Shown: positions 1 through 64,000, counted from the stretch's first letter. The stretch is 64,000 bases of DNA from an uncultured Methanosarcinaceae archaeon (GCA_963847185.1 CAWJYV010000010.1:448001-512000), one strand, 5' to 3'. Program-made: numbers and translations. The notes: a model not told the origin generated them from the letters alone.

Positions 1-852
1 TATACAAAAGATGGAAAGCTCCGCTGGGTCGATGAGAGAACTTTTATTCAGCGAAATAAGGCTGGAGAAGCCACCTATTTTCAGGGCGTCGTCATTGATA
101 TTACCGAGAGAAAAATTGCGGAAGAAGTTTTCATCAAAGCTGAAGAAATGAGAAAAAAAGAGATTAGCCACAGGATTAAGAACAATCTTCAGATAGTCTC
201 TTCTCTGCTTGATCTACAGGCTGAAAAATTCAGTGACAGAAAAGTTATTGAAGCTTTCAGAGAAAGTGAAAACCGCATACAGTCAATGTCCCTTATACAC
301 CAGGAACTTTGTGAGTCCGGAAAACTTGATTCTCTTGATTTTTCTTCCTATCTCAGCAAATTAATAGAAGATTTAACCAGGGTATATAATACAGAAAATC
401 GCAAAGTTCTGGTGACTATGGACATCAGAAGTATCTTCCTGGGGGTCGATACCGCAGTTCCTCTTGGTATTATAATAAATGAATTGTTCACTAACTCTCT
501 CAAATACGCCTTTTCAGAAGGAAGCCGCGGAAAAATTTGTATTGCACTATTCAGAGAAAAGGACAAACAAGAGAAAGACGGAAATGATATTTCAGGTGAA
601 ACTTTTTCTGCCAAGACTCCGTATCTTAAAAGTTCTCCTTCAGCGTCCAGGACCTATGAGACCTTAACGCTTGTTTTTGAAGATAACGGAAAGGGTTTTC
701 CTGAAGAAATCGATCTCAAAAATCCCGATACCCTGGGTTTGCAGCTTGTAAATGCTCCCGTTGAACAAATAGAAGGAAGTATATATCTGGAGAGAGGCAG
801 AGGTACAAAATTCACTATAAAATTCAAAGGAGAAATTTATGAAAACAGCTGA
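1..852 (+). CDS. PAS-domain sensor histidine kinase (HisKA_2/HATPase_c), 5' part outside the window
   Basis: Frame is open from base 1 (YTKDGKLRWVDERTFIQRNKAGEATYFQGVVIDITERK = PAC motif). H-box EISHRIKNNLQ, N-box IINELFTNSLKYAF, G1 DNGKGFP, G2 TLGLQLV. Confidence 0.93.
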   Translation, partial: YTKDGKLRWVDERTFIQRNKAGEATYFQGVVIDITERKIAEEVFIKAEEMRKKEISHRIKNNLQIVSSLLDLQAEKFSDRKVIEAFRESENRIQSMSLIHQELCESGKLDSLDFSSYLSKLIEDLTRVYNTENRKVLVTMDIRSIFLGVDTAVPLGIIINELFTNSLKYAFSEGSRGKICIALFREKDKQEKDGNDISGETFSAKTPYLKSSPSASRTYETLTLVFEDNGKGFPEEIDLKNPDTLGLQLVNAPVEQIEGSIYLERGRGTKFTIKFKGEIYENS

Positions 853-1154
853 ACAGGACTCAGGATAACAAAGACTGATGACATGAGGAAAAGAAGACAA
901 AAATGGAAAAAAAGACAAAAATAACTCCTTTGTAAGCTTAATTACTCAAAACAAAATAATTCCCTTTGCGAGCCTGTAGTAAATAAAAAGTTCAAGATCT
1001 TATATATCAGTAATTTAAGATATCATGCATCTTAGATAGATTTTATATCAATATCACATTTTTTAAATTAAAGAACAAAAGAAGATATACTTTTTAAATT
1101 GAGAATGTAAGAAAAAAGAATTTGCCTTTAAAATACATCACACAGGGAGTGGGT

Positions 1155-1598
1155 ATGATGGAAGGGAGTTTTTTCAAAAAAGTACTGGTTGCAACGGACG
1201 GCTCTGAAAATGCCGCAAAAGCGGCTTCTTATGGAGTAAATATCGCAAAGTCAACAGGAGCGGAAGTTTATGCAGTTTACGTTGTTTCTACTCAACATGC
1301 TGTAACTACGCGATCGGTTAAAGGCTGGAGTGACTCATTTGAAGAATACCTAACCAATATTGGAGACTCTGCACTTGAATACGTGGAAAAACTCGGAAAA
1401 GAATCAGGAGTTAAAGTTCAGCCTGTAATTCTGAAAGGAATTCCGGCTGAAAGAATTCTTGATTATGCTGAAGAAAAGGGAATTGACCTGATAGTCATGG
1501 GTACACAGGGTCTCACAGGCGTCAAGAAATTTCTTATCGGCAGTGTCTCAGAGAATGTGCTCAGGCACTCGAAGGTTCCTGTGATGATAATTCGATGA
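1155..1598 (+). CDS. Universal stress protein (UspA family)
   Basis: KKVLVATDGS and DLIVMGTQGLTG..LIGSVSENVLRHSKVPVMII motifs. ATG at 1155 follows a GGGAGT RBS. Confidence 0.95.
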   Translation: MMEGSFFKKVLVATDGSENAAKAASYGVNIAKSTGAEVYAVYVVSTQHAVTTRSVKGWSDSFEEYLTNIGDSALEYVEKLGKESGVKVQPVILKGIPAERILDYAEEKGIDLIVMGTQGLTGVKKFLIGSVSENVLRHSKVPVMIIR

Positions 1599-1747
1599 AA
1601 GCAGGCCCGGAAGGCCTGCTAATTTTTGCTGCCAATTCTCTAATCCTGCTATTTTTTGTTGTATTTTTTTATATCAGCATTTCTAATCAGTACTCGGGGC
1701 CTTTCCATGAAATCATAGCTTTTCAATCCCCGAAGATTATTGACTTT

Positions 1748-2026
1748 TTAATCCTCAAAGATTCCGGACCCCGTGAAAATGTCTTTTGCTTCTTCGAAAC
1801 TCAGGTCTTCGGGAGGCACAATGATATTTGATTCAAGTATCTCTTCAGCTCCAATCATCTCTCCTTTTTCCTTTATCTTGGAAACCAGTTTTACAAGCTC
1901 TTTCCTGAACTCTTCGGCATTCCCTTCCGTAACAAGAGTCACAATCCGGTTATCTATCTGATTAAGTTCACCACAGAGGGCTTCAGACACTCGATACTGG
2001 CCTTCCCCCATTATTCTGACTATCAT
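1748..2026 (-). CDS. PspA-associated protein PspAA
   Basis: MIVRIMGEGQYRV...SNIIVPPEDLSFEE; directly downstream of pspA, with a GGAGG RBS inside the pspA 3' end. Confidence 0.85.
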   Translation of the reverse strand: MIVRIMGEGQYRVSEALCGELNQIDNRIVTLVTEGNAEEFRKELVKLVSKIKEKGEMIGAEEILESNIIVPPEDLSFEEAKDIFTGSGIFED

Positions 2027-2028
2027 TT

Positions 2029-2787
2029 TCAAACCTCCTTTTTCTCTTCTCCGCCTTTGACTTCTTCCCCTGTTGTCTTCTTTTCCGGTACTTTTCCGGC
2101 GTCTGCCTTAAGCCTTGCAAGCTCGGATTCTACATTGCTCTGAGCACTGATTTTTGTAAGTTCCCTATCTATTTCGTCCCTGCTGCCAGTTAGATCTTCG
2201 AGTGTGCCGGCTTCCATAAGCTCATCAATTGCTGCAGCCCGAGCTTTCATCTCCTCGGTTTTATTTTCGGCTCTTTCAAGAGCAAGACCTACATCTGCCA
2301 TTTCTTCACTGATCCCGGTGACAGACTCATTAATTTTTACCTGGGCTTCAGCTGCTGAGTACTGAGCTTTGATGGATTCTTTTCTTGTCCTGAAGATTTC
2401 TACTTTTGTTGAAAGGCGCTTTTCTGATTCTACCAGTTTTTCCTGCTGCCTGTCGAGTTCTTCAATTTCCCTGTCAATATTCTCTACCTGCTGACTAAGG
2501 GCAGCTTTTCTCTCAAGGGCCAGCCTTGCAAGGTCTTCCCTGTTAGCTTCAATTGCGTCTTTTGCCTGCCTTTCAAGCTTGTCCTTGTTCTGCATAAGTT
2601 TAGCGCGCTGAAGTTGGAGGCGTTTTTTTGAGCTTGCAACCTCTGCAACTCCTCTTTTTACATTTTGAAGGAGTTCCAGTTGCTTCTCATAAGAATAATC
2701 AAGTGTTTCGCGAGGATCTTCCATTCTATTAAGCACTTTGTTCATTTTTGACTTAAATACGGTTTCCATCCTTGTAAATAATCCCAT
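2029..2787 (-). CDS. pspA: Phage shock protein A (PspA/IM30 family)
   Basis: MGLFTRM..EDP.ETL N-terminus, long coiled coil, REDLARLALERK motif. Confidence 0.93.
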   Translation of the reverse strand: MGLFTRMETVFKSKMNKVLNRMEDPRETLDYSYEKQLELLQNVKRGVAEVASSKKRLQLQRAKLMQNKDKLERQAKDAIEANREDLARLALERKAALSQQVENIDREIEELDRQQEKLVESEKRLSTKVEIFRTRKESIKAQYSAAEAQVKINESVTGISEEMADVGLALERAENKTEEMKARAAAIDELMEAGTLEDLTGSRDEIDRELTKISAQSNVESELARLKADAGKVPEKKTTGEEVKGGEEKKEV

Positions 2788-2896
2788 GTGTTTTCCCCTT
2801 TAGTTTTTGAGAATCATCGAGCAAAGTAGATGTGAGGTTTCAGATTCTTCCGTAATGCAGGTGAAACCTTCTGGTATTCTTTTTATCTTTTAATTA

Positions 2897-2956
2897 TAGC
2901 TTTAATATCCATCTAATTTAGCTTTAATATCCATCTAATTTAGCTTTAATATCCAT
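2897..2956. repeat. 22-bp tandem repeat x2.7 (TAGCTTTAATATCCATCTAATT)
   Basis: Units start at 2897, 2919 and 2941, upstream of pspA. Confidence 0.9.
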
Positions 2957-3113
2957 TTGTTTTGGTTGGAGTTATATTTTTAGTTTATGCGTTTTCTGGT
3001 TTATCTGTGCAAAGTTCAGGTTATTTATTTCAGATTTTTTTCCTTCGGCACTTTATTAGTATATAAAATAAATATATATTTATAAGACATTAAATATATA
3101 TTTTATGAGATTA

Positions 3114-3142
3114 TTCGCTATCTTGCGAACGATTTATATATA
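3114..3142 (+). promoter_or_regulatory. TTCG-N8-CGAA operator (MsvR-type box) abutting BRE/TATA of the regulator gene
   Basis: TTCGCTATCTTGCGAA inverted repeat (3114-3129) followed by CGATTTATATATA, ~27 nt before the ATG at 3169. Confidence 0.7.
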
Positions 3143-3168
3143 CAAAATACAACTTATCTAAAGATATT

Positions 3169-3906
3169 ATGACAAAACCTGAGAGCAAAACTGAATTTTT
3201 TTATACTGAAAAGGGGTTAATTACAATAGGCAGCCCCGTAAAACTCCAGATTCTTAACTTGCTCAGGGAAGAACCAAGATCATTTGACGAAATCGTAAAA
3301 TATACGGCAAAAGCCAAATCAACTATTTCTGTACACTTAAACAATCTCAGGGCATGCGAACTTGTAAAAGAAAATAATGACCCTGAAGATCGCCGCCGAA
3401 AAATCTATTCCCTTACTTCCTGTTATATGGGCTGCTCCAAAGAGCCCCTTATCGAGCACTATAGGAATTTGCTAGAAAAGGTTGCCGAAAATGGGAATAA
3501 CAGATTCCATTTCACTGAAACCGTATTTCATGCTCTCCATTTTGGTTTTGAAGCCTACGGGATTGATAATGCTCCTGTCGTAAAAATTATAGGGTCAGAT
3601 ATTGGAAAACATCTTTCTCCAATTTTCGAAGCCGAAACTTTTGAAGAACTCCTGATAGAGATCGCACGCTTTATGGAATTTCATGGGGATTGCCGGGTTT
3701 CTGTACTCTTGAAAGGAACTCCTTCTCTCAAGGTTGAAGACAACTTCAAAAGATCAATGCCTGTCACCGGAAAATCTTTTTGCGCCCTTCGAGAAGGGCT
3801 CATAGAAGGAATTCTTAAAGAAAAGCTTGGGGAAGATTACAGGGTTTTAGAAACTGAATGTTATGGGATAGGAAACGATCACTGTCTTTTTGAAATAACC
3901 CTATAA
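3169..3906 (+). CDS. msvR: ArsR-type HTH + V4R domain redox-sensing regulator (MsvR-like)
   Basis: N-terminal wHTH (KAKSTISVHLNNL, DPEDRRRKIY); C-terminal V4R with Cys motif FC...ETECYGIGNDHC; MsvR-type box in its own promoter. Confidence 0.75.
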   Translation: MTKPESKTEFFYTEKGLITIGSPVKLQILNLLREEPRSFDEIVKYTAKAKSTISVHLNNLRACELVKENNDPEDRRRKIYSLTSCYMGCSKEPLIEHYRNLLEKVAENGNNRFHFTETVFHALHFGFEAYGIDNAPVVKIIGSDIGKHLSPIFEAETFEELLIEIARFMEFHGDCRVSVLLKGTPSLKVEDNFKRSMPVTGKSFCALREGLIEGILKEKLGEDYRVLETECYGIGNDHCLFEITL

Positions 3907-4088
3907 ACTTCTTTAGTGAACTCTAACGCTTAGGTCAAAATTTTAGTTAGAAGCTAACCGTTTTAAGCTAACCGTTTTAAGCGCGCATAGATTTCAAAGC
4001 CTACTGACTCATAATACTAAACCTCTAAACTCGCTTCTCAATTATCTGACCAATCAGCTTTCCGACCAACTTTTATTTGAAGAGGGCT

Positions 4089-4808
4089 CTAGCGTGCGTC
4101 TCCTATTATAACTCCCAGCTCCGATTTCAGGCGAGGACCTATCGCTGCCACTATACCTGGACCATCGGTTTTTTCCTGGCACACAATAGCGTGTTCAAGC
4201 AGGCCAAGACGCTCAATTTCATAAATATCCCTGCCGTGCCCTGTCCTTTTTATTGCACTTTTGATTTCCGAACGGGTAGCTGCATTAACTATAACCCTGT
4301 CAGTACCTGCTTTTTTCCAATTCCACCAGAGATCAAGCTGTTTTTTGCTGAAACGGGCCGTTATTTTTTTATTTGCCTCAAATACTTCAATTTCAACCGG
4401 CAAATGAGGTATCAGACCGAATCTGGATGCAAGCTGTTTTGGCTTTCCACTGCCAAGAGCTTTTAGTTCCTCAGCTTCAACCCTGACAGGTACGCCTATG
4501 TTTACTACAAAAGCGTCCTCTGCAAAAGCCTGAAGAAAGCCTATATATGTCTTACCTGCTTCAGCCTTTTTTGCAGGAATTCCGTATCTGGAAACCAGAA
4601 AATTTGCAGACACTTCTTCATCTTCACCTTCAAGAGAGAACTCAACCCAGTTTTCAGAGGTAACAGAGATATCAATCTTTACTTCAAGGTCTTTCAATTC
4701 GTTCTCAACCAGGGGTTTTAAAAGGTCAATCATCCTTTCCCTGTTTTTTCCATAAATATGCTGGAGGGTTACAACTTTTATCATGGTTTTCCTGCCGCTT
4801 ACTCTCAT
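4089..4808 (-). CDS. Conserved archaeal protein (DUF2110/COG4044-like)
   Basis: GHGRDIYEIERLGLLEHAIVC..TDGPGIVAAIG motif. Confidence 0.8.
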   Translation of the reverse strand: MRVSGRKTMIKVVTLQHIYGKNRERMIDLLKPLVENELKDLEVKIDISVTSENWVEFSLEGEDEEVSANFLVSRYGIPAKKAEAGKTYIGFLQAFAEDAFVVNIGVPVRVEAEELKALGSGKPKQLASRFGLIPHLPVEIEVFEANKKITARFSKKQLDLWWNWKKAGTDRVIVNAATRSEIKSAIKRTGHGRDIYEIERLGLLEHAIVCQEKTDGPGIVAAIGPRLKSELGVIIGDAR

Positions 4809-4841
4809 CTGTCTCTCTATTCCGGAACCTGAAAGCTCGAT

Positions 4842-5486
4842 TTAATTCTTCAGATAAGATTCCAGAAGCTTCTCACTTTCCTCCAGGGCTGAGATAACAG
4901 TTTCATCAATAGGGCTTTCTGCCCTTTCAATCTGGTTCTGGAGTTTTTTAATATCCCGGCTATAAGGGCCGAGCTTGCGGGAAATCGCATCTTTACTATC
5001 TCCCTGCTCCATCGCATCCCTGTGGATGCTTTCTATTTTGTTTTTAAGATACTTTATTTTTTCAAGAATTTCAGCATTTAGCGGGTCAAGCTTTTCTATC
5101 TGATCAGGCTCTCTTGGTTCTACATCTTCTGCAGGTGTTTCTTCTTCACCTTCTGTGCCCTTCCCCATTTCTTTTCTTTCGGACTCTTCTTTTTGCGCTT
5201 TTTCTATTGAATACTCTTCAGAGATTATATCTCTGAATTCTTTAAGGGCAGTCTCTACTTCCTTTCCATATTCAGTAAGTTCAACAAATTTTATCCGCCC
5301 CTCAAATGTGAATCTTATGAGTCCGCACTGTTCCATTTTCGCGAGGATTCTTGTTGTATGGGCAAAGGTGGAATCTATTTCTTTCGAAATAACTGAGGCG
5401 TAGGTCTTTCCCATCGAGCCTATAAATAGCAGCGCAAGAGTGGGTTTTTCCTGCAAAAATAACTTTTCTGCATTTTCTTCGGACAT
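4842..5486 (-). CDS. MarR-like winged-helix protein with acidic/coiled-coil C-terminus
   Basis: YASVISKEIDSTFAHTTRIL..GLI...GRIKFVELTEYG. Confidence 0.8.
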   Translation of the reverse strand: MSEENAEKLFLQEKPTLALLFIGSMGKTYASVISKEIDSTFAHTTRILAKMEQCGLIRFTFEGRIKFVELTEYGKEVETALKEFRDIISEEYSIEKAQKEESERKEMGKGTEGEEETPAEDVEPREPDQIEKLDPLNAEILEKIKYLKNKIESIHRDAMEQGDSKDAISRKLGPYSRDIKKLQNQIERAESPIDETVISALEESEKLLESYLKN

Positions 5487-5638
5487 GCTATCACATTAAA
5501 ACTTTTTAGCGGATTGTTTCTGGATCTCAACTAAGGCTTTTTTACGAACTAAGGCTTTTTTATTATTCTTTAAGGGGTTATATATAATATAATATTGGAG
5601 TAAATATTGAAGTAATTTTCAGGTTTCTAGCATTTTCT

Positions 5639-6805
5639 TCACCTAGAAAGCTTCCTGATTATATTTTTTATTTCAGGAATGGGAGCATCAGTCCTGAATG
5701 AAGTTCCGCTGAAGTGAGTTCTGGAAGCTTCAAACCCATGAGCCTTAAGGGCTTCTATCAAAGTCTCTATACCGGTTGCAGAAGCCCCGAGTTCTTTACA
5801 GATCACGTGCTGGTCATAAAACATCGGGATATCTAGTTCATCCCTGCTGAAAGTGATTAACTTTTTCGCTTTATCTTTTGTATTCAGAGGATGTACTTCA
5901 AGTTCCGAAATGACCTTATCACAGAAACAGGGTTCCCTTAAAGGTCCGAGCCAGAGAGGACCTGCAACCTTTGTGAGCGCCCCACATACCGGGCAATTCT
6001 TATCGATGTGGACTGCAAGCCCATAGACAGGCCCCCTGAACCCGCATGCAGGACAGTGAACGTTGAAACCCATTGACTTCAAAGTTCTGTCAACGTGTTT
6101 TGTCCCTGGAAGTACCTCAAGGTAAGTGCGGACGTAGTGGCGTGTCACATGAGAAAGCAGAGGCATCATTCCTTTTTCATGTTTTGCAAGTTCTCTGGCA
6201 CAGGCTCCCAGGAGAACTCGCAGGCCCATTTCACTGTGATATTCCGTGTTTAAAGGTACAGCAGCATATTTCCTTATTCCAGCATTCAGATGGGCTCCAC
6301 ATAAGGGAGCAGTATCTGTTGCCGTAACAGAGAGCATACTCTGTACCGAGGCAGCTGCTGCATCCAGGAAGGGTGAAGGAGTGCCAAAGGGATCAATATC
6401 CACTATGTGAAATTTCTGTTCGTGGAGCAGTACGTTTGCGTTCTTGCGAGTAGCCAGCGTCTTTCCCTCAAGCCCGTTAAGTTTGATATTTTCCTTTATC
6501 ATTTCAAACGCATCGGGGCTCCAATCATTCATTGTCGCATGGATTCCTACTTCGCCTGCGATCCTAAGGCCCCTTATTCCTGATGCAGAAAATGCATCTA
6601 CATAACGGATTTCTTCCCTGAGAATTTCTTTCCTTGAAAGGAGGCTGTCTACAAATGCCGCTGTAGCTGCAACATTAATATCTCGGTTAAGCTCCATTTC
6701 CGGGTTATAAAATACAGCCGCTGCCGAGGGAGGAAAGGTTGCATCCGGAGGTGGCACCGGAACAGAAACCTTTGTTGTACCTTCGACTATGATTTTACAG
6801 ATCAT
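5639..6805 (-). CDS. trm1: tRNA (guanine-26-N2)-dimethyltransferase
   Basis: VFYNPEMELNRD, SASGIRGLR, DIDPFGTP, TATDTA, Zn-finger CPAC/CPVC, GPLWLG. Confidence 0.97.
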   Translation of the reverse strand: MICKIIVEGTTKVSVPVPPPDATFPPSAAAVFYNPEMELNRDINVAATAAFVDSLLSRKEILREEIRYVDAFSASGIRGLRIAGEVGIHATMNDWSPDAFEMIKENIKLNGLEGKTLATRKNANVLLHEQKFHIVDIDPFGTPSPFLDAAAASVQSMLSVTATDTAPLCGAHLNAGIRKYAAVPLNTEYHSEMGLRVLLGACARELAKHEKGMMPLLSHVTRHYVRTYLEVLPGTKHVDRTLKSMGFNVHCPACGFRGPVYGLAVHIDKNCPVCGALTKVAGPLWLGPLREPCFCDKVISELEVHPLNTKDKAKKLITFSRDELDIPMFYDQHVICKELGASATGIETLIEALKAHGFEASRTHFSGTSFRTDAPIPEIKNIIRKLSR

Positions 6806-6828
6806 TTGAAAGTGCTATCTTTGGGATC

Positions 6829-7497
6829 TTATTTTACAGTGATGGTCATTTCCATCTGCGGATATCCTTTCACACCGAAACTATAACTTCCAGGCTCATT
6901 GAATGTGTACTCCAGAGTTTTTCCATGTGCAAGCTTCTGGTCTTCGAAAAGCCTTTCTTTACTGGTTAAGGTAAAAACACTGGATTCCTGGTAATTTTTC
7001 CACATTACGATATCTCCAGCATTGATTTCCAATCTTGAAGGGATGAAAAGATTATTTTTAAGCCTTACAAGATGTGATTTCGGTGTATTTTCACCCGACT
7101 GTAAGGACCCGTTTCCTCTTTGATTTTCGACCCCAACTTCATTTTGTTTTTCTTCAAACTCTTCCTGTATTCCAGAATTTTCTGTTTCTTCAGGTGTCTC
7201 CTGTTGCTCTACTGTATCTATTCGTGCCGAAGTTTCGGTCTCTTTTGTTTCAGAAATTTCTGTATTTTCTGCTGTCTCTATCTCTTCAGATGCCCATGTT
7301 TCCTCTGATGTGTCTGTTTCTCCCTGTGTTTCAACTTCCTCTGCTGTCTCTATTTTTGGTGTCCACCTTTCTTGCGAGCTCCGGTATTCTCCTGAGCCCC
7401 CGCTGGAACTTTCCTCTTCGTTATCTTCTGAACCCAGGCAGCCTGATACAATTACTGATAGAACGACAAGCAGCAAAATTATTCCTTTTGCTACCAC
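6829..7497 (-). CDS. Cell-surface lipoprotein with acidic linker and cupredoxin-like C-terminal domain
   Basis: Lipobox VSGC, Glu/Thr-rich spacer, F.P..LEI..GD.V.W.N...YTFNEPG.Y.F; GGGGAGGT RBS before GTG. Confidence 0.8.
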   Translation of the reverse strand: MVAKGIILLLVVLSVIVSGCLGSEDNEEESSSGGSGEYRSSQERWTPKIETAEEVETQGETDTSEETWASEEIETAENTEISETKETETSARIDTVEQQETPEETENSGIQEEFEEKQNEVGVENQRGNGSLQSGENTPKSHLVRLKNNLFIPSRLEINAGDIVMWKNYQESSVFTLTSKERLFEDQKLAHGKTLEYTFNEPGSYSFGVKGYPQMEMTITVK

Positions 7498-8025
7498 TTA
7501 CCTCCCCCGAATAGTAAGTTTCCATTTTGTATTCTCAATTATATATTAGCTTTTATATATAATAATGTTTTCTAACAATTATTAAATTGGAATCAGTTTT
7601 GAAGAAAGGATGTAATTTTCAGTGCTGTATACTGATCTCCTGGATTAAAGTTGAATAAAATTTAGCACTATTTTGCTCATAATACAATAGAAAAAATCAC
7701 AATGTAGAAAAGCCTAGCTTACAACATGGATTCAGAATTCACTTATGGGAAAAAAATATTTTAAGAATATAAGAGGCTCGGAAGTTTATCTGCGTTCATG
7801 CCCCTAACATACTTCAAAAAAGGTAGATATACTTAAAAAACATAGCGATGCATCCGCTATGTTAAAAAATTTAATACTCCGAAAGGTGTAAGAGTGTATA
7901 TGTGCACCTGTCCGAGATATCCTGAAAATAAAGATAAAAAGCCTAAGGTTGAATGTTATACCAGTACAGAAAGAACGTTATAAAAAATAGAGAAAAATAA
8001 TCGAGAAAAAATCATAGTTGGACTG

Positions 8026-8067
8026 GTATATCCCGCAGCAAGCTGCGGGAGTATTCGACTGAAATAA
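8026..8067. repeat. REP/MITE-like palindrome TCCCGCAGC-AA-GCTGCGGGA followed by GTATTCGACTGAAATAA
   Basis: Perfect 9-bp GC-rich inverted repeat (8031-8050) in AT-rich intergenic DNA; resembles IS200/IS605-type end hairpins. Confidence 0.55.
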
Positions 8068-8206
8068 TAGACATTTCAGAGAAGTTATTCGGTTCCTTAT
8101 GGAAAGCCTATTCGTATATTTAAAGTCCTTTTATGGATAAAGAATATCAGTGCTTCAATGAGCCAATCATTCCTAAATCTCTATCCTCGGTTTTTGCAGT
8201 TTTTTC

Positions 8207-8773
8207 TCAGGGTTCGGCCACACTGACATTTAAACCCATTTTTGGCTGGCCAACAACGGTGAATGAATAATCTCCAGTCTCATTGAATGTATAAGCAAAA
8301 GCGCGCTTGTATACAAGACTCTGATTCTCAAAGAGACCCTGCTCGCTGACCAGAGTTAGGCGCCTCTTCGGATTTTCCTCAAGATTCATCCAGGCAACTT
8401 TTTCTCCTTTCTTTAGTTCAAGATTAGAGGGATTTGCCCTTTTATTAACCAGTCTTATTGTATAGGGAGTTTCTCTAATTTCTGAACTTACATTCTCAGA
8501 TTCCCCTATAGTTTCATTTTCTGTTGAAGTTATTTCCTCTTCAGTTTCATTTTCTGAGGGAGTCACGGTTTCTTCTGAAGTGATATTCTCTCCTGGAGTT
8601 ATGGTTTCTTCTGAAGTGATATTCTCTCCCGGAGTTATGGTTTCTTCAGGGGTTGCATTTTCTTCTGGTGAGGGCTTCTCATCTCCCATGCAACCTGAAA
8701 GTAAAACAGTACCTAGTACGAGAAGCAGAACAACGACTTTAATTTTAATTTTCATCTTCATTTTATTCCTCAC
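8207..8773 (-). CDS. Cell-surface lipoprotein with cupredoxin-like domain (paralogue of 6829-7497)
   Basis: Lipobox LSGC; shares LxSxxxLFExQxL and YTFNExGxYSF with the neighbour. Confidence 0.8.
   Translation of the reverse strand: MRNKMKMKIKIKVVVLLLVLGTVLLSGCMGDEKPSPEENATPEETITPGENITSEETITPGENITSEETVTPSENETEEEITSTENETIGESENVSSEIRETPYTIRLVNKRANPSNLELKKGEKVAWMNLEENPKRRLTLVSEQGLFENQSLVYKRAFAYTFNETGDYSFTVVGQPKMGLNVSVAEP
8567..8647. repeat. 36-bp in-frame tandem repeat encoding EETITPGENITS
   Basis: Units at 8567, 8603 and (partial) 8639. Confidence 0.9.
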
Positions 8774-9225
8774 ATTTATAGATCATGAAATTTCGAGATT
8801 TTGATTCCATCTCGAATTTTCACTCAAATCTAAGTTAATATTTATCTATCAGTTTCAACTCTTTTCATTTTATTAAACTTGATTGAGTTTGTTGATTTGT
8901 GGCTTTACCTGCATACTTTAGATCTGCCTGAATTTTCTAAATAAAATCTAATCCGGTTTTTCTTTTTAAGAGAACTAACGGTATAAAAATTATTTTTCGT
9001 TTTTTTGCATACTCAGGTCTACTTTAGTCTCTATCTAAGTGTTCTATCTTTTAAAATACTTCGGACACATTTCTTAGATCATAAATATGTAGAGAAACTG
9101 ATGAATATAATTTTAACATTTTGCTCACATATAAACATATTCATGATCGGAAAATTTACTGCCAACATTCTTTCTAACCATAGACACAATTGTTTTGCCT
9201 GAAACAGAATTTGTATTGATCCTTC

Positions 9226-10506
9226 TCATACACTGTTCCATAAAAGTAAAGCGAAAGCTCCAATAATTGCAATTACTACGAAGGTATTTTTTGAAATGGA
9301 AAAAAGATTATCAGAACCTGAAATTTTCGAAATAAAGGCTTTATTTATTGTACTGACAAGGCTTGCAAGCACCGCAGTGTTTGCTGCGGTTGCATAAGAG
9401 ATATTTCCACTTACTGCAAGAAGAGTTACGGAAACTATCACACCCGAACTGCTGACAAGAGCCCCAAGAGCAGTGGCGTAAATCCCTATAGTACCTCCGG
9501 TTTTATAAGCGAAGCTTCCTATGATAAGGATCAGGGTAAAAGCAATGCCGAATTTAAAGGCCTGACCAAGTGAAAAAGGAGATTCAATTTTAAGTGCCGT
9601 CCCACCCACAGGGCAGAGCTTTTGATTTCTTCTCAGAGTAGCAACTGTAGAAACAAGGAGGAGTATAAACTGGGGGGGGAGCATGTAAAGGAGCGTCTTA
9701 CCTGTAGGGTCGACTATAAGGGTCAATGCCATGTTTCGAATTAGCATAGAGATATTGCAGAGCAGGATTCCTGTAAAGACAGCACTGTCCATATCTTTTG
9801 CTTTTTTTGAAAGTCCTGCGAGTGCTGCCGTCGTAGCTTCGCTATTAACAAATCCGCCAAGGAAGCCAGAATAACATATCCCACGTGTAGTTCCGTACTT
9901 TTTCAAGAGTACATAGCTTGAGAAACTTATAAGTGAAACAAGAATTACAATAAAGATTGCATATCTGAGGTTTACAAGTCCGAAAAACTGTTTTTCCGGC
10001 ATCACCGGATAAAGTATAAAAGCTACGGCAAGAAACTGTATGGCATTGTAAAGTTCTTCTTTTGTCAGGTTTCCGGCAAACTGGTGAAGGGGTTGTTTCT
10101 GAATCAGGAGGAAAGATACAACTATTGAAGAAACAATTGCATACAGGCCATAATCATAGCCAACAAGAACTCCCATTACAAAAATAAAGAAGAGACTTAT
10201 AGGGCTGGTAACTCCTATCCGTTTGAAAAGAAAGATTTTGCAATAAGTAATTATGGAACAGATAGCTGCAAAAAATAACGTAGCTACATAAACAAAGCCC
10301 GAACCTGTCGATTCGCTCACAAGAGCAACGAGCATGCCTGTTATACAGGTTATAGTATAACTTCTGACACCAGCAAAAATCTCATGCTCAATGCCTCTGT
10401 GTTCCCTTTCTATTCCCACCAGAATTCCTATTAGAAAGGCTATGGCCAATTTTGTCATGAAATCCAGAAAAACCGGATCGAAACCAAACTCTTCAATTGT
10501 ACCCGT
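9226..10506 (-). CDS. MgtC/SapB family membrane protein with DUF4010 domain
   Basis: LVGIERE, FAGVRSY, GGFVNSEATT motifs. First ATG is at 10458; the frame extends to an RBS-preceded ACG at 10506. Confidence 0.88.
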   Translation of the reverse strand, partial: TGTIEEFGFDPVFLDFMTKLAIAFLIGILVGIEREHRGIEHEIFAGVRSYTITCITGMLVALVSESTGSGFVYVATLFFAAICSIITYCKIFLFKRIGVTSPISLFFIFVMGVLVGYDYGLYAIVSSIVVSFLLIQKQPLHQFAGNLTKEELYNAIQFLAVAFILYPVMPEKQFFGLVNLRYAIFIVILVSLISFSSYVLLKKYGTTRGICYSGFLGGFVNSEATTAALAGLSKKAKDMDSAVFTGILLCNISMLIRNMALTLIVDPTGKTLLYMLPPQFILLLVSTVATLRRNQKLCPVGGTALKIESPFSLGQAFKFGIAFTLILIIGSFAYKTGGTIGIYATALGALVSSSGVIVSVTLLAVSGNISYATAANTAVLASLVSTINKAFISKISGSDNLFSISKNTFVVIAIIGAFALLLWNSV

Positions 10507-10806
10507 AATTCAACCTCTATATACTTCTATATGTAATTCTGTTAAGCCAATAAGTATTCCTAGAGTGATTTGTATAACACGAGTAAAGTGAATAAATGAA
10601 AAATTAAAACAAAATATAATTTTATAGTAAGAATGCTCTTGCTAATTAAGATAGCCCCTGAAAGAAGAAGAAAGTTCAGAGTAAATGGGAACCTGTAAAA
10701 TTACAGGTTACTCCGAAAACTTATTATAAATTTGTTAATTCGATTGAAGTCTTTGTTTATCTTTGTTTATAATATAACCTGGATCCTTTTCGAACTGGAT
10801 TCATTT

Positions 10807-11463
10807 TTATACTTCCACGAATTCAACTTCAATTGGTTTGTCTTCTGTCTCTCTAATAGTTATAACTGCACCTGAACCCTTGCTGGCTTCTCCCGGATTA
10901 ACCACAACTGTTTTTCCAACTGCCTCTATACCTTTTGCTTCATGGATATGCCCGCAGACAATCAGGTCGACTCTGTCAAGGAATTTCTGGATAGCTTTAC
11001 TACCTACGTGCCCGAAGGGAAGTTCATCTCTGGAACCATGGGGAGGGGCATGAGTAAGGAGCACTATTGTCCCGCAGTCAGCAGAATGTTCTGCTGAGCA
11101 GACCATTCCCTCAAGAGCATTTTCTATCTCCTCTTCAGAAAGCTCAAAGGGAGTGTTGAAAGGCGTGGGGTTTGAACCTCCAAGCCCTATAAACCGGATA
11201 TTTCTTATCTGCTCGGTTTTCCCATGCAGATTTATTGCTTTTGAAGCGTCAAGGGTTTTAAGAATGCTTCTCTGATCGCAGTTTCCGGGAATTGCAAGCA
11301 CAGGTCTGTCAAACATTTCAATTAATTCATCCACTTTTTCATCAGGCCCGAAATGGGTAAGATCCCCGACAATTACGACAAGATCAAAATCTCCGGCTTT
11401 TTCCATCATTTTCTTTATTTTCGAGTAATCCCCATGAGGATCAGATATAGCTAGTATCTTCAT
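10807..11463 (-). CDS. Calcineurin-like metallophosphoesterase
   Basis: DPHG, GD, GNCD, THAPP, CGHIHE and NPG motifs. Confidence 0.93.
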   Translation of the reverse strand: MKILAISDPHGDYSKIKKMMEKAGDFDLVVIVGDLTHFGPDEKVDELIEMFDRPVLAIPGNCDQRSILKTLDASKAINLHGKTEQIRNIRFIGLGGSNPTPFNTPFELSEEEIENALEGMVCSAEHSADCGTIVLLTHAPPHGSRDELPFGHVGSKAIQKFLDRVDLIVCGHIHEAKGIEAVGKTVVVNPGEASKGSGAVITIRETEDKPIEVEFVEV

Positions 11464-11608
11464 CAGTATCCCATCTTCAAATCTTTAATCGTTATCTGCA
11501 ACCCATTTCTGCAATCTCAATTCTATGCTGTTTTCTATACAGTATAAATCTGCGCTTGCTTTTGAACATGCATACATGTTTTATATTCCTTACGTAAATA
11601 TAGTGCCC

Positions 11609-12244
11609 ATGCGCGATATCGTTATCATAGGGCATAAAGCAAAGACAAACGGCGATTTCCCTTTAAACGACCTTCCTGGTTCCGCAGGAAGAATGGATAT
11701 CCTCTGCCGCTGTGTAAGCTCTGCCCTTTTTCTTTCTTTCGGAATGCGCAGGGACGTTAACGTTCACCTGCTTCTTCTGGGAGAACCGGATCCCGGGAAA
11801 ATGATCAGATTTGAAGGGCTTCACCTGAGGTACCTTAATCCAGATGAGAGAAGCAGTGGTTCGCTTATCCAGAAAGCCCTTCAGAAAGGCGCAACAGAAC
11901 AGGATGTTCGTTCTACACCAGGAGTCTGGATTCAGAGAGGAGACCTCAAGTCCCTGCTTTCGAAGTTTGAGGGGCGAACTCTATATTATATGAGAGAGGA
12001 TGGGGAAGATATTAGAAAACTTGCCAGTGAAATCCAGGATCCGGTCTTTATTCTGGGAGACCATACAGGCGTTACTGAAGAGGAGGAAGCACAGCTTCTT
12101 GAAGCCGGAGCAAAAATTGTATCAGTAGGCCCTATTTCTCTTCATTCCAACCATTGCATAACTCTTATTCACAACGAACTGGACAGGGCTGAATTCGAAA
12201 GAGGAGAGTTGCCAGGAGAAACTGACTGCATAGTTGAAGAATAA
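11609..12244 (+). CDS. trmY: tRNA (pseudouridine-54-N1)-methyltransferase (SPOUT)
   Basis: LNDLPGSAGRMDILCRC, PDERS, FILGDHTG, SVGPISLHSNHCI; adjacent to pus10. Likely start MRDIV at 11609. Confidence 0.95.
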   Translation: MRDIVIIGHKAKTNGDFPLNDLPGSAGRMDILCRCVSSALFLSFGMRRDVNVHLLLLGEPDPGKMIRFEGLHLRYLNPDERSSGSLIQKALQKGATEQDVRSTPGVWIQRGDLKSLLSKFEGRTLYYMREDGEDIRKLASEIQDPVFILGDHTGVTEEEEAQLLEAGAKIVSVGPISLHSNHCITLIHNELDRAEFERGELPGETDCIVEE

Positions 12245-12456
12245 GCTTCAATTTCTGAATTTACTCCAATACATAAGATTATATCTGATTTCCCTGTATC
12301 AGGATAGAAATTTACCCTGCGGCATTTCCCGGACATTTATCTTTCAAAATTGGTGTGCGGATTATCCCCAGGAGCATTTGCCCGTATTCCTGATTTGTCT
12401 TTCATCTCCTGACTATTCACTCCCAGGTCTATTTCCCGAACAAAGAGTTAAAGAAA

Positions 12457-13761
12457 GTGAAACAAATGGACATACTTGAAATTTTAAAAAAGATCCTGCA
12501 TGAAGGCCCTATATGCGATAACTGTCTGGGCCGTCAGTTTGCAAAATTATCCACTGGCCTGAGCAACAGAGAACGCGGGCAGGCATTAAAACTCGCCCTC
12601 GTCCTGGAAGGGGACCGAATCTACAAAAGTGAAAATAATGACTCTCTTCTCAAGGAACTTGCACCTTGCAGCTCATTTGCAAGAAAAACTCTTGGAATAG
12701 AGGGAGAAGATGAACAGTGCTGGGTTTGCCTTGACCAGTTCAAAAAACTGAACAAATGGGCAGATGAAGCGGCAAAGGCTCTTGAAGGCCTTGAGTATTC
12801 CACATTCCTTGTAGGCACGAAGGTTAGCGGGCTACTGAGTGAAAATGAAGAGATTCTCTGGGCTGAAACAGGCACTGCATATGCCGAACAGCTTAAGACC
12901 GAACTTAACAGAGAAGTGGGAAAAAGGATTGCAGAAAAGGTTCAAAAAGATGTAGATTTCGAAAATCCTGACATTACAATCACTCTTGACCTTGCAAAAA
13001 GCAAGCTGGAGACCCAGATTAGATCCGTATATATTATGGGGCGCTACCTTAAAATGGTAAGGGGGATTCCACAGACCCGCTGGCCTTGCAGGAAATGCAA
13101 GGGTAAAGGCTGTGAAAGCTGCAATTTTACAGGCAAACAGTATCAGGAATCAGTAGATGAGCTGATCAAAAGCCCTGTAATTGAAGCTTTCCAGGCAATT
13201 GATACGGCTTTTCATGGTTCGGGCAGGGAAGATATAGACGCCCTGATGCTTGGAAGCGGCAGGCCTTTTGTAGTAGAGGCAAAATTCCCTAAAAAGCGCA
13301 GGACAGATCTTCAAGAGCTCATGAAAAGCATCAACGAGAAAGCTGCCGGAAAAGTTGAAGTAAGAGAGCTGTCTTTTGTCGGAAAGGCTATGATTGAGAC
13401 CCTGAAGAGCTCAAAGGCGGATAAAACTTATAAGCTTAAAGTTACATTTAAAGAGCCTGTTTCAGAGGAAAAGCTTAAATCCTGCCTTGAGACTTTGAGT
13501 GGCACAGAAATCTCCCAGCAGACTCCAAGGCGCGTAGTTCACAGGCGGGCTGACCTTATCCGAAAGAGATATGTACACAGCATCAGGCTTGAGGAACTGA
13601 CAGGCGACGGGACTGCTTACATAACAGTGAACTGCGAAGGCGGGCTGTATGTAAAGGAGCTTATTTCCGGAGATGAGGGCAGGACAAATCCAAGCCTTAC
13701 CGGGCTTTTAGGTGTCCCTGCACTTGTGGAAGATCTTGATGTGGTTAACGTCGATATCTGA
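12457..13761 (+). CDS. pus10: tRNA pseudouridine 54/55 synthase Pus10
   Basis: CDNCLGRQF, GIPQTRW, HGSGREDID catalytic motif, GGLYVKELISGD.GRT.PS. Confidence 0.97.
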   Translation: MKQMDILEILKKILHEGPICDNCLGRQFAKLSTGLSNRERGQALKLALVLEGDRIYKSENNDSLLKELAPCSSFARKTLGIEGEDEQCWVCLDQFKKLNKWADEAAKALEGLEYSTFLVGTKVSGLLSENEEILWAETGTAYAEQLKTELNREVGKRIAEKVQKDVDFENPDITITLDLAKSKLETQIRSVYIMGRYLKMVRGIPQTRWPCRKCKGKGCESCNFTGKQYQESVDELIKSPVIEAFQAIDTAFHGSGREDIDALMLGSGRPFVVEAKFPKKRRTDLQELMKSINEKAAGKVEVRELSFVGKAMIETLKSSKADKTYKLKVTFKEPVSEEKLKSCLETLSGTEISQQTPRRVVHRRADLIRKRYVHSIRLEELTGDGTAYITVNCEGGLYVKELISGDEGRTNPSLTGLLGVPALVEDLDVVNVDI

Positions 13762-13873
13762 ACCAGATATGAATCAGTAATAAGTGAAGTCGGGAAAACC
13801 TGGCTAAACCCTTATTAAAATGATTATCCATCTTACCTATAAAATCTGTATTAACATAGAATTAAAGAAATAA

Positions 13874-14194
<321 letters not shown>

Positions 14195-14663
14195 TCAGTT
14201 TAGCAGTTAGGTTTGAAAACCTAACCCCTTTTATCTTGAGTTTACGGTATGCAGGCCTTTTGCCGCAGGCTCTGATTCCTGCCGAAGATTTCGGTAAATA
14301 AGAGATAATGGCCTGCAACTAAATGTAAAAATTTAATATCCCTTGTAAAACCTGCTAAAAAAGCAAGCTCAGAGGGGATTAGAAAAGAACTGCTTTTTGA
14401 TGAATGAATATCTCATCCCGATATAAGAATATATGTAATTATATATCGTTTGTATAACATATACCTGACTCATATCAGGATAGTATTAGAAATAGCCCGG
14501 CTGGTCAAATATAGGCCGGATTATTCGAATACTGACTTAAGGATGTTGACAGACGAAAATACTGGCAGCCAGGAATATAAAATCATTAAAGGTTGATCAG
14601 AGTATGTCATCCTGCAGGAAATAGTAATTACTATAGTTTTTAACTCATAAAGAGTGTTTTCCA

Positions 14664-15017
14664 ATGATAGTTAAGGAAGTCCTCAACGAAGAATTATTGA
14701 CATTGGCCGAAGTCAAAGAAATGCTTTTCAAGATTGCAGATGAGCGCAGAGAGCAGGGAATAGAAGTAGGATACGGATTTAGAAAAGCCCTGCATCATGC
14801 AGATCAGTTCTCAAGAATTAGCGGGGAAAAGTCAAGGGAACTGGTTAACAAGCTGCTAGAACTTGAGAAAATGAAGCCTGTAATTGCAGTCAGGATTGCA
14901 GATATTCTGCCGCAGTCCAGAGATGAGATCAGATCAATTTATGCAAAAGAAAAATATACTCTGAGTAATGAAGAACTTGACCAGATTCTTGATTATGTTA
15001 ATGAGGCCATGGAATAA
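14664..15017 (+). CDS. rpo4: RNA polymerase subunit Rpo4 (F)
   Basis: LTLAEVKE, AVRIADILP...DEIRSIYAKE; canonical position between rpl21e and DUF655. Confidence 0.93.
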   Translation: MIVKEVLNEELLTLAEVKEMLFKIADERREQGIEVGYGFRKALHHADQFSRISGEKSRELVNKLLELEKMKPVIAVRIADILPQSRDEIRSIYAKEKYTLSNEELDQILDYVNEAME

Positions 15018-15364
15018 GTCCAGGCCAAAAGAGAATAAGCTATATAGCAGTTTTCATCTTGTTATTTATAAGGGAAGTATCCGACACTTAGAGTACTTTA
15101 AAATATCAGGGAGTACTTAACCTGAGGAATTATGAATACAGAGGATTCTTTGGGTTATGGAAAGCCTCGAGTCCGGGGATCCAGGTACAGGGTAGTCTCA
15201 AGTTTTTAAAGTCCAAAAGCTTGAAGGCAATTCGACGTGTCCGGTTATTGGGAAGAATCCTTACAGGATAGAAGTGTTGAGATAAGCTGAAAGGATCCAG
15301 GTTGGCATAGCCTGACCACAGATAATCATAATGGGGTTTCATATTATTGATAGGATGGGTGCTG

Positions 15365-16096
15365 ATGAAAGTAGATAAGTCGCAATCAGATAGACCGTAC
15401 ACTGGCAGATCAGCTGCTGAAAAACCTTCTCATAGCGGCAGGCGTCCGACAGGCAGACCGCAATCAGAAAGACAAACAGAAAGAGGAGCTCCGCGCTCAT
15501 CCGGAAAATCTATGGAAAGCTCACAGGACAGAGAAGAATACGTATGGGTTCTGGATTATCTCCCCTATGGGAAATCAGTTGACGGTACAGCATTCCAGAA
15601 AAAACCTCTTGTTCAGGCTGTAGGGGACAAAAAGTTCTCACTTATGGAACTCGTACCTAAAAATGGAGTGATTCCTTCCATCCAGTCAAGAGTCTATATC
15701 GGGCCCGGTGATAGAGAAGAAATAGACCATGTAAAGCAGAGGATAGGCTATGCTGACCTTACAACAGGGGCCAATCTTGAACTCCCTTTCATCCTTGAAG
15801 CCTGTGTCAGGTACCAGGAAGAGCGCTTCGTAAAGTTCTTTAATGACGCTCATTCGATAACCACTCGCCTGCATATGCTTGAACTTTTACCCGGGATTGG
15901 AAAAAAGTTGATGTGGTCTATTATTGATGAGCGCAAAAAAGGAGATTATAAGAGTTTCCAGGATATCCGGGAGAGAATTCCAAGCCTTCACGACCCGGCT
16001 AAGGTAATTGCCCACAGAATCGAAGACGAACTAAAGGATGACTTTATCAAGTACAGATTATTTACCATTCCACCCCGCCGCCAGAAACCTGAGTGA
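15365..16096 (+). CDS. DUF655 family putative nucleic-acid-binding protein with disordered N-terminal extension
   Basis: VLDYLPYG, RLHMLELLPGIGKK HhH motif; conserved synteny. Confidence 0.9.
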   Translation: MKVDKSQSDRPYTGRSAAEKPSHSGRRPTGRPQSERQTERGAPRSSGKSMESSQDREEYVWVLDYLPYGKSVDGTAFQKKPLVQAVGDKKFSLMELVPKNGVIPSIQSRVYIGPGDREEIDHVKQRIGYADLTTGANLELPFILEACVRYQEERFVKFFNDAHSITTRLHMLELLPGIGKKLMWSIIDERKKGDYKSFQDIRERIPSLHDPAKVIAHRIEDELKDDFIKYRLFTIPPRRQKPE

Positions 16097-16301
16097 GCAG
16101 GGTAATTACCATTCATATTTTTTGTAAAGCTCTGACTGTCTTTTCAATAACATACTCACTGTTTAATTTTTATCAGTTCAGCTTTCAGGTTCAGTTCTGG
16201 ATTTAGATTCGATTTTGGATTATTTACTTATTCACTTCCATTCATAATGCTTTAGTTTGCGTTTCAGCTTATAGTATTGCTTTATTCAGGAGGTTTCAGC
16301 T

Positions 16302-17129
16302 CTGGTTCGTTCTCTTCTAAAAAAATATAATATAAAAGGAGGCACTTTTGACCAGCATTTTCTGGTCGATGCAGGTTATCTGGATAGAATTGTAGCTGCC
16401 GCCGGACTTGAATCCGGGGATGTTGTCCTGGAGATAGGGGCAGGCGTTGGAAATCTTACTGAAAGACTTGCAAAAAAGGCAAAAAAAGTAGTCGCAGTCG
16501 AACTGGATCCTGCCCTTGTTAACGTCCTTCATGACCGCTTTGATAATGCAGGGAATATCGAGATTATTTCAGGAGATGCCTTAAAAATTGATTTTCCTGA
16601 GTTTACTAAAGTTGTCTCAAACCTCCCTTACTCCATTTCCTCAGAGATTACTTTTAAGCTCCTTCATCATAAATTCAAACTTGGTATCCTTATGTACCAG
16701 TATGAGTTTGCACTTCGTATGGTCTCTCTTCCGAATTGCAAGGATTACTCCCGTCTGACTGTCGATACTTACTATTTTGCGGAAGCTTCCATCATAATGA
16801 AAGTTCCAAAAGGAGCTTTCCAGCCAGCACCTGAAGTTGATTCTGCAGTAGTCAAACTTGTTCCCCGTCCCGCACCATTTGAAGTCCGAGATGAAGCTTT
16901 CTTCATGAATTTTGTGACTGCAGTTTTCAGCCAGCGCCGAAAAAAGCTTAGAAACGCCATCCTGAACACTAATTCCATTCTTAAAATTCCAGATATTAAA
17001 GAAGTAATCGAGCATCTCCCACAGGATTTGATGAGTAAAAGAGCTGAAAACCTGACTCCTGAACAGCTTGCCGAAGTTGCAAACGTTATAATGGACCTGA
17101 AATCAAAACAAACAAACCCAGAGCTTTAA
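16302..17129 (+). CDS. rsmA: 16S rRNA dimethyladenosine transferase RsmA/KsgA (probable CTG start)
   Basis: DQHFLVD, VLEIGAGVGNLT, VELD, GDAL, VSNLPYSIS, F.PAPEVDSAV, RRKKLRN. Frame is open from CTG 16302, preceded by GGAGG. Confidence 0.95.
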   Translation: MVRSLLKKYNIKGGTFDQHFLVDAGYLDRIVAAAGLESGDVVLEIGAGVGNLTERLAKKAKKVVAVELDPALVNVLHDRFDNAGNIEIISGDALKIDFPEFTKVVSNLPYSISSEITFKLLHHKFKLGILMYQYEFALRMVSLPNCKDYSRLTVDTYYFAEASIIMKVPKGAFQPAPEVDSAVVKLVPRPAPFEVRDEAFFMNFVTAVFSQRRKKLRNAILNTNSILKIPDIKEVIEHLPQDLMSKRAENLTPEQLAEVANVIMDLKSKQTNPEL

Positions 17130-17176
17130 AGGAATCTGATACTTTAAAAAACCTACAATTCCAAACCCGATAAATC

Positions 17177-17785
17177 ATGGTCGAAATAAAATACGGAAAA
17201 GTCCGGGTTAAGCTCGGAGATACAAACTGCGTCTACGAGCCCGCAGAAGACTCTTTTTTACTTGCCGATGCAGTTCTTAAGGAAGCAAAGCCAGGCATGA
17301 GCATCCTTGAAGTTGGAACAGGGTCGGGTTTTGTATCTGCTGTACTTCTTGCAAACCTGAAGGATATTAGCCTTCTTGCCACAGAAATTAATCCCCATGC
17401 TGCCTTATGCGCGAAAAAAAATGGTGTTGAGGTTATCCGGACAGATCTTTTCAGAGGAATCAGGCCTAAAGACCCAAAAGCCCTATTTGATCTTATCCTC
17501 TTTAATCCGCCCTATCTTCCCACTTCTAAGGAAGAAAAAGTTCCGGGCTGGTTGAATTATGCTTTTGACGGCGGGATCAGCGGGAGAGAAACTCTGGATA
17601 GATTTCTGGATGAAGTAAGGGACTATCTCAGGCCAGGAGGAAAGATTCTTATGCTTATCTCTTCGATTACCGGGCTTGAGGCTGTAAGGGAGAAAATGGA
17701 AGATATGGGCTTTGAAGTTGGAATTATAGAGAGAAAAAAGATTTCATTTGAAGAGTTAATGGTGGTCAGAGGAAAACTTACTTAA
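17177..17785 (+). CDS. HemK2/MTQ2-family protein methyltransferase
   Basis: VYEPAEDSFLL, LEVGTGSG, FNPPYLP, DGG.SGRE. Confidence 0.93.
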   Translation: MVEIKYGKVRVKLGDTNCVYEPAEDSFLLADAVLKEAKPGMSILEVGTGSGFVSAVLLANLKDISLLATEINPHAALCAKKNGVEVIRTDLFRGIRPKDPKALFDLILFNPPYLPTSKEEKVPGWLNYAFDGGISGRETLDRFLDEVRDYLRPGGKILMLISSITGLEAVREKMEDMGFEVGIIERKKISFEELMVVRGKLT

Positions 17786-18033
17786 AATTTCGGAAAATAT
17801 TTCTTGGAAAACAGTTCTGGGAAAACAGTTCTGGGAAAATATTTCTTTTAGATCTTTTATAGCTAAAAACTTTGAAATTTTTCTAGATCTTAACCTTTTA
17901 GAATTTCTTCATACAAAATTCTATATCTGATTAATGAATTAATTACCCTCTTGAATATTATATTTAAGACTGGCAGATCGTAAACGCTTTTAATTCAAAA
18001 GCGTTTGCCTGATTAACTGGAGATAAAAACTGG

Positions 18034-20691
18034 ATGTATTATGATGAAGCCGCCGATGCGGTTCTAGAAACCCTGAACACATCCGAAACAGGGTTGAGTT
18101 CGGGAGAAGCAGAAAACAGACTCATAAAGTATGGGAAAAATGAACTTCAGGAAGAAGAAAAAACATCTATGGTAAAACTTTTTCTTTCTCAGTTCAAGAG
18201 TTTTCTCATTATTATCTTAATGGCTGCAGCACTGGTTTCTGCTTTCCTTGGAGAGCTTATTGATGCTTTTGTAATCCTGTTTACGGTATTTCTTGCAGGG
18301 GTCCTTGGTTTTGTCCAGGAGTACAGAGCAGAAGAATCAATCAAACTTTTAAAATCATTGACCAGCCCCGAAGCCCTTGTAGTAAGGGACGGAAAGGAAG
18401 GAAAAGTCCCGTCTTCTGTACTTGTCCCTGGCGATATTCTAATTTTGCAGGCAGGAGATAAGATACCTGCAGATGCCAGGTTGATTGAGGCTCAATCTCT
18501 GAAGATTGATGAAGCTTCTCTCACAGGAGAATCCGTACCCGTTGAGAAAAACATTAAAATCTTTCTCCCTGAGACTCCACAGCCTGACCGAAAAAATATG
18601 GCCTATACTGGAACTTCAGTTACCTATGGTAGAGGAAAGGCAGTTGTTACTGCAACAGGCATGAATACTGCTTTTGGAAAGCTGGCCGGGCTTTTAGGAG
18701 AAATTGAAAGAGAGAGAACTCCTCTTCAGGAAAAACTTGACCAGTTCGGGCGCTGGCTTGGAGCTGCAACGCTTGTGGTTGTAGCCTTTGTAGCGGTGCT
18801 TGGGATCTTACAGGGTTTCGATCCTTTTGAGATGTTTCTATGGGGTGTTGCCCTTGCTGTTGCGGCAATTCCGGAAGCTCTTCCTGCAGTTGTGACTGTA
18901 GGGCTTGCTCTCGGGGTTAGAAGAATGGTGAAAAGGCACGCCCTTGTCAGGAAACTGCCTTCTGTAGAGACGCTTGGTTCTACTAACATAATCTGTACGG
19001 ACAAGACCGGAACGCTCACCCAGAACAAGATGACTGTCGAAAAGGTGTATGTAAACGGGACCATCTTAAATGTTACAGGTAGAGGATACGAACCTGTAGG
19101 AGACTTTTTCAGGGATGATAAGCCTGTCTCTGAAGACGCGCATCTACATAAGCTGCTGGTTGCAGGAGCTCTTTGTAATGATGCAGGATTAATCCAGGAA
19201 GAAGGAATATGGGGTATTCTGGGAGATCCTACAGAAGGTGCTCTCGTGGTTGTAGCAGCCAAACAGGGAATCTGGCGAAAGGCTCTTGAGGAGAAACACA
19301 GGCGTGTCGGAGAGGTCCCCTTTTCTTCCGAAAGGAAGATGATGACCACCCTTAACTCATCCGAAGAAGGTCTGAACGCTTATTCTAAAGGGGCTCCGGA
19401 AGTTATTCTTGGTTGCTGTACCAGAATCTTTCTTGATGGACAGGAGAAAGAGTTAACTCCTGAAATAAGGCAGGAAATTCTGGATACTGTACACGAGATG
19501 GCAAACCAAACTCTTAGAGTGATGGGTCTTGCCTACCGACAGGTTCCGGACAATATTATTCCTGAAGATGCTGAAAGGGATATGGTCTTTGCAGGCCTTA
19601 CGGGTATGCGTGATCCTCCCAGAGAAGAAGTAAAGGTTGCTATTGCTACCTGTACGAGTGCCGGGGTCAGGACCGTAATGATTACAGGAGATCACAAAAC
19701 GACTGCTTTTGCTATTGCAAGAGAAATCGGGATCTACCGTGAAGGAGATCTTGTCCTTACAGGTACTGAACTGGATGCATTAGGAGATAAGGAGTTTGAA
19801 GATATCGTAGAGAAGGTTTCTGTCTATGCAAGGGTATATCCTGAGCACAAGCTAAAGGTCGTTAACGCTCTTAAGAAAAAAGGGTATATTGTCGCAATGA
19901 CCGGAGACGGGGTAAACGATGCTCCTGCATTGAAAGCCGCAGATATGGGCATTGCAATGGGAATTACTGGAACTGAAGTAAGCAAGGAAGCGTCCAGTAT
20001 GATCCTGACAGATGACAATTTTGCATCCATTGTTTCTGCAGTCGAAGAAGGCCGAAATATATTCAAGAATATTAAGAATTTCATTGCTTACGGCCTTACC
20101 TGCCATATAGGAGTTGTGCTGATTGTCCTTGCCGGAGTGCTTGCCTGGCAGATCCTGCCTGTTATTGCAGTCCAGATTCTGTGGATCAACCTTATTACAG
20201 ACGGCCTGCCACCTTTAGCGCTTTCTCTGGAAGCCCCTGACAGGGGGCTTATGAGGCAGAAACCCAGAAAATCAAAAGAAGGGATAGTTTCAAAAAGAAT
20301 GCTTATAGCAAGCCTTGGACTAGGGATTCTGATCGCCGTCCAGTCAATTGGAGTTCTTTACTGGGCCCTTGAGGAAGGCATGCCCCTCCCAAAGATCCAG
20401 ACTCTGATCTTTACCCTGGTGGTTATGTCCTGTATGTTCAATGCCTTTAACTGGCGTTCGGAAAGATATTCGATCTTTTCCCTGGGAATTTTCACCAACA
20501 AGTCCCTTATTTATGCCATCCTGAGCACAGTGCTTTTGCAGCTTGCAGCAATCTATGTTCCTATTCTGCAGACGGCTTTCCGGACTGTACCTCTCTCACT
20601 CTCAGATTGGGGAATGATCATTCCTCTGGCTTCAACGACCCTTATAGTCATGGAGCTTACGAAATATCTGGAATGGAGAATTCACAGGTGA
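18034..20691 (+). CDS. P-type IIA (Ca2+-type) cation-transporting ATPase
   Basis: TGES, PEALP, DKTGTLT, KGAPE, MITGD, TGDGVNDAPALK, WINLITDG. Confidence 0.97.
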   Translation: MYYDEAADAVLETLNTSETGLSSGEAENRLIKYGKNELQEEEKTSMVKLFLSQFKSFLIIILMAAALVSAFLGELIDAFVILFTVFLAGVLGFVQEYRAEESIKLLKSLTSPEALVVRDGKEGKVPSSVLVPGDILILQAGDKIPADARLIEAQSLKIDEASLTGESVPVEKNIKIFLPETPQPDRKNMAYTGTSVTYGRGKAVVTATGMNTAFGKLAGLLGEIERERTPLQEKLDQFGRWLGAATLVVVAFVAVLGILQGFDPFEMFLWGVALAVAAIPEALPAVVTVGLALGVRRMVKRHALVRKLPSVETLGSTNIICTDKTGTLTQNKMTVEKVYVNGTILNVTGRGYEPVGDFFRDDKPVSEDAHLHKLLVAGALCNDAGLIQEEGIWGILGDPTEGALVVVAAKQGIWRKALEEKHRRVGEVPFSSERKMMTTLNSSEEGLNAYSKGAPEVILGCCTRIFLDGQEKELTPEIRQEILDTVHEMANQTLRVMGLAYRQVPDNIIPEDAERDMVFAGLTGMRDPPREEVKVAIATCTSAGVRTVMITGDHKTTAFAIAREIGIYREGDLVLTGTELDALGDKEFEDIVEKVSVYARVYPEHKLKVVNALKKKGYIVAMTGDGVNDAPALKAADMGIAMGITGTEVSKEASSMILTDDNFASIVSAVEEGRNIFKNIKNFIAYGLTCHIGVVLIVLAGVLAWQILPVIAVQILWINLITDGLPPLALSLEAPDRGLMRQKPRKSKEGIVSKRMLIASLGLGILIAVQSIGVLYWALEEGMPLPKIQTLIFTLVVMSCMFNAFNWRSERYSIFSLGIFTNKSLIYAILSTVLLQLAAIYVPILQTAFRTVPLSLSDWGMIIPLASTTLIVMELTKYLEWRIHR

Positions 20692-20750
20692 AATTAAGGA
20701 ATAGGATTTAACAGGTGAAATTAAGGAATAGGATTTGCTTTAAGCAATCC
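20684..20750 (+). repeat. 27-bp direct duplication spanning the ATPase stop codon, followed by a terminator-like hairpin
   Basis: ACAGGTGAAATTAAGGAATAGGATTT at 20684 and 20711, then GGATTTGCTTTAAGCAATCC and a T-run. Confidence 0.8.
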
Positions 20751-20939
20751 TTATCCTATTTTTTGGTAATTCCTTTTTAATTTTTCAGCCTAAGTGGCAA
20801 ATAAAATAATTCTTCTTTCTTTATTTCCATATCTCTTAGTTTTCTTCCTTTAATAAGAACAGAAATAAAATATTGTTGCAAGAAAATATTATTTAATAAC
20901 ATTATTCCTCTAATCATATATAGAATAAAAACAATAAGT

Positions 20940-21806
20940 GTGAGCACTATGACCCCGATATACAGGGAGAATCCCAACTACCCGGAATTTATTGTAGGAA
21001 TCGAACCGCCTGCTGATAGGAAGGAAAAAGCACTCTGGTTCATTTTCCGGGGCCGTGAGATCCTTCTTAAGCTTAATAAAAACCCCGGAGCGATTCCGAA
21101 ATTGATTGATTTTGGAGAGACTGGGCTTTTTGGGATAAGAGAACAGTACCTGGGTACACTTAACGGTATACATTGCTATTCCATAGAACTTCCAGAGGAT
21201 GCTGAGGCACCAGAGGAAATGAAGTTTGTGGATCTCAGGCAGGCTTATTCCGAAATAAGTGAGGGGTGCTTTGCACTTGTTAATAAGGCAGTCCAGATAA
21301 TGGAATGGGACAGGACAAACCAGTTCTGCAGCCGCTGCGGGGCAAAGACCCTGCAGAAGCCCGGAGAAAGAGGAAAAGAATGTCCTGACTGCAGGGAGCT
21401 TTTTTATCCAAGAATCTCACCGGCCGTAATCGTACTTATCAGAAAAGGGAATGAAATTTTACTCGCAAGGTCGCCTAATTCCCCACCAGGCATGTATAGC
21501 TTGATTGCAGGTTTCATTGAGCCTGGAGAATCAGCTGAAGCTGCGGTTGTCAGAGAGGTTAAAGAAGAAGTAGGCATTAAGATCAGGGATATCCGCTACT
21601 TCGGGACACAGGCCTGGCCGTTTCCCAATTCGCTTATGATAGGATTTACTGCAGAGTACGATTCAGGAGATATCCAGCCTGACGGGTTTGAAATAGAAGA
21701 TGCAAAATGGTTTTCAGCTGATAAATTACCTTCACTTCCTGGAAAAATAAGTATATCAAGAAAGCTTATTGACCATTTCCTTAAAGAAGAAGGTCTGGAA
21801 GTTTAA
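20940..21806 (+). CDS. nudC: NAD(+)/NADH diphosphatase NudC
   Basis: FCSRCG..CPDC Zn ribbon, YPRISPAVIV, Nudix box AGFIEPGES.E.AV.REV.EEVG, QAWPFPNSLM. Confidence 0.95.
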   Translation: MSTMTPIYRENPNYPEFIVGIEPPADRKEKALWFIFRGREILLKLNKNPGAIPKLIDFGETGLFGIREQYLGTLNGIHCYSIELPEDAEAPEEMKFVDLRQAYSEISEGCFALVNKAVQIMEWDRTNQFCSRCGAKTLQKPGERGKECPDCRELFYPRISPAVIVLIRKGNEILLARSPNSPPGMYSLIAGFIEPGESAEAAVVREVKEEVGIKIRDIRYFGTQAWPFPNSLMIGFTAEYDSGDIQPDGFEIEDAKWFSADKLPSLPGKISISRKLIDHFLKEEGLEV

Positions 21807-22417
21807 GTTCCTGATCAGAGTCTGATTTCAGAGCTTGACTCATAGTTCGATTCATCTATTTACAAGGTTTTTAACATAACCATTTCCAAGATTACCATCA
21901 GACAGCCCCATATTATTATTCTTTCCCAAATAATTGGAAAATGATTATTAACCTGCATTCGGCAAATGGACGCAAAAATTCATTTCATTTTTTACTAATA
22001 TCGTTTTTCTCAAGACTTCTAACATTATGTTATTAGATACATTTTCTAAATGTTACCAATATATTCGCAAATTTATATTTAGTGTAAGTTTGTAGAATAA
22101 TAAACAGTGAGATGCGTAGTCTATTGATTTTTAGCTTTTTTACCATAAAAGTGCAATCAAAAATTTATATATGTTGAGGCGTTTGCTGTCGAATGCAGGA
22201 AATAATAGTAAACTTATAATTTCACCACAATTTGCTTTCTGAGACTTGTAAGAAAATATTCCTTATAACAGTTAAGGACTGATACACACGAGCAGGAAAT
22301 GTCTATTACCCGTAATAAACCAGTACGGGAAATACATATAAAAGAAAATACATAATTTAGACACGATCAAAAGGTTTATTAAAATTAAGAACATTATAAA
22401 AAAGAGAGGATTAGTCT

Positions 22418-22520
22418 AAAAAGAAATTAAGAAGTAGATGGTAGAGATCGAGTCCCTATTCTCGTCTCTACCCGCGATCCAACCCAAAGATTAAGAGGAA
22501 ACCCTATTACTCTTAATCTA
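22418..22520 (-). ncRNA. Candidate two-hairpin small RNA, copy 1
   Basis: Stems 22440-22452/22461-22472 and 22488-22497/22510-22519; conserved linker GATCCAACCC. Minus-strand TATA-like element ~30 nt before the stem and a U-tract after. Strand is inferred. Confidence 0.7.
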
Positions 22521-22833
22521 TACATTTATAGGAGATATGGAATATATATCATAACCGATCAAAAAAACATATCGTGATTCAAATTTTTAAGCTTGCTCTA
22601 TAATTTATTATCGATTAAACTTTTAATGGCGTTAAAATTTTCATGTGGAATATAAATCATTCTTTATAAAAGGAGCCTATGATAATCTATCCTAAATAAT
22701 TAAGGAATTTAGAAATTTAGGAACACTCATAAGCTTTATTTAAAATTAAAAACATTATAAAAAACAGTAAGGAAAGCATAAAATAAGTTACATAGTGTAC
22801 AAATAAAATACTTATTTATTGCAAGTGACAATC

Positions 22834-22927
22834 AAGAAGTAGATGGTAGGGATCGAGTCCCTATTCTCGTCCCTACCTGCGATCCAACCCAAAGATTAAG
22901 AGGAAACCCTATATTACTCTTAATCTA
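22834..22927 (-). ncRNA. Candidate two-hairpin small RNA, copy 2
   Basis: Near-identical to copy 1, 405 bp away, with a compensatory A-T to G-C change (GGTAGAGA/TCTCTACC to GGTAGGGA/TCCCTACC). Confidence 0.7.
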
Positions 22928-23230
22928 CATTCATTTTATAATCATTTAGACATATATATCATAACCGCTTCAAAAATTACGCTATGATAAGAATTTTTAA
23001 TTAGGTTAAATCCTTTAATCCCATTTGAAATTTTAATATCTTCAAAATATTTTCTGTTTTTAAAGTGATTCATTGAACTTTTGTCTAGAAGAGAAAAGTA
23101 AAAACAATATGAGAATTTAAGATATTAAAAATAAAGTTTACAATTTATTAAACGTTAACAGCAATGAGTTTAGAATAAGATAATTAAACAACTAGATCAA
23201 TAAAAAAATCTATGAAAACCTACATAATTA

Positions 23231-23325
23231 ATTGATAGGGACCCTGTTCCCATTTAGCTGGTCCCTATCGATGATCCAACCCCAAGGAGATTGAGAGGAA
23301 ACCCTTACTCTCAACCTTTCTCCCT
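23231..23325 (-). ncRNA. Candidate two-hairpin small RNA, copy 3 (diverged)
   Basis: GATAGGGACC/GGTCCCTATC stem, GATCCAACCC linker, TTGAGAG-GAAACCCTTA-CTCTCAA stem-loop; same flanking promoter-like block. Confidence 0.65.
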
Positions 23326-23703
23326 TTATAGTTTACAAGCTATATATTATAGCCGATTTAAAAAATAATCTTTGATTAAATTTATTGATTAGCCACATAT
23401 TTTTATTACCTTTAAAAATTTTAATATCATTAAAACAGTATCTGAAATTCGTTAGTTTTTCCCTCATTTTCTATTTATTCACTTTTAAAAGTAACCTCAA
23501 TTTTTCGTAGCATTGAAACTGCACCTTAACCTTCAATATTAAGCTGTAAGCTTAAAAATTATAATAGAATTAAGCAAGATCAGAAAGAAATGAAATTAAT
23601 GATGAAAGAATGAAAATAAATATAGAGATGAAATAGAATAGAAAAATAATGAAGAGAAGAATAAAATAGAGAAGAAAGAAGAAATGGAAAAAATCCTATC
23701 TCC

Positions 23704-24876
23704 TCAGATAATATATGACCTTAGCGGAGGAAAGCCGTTAAAATTCACTGAACTATAACTTTGAGTGTACGCGCCTGTTGTAAAGATATATACATGATTT
23801 CCTTCTCTCATTGTGTGAGGGAAGGAATATTTGTGGTGTTCATACAAAATATCCATGCTATCGCAGGTTGGACCTGCAAGGATTACTTCTTCGGCACAAC
23901 CCTTTTTGTCGCAGAATATGGGATACTTAATGGACTCATCAAGTGTTTCTATAAGGCCCCCGAATTTACCAATGTCGAGATAAACCCATTTGTACTGATT
24001 GAACCTGGCCTTTTTTGCGATCATTACAACTTCACTTACGATTATGCCGGCATTACCAACCAGAGATCTACCGGGTTCAATTAGAATTTCAGGTAATTCC
24101 TCCCCAAAATCTTCATGCAAAAAGCGGCGGATCTCACGGGCATAAGTTTCAAGGTCATGAGCCTGCGCCTGGTATTTTGCGGGAAAACCTCCTCCGAGGT
24201 TGATCATTTTTAAACGGATACCTTTTTCAGCAACTGCTTCAAAGAGGTATTTGCATTTGGAAATAGCATTGTCCCACTGCCCAATGTCCCTCTGCTGGGA
24301 ACCAACATGGAAAGAAAGTCCATATGGCTCAAGTCCAAGCTTGTCAGCCTTAAGAATAAACTTGTATATAAGGTCAGGATGCGATCCGAATTTCCGTGAA
24401 AGAGGCCAATCAGCGCCATCGCTTTCAGTAAGGATCCGGAAAAAGACCCTGGAACCCGGAGCTCTTCTAGCTAATTTCTTTAAATCACTTTCAGAATCAG
24501 TAACAAAAAGCCTTACTCCCTTTTCATACGCATAAGCTATATCCTTTTCTTTTTTGATTGTGTTTCCATAACTGATCCTCTCAGGTTCCACCCCGAGCCT
24601 GAGTAACTGGTCCAGTTCATAAACCGTTGCCACATCAAAACTAGAGCCTTTATTTTTCAGAGCAAGCACAACTTCATCCATAGGGTTTGCCTTTACAGCA
24701 TAATGAATTTTTGCAAAAGGCATGTGCTCTACCAGCTCTTCATAACCTCGCTCTATCTTCTGCAGATCAACGATTAAAAAAGGTGTCTCTTTATCCCGGG
24801 AAAACTTTTTTATTTTGTTAAAGTACTCTCTGGAAACAAAGTCCTCCAGCGGGAATTCATAACGCTCTTTTCTCAT
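23704..24876 (-). CDS. Fold-type III PLP-dependent ornithine/lysine decarboxylase
   Basis: YAVKANP (PLP lysine), FDVA, KFG, SFHVGSQ, NLGGGFP, EPGR, GPTCDSMD, GAYT, FNGF. Confidence 0.95.
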   Translation of the reverse strand: MRKERYEFPLEDFVSREYFNKIKKFSRDKETPFLIVDLQKIERGYEELVEHMPFAKIHYAVKANPMDEVVLALKNKGSSFDVATVYELDQLLRLGVEPERISYGNTIKKEKDIAYAYEKGVRLFVTDSESDLKKLARRAPGSRVFFRILTESDGADWPLSRKFGSHPDLIYKFILKADKLGLEPYGLSFHVGSQQRDIGQWDNAISKCKYLFEAVAEKGIRLKMINLGGGFPAKYQAQAHDLETYAREIRRFLHEDFGEELPEILIEPGRSLVGNAGIIVSEVVMIAKKARFNQYKWVYLDIGKFGGLIETLDESIKYPIFCDKKGCAEEVILAGPTCDSMDILYEHHKYSFPHTMREGNHVYIFTTGAYTQSYSSVNFNGFPPLRSYII

Positions 24877-25387
24877 ATCTACTCCCGTTTTATAATAAAC
24901 TGGGTTATAATTTACATTATGTTAGTTCTTATTAATAATTTTTAGCATTTCTTCTTTTTGTATCAATTAATGAAGCAATAATCAGTTATTTTGATAATCC
25001 GTAAATAAGGCGATTCAAATAGGATTTTATGTATATAAAACTAATTATTGTTGAATATTCAGACGCAAAATGAGCTTAAATGAAGAAATGTTTAAGATAA
25101 ATAGCCAGATGCAGAAAAAAAGCTTAATTATCCTTTTTTTAGCCATTAAAGGCTTTAAAAAATCCTTTAATTCAATAGAATTTACGAGAAATCGCAAATT
25201 ATCCAGAAATACGCAGAGAGAATTTTTCCTTCAAAAAGGAGTATTATAGGTTTAAAACAAAATAAAGAAGATTTTTAATGATTAATCAGTAATAAAAGGT
25301 TTACTTTACAATAGTTTGAACAAATAATTAATATTGTACTTTTTACAGAAGATCATATTTAGGAACACAACAAGAAGTTTCAAATTG

Positions 25388-26671
25388 TTATAGGGGGCCT
25401 TTCTTTCCGGTTATGAGCAGTACTATGAGTATACTGATTCCTACAAGAATAAATCCGTAAGTTATGGCTTCTGCATTTAACTGAGAAAAGAGAAACAAAG
25501 AAGAAAGAACTCCAAAAAAAGGAATTAAGGGTAACCGGCCTATACTAAAAGGAACCTTAAAAGGACGCTTTCTTTCAGGATCAGAATAACGGAGCTTTAT
25601 AAGAGAGAGGTTAACCATAAGAAAAACAATAAAAATCATAAAGTTAGCGATATTTGCTATAGTTATAATATCTCTGAATAAGACAAACAAAATTGAAAGA
25701 CATGCAATTCCGAAAATTGCAACCCAGGGAGTCTGGTAATGGCTGTGTACCCTTGAGAGGCTTCTTGGAAGGGAGCCTGCATGCGCCATGCCGTAAACAA
25801 TCCTTGACCCTCCAAGCATAACCACAAGTACGGTATTCATCGTGGAAAAAAGAGCAATCCAGGAAAGAAGGACAAAAGCATTATCTCCAAGAGCTACAGC
25901 TGCAACATCGGCAAGAGGGACACTTGAGAGCCCGAGAGTGTTATAATTAAGCACACTTACTGAAGTTACTGCAACACAAATATAAAGAAAAACTGTAGAA
26001 AATATGGCTATGAGCAAAGCTTTAGGAGTTGTTTTCTCTGCATCCTTTGTTTCCTGAGATAGTCTCACAATGTCTTCAAAACCCAGGAATGCAAAAATAA
26101 TCAGAGCAGAAGCCTCAAAGATACCTGACAGATCCGGAGCCTCAAAGTAATTTACAGTACCAAGGTAAGGGAGGCCAATATAAATAATAATCAGAAGCCC
26201 GGACAATTCAATCAGGGTTATGGAAATAGCCAGCCGCGCAGACTCCCTGATTCCGTAAACCATAATCAGACTGAGAACAATAAAGAGACCTACTGAACCT
26301 ATTAAATTTCCGATTCCGAAAAGAGAGTTGAAATATCTTCCAAAGCCGAGGGCGACCGCAGAACTGGTTATTACCACAAAGTAGACAACAAGAAGCCCTA
26401 CAAATAAGCCCATACGTTCCCCAAAAGCTCTTTTCACAAACTCATATTCTGCCCCTGCTCTTGGATACATGGAAGATAGCTCCATGTAGCTAAGCGCGGA
26501 AAGTGCAGCAGTAATTCCTGCAAAAAGGAAGGAAAACCAGACCATATTGCCTGCAAGCCCTGCAGCTTTTCCCATAAGCACATAGATTCCGGCTCCAAGG
26601 ATATTCCCAATTCCCACCAGAGTAATCTCCAGTAAACTCAATTCTCTTTTTAGTTCGGATTTTCCTTCCAT
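25388..26671 (-). CDS. APC-family amino acid/polyamine permease
   Basis: LKREL, GNILGAGIY, ELSSMYPRAG, FAFLGFE, RPFKVP; about 12 hydrophobic segments. Confidence 0.93.
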   Translation of the reverse strand: MEGKSELKRELSLLEITLVGIGNILGAGIYVLMGKAAGLAGNMVWFSFLFAGITAALSALSYMELSSMYPRAGAEYEFVKRAFGERMGLFVGLLVVYFVVITSSAVALGFGRYFNSLFGIGNLIGSVGLFIVLSLIMVYGIRESARLAISITLIELSGLLIIIYIGLPYLGTVNYFEAPDLSGIFEASALIIFAFLGFEDIVRLSQETKDAEKTTPKALLIAIFSTVFLYICVAVTSVSVLNYNTLGLSSVPLADVAAVALGDNAFVLLSWIALFSTMNTVLVVMLGGSRIVYGMAHAGSLPRSLSRVHSHYQTPWVAIFGIACLSILFVLFRDIITIANIANFMIFIVFLMVNLSLIKLRYSDPERKRPFKVPFSIGRLPLIPFFGVLSSLFLFSQLNAEAITYGFILVGISILIVLLITGKKGPL

Positions 26672-26908
26672 AAAAACCTCTGCATCTGAAATATGGGTCG
26701 TGCCCCCAAGTTATTGAACAGAAATTCTGTCGTGGATATGATTTATTTATCAAGTCCGAAAAAGCAAGTACATTTCCCCTATATTAGGAAAAATGTAGAT
26801 AGATTTCTATGCTTACAGTTTTCAATGACCCACTCCCACTACCAGATTTTTCAATCCGGAAATTTTTGGATATCGAATTTATTTAGAATTAATATTATAT
26901 ATGTGGCC

Positions 26909-28096
26909 CTATGGCTGTGATCTCATTTTTTGAGCCAGTTCCCTGCCAATTTCTTCAACTTTTTTTAAGTCTTCTTCTTGGGCTCTGCCCTTCACCTGTA
27001 GAGTTCCTACAATCTCCATTTTCGAAGGAACCAGGATTTCTCCTGCCTGTTTCAGGGCTCCTCCGCCCCATCCGAATGACCCGAGTACGACCCCATACTT
27101 TGCCGGTGGGTTGAGAGCTTTTACCAGATAAGCACCATAAAGGGCAAGCGGGTGCATACCTGCGAGAACTGTCGGCGCCCCAAGAATAATTGCCCTTGAG
27201 TCAACCAGTTCCCTTGCGACATCCCCTATATCCGAGACTGCAAGGTCATACATTCTAACATCAATGCCTTCTTTTAGCAAAGTTTCTGCCATCGTCCGAA
27301 CCATTTCCTGGGTGGAACCCCACATACTCACATAGACAACAAGGGCTTTGTTTTCGGTTTCTCCTGCGGTCCATTTTGCATAGGGTTCAAGTATTCGCTG
27401 TGGGTTTTTGTAAATAGGTCCGTGGCTGGGGGCAATTATCTCGATATCCAGATCCTTTATTTTTTCAAGGGCTTTTGCCCCCATTTTTCCGAAAGGCATC
27501 ATAATTTCCCCGTAGTAACGTTTTGCAAGAGGAATAAGGTCTTCGAGGTCTTCATCATAGACTCCCTGAGCTGTGTGGGCTCCGAAAAAGTCACATGGGA
27601 AAAGAACTTTGTCCTCAGGCAGATATGTAAACATTGTCTCAGGCCAGTGTAGCCAGGGTGCTTCTATAAAACGAAGAGTCTTCCCACCAAGCTCAAGGCT
27701 ATCCCCTTCAGCAACGATCTTTATCCGATTTTCAGGCAATTCATGATATAGCCTGGCCATCTTTACTCCTCTTTCCGTTGTAACAAGTACTGAGTCAGGA
27801 GCCATATCCATAATATAACTAATTGCACTGGCGTGATCCGGTTCGGCATGATTCATAATAAGGTAGTCCAGTTTCTCCAGGTTAGATATCATACTTATTT
27901 TTTCTTCGAACTCCTTTTCAAAACCAGGATTCACAGTATCTATTAGGGCTGTTTTGTATTCCCCTTTTACAAGGTAAGCATTGTAACTGGTTCCTTGAGG
28001 AAGCGGAATTAACGCATCAAACATTCTGCGGCTCCAATCTTTTGATCCGACGGCAAAAACATTCTTTGAAATCTCTGGAATATGATAAGTCTTCAT
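26909..28096 (-). CDS. fprA: Flavodiiron protein (FprA, A-type flavoprotein)
   Basis: GTSYNAYL, NHAEPDH, LHWPE, CDFFG, PSHG; flavodoxin motifs YVSMWGST and GSFGWGG. Confidence 0.95.
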   Translation of the reverse strand: MKTYHIPEISKNVFAVGSKDWSRRMFDALIPLPQGTSYNAYLVKGEYKTALIDTVNPGFEKEFEEKISMISNLEKLDYLIMNHAEPDHASAISYIMDMAPDSVLVTTERGVKMARLYHELPENRIKIVAEGDSLELGGKTLRFIEAPWLHWPETMFTYLPEDKVLFPCDFFGAHTAQGVYDEDLEDLIPLAKRYYGEIMMPFGKMGAKALEKIKDLDIEIIAPSHGPIYKNPQRILEPYAKWTAGETENKALVVYVSMWGSTQEMVRTMAETLLKEGIDVRMYDLAVSDIGDVARELVDSRAIILGAPTVLAGMHPLALYGAYLVKALNPPAKYGVVLGSFGWGGGALKQAGEILVPSKMEIVGTLQVKGRAQEEDLKKVEEIGRELAQKMRSQP

Positions 28097-28321
28097 ATTT
28101 CTCCTCCGTTCTCCCTGATAGAGTAAAAGAAACAGACAGGAACTTCGACCGTTCCTATAAGTTTTAAATTATTTTACTAAATGTCTATATTGTTTTCGTG
28201 TAATATATTTATTAGGCAAAATCTTTATCTTACCTGACTTTCCTGTGAGGAAAACATAATTATTCGAATAGGTCTATCGCTTTTAAGTTACATAGTATTT
28301 TTTTTAAAAAATAAAAAAAAG

Positions 28322-28457
28322 AAAAACTTTATATAGACAGCAGTAAGTTATCACTTTCCTATTCAGGCAAGAATTCATAAAATTATCATTGACATGGCAA
28401 CCGATAAGCCTGAACAATATTCGGTATTGAAATTGAGGCTTTGAATACTCGAATATT
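28322..28457 (+). promoter_or_regulatory. BRE/TATA promoter and structured long 5' leader of the glutamine synthetase gene
   Basis: AAAAACTTTATATA at 28322-28335; stems TTCAGGC/GCCTGAA (28362-28414) and AATATTCG/CGAATATT (28416-28457). Confidence 0.55.
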
Positions 28458-28494
28458 TCATTCAAACATATTTTAATCAAAAGAAGGGATATTT

Positions 28495-30015
28495 ATGAAG
28501 ACATCAAATGTAGAACTGAATCCGAACAAACTGGTACAATACCTTAACAAGCCAGCAAGCGAATTCACTAAAGACGACATTATAAGGTTCATCAAGGAAA
28601 ACGGCATTAAGATGCTGAATTTCCGCTATGTTGGCGGCGATGGGAGGCTTAAAGCTCTCACCTTCGTGATCAGAGACGAAGAACATCTTGACAATTTACT
28701 TTCCGCTGGTGAAAGAGTAGACGGGTCAAGTCTTTTTTCATACATTGAAGCAGACACAAGTGACCTCTATGTCCTTCCGAAATACAGGACTGCCTTCGTA
28801 AATCCTTTTGAAGAGATCCCCACTCTGGACATCCTTTGTTCTTACTTTGACAAGGACGGAACCCCTCTCAAAAGTTCTTCCGAAACCGTTATGAAGAAGG
28901 CTGCCCAGGTCCTGACCGAGAAGACAGGCTATGAACTTCAGGCAATGGGCGAACTCGAGTACTATATCATCGCCAATAAAGATGAAGTCAACATGGGTTT
29001 CCCGGCCGTTGACCAGAGAGGGTATCACGAATCCAACCCCTTCACCAAATATGACCAGCTCAGGAAAGAAGCAATGATGTACATCTCCGAAGCTGGCGGA
29101 AAAATCAAGTACGGGCACTCTGAAGTAGGGAACTTCTCTGATGATAAGTATTATTACGAGCAGAACGAAATCGAATTCGAGACTGACACACTTGAAAACA
29201 GTGCCGACAGACTGATTATTGCAAAGTGGATGCTCAGGATGCTCGCCGATCAATACGGCGTAACTGTCAGTTTTGCCCCGAAGATTACTGTTGGAAAAGC
29301 CGGAAGTGGACTGCACGTTCACATGAAGCTCCTGAAGGACGGAAAGAGTGTTATGGTCGAGAACTGCAATGTTAGTGACACTGCAAAGTGTGCAATGGCA
29401 GGTCTTCTTGACATTGCAGCAGGAATCACTGCCTTTGGAAACAGAATTCCTACATCCTACCTGCGCCTTGTTCCTCACCAGGAAGCTCCAACCAATATCT
29501 GCTGGGGAGACAGGAACCGCTCTGCCCTGATCCGTGTACCTCTTGGCTGGTTCGCCGATGACTGCAGCAAAATGATAGCCCAGGTCAACCCGAACTACAA
29601 CGAGGAGTTCAGGAGCCACAGCTACAAGTCTACCTTCGAATTCCGTGCTGCAGACCCCTCAGCTGACCTTTACCTCCTCTTAGCAGCCTTTGCTGTAGGT
29701 ATCCGCCATGGCTTTGAGATGGAAAATGCCCTTGAAATTGCCGACAAGCTCTATATCAACGTGAACATCTTCAAGGACGAACATAAAGACAGACTTGCCC
29801 AGCTTGAACACCTCCCAGCTTCTTGCTACGAGTCCGCTCAGGCCCTGAAGAAATACAAGGATGTTTTCACTCAGTACGATGTCTTCACTGAAGGTATGAT
29901 TAACGACACCGCAAAACTCCTTGAAGCCTACAATGACTACCAGCTCAGTGAGAGGCTCTACGGCAAGAACGAAGAAATCAAGAAACTTGTGGACACTTAC
30001 ATCCACGTCGCCTGA
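28495..30015 (+). CDS. glnA: Glutamine synthetase family protein (GlnA2-like, 506 aa)
   Basis: DGSS, GELEYY, HSEVG, QNEIEF, AGSGLHVH, SYLRLVPHQEAP, NRSALIRVP, EFRAADPSA. Confidence 0.93.
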   Translation: MKTSNVELNPNKLVQYLNKPASEFTKDDIIRFIKENGIKMLNFRYVGGDGRLKALTFVIRDEEHLDNLLSAGERVDGSSLFSYIEADTSDLYVLPKYRTAFVNPFEEIPTLDILCSYFDKDGTPLKSSSETVMKKAAQVLTEKTGYELQAMGELEYYIIANKDEVNMGFPAVDQRGYHESNPFTKYDQLRKEAMMYISEAGGKIKYGHSEVGNFSDDKYYYEQNEIEFETDTLENSADRLIIAKWMLRMLADQYGVTVSFAPKITVGKAGSGLHVHMKLLKDGKSVMVENCNVSDTAKCAMAGLLDIAAGITAFGNRIPTSYLRLVPHQEAPTNICWGDRNRSALIRVPLGWFADDCSKMIAQVNPNYNEEFRSHSYKSTFEFRAADPSADLYLLLAAFAVGIRHGFEMENALEIADKLYINVNIFKDEHKDRLAQLEHLPASCYESAQALKKYKDVFTQYDVFTEGMINDTAKLLEAYNDYQLSERLYGKNEEIKKLVDTYIHVA

Positions 30016-30317
30016 TACCTATCAGCGATCTTAAATAAGCTTTTACTAACCGGAAAACCACACGAGGGTTCCATTCTTTTGAGTGGGACCCTGAATAATA
30101 TTTTTCGATTGTTTTTATTTTTTAAATTACTTCTCAGACTACTTTTGAACTCTAAACTTCTTCTTAACCCATTTACACTATTTTTGGTAGTTGTTTTCAT
30201 GCCTGAAATCAGGAATCTATTCTGGCTTCGGACCCATGACTGAAAACCTGCAGTTGGTTTATTTATCTTAAAGAGATGTATAGGCACGTAAAGCGAAGAA
30301 GACCCGGATGACTATAA

Positions 30318-31277
30318 ATGATGGATAAGATCAACCCCACAAAGATGCCAGAAGAATTGAAAACTGAGAAGATAAACAGTCCAGAAAAAAAGGATCATAA
30401 TTCTGAAAAAACGGAGTCAAAGGTAACAATTATCTGCTCTGCTCCTGATCTTGCAAGCCAGAATATCAAAACTCATCTTTTGAACCTCAGAGAATGGGAA
30501 CTGCTCAAGCTTCCGGAAAACTCGGAGTTCTCTGTAGCCCGAGAATCCCTGGATGGAAAGTTCAGACTTGTTGACATTGAAGAACTCCATGTTTTTCAGG
30601 ACGGACTTGATAAGAGGCTTGAAGCTACAGGGCTGCCAGCTTCCGTGATAATCTTCGCATCCAAACACAGAAGTAAAGAAGAAATAAATTCCCTTACCGT
30701 ACACTGCACAGGAAACCCTTCAGAAGAAGCAAGACTTGGGGGACGCCCTAAAACCCTTGCAGTCGCTTCTCCGGCTGCAATGAAATCCATACTCAACGAA
30801 ATGAAGCGGCTCGCTGAAGAAAAAGGCCTGAAGTATGACGTTACCCTCGAAGTAACCCACCACGGCCCGACAGAACTTTCAGTCCCATCTCTCTATGCCG
30901 AAATCGGAAGCACTGAGGTGCAGTGGAAAGACCCTGAAGCAGGAGAAGTTGCTGCAAAAGCCATTCTTGCGGTTTCTCTTGAAAAAGTGCCTGTTGCGAT
31001 CGGTTTTGGAGGCGGACATTATGCCATGCGCCAGACAGGACTTCTGCTTGAAACTGATATTTCTTTTGGACATAATTTTCCCAAATACCAGCTGGAATTT
31101 ACCGATGAGGCTTTGATCAAACAGGCAGTTGAAAAGTCAAACGCTGAATTCGCTTATTTTGACCGGAAATCCATGAAAAGTGAGGATAGAAACCGGATTT
31201 CCGAAATTCTGGAGAGATTGGGGCTTAAAGTTCTCAAAGAATCTGAAATTAGAGAGAAGTATGGGCACGAAAGTTAA
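30318..31277 (+). CDS. dtdA: D-aminoacyl-tRNA deacylase (archaeal DTD2)
   Basis: DLASQNI, FASKHRS, LTVH.TGN, EVTHHGPT, EIGS, GFGGGHYA. Confidence 0.95.
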   Translation: MMDKINPTKMPEELKTEKINSPEKKDHNSEKTESKVTIICSAPDLASQNIKTHLLNLREWELLKLPENSEFSVARESLDGKFRLVDIEELHVFQDGLDKRLEATGLPASVIIFASKHRSKEEINSLTVHCTGNPSEEARLGGRPKTLAVASPAAMKSILNEMKRLAEEKGLKYDVTLEVTHHGPTELSVPSLYAEIGSTEVQWKDPEAGEVAAKAILAVSLEKVPVAIGFGGGHYAMRQTGLLLETDISFGHNFPKYQLEFTDEALIKQAVEKSNAEFAYFDRKSMKSEDRNRISEILERLGLKVLKESEIREKYGHES

Positions 31278-31343
31278 ATGTACATCTTATTTTATTTTAA
31301 AATAAAGAAAACTCCAGAGATTTCTTAAGTAGGATAGAATATA

Positions 31344-31715
31344 ATGTTCAGGGCTTATATTGTTCCAGTTTTTCTCCGCTTTCTTTTTGGAGGAACTGCA
31401 GTTGTAGCTTCGGCAATTATTGCAAAAAATTTTGGAGGCAGGCTCGGAGGAGTCCTTGCAACTTTTCCTGTAGTGTATCTGACAGCAATTCTGAGCCTGA
31501 GTATGGATTATAAAAGCAGTGAACTGCTTTTAGCCTCAGAACAGCTTTCTAATGGAGCCTTTGTGGGAATGGCAGCTGATATCTGCTGTGCTCTTGCAGC
31601 AAGCTTCATGATTCTCAGGTATGGGTGGAAAAGAGGCCTTGCATTTGCCCTCCTCCTCTGGTCAATAGTCGCTCCGGCAATCTTTTATTTTGGGCAATTA
31701 CGCAAAAAAGGATGA
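31344..31715 (+). CDS. Small membrane protein (DUF3147-like)
   Basis: LRFLFGG.AV, GGRLGGVLATFP; four hydrophobic segments. Confidence 0.75.
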   Translation: MFRAYIVPVFLRFLFGGTAVVASAIIAKNFGGRLGGVLATFPVVYLTAILSLSMDYKSSELLLASEQLSNGAFVGMAADICCALAASFMILRYGWKRGLAFALLLWSIVAPAIFYFGQLRKKG

Positions 31716-31806
31716 ACAAGATTAAGTTACAATAAAAAACCTAGCCTCAGTCAGCAAACTAAATTATTAAGAAATAATTAATATGTTAGTAACCTGCAAA
31801 ACGAAA

Positions 31807-32316
31807 TTACTGGACGCGAATAATATTTTCAGGCTTTCGTGGGATCATAGTTACAAGGGACCCTTCCAGAGTCTGGATATACGAAAGTTCATCGATTGTC
31901 TTTTTGAAGCTCTTCAATTTGTTTCCTTCTAAAGGCCTGAACCTGGTATACTCGTCATAGTAAGCACTATCATAGACGTCAAATTTACCTGGTTGTCTTT
32001 TATGACCTATCTCCTTAGTGCAACTTTCCAGAATTCCAGCCTGTTCGGCTTCGATGAGTGCCATAAGTACATTCGTGCGCATATCAGGGTATCGCTTACC
32101 GTCTTCGAGCAGAGCAGCGTAAACACTGATAGGCCGAACCCATACATTACCTATTTTATGTAAAAAGAAAAACTTCTCGTAGATATCAATTGCCATTTCT
32201 TCCTCAACTATTTGGGATATAGACTCTGCGGGTTCTATTGCATAACCTACAGTATCCATTCTTGCAGATAGTTCTTCTATAATCTCCATATTGTTTTTCG
32301 GACGGGCTAAACGCAT
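31807..32316 (-). CDS. Hypothetical protein
   Basis: 169-codon ORF with normal composition and an upstream TATA; no recognised motif. Confidence 0.7.
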   Translation of the reverse strand: MRLARPKNNMEIIEELSARMDTVGYAIEPAESISQIVEEEMAIDIYEKFFFLHKIGNVWVRPISVYAALLEDGKRYPDMRTNVLMALIEAEQAGILESCTKEIGHKRQPGKFDVYDSAYYDEYTRFRPLEGNKLKSFKKTIDELSYIQTLEGSLVTMIPRKPENIIRVQ

Positions 32317-32546
32317 AATATCACTTAGTAAAATTATTACGAATATTATTATATAAAATTAATGTTTTTAAGTGTGATAATTAATTATAGAGGCATAATA
32401 TGACAGAAAATATTGCAAATCTATATAAAAAATAAAAAATACTCATATAAAAACAAAAGGGAAGAGAGTAAAAATAGAAGTTTGAAATTCCAAAAATCGG
32501 AAAGAAATCTCAATCAGTTTTCAGGAATTCTACTTTTTTAGATCAC

Positions 32547-32708
32547 TTATTGCTTTAATTTCATCGGCTCTCCACAGCACGTTATATTGCCAGTACAGCA
32601 GGCATCTGTAGAGCAACATGCTTCCCCACATTCGTTTACTACCTTAAGTTCGAATCCGCACCCCTCACAAATAAGAGTTTGACCTTCTTTCAATTCACTA
32701 CAGTTCAC
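32547..32708 (-). CDS. 53-aa Cys-rich desulforedoxin-like metal-binding protein (not in ORF track)
   Basis: GAGGTGA RBS then GTG; MNCSELKEGQTLICEGCGFELKVVNECGEACCSTDACCTGNITCCGEPMKLKQ with CxxC...CCGxPM. Confidence 0.85.
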   Translation of the reverse strand: MNCSELKEGQTLICEGCGFELKVVNECGEACCSTDACCTGNITCCGEPMKLKQ

Positions 32709-32942
32709 TTATGTCACCTCGATTTGCTTAATAGAAAAAATACGTAATTTAAGTTCAAACTGTTTTTGAAACAATGATTCTGAACATTATTCTTTGGACT
32801 TAAGACTGAAAAAGAAGAGGGAAAAAGCAGAGGAAGAAGAAAGAAAGAAAAAGAAAGAAGTTGAAGAAATAGGACTTCTGCCCACAGGACTTCTGCCCTT
32901 TTCTTCCTGAATCTCGAATCTCATTTAAATTTCAGTCAAATC

Positions 32943-34361
32943 TTACTCAAATTCACTTGGAGTTACCGTTTCAGACCCTGCTTTAGCCTTTAAAGAGTCT
33001 TTACGTTCTTTAAAAGTCCTGTATACTCTGAAAAGCAAGAATCCGGAAAGCATGAATGCCAGAAAGTCAGAAAGCGGAAAAGCTGCCCAGATCCCATCCA
33101 GACCGTACAGACGCGGAAGTATGATAATAAGAGGGATCAGGAAAAGGAGCTGCCGGCTAAGGGAAAGAAGAAAAGAAGGTTTCGCTTGCCCCAGAGCCTG
33201 AAATACTATTGTTGCAACAACATTAAAACCTATCAAAGGCAGCCCGAGAACCATAATTACTAAAGCACTTTTTCCAACGGTAAGATATTCAGGATCGGCA
33301 CTGAAAAGCCCGAGAAGTTGTTCTGGAAAGAGAGAAACGACAATGAGACCAAAAAGCCCGAAAGTTGTTGTTACTACGAGAGATAGTTTTACGGCTTCTA
33401 CTATTCTTCCGAACTGCTTTGCTCCATAATTGAACCCGACAATCGGCTGCAGTCCAAATGCCATACCCAGGAGAGGCAGGAAAATGAAGGAATTAATTTT
33501 CATTGCTATGCCAAAAACAGCAATTGCGACATCTCCTCCATAACTGGAAAGGGCATTATACACGAAAATCATCATAACACTTCCCGAAGCCTCCATTACA
33601 AAAGAACCTGCCCCGATAGCCCCTATTTCCTTAAGAACTCCTGGAGATAGTCTCAACGTTTCTGATTTGAAATGTACAGCTCCTTTTCCTTTAAGGTAAT
33701 ACTGAAGAAGCCAGGCTGAACCTACAGCCTGGGAGAGCACGGTTGCAATTGCAGCTCCCTGCACACCCATCCCGAAACCAAAGATAAAAACCGGATCAAG
33801 AAGGATATTAAGGCCTGCACCTAAAAGCATGGCATTCATTGCAAGGCGGGCATTCCCTTCAGCTCTGACAAGACTCTGGACCGAGATCCCAAAAACAAAA
33901 ACAATTCCTCCGGCTACTATAATCTCAAGATAATCTCTGGCGTAAGGGAGAATTCCTGGAGTCGCACCAAAGGCTTTCAGAATAGGCTCAAGAAAAAGAA
34001 GGCAGGGAATTGCAATAAGTACACTGAGAACAAGGTTCAGAGAAAAAACGTTTCCCAGGGTCCTCTCAGCTCTTTCGGAATCTCGCTCTCCAAGGGCACG
34101 CGATATTATGGAAGAGCCCCCTGTCCCGAGAACGATTCCAAAAGCCATAATTATCATCTGGATAGGAAAAGCTATCGAAAGCCCTCCTATAGCCTGGACG
34201 CTCTCTGCCCCATAAGCCCTCCCCACAAAAAAAGTATCTACAACGTTATAAAGAGCTTCCACAACCATTCCGACAATAGCCGGAGTTGAGAGTTTAAACA
34301 GGAGTTTTCTTACATCCTCTTTCCCCAGAAATTCGCTTTTTTCCTGCGTATTTTGTTCCAT
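32943..34361 (-). CDS. MATE family efflux transporter (MepA-like)
   Basis: LYNVVDTFFVG, NILLDPVFIF, GAAIATVLSQ, QPIVGFNYGAK. Confidence 0.95.
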   Translation of the reverse strand: MEQNTQEKSEFLGKEDVRKLLFKLSTPAIVGMVVEALYNVVDTFFVGRAYGAESVQAIGGLSIAFPIQMIIMAFGIVLGTGGSSIISRALGERDSERAERTLGNVFSLNLVLSVLIAIPCLLFLEPILKAFGATPGILPYARDYLEIIVAGGIVFVFGISVQSLVRAEGNARLAMNAMLLGAGLNILLDPVFIFGFGMGVQGAAIATVLSQAVGSAWLLQYYLKGKGAVHFKSETLRLSPGVLKEIGAIGAGSFVMEASGSVMMIFVYNALSSYGGDVAIAVFGIAMKINSFIFLPLLGMAFGLQPIVGFNYGAKQFGRIVEAVKLSLVVTTTFGLFGLIVVSLFPEQLLGLFSADPEYLTVGKSALVIMVLGLPLIGFNVVATIVFQALGQAKPSFLLSLSRQLLFLIPLIIILPRLYGLDGIWAAFPLSDFLAFMLSGFLLFRVYRTFKERKDSLKAKAGSETVTPSEFE

Positions 34362-34383
34362 ATTTTAATTCTCCCTGCCGTTT

Positions 34384-34851
34384 TTATTCCATATAATCCG
34401 ACCTGTCTGGACAGGTAGGCTCAAACCCTGGTTCGAAGAGTTTGCGTGCAGCCTTCTGAACAAACTGCCTGAAAATTTCTTTTTCCTCAGGAGTGAAGTC
34501 AGAAAGAAGAGTATCGACAAAGGTAATCAACTTTTCAAGTACCACACCTCTGATTTCCTTTCCTTTTTCAGTAAGGTAAATCCTGTGAGCTCTGAGGTCA
34601 CACTCATCCCTTTGCCTGTAAACATATTCCTCTCTTTCCAGACTCTGAATCGCCCTTGTACTTGTTGCTTTGCTCACTTTCAAGATCTTTGCAAGGGTTT
34701 CCTGAGAGATACCATCTTTATGGTATAAAACCATCAAAAAATCAAACTGTCTGCTTCCGATCCGGTAAGCCTCGAGTTCCTTGGCCATGTACACCAGATG
34801 ATCTCGGTATATATGGGCTATTGGGCCGCAGATTTCTCTTGGATCTTCCAG
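34384..34851 (-). CDS. MarR family transcriptional regulator (probable CTG start)
   Basis: DGISQETLA..L.VSKATSTRAI..LE...YVYR.RD..DLR...IYLTEKG; frame extends upstream of GTG 34794 (LEDPREICGPIAHIYR). Confidence 0.9.
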   Translation of the reverse strand: MEDPREICGPIAHIYRDHLVYMAKELEAYRIGSRQFDFLMVLYHKDGISQETLAKILKVSKATSTRAIQSLEREEYVYRQRDECDLRAHRIYLTEKGKEIRGVVLEKLITFVDTLLSDFTPEEKEIFRQFVQKAARKLFEPGFEPTCPDRSDYME

Positions 34852-34909
34852 ATTTATTTTCCGTTTTATGAAACGAGAAGGCCTTTTTGGAATAATGCCT
34901 AATTAAATA

Positions 34910-34978
34910 TTGTTACATGTGAAACAAATCGAGGATCCTCTAAGAAATTAATGCATATAATAGTTACGAATGAGACCA
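34910..34978. promoter_or_regulatory. Probable MarR operator pair
   Basis: Imperfect palindrome TTGTTACATGTGAAACAA (34910-34927) and a related copy TAGTTACGAATGAGACCA (34961-34978) upstream of marR-MATE. Confidence 0.5.
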
Positions 34979-35249
34979 AATCAAAACAAAATAGACTAAT
35001 TCCTCCATAAAGAAAAGAATTGCGAAATTAATAATTTAAAAAAATGTTTATAGAGCATATTGATATAATTAGCGTATGCTTGACAAAGACCTGATCCAGA
35101 ATTGGCTGGATATAGGCCTATTAATAATGCTCAGGCAGAAAAAATGAAGGAAGACCTTCAGCCTATTAAGGAAAATCCACAGTTAAGAAGTTCATTCCAA
35201 AATTTAATTCAAGCTTTTTAGAATGAGTTTCTTTAGAAAGATCCTCTCT

Positions 35250-36005
35250 TTAAAGCACATATCTCCATCCGTCCTTTTTCAGGCCTTTCCTGTGTACCTC
35301 ATAACCTGGCATGATTTCTCCGACAAGCTTCCAGAACCTTACCGAATGATTTTTCTCTTTCAAATGGCAGAGCTCATGTACCACCACGTATTCAAGCTGC
35401 TCGGGTGGAGCCATAAAAAGCTGAAAATTAATCCTCAGAATATTGTCAGCAGAACAGCTCCCCCAGCGCCTCTTTTGATACTTTACTTTAAAAACCGGAG
35501 GTGCTACCTCCAGCTTCTTTGAATAAACTCCCAAAATCCTCCCAACTCCCTCTTCAGCGCATTCGCTGTAAAAGTTCCAGAGAGCTTTTTTCACCAGAAC
35601 TGGAACCCGATCTTTAGAAGTTTTTGCAGGAATCACAACCGTAAGTTTAGAATCTTTAAAAGAAACCGTAGGTTTTTTGATATTATCCAAAAATATTATT
35701 TTCAGGGGATATTCCGTACCGAGATAAAGATAGATTTCATCCTCAGCATACTGCTTTTTTTGATCAGGCAGCCTGTTTGTCTCAAAAAACTCAAGCTTTT
35801 TACATATCCAGCCAGCCTTCAAGTGAATCATTTTCTTAACAGTTTCAGAATTTAACCCGTGAGGAGCCCGGAACTCAACTTTCATGTCCGGTCGGACAAG
35901 GATGGCTGCCCTCTTTCTCTTTTTACTATACACTATTTCATAATCTATTGTCCTGCCACACGCGATAATGCTGTCGTTTTTCCTCATCCTGGCTTCCTCA
36001 ATCAA
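35250..36005 (-). CDS. YgjP/DUF45 (M48/SprT-like) zinc metallohydrolase
   Basis: QKRRWGSCS, YVVVHELCHL.EKNHS.RFW. Confidence 0.92.
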   Translation of the reverse strand: MIEEARMRKNDSIIACGRTIDYEIVYSKKRKRAAILVRPDMKVEFRAPHGLNSETVKKMIHLKAGWICKKLEFFETNRLPDQKKQYAEDEIYLYLGTEYPLKIIFLDNIKKPTVSFKDSKLTVVIPAKTSKDRVPVLVKKALWNFYSECAEEGVGRILGVYSKKLEVAPPVFKVKYQKRRWGSCSADNILRINFQLFMAPPEQLEYVVVHELCHLKEKNHSVRFWKLVGEIMPGYEVHRKGLKKDGWRYVL

Positions 36006-36361
36006 TCCTTCATATTGGACTAACTCTACACCCAGCTTTACCTTAATCTTTTCTTTATTTTCATATCTTTAAAATCTTTATTGATCCGGAAATGCAGTAA
36101 TAGTTCAGAGAGCGGCCTTTTATATTGATTGACTCATGCAATTCCCATGGCACACAAAAAAAAGAATCCAACTTAAAGAATTAGCCCGCTGATAGAAAAG
36201 AGATATAACTTACTTATAAATGAGTCTGCTTGAACGTAGCGAAACGGACAGCAGGCTGTTGAACTGCAGTGCAACTCCCAGGAAATCTCCGATTTCCTGT
36301 GATCCCGAGTCACATAATGGGAAGCGGAATTCGAGTGCCAACTCGGTACCAAGTAGGGATT

Positions 36362-36643
36362 TTATGCATAAGCCGTATTCATATCATATGCCCGTGCGTA
36401 GTGTTCAAAGACCAGGAGAGTAAGGATGTTTGTGGCACTGTCAAAGGTATAGATTAGCACAAAGGATCCTATGTGGATTCTCCATTTTCCCTCGAATTCA
36501 GCTTCAAGGGGAAAACCTATTTCGGGCCTGTATGCCAGAAGACGCAGGTGGTGCTTTACATAATCATATTCTGACCTGTCAAATAAGTATAATTTTTGAA
36601 GGTTTTTGAGAACCAAAGGATGAAAGGATAATTTGTATGTCAT
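36362..36643 (-). CDS. RelE/ParE family toxin
   Basis: 93 aa, MTYKL.FHP...K.L.KL, G.PL..EF.G.WRIHIG.F.LIY; ATGA overlap with the upstream ORF. Confidence 0.8.
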   Translation of the reverse strand: MTYKLSFHPLVLKNLQKLYLFDRSEYDYVKHHLRLLAYRPEIGFPLEAEFEGKWRIHIGSFVLIYTFDSATNILTLLVFEHYARAYDMNTAYA

Positions 36644-36837
36644 TGCTCCACCTTTTCAAAAAACTCGTCAATTTCAAAAATAGGTAAATTGTGCTTAAAA
36701 CTATCACGTTCAGTTTTTCGAATTTGGGAGGAAAAAGAAGGTTGGAAAGCAGTCTCAGGAGGGTATTTAATTTCATTGAATTTCTTTTCAAATTCCTTTA
36801 GCTGACTCAAAATCTCAGAAAATGCCATACCCACCAA
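36640..36837 (-). CDS. Putative antitoxin (small acidic protein upstream of relE)
   Basis: 65 aa with acidic C-terminus FEIDEFFEKVEQ; translationally coupled to relE. Confidence 0.6.
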   Translation of the reverse strand: MVGMAFSEILSQLKEFEKKFNEIKYPPETAFQPSFSSQIRKTERDSFKHNLPIFEIDEFFEKVEQ

Positions 36838-37348
36838 CTCGATTAATTATCTAAAATTTCCAGGGATTTTCTTTAAGCTTCAAAGTGCTTTTTATAACTA
36901 TGTTTGAAGATGCATTTTAATTTAATGAATTATATAAATTTTTGGTCGTGCACTATTAGTTGATTGATGTTATTTTCCAAAACACTTTTAGTATCGCATC
37001 ATACCTTTTTTGCAATTTAGTAAGGTGATTCAGTGAGGTTATAGTAGACGTGCTTTGATGCACAAAACATAAGTGTTTCTACCATTGGAAAATTAATCAT
37101 GAAAACATCAACCATATAATGAGGGAAGACCCGATTTTTGGATTTAAATATATGAAAATTAGAACTTAAAAAGAAATTAAGGAAACGTTATTAAGAAAAT
37201 AGGAGTTTTTCTCCAGAGCCTGGAACTAATAACTGAGTAACAGTGACATATTCACAGCATGGAGTTTATGCGATTTTCCGCCATAACAATATACTTATTA
37301 CAGCCGGAATACCTTGAATCTACAACAGCGCATTACTGTATAACACAA

Positions 37349-37741
37349 TTAAAGCTGATCATTAGTTCTTCCTGCACAGCTAATATCTGGTCTCCAGCCT
37401 TCAGCTTCCAATGCTTCCAGTACTGTGTAAACTCTTCGATCTGTAGTTCCGCTTAGTTCTGCGATCTCATCTATGACTGCTTTAGGGATTACTCCATCGT
37501 TCCCTACGTTACGCTGGATCAGCATTGAAGCTATTATGTTAAATGTTTTTTTAGCCCCATTAAATTCGTTGATCTTGCTGTCATCATTTGCTGAGAAATT
37601 TAGAAATTCTCTTGCAAATTGTTTTGATGTGTCGCTAACTGTCACTCCCTTCTCTGGTGTCCATTCCAAAAAATCTAGTTTGCATGATTCCAACTCTGCA
37701 AAATAGACTTCATCATTTTGATCTCCCATAACGTATACCAA
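37349..37741 (-). CDS. Hypothetical protein with C-terminal winged-HTH
   Basis: IDEIAELSGTTDRRVYTVLEALEAEGW HTH-like segment; GGGAGT RBS-like sequence upstream. Confidence 0.6.
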   Translation of the reverse strand: MVYVMGDQNDEVYFAELESCKLDFLEWTPEKGVTVSDTSKQFAREFLNFSANDDSKINEFNGAKKTFNIIASMLIQRNVGNDGVIPKAVIDEIAELSGTTDRRVYTVLEALEAEGWRPDISCAGRTNDQL

Positions 37742-38235
37742 CTCCCTAAATCAGGATTTCTGTTTCACCGTATTTCCTTTGTACTTATTGGGTGTCTGAG
37801 TAAAAGGACTTTTCGATGGAGGATTCTAGCGAAAATATATTAAAAACGTAGTTTGTGGTTCGATATTCAAATTACGATGGAAGAAACATATTCATTTTCC
37901 AAATTGGGAACCATTGAAATCTATTTCGATATTTTGAGAAATTCAATTTATAATTTCCGGGGCTGTGAAGATCTCTTAGGGCTCTTTTCCTATTCCTGCT
38001 ATGAAGTATTTCATTGTTCGCAGGTAACAACTTTCGTTTTTGGGAGAGGGTATTAAGCATCATCCATTTCATTATAAAAGGTCCTTATTCAATTCGTCAA
38101 AGACCACAAAACTCCCTCAATAGAATATTATGCATATCAATAAAATACTTTTAAATATAATATCTGCCCGGCAATTTTAAACTGATTAACTATTCCATGA
38201 ACCCCAATTCAATAGAAATTGCCAGGAGATATTTA

Positions 38236-40158
38236 ATGCAGTACAGTATGGGTATTGACGCAGGAGGAACATACACCGATTCGATCATCATTCGGGATTC
38301 CGATGGCAAAGTGACGGATTCGAATAAGGCGCTTACTACCTATCCTGACCTTCTTGAGGGAATTCGAAATTCCATAGACGGGCTGGATGGGAAATATTTA
38401 AAAGACGTAAAAATGGTTTCCGTTTCTACAACTCTTGCTACAAATACCATCCTCGAAAAAAATGGCTACCCTGTGGGGCTAATCCTCGTAGGGGATTATG
38501 AAATTCCTGAACAGATGCGTGTTGAATTCCATTCTATAGTGAAGGGAGGACACGATCATCACGGAGCTGAACTCGTTCCGCTTGATATGGACACAGTGGA
38601 AGCTTTTGTCCGGAAGGTAAAGGATAACGTTTCAGCTTTTGCGGTTTCTTCATATTTTAGCATCCGAAACCCTGCCCATGAACTGGCAATCAAAGCTCGA
38701 ATTCAGGAGCTAACAGGGCTGCCTGCTGTTTGCGGACATGAACTATCCCTTGACCTTGGAGCTTACGAGAGGGGGATTACAGCCTACCTGAATGCCCAGC
38801 TTATCCCCATTGCACACCAGTTTATCCTTTCAATAAAAGAAGAAATTTCCAGGCGGGGAATGGACTCAAGGCTGCTCATGCTCAAATGCGACGGTTCGGT
38901 TGTAGGAATTAATGAAGCCCTGGAAAAACCTATAGAATCCATCTTTTCCGGGCCTGCAGCAAGCCTTGTAGGAGCTTCATACCTCTCGGAACTTGAAACC
39001 TGTGCAGTCATTGACGTGGGTGGAACAAGCACTGACGTGTCCATGCTTGAAAGCGGACTTCCTGAACTCTGTGCAGAGGGAGCTGTTGTTGGAGGGTGGC
39101 AGACAAAGGTTAAAGCCATCCAGATGGAAACATCGGCAATGGGAGGAGACAGCCACATCTGGGTCAGAAACATGAAAATAAATATAGGCCCAAGAAGAGT
39201 CATTCCTCTCTGTGTTGCAGCGGTTAAATATCCTGGTTTTCTCGAAGCTCTGAAAAAGGGAAGAATTCCTGCAGCCATGCATCTTGAAGAAAACGTACAG
39301 CCTACTAAGTTTTTCATAAGGACAGGGGCTGAAGCTTCGGACCTTGGAAAAATGGAACAGGAACTCTTTGATAGAATAGGAGATTTCCCTACTTCTTTAA
39401 ACGATATTTTCTGGGAAACTCAGAAAACGATTTATCCTGGCCTGCTGGATCCGCTGATAAGAAAACGCCTGATCCAGGCGATCGGTTTTACTCCTACTGA
39501 TGCCCTGCACGTGCTTGGGGAATATACTTCCTGGGATAGAGAAGCCTCAAAGGTAGGAGCAAAGCTTCTTGAACGCTATACCCAGACAGACCACATAAAA
39601 CTCTGCAAGCAGATAAAACAGGACGTTGCAAGGAATATGGCCTTAAATCTTATGTCCTTTGTCTTGAAAGACGTTCCTTCCCAGGAGATTGAAAAGATCC
39701 TGCTGTCCGACAGGTTCACACAGTTCAGGATGAAAATTCCTGTAGTTCTGATAGGAGGTCCTGTAGTTGCATATACTGAGGAGCTAAAGCAGATTCTTGA
39801 CGCCGACATTATAGTCCCTGAATATGCTGAAGTAGGAAATGCAGTCGGTGCAGTTGTCGGCAAGGGGATAAAAAGAATTGAAATCCTAATTAAAAGCACC
39901 TATACAAAGGACAGAAAAAGGCTTGTTCTTCTGTTTTCACCTCAGGGGAGAGAGACATTCGGAACTTATCCTGAAGCCCTGGAATATGCAGAAACTCTTG
40001 GGAGAAAATTAGTTATGGAATATATGAATGAAGCTGGCCTGGACAAAGGAGATGTCCAGATCGAAGTCACCAAAAAAGATATCTCTCTAAGTGAAGCAGG
40101 AGCAATACCTGTTGAAACAAAGTTAGTTTTTGTTGGAGTTGGAATGCCAAAAGTTTGA
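38236..40158 (+). CDS. Hydantoinase/oxoprolinase family protein (HyuA-like)
   Basis: GIDAGGTYTD, STTLATN, SGPAAS, DVGGTSTD, TPTDAL, VGNAVGA; AGGAGA RBS before ATG 38236. Confidence 0.93.
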   Translation: MQYSMGIDAGGTYTDSIIIRDSDGKVTDSNKALTTYPDLLEGIRNSIDGLDGKYLKDVKMVSVSTTLATNTILEKNGYPVGLILVGDYEIPEQMRVEFHSIVKGGHDHHGAELVPLDMDTVEAFVRKVKDNVSAFAVSSYFSIRNPAHELAIKARIQELTGLPAVCGHELSLDLGAYERGITAYLNAQLIPIAHQFILSIKEEISRRGMDSRLLMLKCDGSVVGINEALEKPIESIFSGPAASLVGASYLSELETCAVIDVGGTSTDVSMLESGLPELCAEGAVVGGWQTKVKAIQMETSAMGGDSHIWVRNMKINIGPRRVIPLCVAAVKYPGFLEALKKGRIPAAMHLEENVQPTKFFIRTGAEASDLGKMEQELFDRIGDFPTSLNDIFWETQKTIYPGLLDPLIRKRLIQAIGFTPTDALHVLGEYTSWDREASKVGAKLLERYTQTDHIKLCKQIKQDVARNMALNLMSFVLKDVPSQEIEKILLSDRFTQFRMKIPVVLIGGPVVAYTEELKQILDADIIVPEYAEVGNAVGAVVGKGIKRIEILIKSTYTKDRKRLVLLFSPQGRETFGTYPEALEYAETLGRKLVMEYMNEAGLDKGDVQIEVTKKDISLSEAGAIPVETKLVFVGVGMPKV

Positions 40159-40465
40159 GTTCCGGAAATCTCCCGGAACATTTATATTTACCCCCAATAG
40201 TGCAAATAATGTAATTGCCGAATTAAAAGTTTGTTCTTAAATCTCGTGCCTTACTTCTGGACAGATATTTGTTTCTAAGATTATAGAGCTCTGATTCTGA
40301 AAAAAGGACTCCAAGGAAGCTGAATATGAGTTAATATCCTGATTTTATTCTCTTGATTCCTGCGATCAGATATCAGTACTTAAGAAAAATGGCGTCAATG
40401 AGAAAGCATTAGAAACAGTGCGATCCAGATAATTCCCAGGCATCGGGAAATATAAATGGAGATAT

Positions 40466-40555
40466 AAAAATGGCATGTAATCCAAAAACGGCATGTAATC
40501 CAAAAATGGCGTATAATCAAGAAGCCGCGAATAATCCAGAAATGGCATATCATCT
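40466..40555. repeat. 18-bp in-frame tandem repeat x5 covering the start codon
   Basis: AAAAATGGCATGTAATCC-type units encoding MACNPK/TACNPK/MAYNQE/AANNPE/MAYHLG. Confidence 0.85.
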
Positions 40556-42587
40556 TGGCATTGACGCAGGTGGAACTTATACTGATTCGGTTTTAGTCCG
40601 GAAACCGGATGGAAAAGTCATATGCTCAAACAAGGCACTCACAAGTTATCCTGATCCTCTGGAGGGGATAAAGAAATCAATTGACGGACTTGATCAGGAA
40701 AAACTAAAATCCGTGACTGTAGTTTCGGTTTCAACTACTCTTGCCACCAATACCATCCTTGAAAAAACAGGGTATCCTGTTGGGTTAATTTTTATAGGAG
40801 ATTACGAAATCCCTGCGGATTCGGGAATTGAAAATTATATCATGGTAGAGGGAGGACATGACAGCAACGGAGATGAAATAGCTCCTCTTGACATTTCAGG
40901 AATAGAGAAATTCATACTTGGAATTAAAGACAGAGTTTCAGCTTTTGCAGTCTCTTCCTATTTCAGTGTGCGAAACCCGGAGCATGAACTGTGCGTAAAA
41001 ACTCTCATTCAGGAACTTACAGGGATGCCTGTTGTCTGCGGACATGAGCTGGCGCAGTCTCTCGGAGCTTATGAAAGGGGAGTTACAGCTTATCTCAATG
41101 CCCAGCTTCTGCCTGTAGCAGAGGGTTTTTTAAAGACAGTAGTAAGCGAAATAGAAAACATAGGGTTGAGCCCGAGAATTGCTATGCTTCGCTGCGATGG
41201 GTCTGTAGTAAGCATGCATGAAGCCATGAAAAGACCTATCGAATCTGTCTTTTCAGGCCCGGCAGCAAGCCTTCTTGGGGCTGCTTATCTTTCAGGATAT
41301 GAGACCTGCACAGTTATTGACGTTGGAGGGACAAGTACGGATGTATCCTTAATCCAGAATGGGCTTCCTCACCTTAGCGAAACGGGAGCAGTTGTGGGCG
41401 GCTGGCAAACCAAAGTTAGAGCACTGCGAATGGAGACCTCAGCCATGGGAGGAGATAGTCACGTCTGGGTCCAGAACGGAAACACGAACATAGGACCCCG
41501 ACGGGTCATTCCGCTTTGCAGGGCAGCAATTCTCTACCCAGGCTTTATGGACACCCTGAAAAAACGCTGGATTCCGGACAGGCTCAAGTTGAACGAGCAT
41601 ATACAGGCAACAAAATTTTTTGTCCGGACAGAGCAGAAGCCTGTCAATTTGAACCGGGAAGAAAAAGAGCTCCTTGCCCTTATAAAGAATGAGCCTCTTT
41701 CCCTCAAAGATGTTTACTGGGACAAAAATATCCTTCCTTCGAGGAAAGTAATGGACTCTCTAATTCTGAAGCGGCTTGTCCAGGCAATCGGTTTTACCCC
41801 TACTGATGCCCTGCACGTGCTCGGCGAATATTCGGAATGGGATGCCAAGGCCTCGGAAATCGGAGCTACTTTGCTTGCAAACTTTATAGGGACCAATAAA
41901 CACGAGTTCTGTCTAAACGTGAAGAGGCTTTTTGCCAGAAACATGGCCAGAGATCTTCTTGCATTTTTGATGGAAGGTGTGGACAGAGCAGAAATTGAAA
42001 AAATGCTTGAAGGAAATTTCTTTTCCCGCTTTAAAATTGATATTCCTGTTGTCCTGCTTGGAGGCCCTGTAGTCGCATATGTAAATGAACTGAAGAAGCT
42101 GGTAGATGCCGAAATTGTTGTCCCGGAATATTCTGATGTCGGAAACGCGGTCGGATCTCTTGCAGGAAAAGGTAGCAAGCGCGTTGAGATAACAGTTCGC
42201 ACACTTTATAGCGAGTCAAAATATGACCTTAAGACAAAAGGTATTTTTGTATACACGCCTGCAGGAAGGAGGCATTTCGTAATCAGAGATGAAGCGATGA
42301 ATTTTGTTGAGGAGTTCGGAAAGGAGTTAATTCTTGATTACATGGCAGAATCCGGACTTTCCCCAAACCAGGTTATAATTAATGTAGAAAAAAAAGAAAT
42401 AATAACCCATGCTGGTGAAATTCCCATAGAGACCAGACTTATCTTTGAGGGAATTGCAAATTCCGATGTCTATGAAAAAGCCCTATCTGGATCGAATAAA
42501 AACGATGAAGGCTCTAAAAAGTTAACAGAGCAGGCTCATTCTCTGGATTCCAATTCTCATTGGGGAACTTCTGCCTCTGAAAATTAG
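40470..42587 (+). CDS. Hydantoinase/oxoprolinase family protein (tandem paralogue)
   Basis: Same motifs as 38236-40158 and colinear along its length. Confidence 0.93.
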   Translation: MACNPKTACNPKMAYNQEAANNPEMAYHLGIDAGGTYTDSVLVRKPDGKVICSNKALTSYPDPLEGIKKSIDGLDQEKLKSVTVVSVSTTLATNTILEKTGYPVGLIFIGDYEIPADSGIENYIMVEGGHDSNGDEIAPLDISGIEKFILGIKDRVSAFAVSSYFSVRNPEHELCVKTLIQELTGMPVVCGHELAQSLGAYERGVTAYLNAQLLPVAEGFLKTVVSEIENIGLSPRIAMLRCDGSVVSMHEAMKRPIESVFSGPAASLLGAAYLSGYETCTVIDVGGTSTDVSLIQNGLPHLSETGAVVGGWQTKVRALRMETSAMGGDSHVWVQNGNTNIGPRRVIPLCRAAILYPGFMDTLKKRWIPDRLKLNEHIQATKFFVRTEQKPVNLNREEKELLALIKNEPLSLKDVYWDKNILPSRKVMDSLILKRLVQAIGFTPTDALHVLGEYSEWDAKASEIGATLLANFIGTNKHEFCLNVKRLFARNMARDLLAFLMEGVDRAEIEKMLEGNFFSRFKIDIPVVLLGGPVVAYVNELKKLVDAEIVVPEYSDVGNAVGSLAGKGSKRVEITVRTLYSESKYDLKTKGIFVYTPAGRRHFVIRDEAMNFVEEFGKELILDYMAESGLSPNQVIINVEKKEIITHAGEIPIETRLIFEGIANSDVYEKALSGSNKNDEGSKKLTEQAHSLDSNSHWGTSASEN

Positions 42588-42753
42588 GAGTGAAAAGGAT
42601 AAAGTTCATAACTTTGCTGTACGTTTCAAACATTGAAGAAGGACTATCAGCTCAATAGTTCAGTTTACTACTGTAGAAAAGTTTTAAATTATTTGCGTGT
42701 ATAGTGCTTGCTCATACAACCCACAGCAAATTATAGTACACTAAGGAGTTAAC

Positions 42754-43305
42754 ATGATCCCAAGAAAAGCATTTTTGACAAAGGGTACCGGGGTACACAA
42801 GGATAGATTAGCATCATTTGAACTTGCACTAAGAGCTGCGAGAATAGAGAAATACAACCTTGTAAGTGTTTCAAGTATTTTACCCCCCAATTGTAAACTC
42901 GTACCCAAAGAAGAAGGACTCATGGAGCTGAAGCCTGGTGCCATTGTCCATTGTGTACTCGCCAGGAATGATACAAACGAACCTCATCGTTTGATGGCTT
43001 CAGCTATAGGAACCGCTGTTCCTGTAAATGAAGAGAACTATGGCTACATTTCTGAACACCACTCTTTCGGAGAAGAAGAAATTATTGCAGGAGAATATGC
43101 CGAGGACCTGGCAGCAACTATGCTTGCAACGACTCTGGGCATAGAGTTTGATGCTGAAATGGCCTGGCATGAGAGAGAGCAGGTATACAAAGCAAGCGGG
43201 CATATTTTTGACAGTTTCCACATCTGTCAGACTGCAAAAGGAGACAAAGACGGTAGATGGACCACTGTTGTAGCTGCTATGGTCTTTGTAACAAAGCCAG
43301 ATTAA
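42754..43305 (+). CDS. pdaD: Pyruvoyl-dependent arginine decarboxylase
   Basis: LASFELALR.A.IE.YNLV.VSSILP (Ser-Ser autocleavage site), YGYISEHH. Confidence 0.95.
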   Translation: MIPRKAFLTKGTGVHKDRLASFELALRAARIEKYNLVSVSSILPPNCKLVPKEEGLMELKPGAIVHCVLARNDTNEPHRLMASAIGTAVPVNEENYGYISEHHSFGEEEIIAGEYAEDLAATMLATTLGIEFDAEMAWHEREQVYKASGHIFDSFHICQTAKGDKDGRWTTVVAAMVFVTKPD

Positions 43306-43410
43306 TAATGAATAACGAAAAATGTAAAAATTGGATTTATGGTAAATTTAGAGCAATAGATTAAAAATAATGAAAAGAACTGTTTTTAAATTGAAATCAG
43401 GGGAAGAAAA

Positions 43411-44388
43411 TTAGAGCTTCCCCCTCCTCATTGAGATGTAAGGCTGGAAGAATCTGTTCCAGACATCCCGAAAGTATTCTTTTGAATTATTTGGCCACGT
43501 GGGAGTACTGTAGCCGACTATTACAGCTCCTGCAAGAATGAAGATGCAACCTTCTATTGTATTTGACTGGAGAGGTTCTCCAAGAAGCAAACAGCAGAGG
43601 AAGATGCTGCTTACTGGCTCAAGAAGAGAGATAACAGCTGCGGTCTGTGCCTTTATACGCGCTACTCCTCTAAGATACAGAAGCGAGGCAAAAGCAGTTG
43701 CAATAACACCTAAAGGTATGAGAATATTCAGGTTTTCAAGCAGTACTGGCCCGGATACCGAAATCCCGAAAGGCAGGAGAAGAACGAGGCTTACTGATGT
43801 TGACCAGAACATCTGTTCTACGGCTGAATAAAGTTCCTTAAGGTAATTAACTACCATGATCGAACAGCCATACGAAAGCCCCGAAAGTAGCCCAAAAAGA
43901 AGTCCTGTGGAATAACCTCCATTCCCTCCTGAAAAAATAATCTCCATAATATTAGAAGGGCTTACTGCAAGAAGTATACCTGAAACAGAAAGAGTAAGTG
44001 CAAGCATATCTCGAAGGGTTACATGTTCTTTCAAAAGGAAAGGAGAAAAAAAAGTCACATATATAGGGGCTGTGTACATGAGAAGTACGGAGACAGAGAT
44101 GCCAATGTTTTTGATTGCGGAAAAATAAGCAAGCATTGTTATTGTATTTAGAACGCCAAGTAAAAGTACGTAATACTTTTTTTGATTAAGTTTAATATCT
44201 TTAATTCCTTTAAATATTACGAAATACCCCAGAATCACTGCAAAACCGAAGTAAAGCCGGTAAAATAAGATAGAACCTGCCCCCATATCCTTAATTTCCC
44301 TTACAAAAATCCCTATCATCCCGAAGAGGATGCATGAGGCAGTGACTGCAGTAATTGGGTTACTATTTTCTTTTAAGTTTTGAGGCAT
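43411..44388 (-). CDS. DMT/EamA family transporter
   Basis: Two EamA repeats; LLMYTAPI, SLLEPV, LLGE. Confidence 0.92.
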   Translation of the reverse strand: MPQNLKENSNPITAVTASCILFGMIGIFVREIKDMGAGSILFYRLYFGFAVILGYFVIFKGIKDIKLNQKKYYVLLLGVLNTITMLAYFSAIKNIGISVSVLLMYTAPIYVTFFSPFLLKEHVTLRDMLALTLSVSGILLAVSPSNIMEIIFSGGNGGYSTGLLFGLLSGLSYGCSIMVVNYLKELYSAVEQMFWSTSVSLVLLLPFGISVSGPVLLENLNILIPLGVIATAFASLLYLRGVARIKAQTAAVISLLEPVSSIFLCCLLLGEPLQSNTIEGCIFILAGAVIVGYSTPTWPNNSKEYFRDVWNRFFQPYISMRRGKL

Positions 44389-44567
44389 ACTTGAAGAATG
44401 AATAATCGGGACAGAATATAAAACTATCTAAAATAATTTACAAGATATTTTATACAAAAATTAATATTTAATTTTTAAAAAGTTCTTTATAATGGAAACA
44501 ATTTATGTAAAGATTAAGCTCTACATTTTTCTATGTCGGTGGACTCGAAATTGCTTCAATTACTTAA

Positions 44568-46787
44568 TCAATTTGCGGGCGAATCAATTAACTGAACTTT
44601 TTGAATTGCTATACTCAACTCCCTTGTATCATTACTTTTTATCTCCTGAGAGTCACTTTGTTTTTCTGTGCCTTCAGGTACATGGAAAAGAATGGTATTT
44701 TTTCCCTGTTTTAAGGTGATTGGAATATTTACTGGGCTTAAACTGGTGTTGATAATTTGTTTACTCTGAAGAGTTTTACCATTATAAACCTCCAGTGTTT
44801 TTGGAGAATGGAAGCTGCATGCCTCGAATTTTAATGCTACATCTTCAGTACCACCTGAATAAATCAATATTGTAGCATTATTTGAAATCCTTCTTGCTGT
44901 TGTGCCATTCAAATTCTCCCTATTATTCCATCCATTACCTAAAAGCATAAAGGGACGAACTGTCTGGTCTGGAACACGATAAACAATGAGTCCGTCTTCG
45001 GCATATATTTCCGGTTCAGTTTTAAGTGTCTTTTTCAATAAATCATTCACAAAATCTAACTGAGTACTTGATAACTGATTTTTGTGGATAACAACATACC
45101 TTATATTATTGGCATTTAGAACTGAAGCACCTATATCAGTAACATCTTCTTGTAAAATATCTTTATTTTGTAGAGAATAGTATTTTAATTCTCTAATAAG
45201 TGGGGTTTCTTTTTGAAAATTGTTGACATTAGCTGGATATCTCGCTGCATATCCACCGACAAGAGGTTTATTATGGACTGTTTGATAGTACAAATACTGA
45301 AACTCCATATATCCTGCATTAGCGCTTTGCGGAATTTCAAGCAACGCATAGTTATCAGTATCATTACCAATTTTAGAGTAAAAATCAGGAACATTTACCG
45401 GTGCAGTTGGGTATGGAATACACATGTATTCAAAAATTATCAGAAGACCAACTATTGCAAAGATGAGTTTTTTTCTTTCTGGCTTATACTTAAGTAATTC
45501 CGACAAACCATATCCTGCAAGGACGGAGTAGCCAAGTGCTGCAATAACAAAAAACCTGCCAACTGTCCTGCAATTTTTCAGGAAGGGAACTGTATTGTAT
45601 AGTAGCTGATATGGAAGTGGTATTTTCAGATTTAAGTCAGTGAAGGAATACACTCCATTAAAATGTAATATGGGTCCCAAACTAATTATTGTAAAGAAAA
45701 ATGTAGATACTAACCAGAACTTTATGTCAGGATTTTTCCTTGATTTCAGGAATGAAAGGGCTGAAAGTCCCAGAACGATGTATCCGATAAAGTTTACTTT
45801 TTCAGCAAACCAGCTTGGTATGTTTGAATATAAATCCAGTGTAAATTGGCCAAATAACGGATGCAAATGAGAAGGGAGGAAAAAGCTCATCAAATCATTT
45901 GATAATTTCGGAATCTCGTTAGCACTTGGTTTTAAGAAGTTTTGATTTGAAAGGGCAATAAGTATTTCGTTGATGGTTAAAGGTAATACTCCGAGAAAAG
46001 TGACCCCGCCAAAGAAAAAATATTTTTTAACTATTTCTTTTACAGAATAAGTAAAGTTTTTCTCGGAACTGAGAGTCATGTAAAAGTCATATAAAAATAC
46101 TAATCCTGTAAAGATTCCCATAAAAATCAGATACTGCAGGTCGCTCATAGCTACCAGAATAAAAAATATTCCTGCAAGGATCGGATTTTTTATTCCTCCC
46201 TCTTTAACTGTTTTCATAAGAAACAGAGCACAAAAGGGGATCCACTGAACTGTTCCTGCTCCGAAAAAGTATAGTCCTCTGGAAAAGTGGTATGGTGAAA
46301 ATGCAAATATAATTCCTGCAATGAAGGCAGCATATTTATTATCCGTAAGATATTTTACCAGCAAATACGAACCGATAGCTCCTATTATGAAAGTTAAGAG
46401 CCATAATATCGTGTATATGACATGCAGTTCTAAAAAGGGAGACAGCAGTACGTAAGAGATTTGATTAAATGCGGATGGAAACGGCATTGACTCTATTCCA
46501 TTCGGATAAAAAAGTAGATGATCATGTGTAAAAGCTGCTAAATCTGCTTCCTGTATTGCTGTTTTTGTGTACCATAAGATTCTCATCCATTGATATGAAT
46601 CCGCACCCATTCCGGGAATACTTGTTTTTATCTTGAATAAGACAGGATAAGTAAGAATAGCCGTCAAAAAAGTATATAATATGCTCACTAAAGAATATTC
46701 CTGTAGACTGCTAAAATGCTTATCTATAAAACTTCGGTTTTTTTCTATGTTAGCCGTTTTTTTTATTTTCACGAAGTTGTCTCCCAA
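44568..46787 (-). CDS. Multi-TM putative GT-C glycosyltransferase (YfhO-like) with extracellular C-terminal domain
   Basis: Early loop GADSYQ, LLFYP.G, AGIIFAFSPYH, R..GRF, YYQTVHNKPLVGGY, IRYVVIH; many TM segments. Confidence 0.75.
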   Translation of the reverse strand: MGDNFVKIKKTANIEKNRSFIDKHFSSLQEYSLVSILYTFLTAILTYPVLFKIKTSIPGMGADSYQWMRILWYTKTAIQEADLAAFTHDHLLFYPNGIESMPFPSAFNQISYVLLSPFLELHVIYTILWLLTFIIGAIGSYLLVKYLTDNKYAAFIAGIIFAFSPYHFSRGLYFFGAGTVQWIPFCALFLMKTVKEGGIKNPILAGIFFILVAMSDLQYLIFMGIFTGLVFLYDFYMTLSSEKNFTYSVKEIVKKYFFFGGVTFLGVLPLTINEILIALSNQNFLKPSANEIPKLSNDLMSFFLPSHLHPLFGQFTLDLYSNIPSWFAEKVNFIGYIVLGLSALSFLKSRKNPDIKFWLVSTFFFTIISLGPILHFNGVYSFTDLNLKIPLPYQLLYNTVPFLKNCRTVGRFFVIAALGYSVLAGYGLSELLKYKPERKKLIFAIVGLLIIFEYMCIPYPTAPVNVPDFYSKIGNDTDNYALLEIPQSANAGYMEFQYLYYQTVHNKPLVGGYAARYPANVNNFQKETPLIRELKYYSLQNKDILQEDVTDIGASVLNANNIRYVVIHKNQLSSTQLDFVNDLLKKTLKTEPEIYAEDGLIVYRVPDQTVRPFMLLGNGWNNRENLNGTTARRISNNATILIYSGGTEDVALKFEACSFHSPKTLEVYNGKTLQSKQIINTSLSPVNIPITLKQGKNTILFHVPEGTEKQSDSQEIKSNDTRELSIAIQKVQLIDSPAN

Positions 46788-46805
46788 TTTCCAGAGTATT
46801 TTTAG

Positions 46806-46870
46806 TTTTATTTTATTTTATTTTATTTTATTTTATTGTATTTTATTGTATTTTGTTTTATTTTGTTTTA
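46806..46870. repeat. Pentanucleotide microsatellite (TTTTA/TTGTA/TTTTG) x13
   Basis: Uninterrupted 5-bp periodicity between two genes of the glycosylation cassette. Confidence 0.9.
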
Positions 46871-46893
46871 TTTTTAAAATAAACATTAGCTGC

Positions 46894-47478
46894 TTATTTT
46901 TTGCATAGAACCATAGTCCAGGGAAACGGCTTTCGGACTTCCAGCACCTCGAAATAGGTTTCGATTAAACTCACGAACTTTCCTGAACTCCAGTTCTGAA
47001 CATGTTCAAGATCATTTCCAAAACGTGTCAAATTTTTACCCCGCAAGAAATTCATTGCGCGGAAATAAGGTTCATTAGGCACACTGAGAATACAGTAATT
47101 TTTAGTTATTCGTTTGATTTCCTGAAGGGCTAGATCCGGTTTTTCAAGGTGTTCCAGCACTTCTGTTGCTATAACAAGGTCGAAACTCCTTTCTTTAAAA
47201 GAAATATCATAAATACTCCCTGAGCATAGATTACATCCTGGGTTTTTTTCCTTTGCAACTCTTAGAGCATTCCTTGAGATATCAACGCCTGTGATATGAG
47301 GGAAATCAAGACAGTTAATAACAAACCCTTCTCCACAGCCTATATCAATAACATTATTTATATTTTCTAACGGGGCTACAGTTTCTTTCAGATTTTTCAT
47401 GAAATTAGATATAACTATACCCATAAGCGGATTTTTAGAATTGTATTTTTTGTAATTTCGACTCTGATTCCGGTTCAT
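46894..47478 (-). CDS. Class I SAM-dependent methyltransferase
   Basis: IDIGCGEG, GVDIS, FDLVIATEVLEHL, SVPNEP. Confidence 0.92.
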   Translation of the reverse strand: MNRNQSRNYKKYNSKNPLMGIVISNFMKNLKETVAPLENINNVIDIGCGEGFVINCLDFPHITGVDISRNALRVAKEKNPGCNLCSGSIYDISFKERSFDLVIATEVLEHLEKPDLALQEIKRITKNYCILSVPNEPYFRAMNFLRGKNLTRFGNDLEHVQNWSSGKFVSLIETYFEVLEVRKPFPWTMVLCKK

Positions 47479-47535
47479 TTAAGCCCCACCTTTTTATAAC
47501 AGTTATACAACGATTCTACCTGTATTATAGAAATT

Positions 47536-48438
47536 TTAAGGTTTTTTTCTTAAAGTAAGCATGAATCCAAATACTGCCGGCAATAATGAAGTTAAGAGAT
47601 AAAGGATAACAGAGCAGGAAAAGCCGTATGCAGAGCTTTCACCCAATAAATTGAATATTGTAACGCTTACAAATTCTCTGACTCCAAATCCTGATATAGA
47701 AATTGGGAAGTTACCCAAAACTACTATTATCGGAAGGGAAAACGTGAGTAAACTGTTTAATGCAGGATTTAAGGATTTTATAACTATCCAGTACACAAAT
47801 AAGTTCAGCAAATAATATCCAAGAGTGAGTGAAAAAACAGAAAAAATAACTTTTTTATTTCCAGCAATTTCCTTTATTGTCCGAATATAGTTTTCTTTAT
47901 ATTGATTATTTTGCGAAAATATTCCAAAAATAAGAGTTATGATCTTTTCATTTGTGATGACGACCATTCCGGCAATGAATATCGACATTACTGACGCCAT
48001 AAGATAGATTAAATTTCTGTCATTAAAAAAGAAAACTATTGATAAGACACTTAATACCAGAAGACAGATCATATCAATAATCCTATCCATTATTACGGTT
48101 GGTATGCTTCTGGAGTTTTCAGCGTTCAAGTAAAAAGCTCTCGAGACTTCTCCAGCCCTGCCTGGAGTAAGAGCCCCATAGAAAGTACCTATAAGAATTA
48201 TCTCCAGTGACCTGCGAACCGGAACCCTAACATCAATGCAGTTAAGCAAAGCCTGCCACTTTCTTGCTTTTATTAGATACATGAGAACAATAAAAGGAAG
48301 AGAAGAAGAGAGTAGAACTATATCAATTTGAGTAAAGGTTCCGTAAATAGTATTTACATCAAGTTTACTTACAAGGTAAAACATTAATCCCAGGCTGACT
48401 GCAGTCTTACCTACCGTTTTCCAGTTCATAGCTATCAA
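47536..48438 (-). CDS. UPF0104/LPG-synthase-TM (AglD2-like) putative flippase
   Basis: KA.KW, TPGRAGEV.RA, DR..D, PISISGFGVRE motifs. Confidence 0.88.
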   Translation of the reverse strand: MIAMNWKTVGKTAVSLGLMFYLVSKLDVNTIYGTFTQIDIVLLSSSLPFIVLMYLIKARKWQALLNCIDVRVPVRRSLEIILIGTFYGALTPGRAGEVSRAFYLNAENSRSIPTVIMDRIIDMICLLVLSVLSIVFFFNDRNLIYLMASVMSIFIAGMVVITNEKIITLIFGIFSQNNQYKENYIRTIKEIAGNKKVIFSVFSLTLGYYLLNLFVYWIVIKSLNPALNSLLTFSLPIIVVLGNFPISISGFGVREFVSVTIFNLLGESSAYGFSCSVILYLLTSLLPAVFGFMLTLRKKP

Positions 48439-49348
48439 AATTTATAATATAGTCATCGTTGTTTCTGGAGTTCGTGATCAGTTCTCCTATCAGTCCCAGA
48501 GATACAAACTGAGCTCCCAGTACTGTAAGTAATATTCCCAGCATCAACAGAGGCCTGTCTCCTATCTTTATACCTCTGATCCACAGATAGACCAGGTGCA
48601 GGTTTATTGTTATTGCTGAGAATATGAGTAAGAAGCCGATACCCCCGAATACGTGAAGGGGTCTTTTCTTGTATAGAGTCAAAAATGTGACTGTAATCAG
48701 GTCCAGAAAGCCTTTAAAAAGTCTTTCAACTCCATATTTGGATTTTCCACGGACTCTGGGGTGATGTTCGACTTCTATTTCTCCAACAGTATATCCTTTC
48801 CAGTGAGCTAGAGCAGGAATATAGCGATGGAATTCTCCATATAAATTTACGTTTTTTACGACATAATTTCTATATCCTTTAAATCCGCAGTTGAAGTCAT
48901 GAATTTTGACTCCTGTGATATATCGAGTCAATGCATTAAAGAATCTTGAGGGAATAGTTTTTGAAACAGGGTCCTGCCTTTTACTCTTCCAGCCTGAAAC
49001 CATATCAAATTCTTTTAATTTTTCAAGAAATCTGGGAATCTCTTTCGGATCGTCCTGCAGATCTCCATCCATAGTAATAACAAAATTTCCCTTTGATTTT
49101 TTGAATCCGCAGGAGAGAGCTGCAGATTTCCCATGGTTCGTCTGGAACCTTATGATTCTAACTTCACTATCTTGGATTGCCTGTAATTTTTCAAAAGTAT
49201 TATCTGTAGATCCATCATCTACAAAGATGATCTCAGATGTTTTACCCAATCTGGATAAAATCTCATGTAATTTATTATATAATTCCTCTACGTTTTCTCC
49301 TTCATTACAAACAGGGATTATAATTGAGAGATCTGGTTTATAGGGCAT
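48407..49348 (-). CDS. GT2 polyprenol-phosphate glycosyltransferase (DPM1/ArnC-like)
   Basis: SIIIPV.NE, VDDGSTD, MDGDLQDDP, DFNCGFK, HRYIP, H.PR..GKSKY; two C-terminal TM helices. Confidence 0.93.
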   Translation of the reverse strand: MPYKPDLSIIIPVCNEGENVEELYNKLHEILSRLGKTSEIIFVDDGSTDNTFEKLQAIQDSEVRIIRFQTNHGKSAALSCGFKKSKGNFVITMDGDLQDDPKEIPRFLEKLKEFDMVSGWKSKRQDPVSKTIPSRFFNALTRYITGVKIHDFNCGFKGYRNYVVKNVNLYGEFHRYIPALAHWKGYTVGEIEVEHHPRVRGKSKYGVERLFKGFLDLITVTFLTLYKKRPLHVFGGIGFLLIFSAITINLHLVYLWIRGIKIGDRPLLMLGILLTVLGAQFVSLGLIGELITNSRNNDDYIINFDSYELENGR

Positions 49349-49890
49349 TTACCGTTTTCTCCTAGAGTGGCTCAATATTTACCTGTAAAACTGCAACTCA
49401 AGTAATTTCTGGGACATAAGTTCACGCTCATCAAATTTGAATCTGGATAATAGAGGAAGATTTGACTTGAAAGTGCAACAGGCTGAAACAAAACCTCTTT
49501 TACAATAATAATTTAAGCCATGCCAAAGTTTCTACGAAACTAATTGATATAATCTTTAAATTAATTTTAAATTATATAAGAAGCTCTTTATTCTATAAAA
49601 TAAACCTAAATAAAGATTACCGGCGTAGTAACAATATCCAATGAGTACAGATAACTTATCTACAAAATTATGTAAAAAGCAATTAATTACTCCCTTTAAA
49701 AGCTAAGATCAGGTTATACTTTTATAAAAATGTTTTTAAAATTCATAAATTTCGATTATCAGCCTGAAATCTTATGCTAAATAACTTGAAACATATAAAC
49801 TGATGCAATATGAAAAAAATTAAAAATGAAAAATGGGGATTTTAAAGAAAAAAGTAACTTTTTAGAAAAATATGTTTTTTGAAACTCACA

Positions 49891-52800
49891 TTACTCAACA
49901 AAATAAATCATTTCGTTAGGCATAAGAGTCAGTTCATTATTTTCTATTCCTGCCTGCACAAGCTTTTCAATCTTTTCCTTTGTATTTTTACGCGTAGTCC
50001 TTATTCCAAGTACTCTTGAAGTCTGCACAATCAGATCTTCAAGAGGAGTTGAATACTGGGAATTAAGAACAAAACTTACAGCTTCTTTTATTTCCTCGTC
50101 ACAAACCCACTCAATTTTCGCATATGTATCCCCATCACGCCTGCGCAGGAGACAGGCTGGTTCCGAAACAGGCCAGTAGAACTCACCTTCTACCCTGATT
50201 TTTCCGGATTTTTCGGCAAATGCCGCTGCATCAAATATTCTCTGTTTGACTTTGCCAAGCATGCGAGTAACCCCTGTATTGGATTTTATCCTCTGGACCA
50301 GGGCTTCCGCATGAATAGGACCTTCATACTCTACAATACTTATTACTGTCTCCTCAAGCTGTTTATCTGAAAACTCAGAAAGGTCTCCTGACTGCGGGAG
50401 GCCTGAAGATGGACAGAATCTGTAAAGGGGAACTCCAGCCTCAAGAGAGTTATATTTCTCGGGCAGCTTTTCAGACCCGTTTGCACTTGAAGGCAGCTCT
50501 ACCGTCCTGGCAGTATCATCAGACAGGAATTCAGAACTATCTTCCATATAGGATTCACCCTCATCAGCTGTTAAAGGAGCTAATTTTGAAGAGGTATCAG
50601 ACTCAGTTTCTGCTTTAAGGTCAGAACCAGAATAAGATTTGGCTTTGGAAGCAAATTCAACTCCCTGTTCAATGCCTGGCTCAAGTTCGGATTCTATTTC
50701 TGGTATAATTTCCGGTTCCGACCTCCAGGTATTATCTGCATAGTTATCTTCTTCGGAATAAAGCTCTGGCTCGGAATATTCTCCAGAACCGTAAATATAA
50801 GCGAACTCGTTCAACCTCCTGCTTTTCCTTCTCTTCTCAGTACCTGCACTGAAATCGATCTCAGGATAGGCCTGGAAAAAGCTCATCTTTTCAGGTTCGG
50901 GTTCAGGTACAAGTTTTGAAGGGTCCTGCTCTTCGGAACATGGATCTACCTTGAATTTAAGGATTTTTGATTTCCCTGACCTTCTAACAGGTTTTTTGCG
51001 AGAGTTTTCATCTGCCAGCATAGCCATAGATTCGGCTTTTAAAGCCATTTCTGGCAGGAAATCCGGATTTGAGGGGGCTGTAAGTCCCTCCTCCAGCTTG
51101 AAAGAAGGATAGGAATCTTCGGTTTCGGCCGCAAAGGAAGAATCCGGAAAAGATTTCACTTTAAAGAATTCAGGTCCAGGTTTTTCTCTTGCTTCACTCT
51201 CAAGACCAGAAATAGACAGGACCGGACTTTCAGGAGAGGCAGGGATTGCAGAGGAAGCAGGAACTGCAGGTAATTGAGGGATAACAGGTGAAATAGGAAC
51301 TGTGGATGAAACAGATACTTCAGGTAAACTCGAGGACATTCCTGCAGGACTTTTGCTTGCAGATTCCGCCCAGACACGAGGCTCGTGAATAACCGGAACC
51401 TCAGATTTGGGCTCGGATTTGGCCTGCATTTCAGCCTGCTTTACAGCCCCTTTTACAGCCTCAAGCAGTCTCTCTTTACTTTCTTTCGGGTGTAGATACC
51501 AATCCGTTGACCATACCCTGTAGATCTTCCAGCCCAGCCCTTCGAGCACCTGCTGGCGCAAACGGTCGCGATCCCTTGCAACATGCGAAGTATAGTAACC
51601 TGCTCCATCGCACTCAATTCCGAGCACGTATCTGCCGGAGTGAACCGGATCCGGGACTGCAAGATCAAGCCTGTATCCGGCACAGCCGATCTGCCTGTGG
51701 ACTTCACAGCCACCCTCTGTCAGGAAATTCGAGACTGCTTCTTCGAAATGGGAATTGAAATCTTCCTTACTGCATGCAGGAGAAGGAAGCTTCCCGCTTT
51801 CTGCAAACTCAAGGAAGACTTTCAGGGACTTTAGCCCGAAAGGTGAATTTTCATCAAGATTCAGGTCCCTTGATGTAAAGTTTGCAAAGACCACACATTT
51901 TTCCCTGGCTCGTGTAATAAGAACATTCAGGCGCCTTTCTCCTCCTTCACGGTTAAGGGGGCCAAAGTTCAGGGAGAGCTTCCTGCTGTTATCAAAGCCG
52001 AAACCTACGCTCAGAAGAATAACATCCCTTTCATCACCCTGAATTGTTTCAAGATTCTTTACGAAGAAATGCTCACCTCTGTCATTTCCGGAATTCAGTT
52101 CAAATCCTGGGTTTACTTTGAGAAGAGCCTCAATCTCTTCCTGGATAGCTTCCTGTTGTTTTATGTTAAAAGTCCCGACCCCGAGACTTTTGCCAGGATA
52201 CCTGCTAAAGTGTTCGAAGACAGCCCTTGCAACTGCCCTTGCTTCTACTCTGTTGGCTCCACTCTTGCCTCTATCATACACAGCATCAGGAAGATGTACA
52301 AATTTCAGCCCAAGCTTTTCATCTTTCTGCATGGGAGAGGGATAGACATAGAGGCGGTTATCATAAAACTCCTGATTTGAAATTGCAATCAGGGACTCAT
52401 GCCTGCTCCTGTAATGCCAGCGCAGGGTCTTAACAGGGAAACTGCGCTTGCAGACATTCAGGATGCTTTCCATATCCCCTGCAGAAGCACGGTCATCCGG
52501 CTCGCTTTCAGGAGAATCAAGGACAGTATCGAAGAAATCGGTAGGTGGGAGCTGTTTTGAATCCCCCATCACCACGACCTGCTTTCCGCGCAGGAGGGCC
52601 CCGACAGCATCTTCAGGTCTGACCTGGCTGGCTTCGTCAAAAATAATTACATCAAAACGAGTGCTTCTGGGGTCAAGGTACTGGGCAATGGAAAGCGGGC
52701 TCATTAAGAAACAGGGCTTGATTCTCTGAATCAGGCCTCCTGCCTTTGTCATGAGGGCGCGGATGGGCATATGTCCCCTTTTTCTGTTAAACTCATTGAG

Positions 52801-55542
52801 CAAAATTCCGGCTTCTGATGCCCTTGATGCTCCGAATGTCAGTTTAGGAGCTTCCTCATAAGCAGAACAGATAATTCTTTTTCTGTTTTCCAGAAGAACT
52901 TTTTTGTCAAGCTCCGTGAATTTGTTAATTTTGCCTTCATGCATCTCCCGGATAAAAGTAGAAAGTGCAGGTCTTTCTTTAAAGGCACGGTGCAGGAGGA
53001 GCTCGGCATAATTTCCTTCAAAAACAGGGATCATATCACAGGCTTCTATTTTACCTGTCTCAATATCTTCCATCATTGGAGATGCTTTTGTTTCCAGACA
53101 GGCCTGTCTGTATCCGAGATACTGACTCCAGAATACCAGGGAAGAAGTGTCGGTTTTCCATTTGCTTACACGGGATTTAAACTGGCTTACTTTTATGTTC
53201 TCGAGATTGTTACCAAACATTTTCCCGAAATTTGCCCCTATACGAGCTCCAACTTTTTCAAGGGACGTCAAAAACACCTGCTTTGCGGTATTAACCTCAC
53301 TTATTGCAGATTCGAGTGCAACCTTATCGATCCCGAGTCCTGCAAGTCTGACAATCCTGTCAGTAAATATATTTTCCTTTATGTACTTATTGAAAAGAAT
53401 TATCCACTCCACATACTCTTCCAGAAGGACAGGATCGCTTTCAAAGCCTTTCCAGTAATCCCGGAAGTATTTTTTGCCCTTCGTCTCAGCTCCCTCGAGT
53501 TCCAGTCTGCGGACTTCACATTCGGAAATGCAGGCGAGGTCAAGCAGGATTCTATTATCCTGGGAAGGAACCTCTGAGATGTAACAGGCTGAAATTTCTT
53601 TTTTGAGCTTTCTATATCCGGGATTCAGGATTTTGAGAAACTTGCGGGACAATTCCTCGAATCCTGAAGTATTAAGGTTAAAAATCGAAGGGTGAAAAGT
53701 CCTTTCTACAAAAGTTTTCAGTTCTCTGTACTGCCTGAGTTTCGAAATAAGAGCTTCTGCTTCAGCAATTGAGGAATCGGATTCCCATTCCTGACTCCTG
53801 AGCATTTCTTCAGGCAGAGGTTTTGAGGCTTCGAGAAGTTTTGCGGCATCGATTACAACCTTAATTTCCTCCAGAGTATGGGGCTTTGAGGTTGCAGAAA
53901 GGTCATTGAGAGTTTTTATGGCTGTTTCCAGAGCTTCAAAAGCAGCAGCACATTCATCTGTGAGAGGTTCGATTTCCCCAAGATCCGAAGGCAGTACAAG
54001 CCCCGGCTCACAGCCATACCAGGGATTTTTTCTGGCCGGCCCGAGGATAGGAAGTACCTGTCCAATTTTTTCTAAAACAGATTCCGCTTCAGTCCAGGTT
54101 TCAGGCCCCCAGTTCTCAGGCTCCTGAAATTCATAACGAGGCATTTTCAAGCCCTTTGCCTCAAAATAAGCCCTTGTCTTTTCTCTTACTCCGTAGAGAG
54201 CATATAAGCTGGGATATAGAGTACCTGCAGGTTTTCCAAGAGACACAGCATACTCGTTAAGTTCCTGTTTCAGCTTTTCGAGTTCGTTTAAGTCCCTGTC
54301 AGGGCTTATAGGGGCAGGAGCTGCACGGTTCAAAGTTTTATCCAGTTCTTCAAGTACTGCCTTTTTCCGTGTCTGGTTGCTGTGAATCTCAAGGCAGAGC
54401 TCTCCCAGACCTGCAGTATCCAGCCTGCTCTTTACTACCTGAAGGGCAGCCATTTTTTCGCTCACGAAAAGTACACTTTTGCCCTGGGCCATCAGTTCTG
54501 CAATTGTATTTGCAATTGTCTGAGATTTTCCTGTTCCTGGAGGCCCCTCGACAACAAGATCTTTTCCGGCCTTTACATCTTCAATGACCGCTATCTGGGA
54601 GGAGTCGGCATCCATTATATGATATGTATCTTTTGCTGACAGCTTCAGATCAACTTCTTCTTCCAGAAAACCTGAGACCTCACACTCTGGATCCTGGGGA
54701 TTAAAGATTCTCTGGATTAGAGGATGCTCTGCTGGAGACATATCCTCAGGCCAGGTTGCAGGATCAAGGTCCTTGTACATGACAAACTTTCTAAAATTGA
54801 AAAGGTCAAGGCAAACTTCAGGAAGAAGTTGCCAGTCCTTTTTTTCATGGACTGCCGTGGAGACAGCATTGAGATAGTCCTCAATTCCTGCCGCTTCTTC
54901 AGGCATCTCAAACTCCTGGATCTGGATCCCGAATTCTTTCATTTTTGCCTGCAGGGTAATTGAGGTGAATACCTCATCTCCTGTCCACTGAATACTGAAG
55001 TTTCTGCCTTTTCCTATCCTTTTGAGCTCAACAGGAACCAGGAGAAGAGGAGCCTTGGGATTTTTTACGGAAGATTTACTTTCACTCCATTGCAGAAAAC
55101 CCATTGCAAGATAGAGTACAGGGTACCCCTGTTCTTCAAAGATAGAATTAGCCTGGTTAAAAACATAAAAAAGTTTTCTATCAAGGGTATCACTGTCATC
55201 AGGAGTATCCAGAAAAGTTTCAGATCGGGAACTTTGAGGTTTAGCATCTTCTTCGGAAAGCAGAATTTTCCCTATAGTTTTCAAAAGCCTGCTTTCATTT
55301 TCTGCTTCATTCTCTTCTTCCTCCCCATTTTCGGCTTTTCTGCCTTTTTTGGGCTTTGCTTTTGCCCTGAACCTCATTGATTTTTCCTGGAGAACAAAAA
55401 ACTCATAAACTTCCTCAGGAGTTCTTCCTGCAATTGAGATTGTTCTTTTCTGGGAAGGACGATAATTAAGAAGGTTATTTCGAAGAGACAGATCAAGCAA
55501 ATTCTGTCTCAGTGCTTCTAAGTCCCTGACTACATCTACCAT
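49891..55542 (-). CDS. DUF4011 - SF1 helicase - Vsr-like nuclease - DUF3320 protein (Hhe-like)
   Basis: LLDLSLRNNLLN, GPPGTGKSQT, DEASQ, GDSKQLPP, HYRSR, QGDERD, LNVLITRAR, GIECDG...RDRDRLRQQVLE.LGW, C-terminal EGPIH domain. Confidence 0.9.
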   Translation of the reverse strand: MVDVVRDLEALRQNLLDLSLRNNLLNYRPSQKRTISIAGRTPEEVYEFFVLQEKSMRFRAKAKPKKGRKAENGEEEENEAENESRLLKTIGKILLSEEDAKPQSSRSETFLDTPDDSDTLDRKLFYVFNQANSIFEEQGYPVLYLAMGFLQWSESKSSVKNPKAPLLLVPVELKRIGKGRNFSIQWTGDEVFTSITLQAKMKEFGIQIQEFEMPEEAAGIEDYLNAVSTAVHEKKDWQLLPEVCLDLFNFRKFVMYKDLDPATWPEDMSPAEHPLIQRIFNPQDPECEVSGFLEEEVDLKLSAKDTYHIMDADSSQIAVIEDVKAGKDLVVEGPPGTGKSQTIANTIAELMAQGKSVLFVSEKMAALQVVKSRLDTAGLGELCLEIHSNQTRKKAVLEELDKTLNRAAPAPISPDRDLNELEKLKQELNEYAVSLGKPAGTLYPSLYALYGVREKTRAYFEAKGLKMPRYEFQEPENWGPETWTEAESVLEKIGQVLPILGPARKNPWYGCEPGLVLPSDLGEIEPLTDECAAAFEALETAIKTLNDLSATSKPHTLEEIKVVIDAAKLLEASKPLPEEMLRSQEWESDSSIAEAEALISKLRQYRELKTFVERTFHPSIFNLNTSGFEELSRKFLKILNPGYRKLKKEISACYISEVPSQDNRILLDLACISECEVRRLELEGAETKGKKYFRDYWKGFESDPVLLEEYVEWIILFNKYIKENIFTDRIVRLAGLGIDKVALESAISEVNTAKQVFLTSLEKVGARIGANFGKMFGNNLENIKVSQFKSRVSKWKTDTSSLVFWSQYLGYRQACLETKASPMMEDIETGKIEACDMIPVFEGNYAELLLHRAFKERPALSTFIREMHEGKINKFTELDKKVLLENRKRIICSAYEEAPKLTFGASRASEAGILLNEFNRKRGHMPIRALMTKAGGLIQRIKPCFLMSPLSIAQYLDPRSTRFDVIIFDEASQVRPEDAVGALLRGKQVVVMGDSKQLPPTDFFDTVLDSPESEPDDRASAGDMESILNVCKRSFPVKTLRWHYRSRHESLIAISNQEFYDNRLYVYPSPMQKDEKLGLKFVHLPDAVYDRGKSGANRVEARAVARAVFEHFSRYPGKSLGVGTFNIKQQEAIQEEIEALLKVNPGFELNSGNDRGEHFFVKNLETIQGDERDVILLSVGFGFDNSRKLSLNFGPLNREGGERRLNVLITRAREKCVVFANFTSRDLNLDENSPFGLKSLKVFLEFAESGKLPSPACSKEDFNSHFEEAVSNFLTEGGCEVHRQIGCAGYRLDLAVPDPVHSGRYVLGIECDGAGYYTSHVARDRDRLRQQVLEGLGWKIYRVWSTDWYLHPKESKERLLEAVKGAVKQAEMQAKSEPKSEVPVIHEPRVWAESASKSPAGMSSSLPEVSVSSTVPISPVIPQLPAVPASSAIPASPESPVLSISGLESEAREKPGPEFFKVKSFPDSSFAAETEDSYPSFKLEEGLTAPSNPDFLPEMALKAESMAMLADENSRKKPVRRSGKSKILKFKVDPCSEEQDPSKLVPEPEPEKMSFFQAYPEIDFSAGTEKRRKSRRLNEFAYIYGSGEYSEPELYSEEDNYADNTWRSEPEIIPEIESELEPGIEQGVEFASKAKSYSGSDLKAETESDTSSKLAPLTADEGESYMEDSSEFLSDDTARTVELPSSANGSEKLPEKYNSLEAGVPLYRFCPSSGLPQSGDLSEFSDKQLEETVISIVEYEGPIHAEALVQRIKSNTGVTRMLGKVKQRIFDAAAFAEKSGKIRVEGEFYWPVSEPACLLRRRDGDTYAKIEWVCDEEIKEAVSFVLNSQYSTPLEDLIVQTSRVLGIRTTRKNTKEKIEKLVQAGIENNELTLMPNEMIYFVE

Positions 55543-55560
55543 AAAAATACCAGGCCCTTT

Positions 55561-55688
55561 AAAATAATGAATACTTCAAACAGTGAATAATTTCAATAAC
55601 AATTATTTTCAAATGATGAAACTTTCAAATGATGAATACTTTCAATACCATAATTTTCAAATGATGAATACTTTCAAATAATGAATAA
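55561..55688. repeat. Degenerate 15-17-bp tandem repeats (AAATGATGAATACTTTC) upstream of the helicase gene
   Basis: About 7 imperfect units between the promoter region and the ATG. Confidence 0.7.
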
Positions 55689-55946
55689 ATATATTATGAT
55701 TGATAAGAATGCAGGATATTTAAATAAATTTTGATATGTTCTGCCGGAAACAAAATTTTGAATATAAAAGAAATATACGTCGGATGGTTAAGAAAACCTC
55801 AGAAAATAATGCATTTTAGGACAATACATTCAAGAATAATTTCTTCTTATACTTGAGAACTTTCTTGCTTATTAGACTTAACGGTTTATTACATTTTTAT
55901 CTATACCATCTTTCCAGTTTTTCCCTTGCAGAGAGTATCTTCACGT

Positions 55947-56828
55947 TTAGCTCTCCTCTCCAAGGCTCACAAGAAAAGAGCTGGAAAGAATAAGAAGGCA
56001 ACCAATCAGAGTTTCGACAGAAATAGGGTCTTTCAAAATAAGAGATGCGAAAAAGATTGTACTTACCGGCTCAAGGAGGGAAATTATACTTGCATTCTGG
56101 GCTCTGACATGAACAAGCCCTGTAAAGTAAAGAATTGAACCCAGGGAGGTGATCATTATCCCCAGAAACAGCAGAACAGGCAGGTTTTCAATGAGGGAAG
56201 CTATAGATGCCTGCCATACAAAAGGGATTAAAAACACAAGCGTTACCCCGGTTGAGATAAAAAGCTGCTCAAGGCCTGAATATTCGTCCCTGAGATAGCG
56301 AGAAGTCATGATAATACAGGCGTAAAAGAAACCTGCAAAAAGTCCCATCAAAACCCCGAAAAGGTATCCTGATTCAAGACCTGTCTGGCTGAAATCAAGG
56401 TTTTCCGGACCTACAACGATCACTATACCCAGAAGTGAAATAATAAGAGCAGCAAGGCTTTTTCCACCGGGTTTTTCTTTCAACAGGACAGGGGCAATAA
56501 GTAAAATGTAAAGCGGAGCGGTATAAAGCAGGAGCACCGACATAGAGACATTTGTGAAGCTCACGGCTGTATAATAAGAGATCATTACACCTGCATGCCA
56601 GATCCCAAGAAGAATAAGGGCTTTTCTTTTTCCTCGAAGCCGAATTCCTGAGAACTTTCCTGTTGCTGCCATATAAGCCGCAAGGGCAAGAAAACCAAAC
56701 AGTAACTGGTAAAAAACCACAGGCCCTTCAGCCATATTATTTATGAAAAGGAAAAAAATTCCCGCAAATCCGTAAATAACGGATGCAGCAACTACCTGGA
56801 CATTTGCTCTTATGTACTCCGGCTCCAT
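55947..56828 (-). CDS. DMT/EamA family transporter
   Basis: LLLYTAP, LKEK, SLLEPV; paralogue of 43411-44388. Confidence 0.92.
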   Translation of the reverse strand: MEPEYIRANVQVVAASVIYGFAGIFFLFINNMAEGPVVFYQLLFGFLALAAYMAATGKFSGIRLRGKRKALILLGIWHAGVMISYYTAVSFTNVSMSVLLLYTAPLYILLIAPVLLKEKPGGKSLAALIISLLGIVIVVGPENLDFSQTGLESGYLFGVLMGLFAGFFYACIIMTSRYLRDEYSGLEQLFISTGVTLVFLIPFVWQASIASLIENLPVLLFLGIMITSLGSILYFTGLVHVRAQNASIISLLEPVSTIFFASLILKDPISVETLIGCLLILSSSFLVSLGEES

Positions 56829-56895
56829 GACCCCTGCAAATAAGAGTTTCTGTTAAATAAGGCTTTCTTGGGCTGAATACGGATTACTTCTTTTC

Positions 56896-57657
56896 TCATG
56901 AAAGGGATGAGTCAGGCTTTGAAAGCTTATTTTTCACTCCAAGTATCCTTACAATCACCAGGCTGATCTCAAAAAAGATTACCATTGGCACGGTAACCAT
57001 GAGCAGGCTAAAAACATCAGTGCCGGGTGTAACTGCAGCTGCAATAAACATTACAATGATATATATGTGCTTGCGGTAGGTCACAAGAGTATCATATTTA
57101 ACAAATCCGTTTCGGGTCAGGAAAGTGAGCACTATCGGAAGCTCAAAGACCAGCCCGAAAATAGCTGTGGTTGTTGCTATAAATGAAATAAACTTAAAGA
57201 TTGAATAAGTAGCAGTTACCCCAGAACTTTCTGCATCCATATAGAGGAACTTAAGAAAGAGAGGCAACATTAAGAAGTAAGAATATGCAGCCCCAAGAGC
57301 AAACATAATTATAACTGCTATGCTGAGGAAAATAAACTGGCCTTTTCCAATGGATATTGGAATTTTAATTGAATACCTTCTCGAAATGGCCCTATAAGTA
57401 TAGAATGCAATAATAGGCAGGGTAAAGAGGAGCCCTATTATGATAGAGAGTTTTAACTCCAGCATCATTACTTCGAGAGGAGATACATAAACCAGTTTTG
57501 CACCTTCCGGCAGGAGGTCAGTTTTCATTCTCCCGATCAGAGGACCAGTAAATTGGAAAGAGACAATAACGCCTGTGAGAAGAACCGCAGCTATCACAAG
57601 CAATTTATTTCGCAGGGTCACTAAGATTGCACTTAAATTTTCAATAGCTTCAGACAT
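56896..57657 (-). CDS. tatC: TatC family protein (divergent copy)
   Basis: SPLE, FGLVFELP, YRKH, TPGTD, FFEIS. Confidence 0.85.
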   Translation of the reverse strand: MSEAIENLSAILVTLRNKLLVIAAVLLTGVIVSFQFTGPLIGRMKTDLLPEGAKLVYVSPLEVMMLELKLSIIIGLLFTLPIIAFYTYRAISRRYSIKIPISIGKGQFIFLSIAVIIMFALGAAYSYFLMLPLFLKFLYMDAESSGVTATYSIFKFISFIATTTAIFGLVFELPIVLTFLTRNGFVKYDTLVTYRKHIYIIVMFIAAAVTPGTDVFSLLMVTVPMVIFFEISLVIVRILGVKNKLSKPDSSLS

Positions 57658-57876
57658 ATAGAGTACCTATCCGGAAAGCAAAAGGAAATTCGTTATCCTA
57701 TTTCAAGGAGCTCTTATCCATTGCAGGAATTTATATCATCAACTTTCCTTTTCCTATTTTGTTTTTTCCTTTCAGTTTTGTCCAGTTTCTTCAATTTCAA
57801 TTATTTCAACTTTTTTTCTAAAATTGCCAGTATTCGGAAGAGCACTTATCAACCAATCAGGTTATATTAAAAATCA

Positions 57877-57962
57877 TACTATTATCTTAATTAGATTATA
57901 TTATATATTTATTATCTTAATTAGGTTATATTAAGCATATTACTATCTTAACTGAATCATAC
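57877..57962. repeat. ~31-bp degenerate triple repeat (TATTATCTTAATTAGATTATATT) in the tatC-tatC divergent region
   Basis: Three TATCTTAA-containing units at roughly 31-bp spacing. Confidence 0.6.
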
Positions 57963-58247
57963 TATAATGATTTAAATAGCATAAATATTCAGGTATGTAA
58001 CGTAACTATCAGGCATTATACGTATATAGTGGATATGTATTGTTGAAGAGAGAATTCAAGACAATTGTGAGTAAGCTAGATTGCGAGATAAGCTAGATTG
58101 CAAGGTGCTGCACAAAATATGTATGTACAAGATATTGGAATATCTTCAGAGGTTTTGGAATATTTTCAAAGGAGCTTCCAGGTTCAGAATCAATAATATA
58201 TTCCGATATTAATATATTTAGGTACGTGTAAGTAAGAGCGGAAAAAA

Positions 58248-59024
58248 ATGGACTCACAACAAACAGGTAATATAACCCCTTCAGGAAATGTGTCTGAAAA
58301 GAATTCATTCGCATCCGGTGTCCCTGGAGATATGGAAGAACCCGTTATGGCCCACCTGTTCGAGCTCAGGAACCGGCTGGCAATCGTTTTAATCTGGCTC
58401 TTTATAGGGATAGTTGTTGCCTTTCCATTTTCGGCAAAAGGAATGTTACTTATCTGGAAGGAATTCATAGGTCCTGGCCTGATAATGACATCATACTCCC
58501 CTCTTGAATGGACCTTTGCCCGCATCAAGCTCTCCCTGGTCTTTGCCCTTGCAATTTCGATTCCATTGTCCTTTTATCAGCTTTACAGATTTGCAGCTAA
58601 AGGGCTATATCCGAATGAAAGGCGCTTTTTCCTTAAAGTTATTCCTGCATCTTTCTTGCTTTTCATCTTAGGAACTGCAATAGGTTACTTCCTTGTCCTG
58701 CCTGCGATGTTCAAATACATTCTCTTCTACTCGGGAGATGTGGCTACAGCCCAGCTTTCAGTCCAAGATACCCTATCAGCCGTGACCACAATTCTGATAG
58801 GCTTCGGGGTTGTTTTCCAGCTTCCCCTTCTTGTAGTCTTTGCAGTGAAAATGGGACTTGTACAGTATCAGACCCTCAAAAAACAGAGGATTCTTATCTA
58901 CAGCGCAATTATGGCGTTCTCCCTTTTCCTTACCCCTGACCCGACTTTTATTGCCCAGCTTGTTGTAGCGCTTTTGCTGGCAGTCCTCTTTGAGTTCAGC
59001 TTGTTACTGATCCGGCTATTTTAA
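58248..59024 (+). CDS. tatC: Sec-independent translocase TatC
   Basis: AHLFELRNRL, SPLE, GLYPNERR, FGVVFQLP, TPDP, LFE. Confidence 0.93.
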   Translation: MDSQQTGNITPSGNVSEKNSFASGVPGDMEEPVMAHLFELRNRLAIVLIWLFIGIVVAFPFSAKGMLLIWKEFIGPGLIMTSYSPLEWTFARIKLSLVFALAISIPLSFYQLYRFAAKGLYPNERRFFLKVIPASFLLFILGTAIGYFLVLPAMFKYILFYSGDVATAQLSVQDTLSAVTTILIGFGVVFQLPLLVVFAVKMGLVQYQTLKKQRILIYSAIMAFSLFLTPDPTFIAQLVVALLLAVLFEFSLLLIRLF

Positions 59025-59155
59025 TTCCAATTTTGAGAATTTTGCGGAATAAGTTTCATCAAAAGAACCTTCTTTTTTAAGAAATTTCCACTTAAAGCCT
59101 GTCTACGTACTGTTTTAAAAGAATTTTTATATTTGGTTGCTGATAATAGCCAGCA

Positions 59156-59518
59156 ATGATAGGTTCCACTGAACTACTCGTAATCGCAATCGCTGCCCTC
59201 TTCCTCTTTGGACCTCAGAAGCTCCCTGAGCTTGCACGGTCTCTCGGGAGTGCAGTAGGGGAGTTTAAAAAAGCTCAGCGTGCCGCTGAGCTGGAACTTA
59301 CGGAATTTGATGCCTACACCCGAAAAACTGGAAATAAAGCCAGTGAAAAAGAGGAAGAAAAGGAAAAACTTGAAGTTAGCCCCACAGAAAATGGGAACGA
59401 AAAAAAAGATAGTGAAAACAAAAATAGGGAAGTAAAGGCCAATCCGCTGAGTGCGCTGGAATGTAGATCCTCTATTCCTGAGCAGGAAAAAACTCCTGAC
59501 AATCAAATACCGAAATGA
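59156..59518 (+). CDS. tatA: TatA/E family subunit
   Basis: MIG..EL..I...L.LFGP.KLPELARSLG.AVGEFKKA. Confidence 0.93.
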   Translation: MIGSTELLVIAIAALFLFGPQKLPELARSLGSAVGEFKKAQRAAELELTEFDAYTRKTGNKASEKEEEKEKLEVSPTENGNEKKDSENKNREVKANPLSALECRSSIPEQEKTPDNQIPK

Positions 59519-59746
59519 AATAAATATAAACTCTGAAAAAGCAGAATAAAAAAACTTAAATAATATAAAATACTCCAGATAATAGTGCAAAATAGAAACT
59601 TTATATAATATGAAAAAGCTTAGCCTAAATTAAAGATATTCAGGTTATTCATTTAAATAGTCAGATATTTTTGCATCATTTACATAGCAATTATTATCGC
59701 TAAAAGTTCAACGTCATTAAGAAAACGAAAAGCTTGAGGTCCAGCC

Positions 59747-60058
59747 ATGATAGGCACACAAGAACTTGCAATAATTTTTGGAATAGCTGTACTTCTTTTT
59801 GGGGCAAGCAAACTTCCGGAACTGGCCCGTTCCATGGGAAGCTCTGTAGGAGAATTCAAAAAAGCCCAGAAAGAATCCGAAAAAAGTCTTAAAGAATTTG
59901 AGAAAACGCTAACTGAGCCGACGCCAGCCCCAAAGAAAACCAAGGTGCAGGAAACAGCTGAAAAACTTGGAATTGATATAAAAGGCAAGACCGACGAGCA
60001 GCTTCTTGAAGAAATCCAGAGGCATGCCGAGAGGCCAAAAGAAGTTTCAGAACCATGA
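59747..60058 (+). CDS. tatA: TatA/E family subunit
   Basis: MIGTQEL..I....LLFGA.KLPELARSMG..VGEFKKA; C-terminal A.KLGID..GKT.E.L motif. Confidence 0.93.
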   Translation: MIGTQELAIIFGIAVLLFGASKLPELARSMGSSVGEFKKAQKESEKSLKEFEKTLTEPTPAPKKTKVQETAEKLGIDIKGKTDEQLLEEIQRHAERPKEVSEP

Positions 60059-60268
60059 AAAAAGCCTGAAGGATAAGCTTTTCTTTTCGCTAGATTTTGC
60101 TCAATTATCTATTGGAATTTTTCATAGTTTGATCGTATATTTTATATTTTATATTTTCTCATTTTCTCATTTTCGGTTTTCAGATTTGTTTTAACCGAAA
60201 ACTTTTTTGAGTTTAATTTTAAATAAATTGAAAAAGCCAGCTTAATAAGGAGGCCTTTTCTGGTAGAA

Positions 60269-60781
60269 ATGATCATCGAAGTTGACAAAAACGATAATTT
60301 TCTTGGTTTGCGTGCACGGGAGGAGTTTTATTCGGGGAATCACATCCACAGGGCTTCCCAGTTAATCCTGCTGAATCCTGAAAACAAAATGCTTATCCAG
60401 AAAAGGACACCTCAAAAGAAATGGTATCCGAACCGTTACACATACTCGGTAAGCGGCACTGTGGCGAATGAATCTTATGAAACCTGCATCGAGAGAGAAA
60501 TGCTTGAAGAAATAGGGATTTCAGTTCCGTTCAAAAAATTGTTTAAGATTTCCTGCATCTTCGAAAACGGAGGAGCTTTTCACACTGTATTCTCGGGTAG
60601 ATGCTCTGAAGAGACTTCAAGTCTAATAAGGTTTGATCCTGAAGAAGCAGTTAATATAGAGTGGATAGAACTTGAAGAACTGCACAGAGCTGTTCAAGCC
60701 GAACCTGAAAAGTATACACCTTCCCTTAAAGCAGGAATTTTAAAAATCTTTAGAGAAGGATATGAAAAAGATATTTTTTAA
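60269..60781 (+). CDS. NUDIX hydrolase (IDI type 1-like subfamily)
   Basis: IHRAS, IQKR...K..YP, SG.V..ESYE....RE..EEIGI. Confidence 0.88.
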   Translation: MIIEVDKNDNFLGLRAREEFYSGNHIHRASQLILLNPENKMLIQKRTPQKKWYPNRYTYSVSGTVANESYETCIEREMLEEIGISVPFKKLFKISCIFENGGAFHTVFSGRCSEETSSLIRFDPEEAVNIEWIELEELHRAVQAEPEKYTPSLKAGILKIFREGYEKDIF

Positions 60782-60836
60782 AGTTTAATATGTTTATAAA
60801 ATTTCATTAAATTTTTACTATTCAATTTCCCTCATA

Positions 60837-61895
60837 TTAGTCTTCATAAAAATCCTGTTTTACGTCAGTATACTCTCCTACAATAGGAATGCTCTCTCCG
60901 CACTTCGGACAGGTTTTCTCAGGTGTGACATCGTATTTTTCGATCTGCATATATCCCCGGGAAATTAACATTTTTCCACAGTTCGGGCAAAAAGTATTAT
61001 TGCGCTCGCTCCCTGGAACATTGCCCATATAGACATACTTTACTCCTTCCTCAGTTGCGATCTTACAGGCGTCTTGCATCGTTTTTACAGGAGTTGGGGA
61101 GAGGTTTTGCATCTGGTACTGGGGATGAAAGCGTGTAAAATGGAGAGGAGTTTCAGGCCCCAGATTATTATACACCCACTTTGAAAGTTCCCTTAGTTCG
61201 TCAGGGGAATCATTGACTCCAGGGATAATGAGAGTTGTAATTTCCACATGTATCCCCAGTGCTTTTGCAAGAGCAGAAGCCTCGAGTACAGGAGCCAGTT
61301 TTGCACTTGCAACATCGTGATAGAACTTTTCATTGAAAGCCTTGATATCTATATTAGCGGCATCTAAGTATGGTGCTATGTGTCGAAGGGCTTCAGGAGT
61401 CATGTATCCGTTTGTCACATAAACTGTTCCAAGCCCGGCATCTTTTGCCAGTTTTGCACACTCATATGTATATTCATGCCAGATTGTAGGCTCGTTATAT
61501 GTCCAGGCAATTGATCTAGAACGAGAGAGAAGCGCCCTTTCCACAAGTTCTTCAGGAAGTATATCCATTGTATAAGATTCTTCCAGGCAGGCCTGAGAAA
61601 TTGACCAGTTCTGGCAGTGTTTGCAGCGGAAGTTGCATCCTATTGACCCTACAGAATAAACATAAGAGCCAGGGTAAAAATGATACAATGGTTTTTTTTC
61701 TACAGGATCAACTGCCTCACTGGAAACAGTGCCGTATATGAGAGTGTACAGGTTCCCTTCCCTGTTTTCTCTGACCCCACAAAAACCTCTTTTACCTTGA
61801 GCAATTTTGCAACTCTGAGCACAGAGACTGCAGTGTACTCTATTGTTTTCAAGTTTCTCGTAAAACATCGCTTCTCTTATCACATCAATCCCCAT
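60837..61895 (-). CDS. AmmeMemoRadiSam-type radical SAM enzyme
   Basis: CSLCAQSC..CGVR, DPVEKKPLYHF, CNFRCKHCQN (CxxxCxxC), TYNEP, FTRFHP, C-terminal CPNC/CPKC. Confidence 0.92.
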   Translation of the reverse strand: MGIDVIREAMFYEKLENNRVHCSLCAQSCKIAQGKRGFCGVRENREGNLYTLIYGTVSSEAVDPVEKKPLYHFYPGSYVYSVGSIGCNFRCKHCQNWSISQACLEESYTMDILPEELVERALLSRSRSIAWTYNEPTIWHEYTYECAKLAKDAGLGTVYVTNGYMTPEALRHIAPYLDAANIDIKAFNEKFYHDVASAKLAPVLEASALAKALGIHVEITTLIIPGVNDSPDELRELSKWVYNNLGPETPLHFTRFHPQYQMQNLSPTPVKTMQDACKIATEEGVKYVYMGNVPGSERNNTFCPNCGKMLISRGYMQIEKYDVTPEKTCPKCGESIPIVGEYTDVKQDFYED

Positions 61896-61970
61896 TAAGA
61901 GATTGTTTTTCAGGGTAATAACGGTTGCTGTTTTAGATTTATCGAGTCTGATAAGAAAAAGGTATTCAAA

Positions 61971-62047
61971 GTAAGTAGAGTAATTATGCAGTAAGTAAGT
62001 AGAGTAATTATGCAGTAAGTAAGGAGGGTAATTATGCAGTAAGTAAG
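61971..62047. repeat. 24-bp tandem repeat x3 (GTAAGTAGAGTAATTATGCAGTAA)
   Basis: Units at 61971, 61995 and 62019. Confidence 0.9.
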
Positions 62048-62156
62048 AGAAAAGTAACTCAGAGCAAAAAGATGCTATTCAAGATATAAGAAAAGGAAAG
62101 AGAAAACTCCTTCCCTTTTGAGATTGGCTTTTTAAAGAATTTCTTCCTTTTTAGAA

Positions 62157-62813
62157 TTAGCTGAATAGAGATTTTAAAGCATTAATTAGTTTTTCAAAGA
62201 AACCGGAATTCTCTGATGTTTCTTTAATGTTCTCTTCCGTGAAATTACCTTTTTCGTTCATATCTTCAGGGCCTTTTTCGGGAATCTCACTCATGTTCAT
62301 TGTTGCATTTCCATCTCTGGGTGGCTGACTCCTGTTAGTCGTCATTTCAGGGCGTCTATCTGACCCATTTTCAAAGCCCTGGGAGAGGTTTTCAGTTCCA
62401 TTCTGCATACCCGACCCCTGAGTACCTGGCCCTGGACCCATAGCCTGAGGGAGAATATTTTTAATTTCTTCTGGGGCTGTAGCAAATAGATTATCAAGTT
62501 CCTTTTTTATCGTGAGAAGGTCTTCTTGACTTTCGACATCTGAGATCTCTTCTTTTATTGATTCAAGATCAGTTATAAGCTGCTCGGCGTCTTCCAGAGA
62601 TTCATCATCAAGGTCTTCTTTTGAGTTTTCCAGGGTTTCTATAGTTTCATTGACCATTTTTGTCATTTGAGTCTTCATTTGATCAAAGGATTCCTCCGAC
62701 GCAGGTGAAGGAGGTACTTTTTGATCTTCAGCAAATGCACAGTAGGGAATTATACTGAATAATGTTAATAAAGTAAGAAAAATAGGAATTATTTTTTTAG
62801 TGAAAATTTCCAT
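62157..62813 (-). CDS. Secreted acidic helical protein
   Basis: Signal peptide ending AFA, acidic helical region, Gly/Pro/Met-rich tail; GGGTGA RBS. Confidence 0.8.
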   Translation of the reverse strand: MEIFTKKIIPIFLTLLTLFSIIPYCAFAEDQKVPPSPASEESFDQMKTQMTKMVNETIETLENSKEDLDDESLEDAEQLITDLESIKEEISDVESQEDLLTIKKELDNLFATAPEEIKNILPQAMGPGPGTQGSGMQNGTENLSQGFENGSDRRPEMTTNRSQPPRDGNATMNMSEIPEKGPEDMNEKGNFTEENIKETSENSGFFEKLINALKSLFS

Positions 62814-62991
62814 GTTACTTCACCCTTCTAAATAGAAAATTCAGATAAAAGTTTAATCTGATAAGGTATTTGTCAATAAATTTATATTGAAAAGAGATGG
62901 GAAAAATATTTCATTGATATCATCCCCTTTTCTCTCCCACCTCATTCTAATCCAGCGTTTAAATATTTTAAGAGTTCCTCAATACTGCTAT

Positions 62992-63921
62992 TTACTCAGT
63001 ACTGTTATCGGAACTACCATCCTGCACTCTGCCAGGGCCGCAGGGACAGTCAAATCCCCCACGTCCTCCATGATGCATCGGATTTTGTCTGTCCATACAA
63101 GAACCCATGTCAGGACCCATCCCAGGCGTTCCCTGTGAAGAGGACATAATCTCTTTGAGATCTGCCAGAGATTCGGCTCCATTGATTTCTTCGATCAGAG
63201 TGTTAAGTTCTGTAATTCTGTCGTTGAGTTCTGTGACATTCTCATTGGTATCATCAGTCGCGTTTTCACTCTCACTTACTTTAGCCTCAAGATGTTCAAT
63301 TTTATTTTCAATTGAATCAACAGCCTGAGCCTGCATGTAGGTAATCACAATTTCTTGCAGCTCTGCTGCACTGGAAGCTTCACTCACATTGGTGGATAAG
63401 CCTTCAAGCTCAGTTATTTGTTCATTGAGCATTTCAGTCATGTTTTCATCAGTTGTGTTTTCCAGCTGTCCGTTAAGCATTTCAGTAATATTCCCAATGG
63501 AACTAACTATTTCTGTCTGGACATCTGTGTAATTGTCATCAGTTACATTTTCAACCTGATCGAGGCAGAATAACCCATGCATCCCGGCATGGCCCATATT
63601 CTTCTCGCCTGGGCCCATGTTCATTCCACGGGGGCCCATGCACTCATTTGCAGGTTTTTGACTGGACAAAACCTCCTGGAGGTCGGAAGCATTGGACGCT
63701 TCGCTTACATTATTATAGAAGCTTTGAAGTTCAGCAATTCTCTCACTGATAGAATCGAGTATATTTGTTTGAACATCAATGAAATTTTCTTCAGTTATGT
63801 TGCATGCAGGAGCAATTTTTGGATTGTTTTCTGCAGCAAAAGCTCCTGAAGGAAAGATGCATAAAACCATCAACACTACCGCAAAACGGGAAAATGATTT
63901 TAGTGACTTTATTCTCATCAT
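62992..63921 (-). CDS. Secreted acidic helical-repeat protein (related to 62157-62813)
   Basis: Signal peptide ending AFA; three I.EL...V.EA....(D/E)L.E repeats; Gly/Met/His-rich linkers; GGAGG RBS. Confidence 0.82.
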   Translation of the reverse strand: MMRIKSLKSFSRFAVVLMVLCIFPSGAFAAENNPKIAPACNITEENFIDVQTNILDSISERIAELQSFYNNVSEASNASDLQEVLSSQKPANECMGPRGMNMGPGEKNMGHAGMHGLFCLDQVENVTDDNYTDVQTEIVSSIGNITEMLNGQLENTTDENMTEMLNEQITELEGLSTNVSEASSAAELQEIVITYMQAQAVDSIENKIEHLEAKVSESENATDDTNENVTELNDRITELNTLIEEINGAESLADLKEIMSSSQGTPGMGPDMGSCMDRQNPMHHGGRGGFDCPCGPGRVQDGSSDNSTE

Positions 63922-64000
63922 GTACCTCCGTTATTACTGTACATTGTTATTTTTGCCTTGCAGGCCATTCACCTGCTGACAGTCTTGAATTGTGCTGGCT

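Follow-up and report, generated by a model that had tools for sequence, protein, structure and literature searches.

Among methanogens, Methanosarcina serves as the principal genetic model, and we know of a role for only three of its ~250 catalogued sRNAs. sRNA41 is reportedly a characterised M. mazei sRNA of the same general kind as the elements discussed below, and to our knowledge neither it nor sRNA154 and sRNA162 have been described as multicopy. The reports on sRNA162 (PMC3510493) and sRNA154 (PMC3177094) portray structured, intergenic RNAs of 60-200 nt that, like the present family, are restricted to the genus, carry their own promoter and are presumed to act in trans; their mRNA targets are known. 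LhrC1-5 of Listeria (PMC4132741) and the CsrB copies (PMC6262261) exemplify sibling or multicopy bacterial sRNAs, with near-identical and separately promoted copies, some of them in tandem, and with repeated conserved loop motifs. These features recur in our family, as does, probably, the control of all copies by one regulator. In contrast to LhrC and CsrB, the family has archaeal promoters and an AAUAGGG loop instead of GGA or C-rich anti-SD motifs. The circular archaeal C/D box sRNAs, closed via an Rnl-type ligase (PMC9014305), and the circles that depend on a bulge-helix-bulge motif are small, stable and abundant, and the family resembles them in these respects. It too displays head-to-tail junctions in RNA libraries alongside a ligase homologue, but neither C/D boxes nor a bulge-helix-bulge motif were seen on reading the sequence, and genomic dimers can explain its junctions.

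The window analysed here is the whole stretch of 64,000 nucleotides from an uncultured Methanosarcinaceae archaeon. Between a nudC-type and a decarboxylase gene it holds a gap of 1897 nt, in which the longest ORF has 44 aa and three units are linked by families of direct repeats (Table 1). An earlier, sequence-only reading had described an ORF-poor gap of 1.9 kb with three elements, all of which are present in the sequence; of its two spacings, 405 nt is matched, while the 389 nt given for the other compares with 392-395 nt here, depending on the anchor. The block conserved among the copies measures ~215 nt on the minus strand and includes the AT-rich promoter region. The scores of the copies with a covariance model (Table 1) indicate a resemblance beyond chance. 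Copy 3 constitutes a divergent subtype, with GGGGUUGGAUCAUC and an altered apical part of the 3' hairpin, and resembles the M. mazei sRNA084 subtype when compared with the published sRNA084 sequence. The RNA ends of the three copies were placed by analogy with annotated M. mazei members. A T-rich run after copy 1, pointed out before as a U-tract, was found and possibly acts as an archaeal oligo-U terminator. ARAGORN detected no tRNA or tmRNA in the window. We regard the three elements as, very probably, independent small non-coding RNA genes that are confined to Methanosarcina, occupy the position of sRNA146 and sRNA145 of M. mazei, and putatively act in trans.

Table 1. Features of the array and its flanking genes (positions counted from the first letter of the window).
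Feature	Position	Strand	Basis or remark
NUDIX/NADH-pyrophosphatase gene (nudC)	20940-21806	+	left flank of the gap
T-rich stretch UAAUUUCUUUUUAG (RNA strand) after copy 1	22416-22429	-	read from sequence
Probable sRNA gene copy 1	22430-22521	-	predicted ends; model match 22423-22524, 111.4 bits
Copy 1 AT-rich proximal box CTATAAA	22525-22531	-	aligned flanks
Copy 1 promoter core, BRE/TATA block ATCGGTTATGATATATAT	22542-22559	-	aligned flanks
Copy 1 palindrome TTTTAATGGCGTTAAAA	22621-22637	strandless	~83 nt upstream of TATA block
Probable sRNA gene copy 2	22835-22931	-	model match 22828-22931, 104.9 bits
Copy 2 proximal box TTATAAA	22935-22941	-	aligned flanks
Copy 2 promoter core	22952-22969	-	aligned flanks
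Copy 2 palindrome TTTTAATATCTTCAAAA (+ strand reading)	23031-23047	strandless	sequence
Probable sRNA gene copy 3	23224-23321	-	model match 23217-23322, 65.8 bits
Copy 3 proximal box	23325-23331	-	aligned flanks
Copy 3 promoter core ATCGGCTATAATATATAG	23340-23357	-	aligned flanks
Copy 3 palindrome TTTTAATATCATTAAAA	23419-23435	strandless	sequence
PLP-dependent Orn/DAP/Arg-type decarboxylase gene	23704-24876	-	right flank of the gap

The closest relatives of the units are already catalogued. A motif search of the supplementary tables of a ribosome-profiling (Ribo-seq) study of M. mazei Gö1 (PMC11456600) brought up four names, all on the minus strand of NC_003901.1: sRNA146 (3871088-3871270, 183 nt), sRNA145 (3870821-3870917, 97 nt), spRNA41 (3812382-3812475, 94 nt) and sRNA084 (1915284-1915379, 96 nt). 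Within the sRNA table the motifs matched sRNA146, spRNA41 and sRNA084 only, plus a chance 9-mer in spRNA05. The published sense sequences agree with the strand deduced here and end in ...CUACUUCU(A), so that the M. mazei RNAs share sequence family, strand logic and size (94-97 nt) with the units of the window. The M. mazei locus in one genome of our survey (G012) is letter-identical, in a comparison by eye, to the published sRNA146 and sRNA145, and its two copies score 84.4 and 98.1 bits with the model built from the window's genome. The pair lies just 3' of a decarboxylase gene 91.5% identical to that of the window, with a permease gene adjoining. Decarboxylase (91.5%) and permease (~79-82%) are found directly upstream of the pair at two loci of the survey, the decarboxylase stands beside sRNA loci at four others, and the post-decarboxylase position is kept in at least six other genomes. 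Identity and decarboxylase synteny together imply that the array is the positional counterpart of the sRNA146/145 locus, which comprises two genes in M. mazei and three in the species of the window.

In M. mazei, the family forms abundant, discrete transcripts of the expected size (PMC11456600). RNA base means of the four members are 7219, 1578, 594 and 387 in the same tables; the highest, that of sRNA146, compares with 5063 for sRNA162, 18145 for sRNA154 and 285575 for sRNA041. None of the four responds significantly to nitrogen (log2 fold changes of -0.33 to 0.65, adjusted p of 0.25-0.60; PMC11456600). Their names are absent from the main text of that paper and from a 2025 preprint on spRNAs, and searches for them in the full-text literature returned unrelated bacterial papers only. 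We found no published function, structure or family definition in a search that left Jäger et al. 2009 aside; the sRNA numbering presumably goes back to that publication (PNAS).

The units are orthologues of catalogued M. mazei sRNAs that have no described function, and since these RNAs were already listed in Methanosarcina, most of the novelty claimed in the sequence-only reading is gone. That reading had itself allowed for a described Methanosarcina sRNA, and the members are indeed the catalogued sRNA145, sRNA146, sRNA084 and spRNA41. Its term "unannotated" holds for the genome of the window and for Rfam, not for M. mazei. By contrast, the match that it considered, to M. mazei sRNA41, sRNA154 or sRNA162, did not materialise: by eye and in motif searches, the family motifs occur in none of the three sequences. 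Rfam 15 likewise returned no match at the gathering threshold across the whole window, and at E <= 10 the best match between 21800 and 23750 had an E-value of 3.7, with nothing above 17 bits. Both the observation and the interpretation of the sequence-only reading are right, the former being confirmed and the latter supported, with its own caveat applying.

The consensus fold obtained with RNAalifold from 11 copies of the window's own genome has a 5' hairpin followed by a long 3' hairpin with interruptions, and four helical elements in total. P1 is a 10-bp hairpin (AGAUUAAGAG/CUCUUAAUCU) with the loop UAAUAGGGUUUC; it is followed by UU and the long hairpin, which begins with P2 (GGGUUGGAU/AUCUACUUC) and continues beyond a 4-nt bulge with P3 (GGUAGGG/CUCUACC in the 11-copy fold, GGUAGAG/CUCUACC in copy 1) and a short apical stem capped by the loop AAUAGGGA. 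The tips of both hairpins carry near-identical loops of the form GAG-(U)AAUAGGG-(UUUC or A)-CUC. These two tips are the best-conserved unpaired parts, next to the GGGUUGGAU segment. The linker previously called invariant, GATCCAACCC, is present, but is not single-stranded, as on the minus strand GGGUUGGAU pairs with AUCUACUUC at the 3' end and lengthens hairpin A of the sequence-only reading. The stem variants reported for hairpin A (GGTAGAGA/TCTCTACC, GGTAGGGA/TCCCTACC and GATAGGGA/TCCCTATC) and for hairpin B (TTAAGAG/CTCTTAA and TTGAGAG/CTCTCAA) are all legible in the sequence. The predicted fold brings the two ends of the RNA together where its hairpins join.

Substitutions in the family largely respect this fold. 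Among 50 model-aligned sequences 97.3% of the cells are paired and 13 of the 32 pairs display double-sided changes. The larger set of 101 distinct sequences, which adds further loci including those of two sister genera, has 95.1% of cells paired, compared with 40-58% when the partners are slid, and changes on both sides in 16 of the 32 pairs (159 cells), in agreement with the structural selection postulated earlier. These alignments were fitted to the structure of the model, which biases the pair counts towards the fold. In a shuffle control on the 101 sequences, none of 500 replicates reached any of five pairing measures, a significance that is overstated by the mutual relatedness of the sequences. 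We interpret the compensatory changes together with the invariant loops as selection acting on an RNA.

The transcribed strand is indicated by G-U pairs. Three such pairs in P2 occur in 98, 94 and 94 of the 101 sequences and another, in P3, in 17; because all of them would be A-C on the plus strand, the minus strand is the RNA strand. The promoter lies on the same side, and both observations agree with the orientation favoured before. Folding of single sequences leans to the plus strand, with z-scores of -4.7, -4.2 and -5.5 for the three copies against -2.1, -1.9 and -1.5 on the minus strand. Guide RNAs of the C/D type carry a C box (RUGAUGA) and a D box (CUGA) at their ends with a K-turn, and those of the H/ACA type an ACA tail and a pseudouridylation pocket; in the units, neither a C box nor a 3' ACA was found. 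CUGA follows some copies of the family, none of them among the three of the window.

Each copy is preceded by a promoter of uniform design (Table 1), in which the TATA-like boxes of the sequence-only reading were located. The core is common to 71 promoter-bearing units from many species, and consists of a T-run, GGTCGGTTATGATATATAT, ~10 variable bases, TTATAAA, 4-7 bases and (U)AGAUU. For all three annotated M. mazei members whose flank was seen, the 5' end lies 21 nt past the final T of the TATA run. In the window, this spacing places the starts near 22521, 22931 and 23321, and the 5' ends proposed before (22520, 22927 and 23320) are 1-4 nt away from ends derived in this way. Promoter layout and unit alignment thus bear out the idea of ~100-nt units with separate promoters. 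Further upstream, ~85 nt from the TATA block, follows a 17-bp palindrome with the consensus TTTTAATGNCATTAAAA. At least 13 of its 16 defined positions are matched in 59 of the 71 promoters, as opposed to 33 of 1420 shuffled controls, and 55 of the 67 sites with at least 12 matches share a single 5-nt position bin. We regard it as a putative operator, at which a dimeric transcription factor may co-regulate all copies.

The family is multicopy, as had been surmised, and is dispersed well beyond the array. A BLAST search with copy 1 against its own genome (4.04 Mb in 10 contigs, 99.8% complete) yielded 11 copies at E <= 4e-5 among the 27 matches listed. The covariance model built from these 11 copies finds 13 matches at E < 1e-4 in the same genome (11 strong and two weak copies) and one further at an E-value of 0.3. 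The model also recovers the family across the genus: of 36 other genomes drawn from it, 32 have between 1 and 17 matches each, and five other families of the order, represented by 24 genomes, have none. A survey of the taxonomic family with the same model was positive for all 29 genomes of the genus itself (g1), for both genomes of the GTDB genus g14 and for all six of g25, which corresponds to three of 16 genera; 103 genomes across the 13 other genera of the taxonomic family had no match. An exact-pattern scan with one genome per species returned 113 loci. Where the record titles name a taxon, this is Methanosarcina, Methanosarcinaceae, Methanosarcinales or Methanobacteriota, with the exception of three loci on two short MAG contigs that carry the labels Bacillota and Bacteroidales and have probably been mis-binned; four loci are on a record titled just "metagenome genome assembly". 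No locus with the pattern was found in viral contigs.

The neighbours of the 13 copies in the window's genome are mixed and include PAS histidine kinases, PKD-domain proteins, transposases and metabolic genes. A Pfam run on 62 ORFs near the ten other sites, and on the four genes flanking the array, revealed no recurrent partner gene, and the 13 copies have no consistent downstream gene on the same strand. Mixed neighbourhoods of this kind, with no steady downstream gene, favour stand-alone genes that act in trans. They also lack the arrangement of a type III toxin-antitoxin RNA (ToxI-like), in which a gene for a toxin endoribonuclease immediately follows the tandem repeats, and no ORF was seen 3' of the dimer locus described below within the flanks inspected.

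Two other explanations of the units deserve consideration, and we judge both to be improbable. According to one of them, they would be genes for translated small ORFs. Three members have small ORFs which were curated manually as "yes" from ribosome profiling (PMC11456600), in copy 1 an ATG located 6 nt ahead of the hairpin opens a frame that ends at a TAA beyond the unit, and the N-terminal peptide part RLRVIGFPLNL is repeated in many copies. This recurrence can be attributed to the conservation of the P1 nucleotides, however. In 42 of 100 units no in-frame ATG, GTG or TTG follows the last stop; where starts are present they vary (TTG at -12 in 25 units, ATG at -21 in 14), the stop follows the conserved GGG codon at any of 15 different distances between 6 and 36 codons, and three or more reading frames are represented among the C-terminal halves. 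The TTG start is placed inside a stem position that alternates between A-U (55) and G-C (44) and so covaries with its partner, which argues for selection on RNA structure. The published data themselves point in the same direction: the proposed ATG of spRNA41 begins 4 nt upstream of the RNA's annotated 5' end, translation efficiencies are 0.11-0.41, the proteomics columns are empty and BlastP is given as "no" (PMC11456600). For comparison, one CDS row of the tables has a translation efficiency of 2.6. Moreover, an abundant structured RNA or RNP could leave MNase footprints that resemble ribosome protection. We consider it probable that the small ORFs of the ribosome-profiling study are not genes.

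The other explanation, a selfish MITE-like repeat that has no RNA function, or cis-acting leaders of the neighbouring genes, appears still more remote. The copies are multicopy and dispersed, some sites are situated in variable regions near transposase genes (IS200-like, IS4/5, IS66, DDE), and the ~215 nt including the promoter were duplicated as a single block, all of which would suit a mobile element. Against mobility, the aligned flanks display neither terminal inverted repeats nor target-site duplications, the position behind the decarboxylase is conserved, viral contigs gave no match, and the compensatory changes and invariant loops, like the discrete abundant transcripts of M. mazei (PMC11456600), are those of a selected RNA. 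A leader function conflicts with the inconstant downstream genes and with the orientation of copy 1, which converges on nudC. We accordingly retain the reading as non-coding RNA genes.

Copies from relatives are present in public RNA libraries. The window organism's own sequence occurs in no public run, and the relatives' copies come from two metatranscriptome studies (soil and sludge). Three RNA libraries of these studies (X2, X3 and X4) contain contigs that span copy 2 at 22835-22927, where word depths are 587 and 111 for X3 and at most 84 for X4; one X4 contig spans copy 3 at 23224-23307, and spacers and promoters have no contig cover in X3 and X4, a gap that we do not read as a sign of silence. 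A further library, X1, was left out because it is probably DNA of a relative. Contigs of this kind demonstrate presence in RNA libraries and are silent on strand, ends and level.

Several of the contigs run from the 3' end of a unit (22835) into a unit 5' start (22519/22520) via 2-6 letters, which raises the question of whether the mature form is a closed circle of ~95 nt, or a monomer excised from head-to-tail precursors. Two contigs, of 125 nt (depth 587, X3) and 126 nt (depth 84, X4), are one period plus 30 long, as expected of a cycle that closes in a k=31 graph, and start at different phases; their length is thus suggestive of a circular RNA. The ends of the predicted fold abut, and the genome encodes a 392-aa member of the ATP-dependent RNA ligases (PF09414, Rnl-family). 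However, the DNA of at least nine of the 33 genomes with matches contains head-to-tail dimers whose period is 94-102 nt. At the dimer locus, which is conserved in many genomes, a second unit that has no promoter trails the first head to tail. Among 11 distinct genomic dimer junctions, one with 2 letters is the junction of the deepest contig, and the contigs may represent transcripts of the dimer locus split by repeat branching of the graph. A bulge-helix-bulge motif was not seen by eye on the aligned copies and dimer loci, and the M. mazei annotation is of linear RNAs of 94-97 nt. As the genomic dimers share the junctions, their transcripts account for the joints, and circles, albeit possible, are not needed; we consider a circular or excised mature form unlikely.

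For the linear sRNA genes that we favour, the following mode of action can be envisaged. One transcription factor would bind the palindrome and co-regulate all copies; transcription proceeds from the strong archaeal promoter formed by GGTTATGATATATAT and the TTATAAA box, starting ~21 nt past the TATA run; and the resulting RNA of ~95 nt, with the 3' end ...CAUCUACUUCU, folds into the 10-bp 5' hairpin and the long 3' hairpin. The product may be an abundant structured regulator which acts in trans by its invariant loop and linker module.

The module recurs in a further, tandem family of the genus, for which Rfam gave no match. Its units of 138-141 nt form head-to-tail arrays; seven units were counted at four sites in the window's own genome, and 22 of 24 genomes of the genus possess the family. 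It carries the same hairpin loop, AGG-AAUAGGGUUU-CCU, as well as the UUUGGGUUGGAU segment, which is followed by a UUUGAG/CUCAAA hairpin. The occurrence of the loop hairpin and UUUGGGUUGGAU in both families implies that two RNAs of different construction retain one bipartite module. The 95-nt RNAs each display the loop twice, and a search of the genome for complements of loops and linker identified no clear antisense target; its 11-12-mers were sense copies of the motif, by which the second family was found. Taken together, the shared module, the doubled loop and the missing antisense target favour recognition by a common protein over seed pairing. We tentatively assign somewhat less than an even chance to an action by binding or titrating a common protein partner, and a lower one to base-pairing with mRNAs; something else takes up the remainder.

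A sponge of the CsrB/Rsm type, which would have GGA motifs in several loops and a cognate CsrA/RsmA protein, was rejected. The loops carry GGG(A/U), two per RNA, and no CsrA is encoded: PF02599 had no match in the 99.8%-complete genome, while control genomes do match. The lack of CsrA leaves no known sponge partner. An elaborate version of protein binding would be a Methanosarcina RNP in which one protein reads the module of AAUAGGGUUU hairpin and UUUGGGUUGGAU in both families, stable 95-nt dumbbells, partly as circles or cut monomers, titrate this protein, and the palindrome factor sets the dose. We regard this combination as unlikely in its entirety.

New with respect to the catalogued RNAs are the definition of the family, its covariation-backed fold, its strand and distribution, and the genus-wide promoter with a palindrome at a fixed position, and likewise the promoter-less dimer locus, the case against coding, and the second, related tandem family. 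For those who study Methanosarcina, the covariance model is a potential Rfam entry and the list of paralogues names the copies to be silenced together; the candidate operator offers a handle for finding the regulator, and the conserved loop module one for pull-downs. The small ORFs assigned to family RNAs by ribosome profiling call for caution, being probably not genes. The family is among the better-expressed sRNAs of Methanosarcina, occurs in nearly all genomes of the genus with 1-17 copies, and keeps an unusually rigid promoter together with an upstream putative operator.

A second repeat family forms head-to-tail arrays of 138-141-nt units. Like the sRNA family, it carries a hairpin with the loop AAUAGGGUUU, the segment UUUGGGUUGGAU and a further hairpin, UUUGAG/CUCAAA. 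Its 3' segment CCCAAAG is the complement of CUUUGGG, and unit 3 carries an apparent compensatory change in this pairing. The second family occurs in 22 of 24 genomes of the genus; neither a comparison with Rfam nor a motif search of the M. mazei tables gave a match to it.

Relatives keep a conserved locus in which sRNA unit 1 is followed head to tail by a unit 2 lacking a promoter, the junctions reading CUUCU-AUGU-(U/G)AGAUU, CUUAU-AUAAU-AAGAUU or CUUCU-GU-UAGAUU; no such dimer without a second promoter was found in the window's own genome. Two divergent family members, each with a TATA-like box of its own, have the loop changed to UUAAAGGGUUAUC and the linker to UUUGGUUGAAUC. The otherwise Methanosarcina-restricted sRNA gene is also present on short MAG contigs labelled Bacillota and Bacteroidales (L112 and L113, both JAEZHM010000025.1; L204, CAYVEW010000478.1), which are probably mis-binned.

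Ribosome profiling called sORF_162, sORF_278 and sORF_284 on sRNA084, spRNA41 and sRNA146 (supplement of PMC11456600). These calls lie within the covarying hairpins and their reading frames are not conserved; they are likely false positives caused by abundant structured RNA.

The decarboxylase-permease pair adjoins the sRNA locus in other species too. Elsewhere, the window's own genome has an ORF of 392 aa that belongs to PF09414, a family of ATP-dependent RNA ligases; Thermococcales members of this family are described in PMC9014305 as circularising small RNAs.

Coordinates of the features (L, extracted loci; G000, the window's own genome, with its contigs C1, C7 and C8)
Feature	Position	Position in G000	Strand	Remark
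Palindrome	window 22621-22637			upstream of copy 1
Palindrome	window 23031-23047			upstream of copy 2
Palindrome	window 23419-23435			upstream of copy 3
Second family, array	L020:1333-1726	C7:331557-331950	+
Second family, site		C1:273032-273255	-
Second family, site		C8:1018459-1018540	+
Second family, site		C7:400301-400374	+
sRNA dimer, relatives	L050:1501-1700
sRNA dimer, relatives	L052:559-754
sRNA dimer, relatives	L053:444-645
sRNA dimer, relatives	L041:728-927
sRNA dimer, relatives	L207:1-149
Divergent sRNA	L063:5914-6019		-	39 bits
Divergent sRNA	L058:5894-6005		+	38 bits
P-type cation ATPase	window 18034-20691		+	upstream of nudC
Amino-acid permease	window 25388-26671		-	adjoins decarboxylase
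RNA ligase ORF	L214:1501-1968	C7:35618-36085	+	107 bits

The 17-bp palindrome TTTTAATGNCATTAAAA stands at a constant distance 5' of nearly all genes of the sRNA family, across species, and is a candidate operator for a putative regulator.
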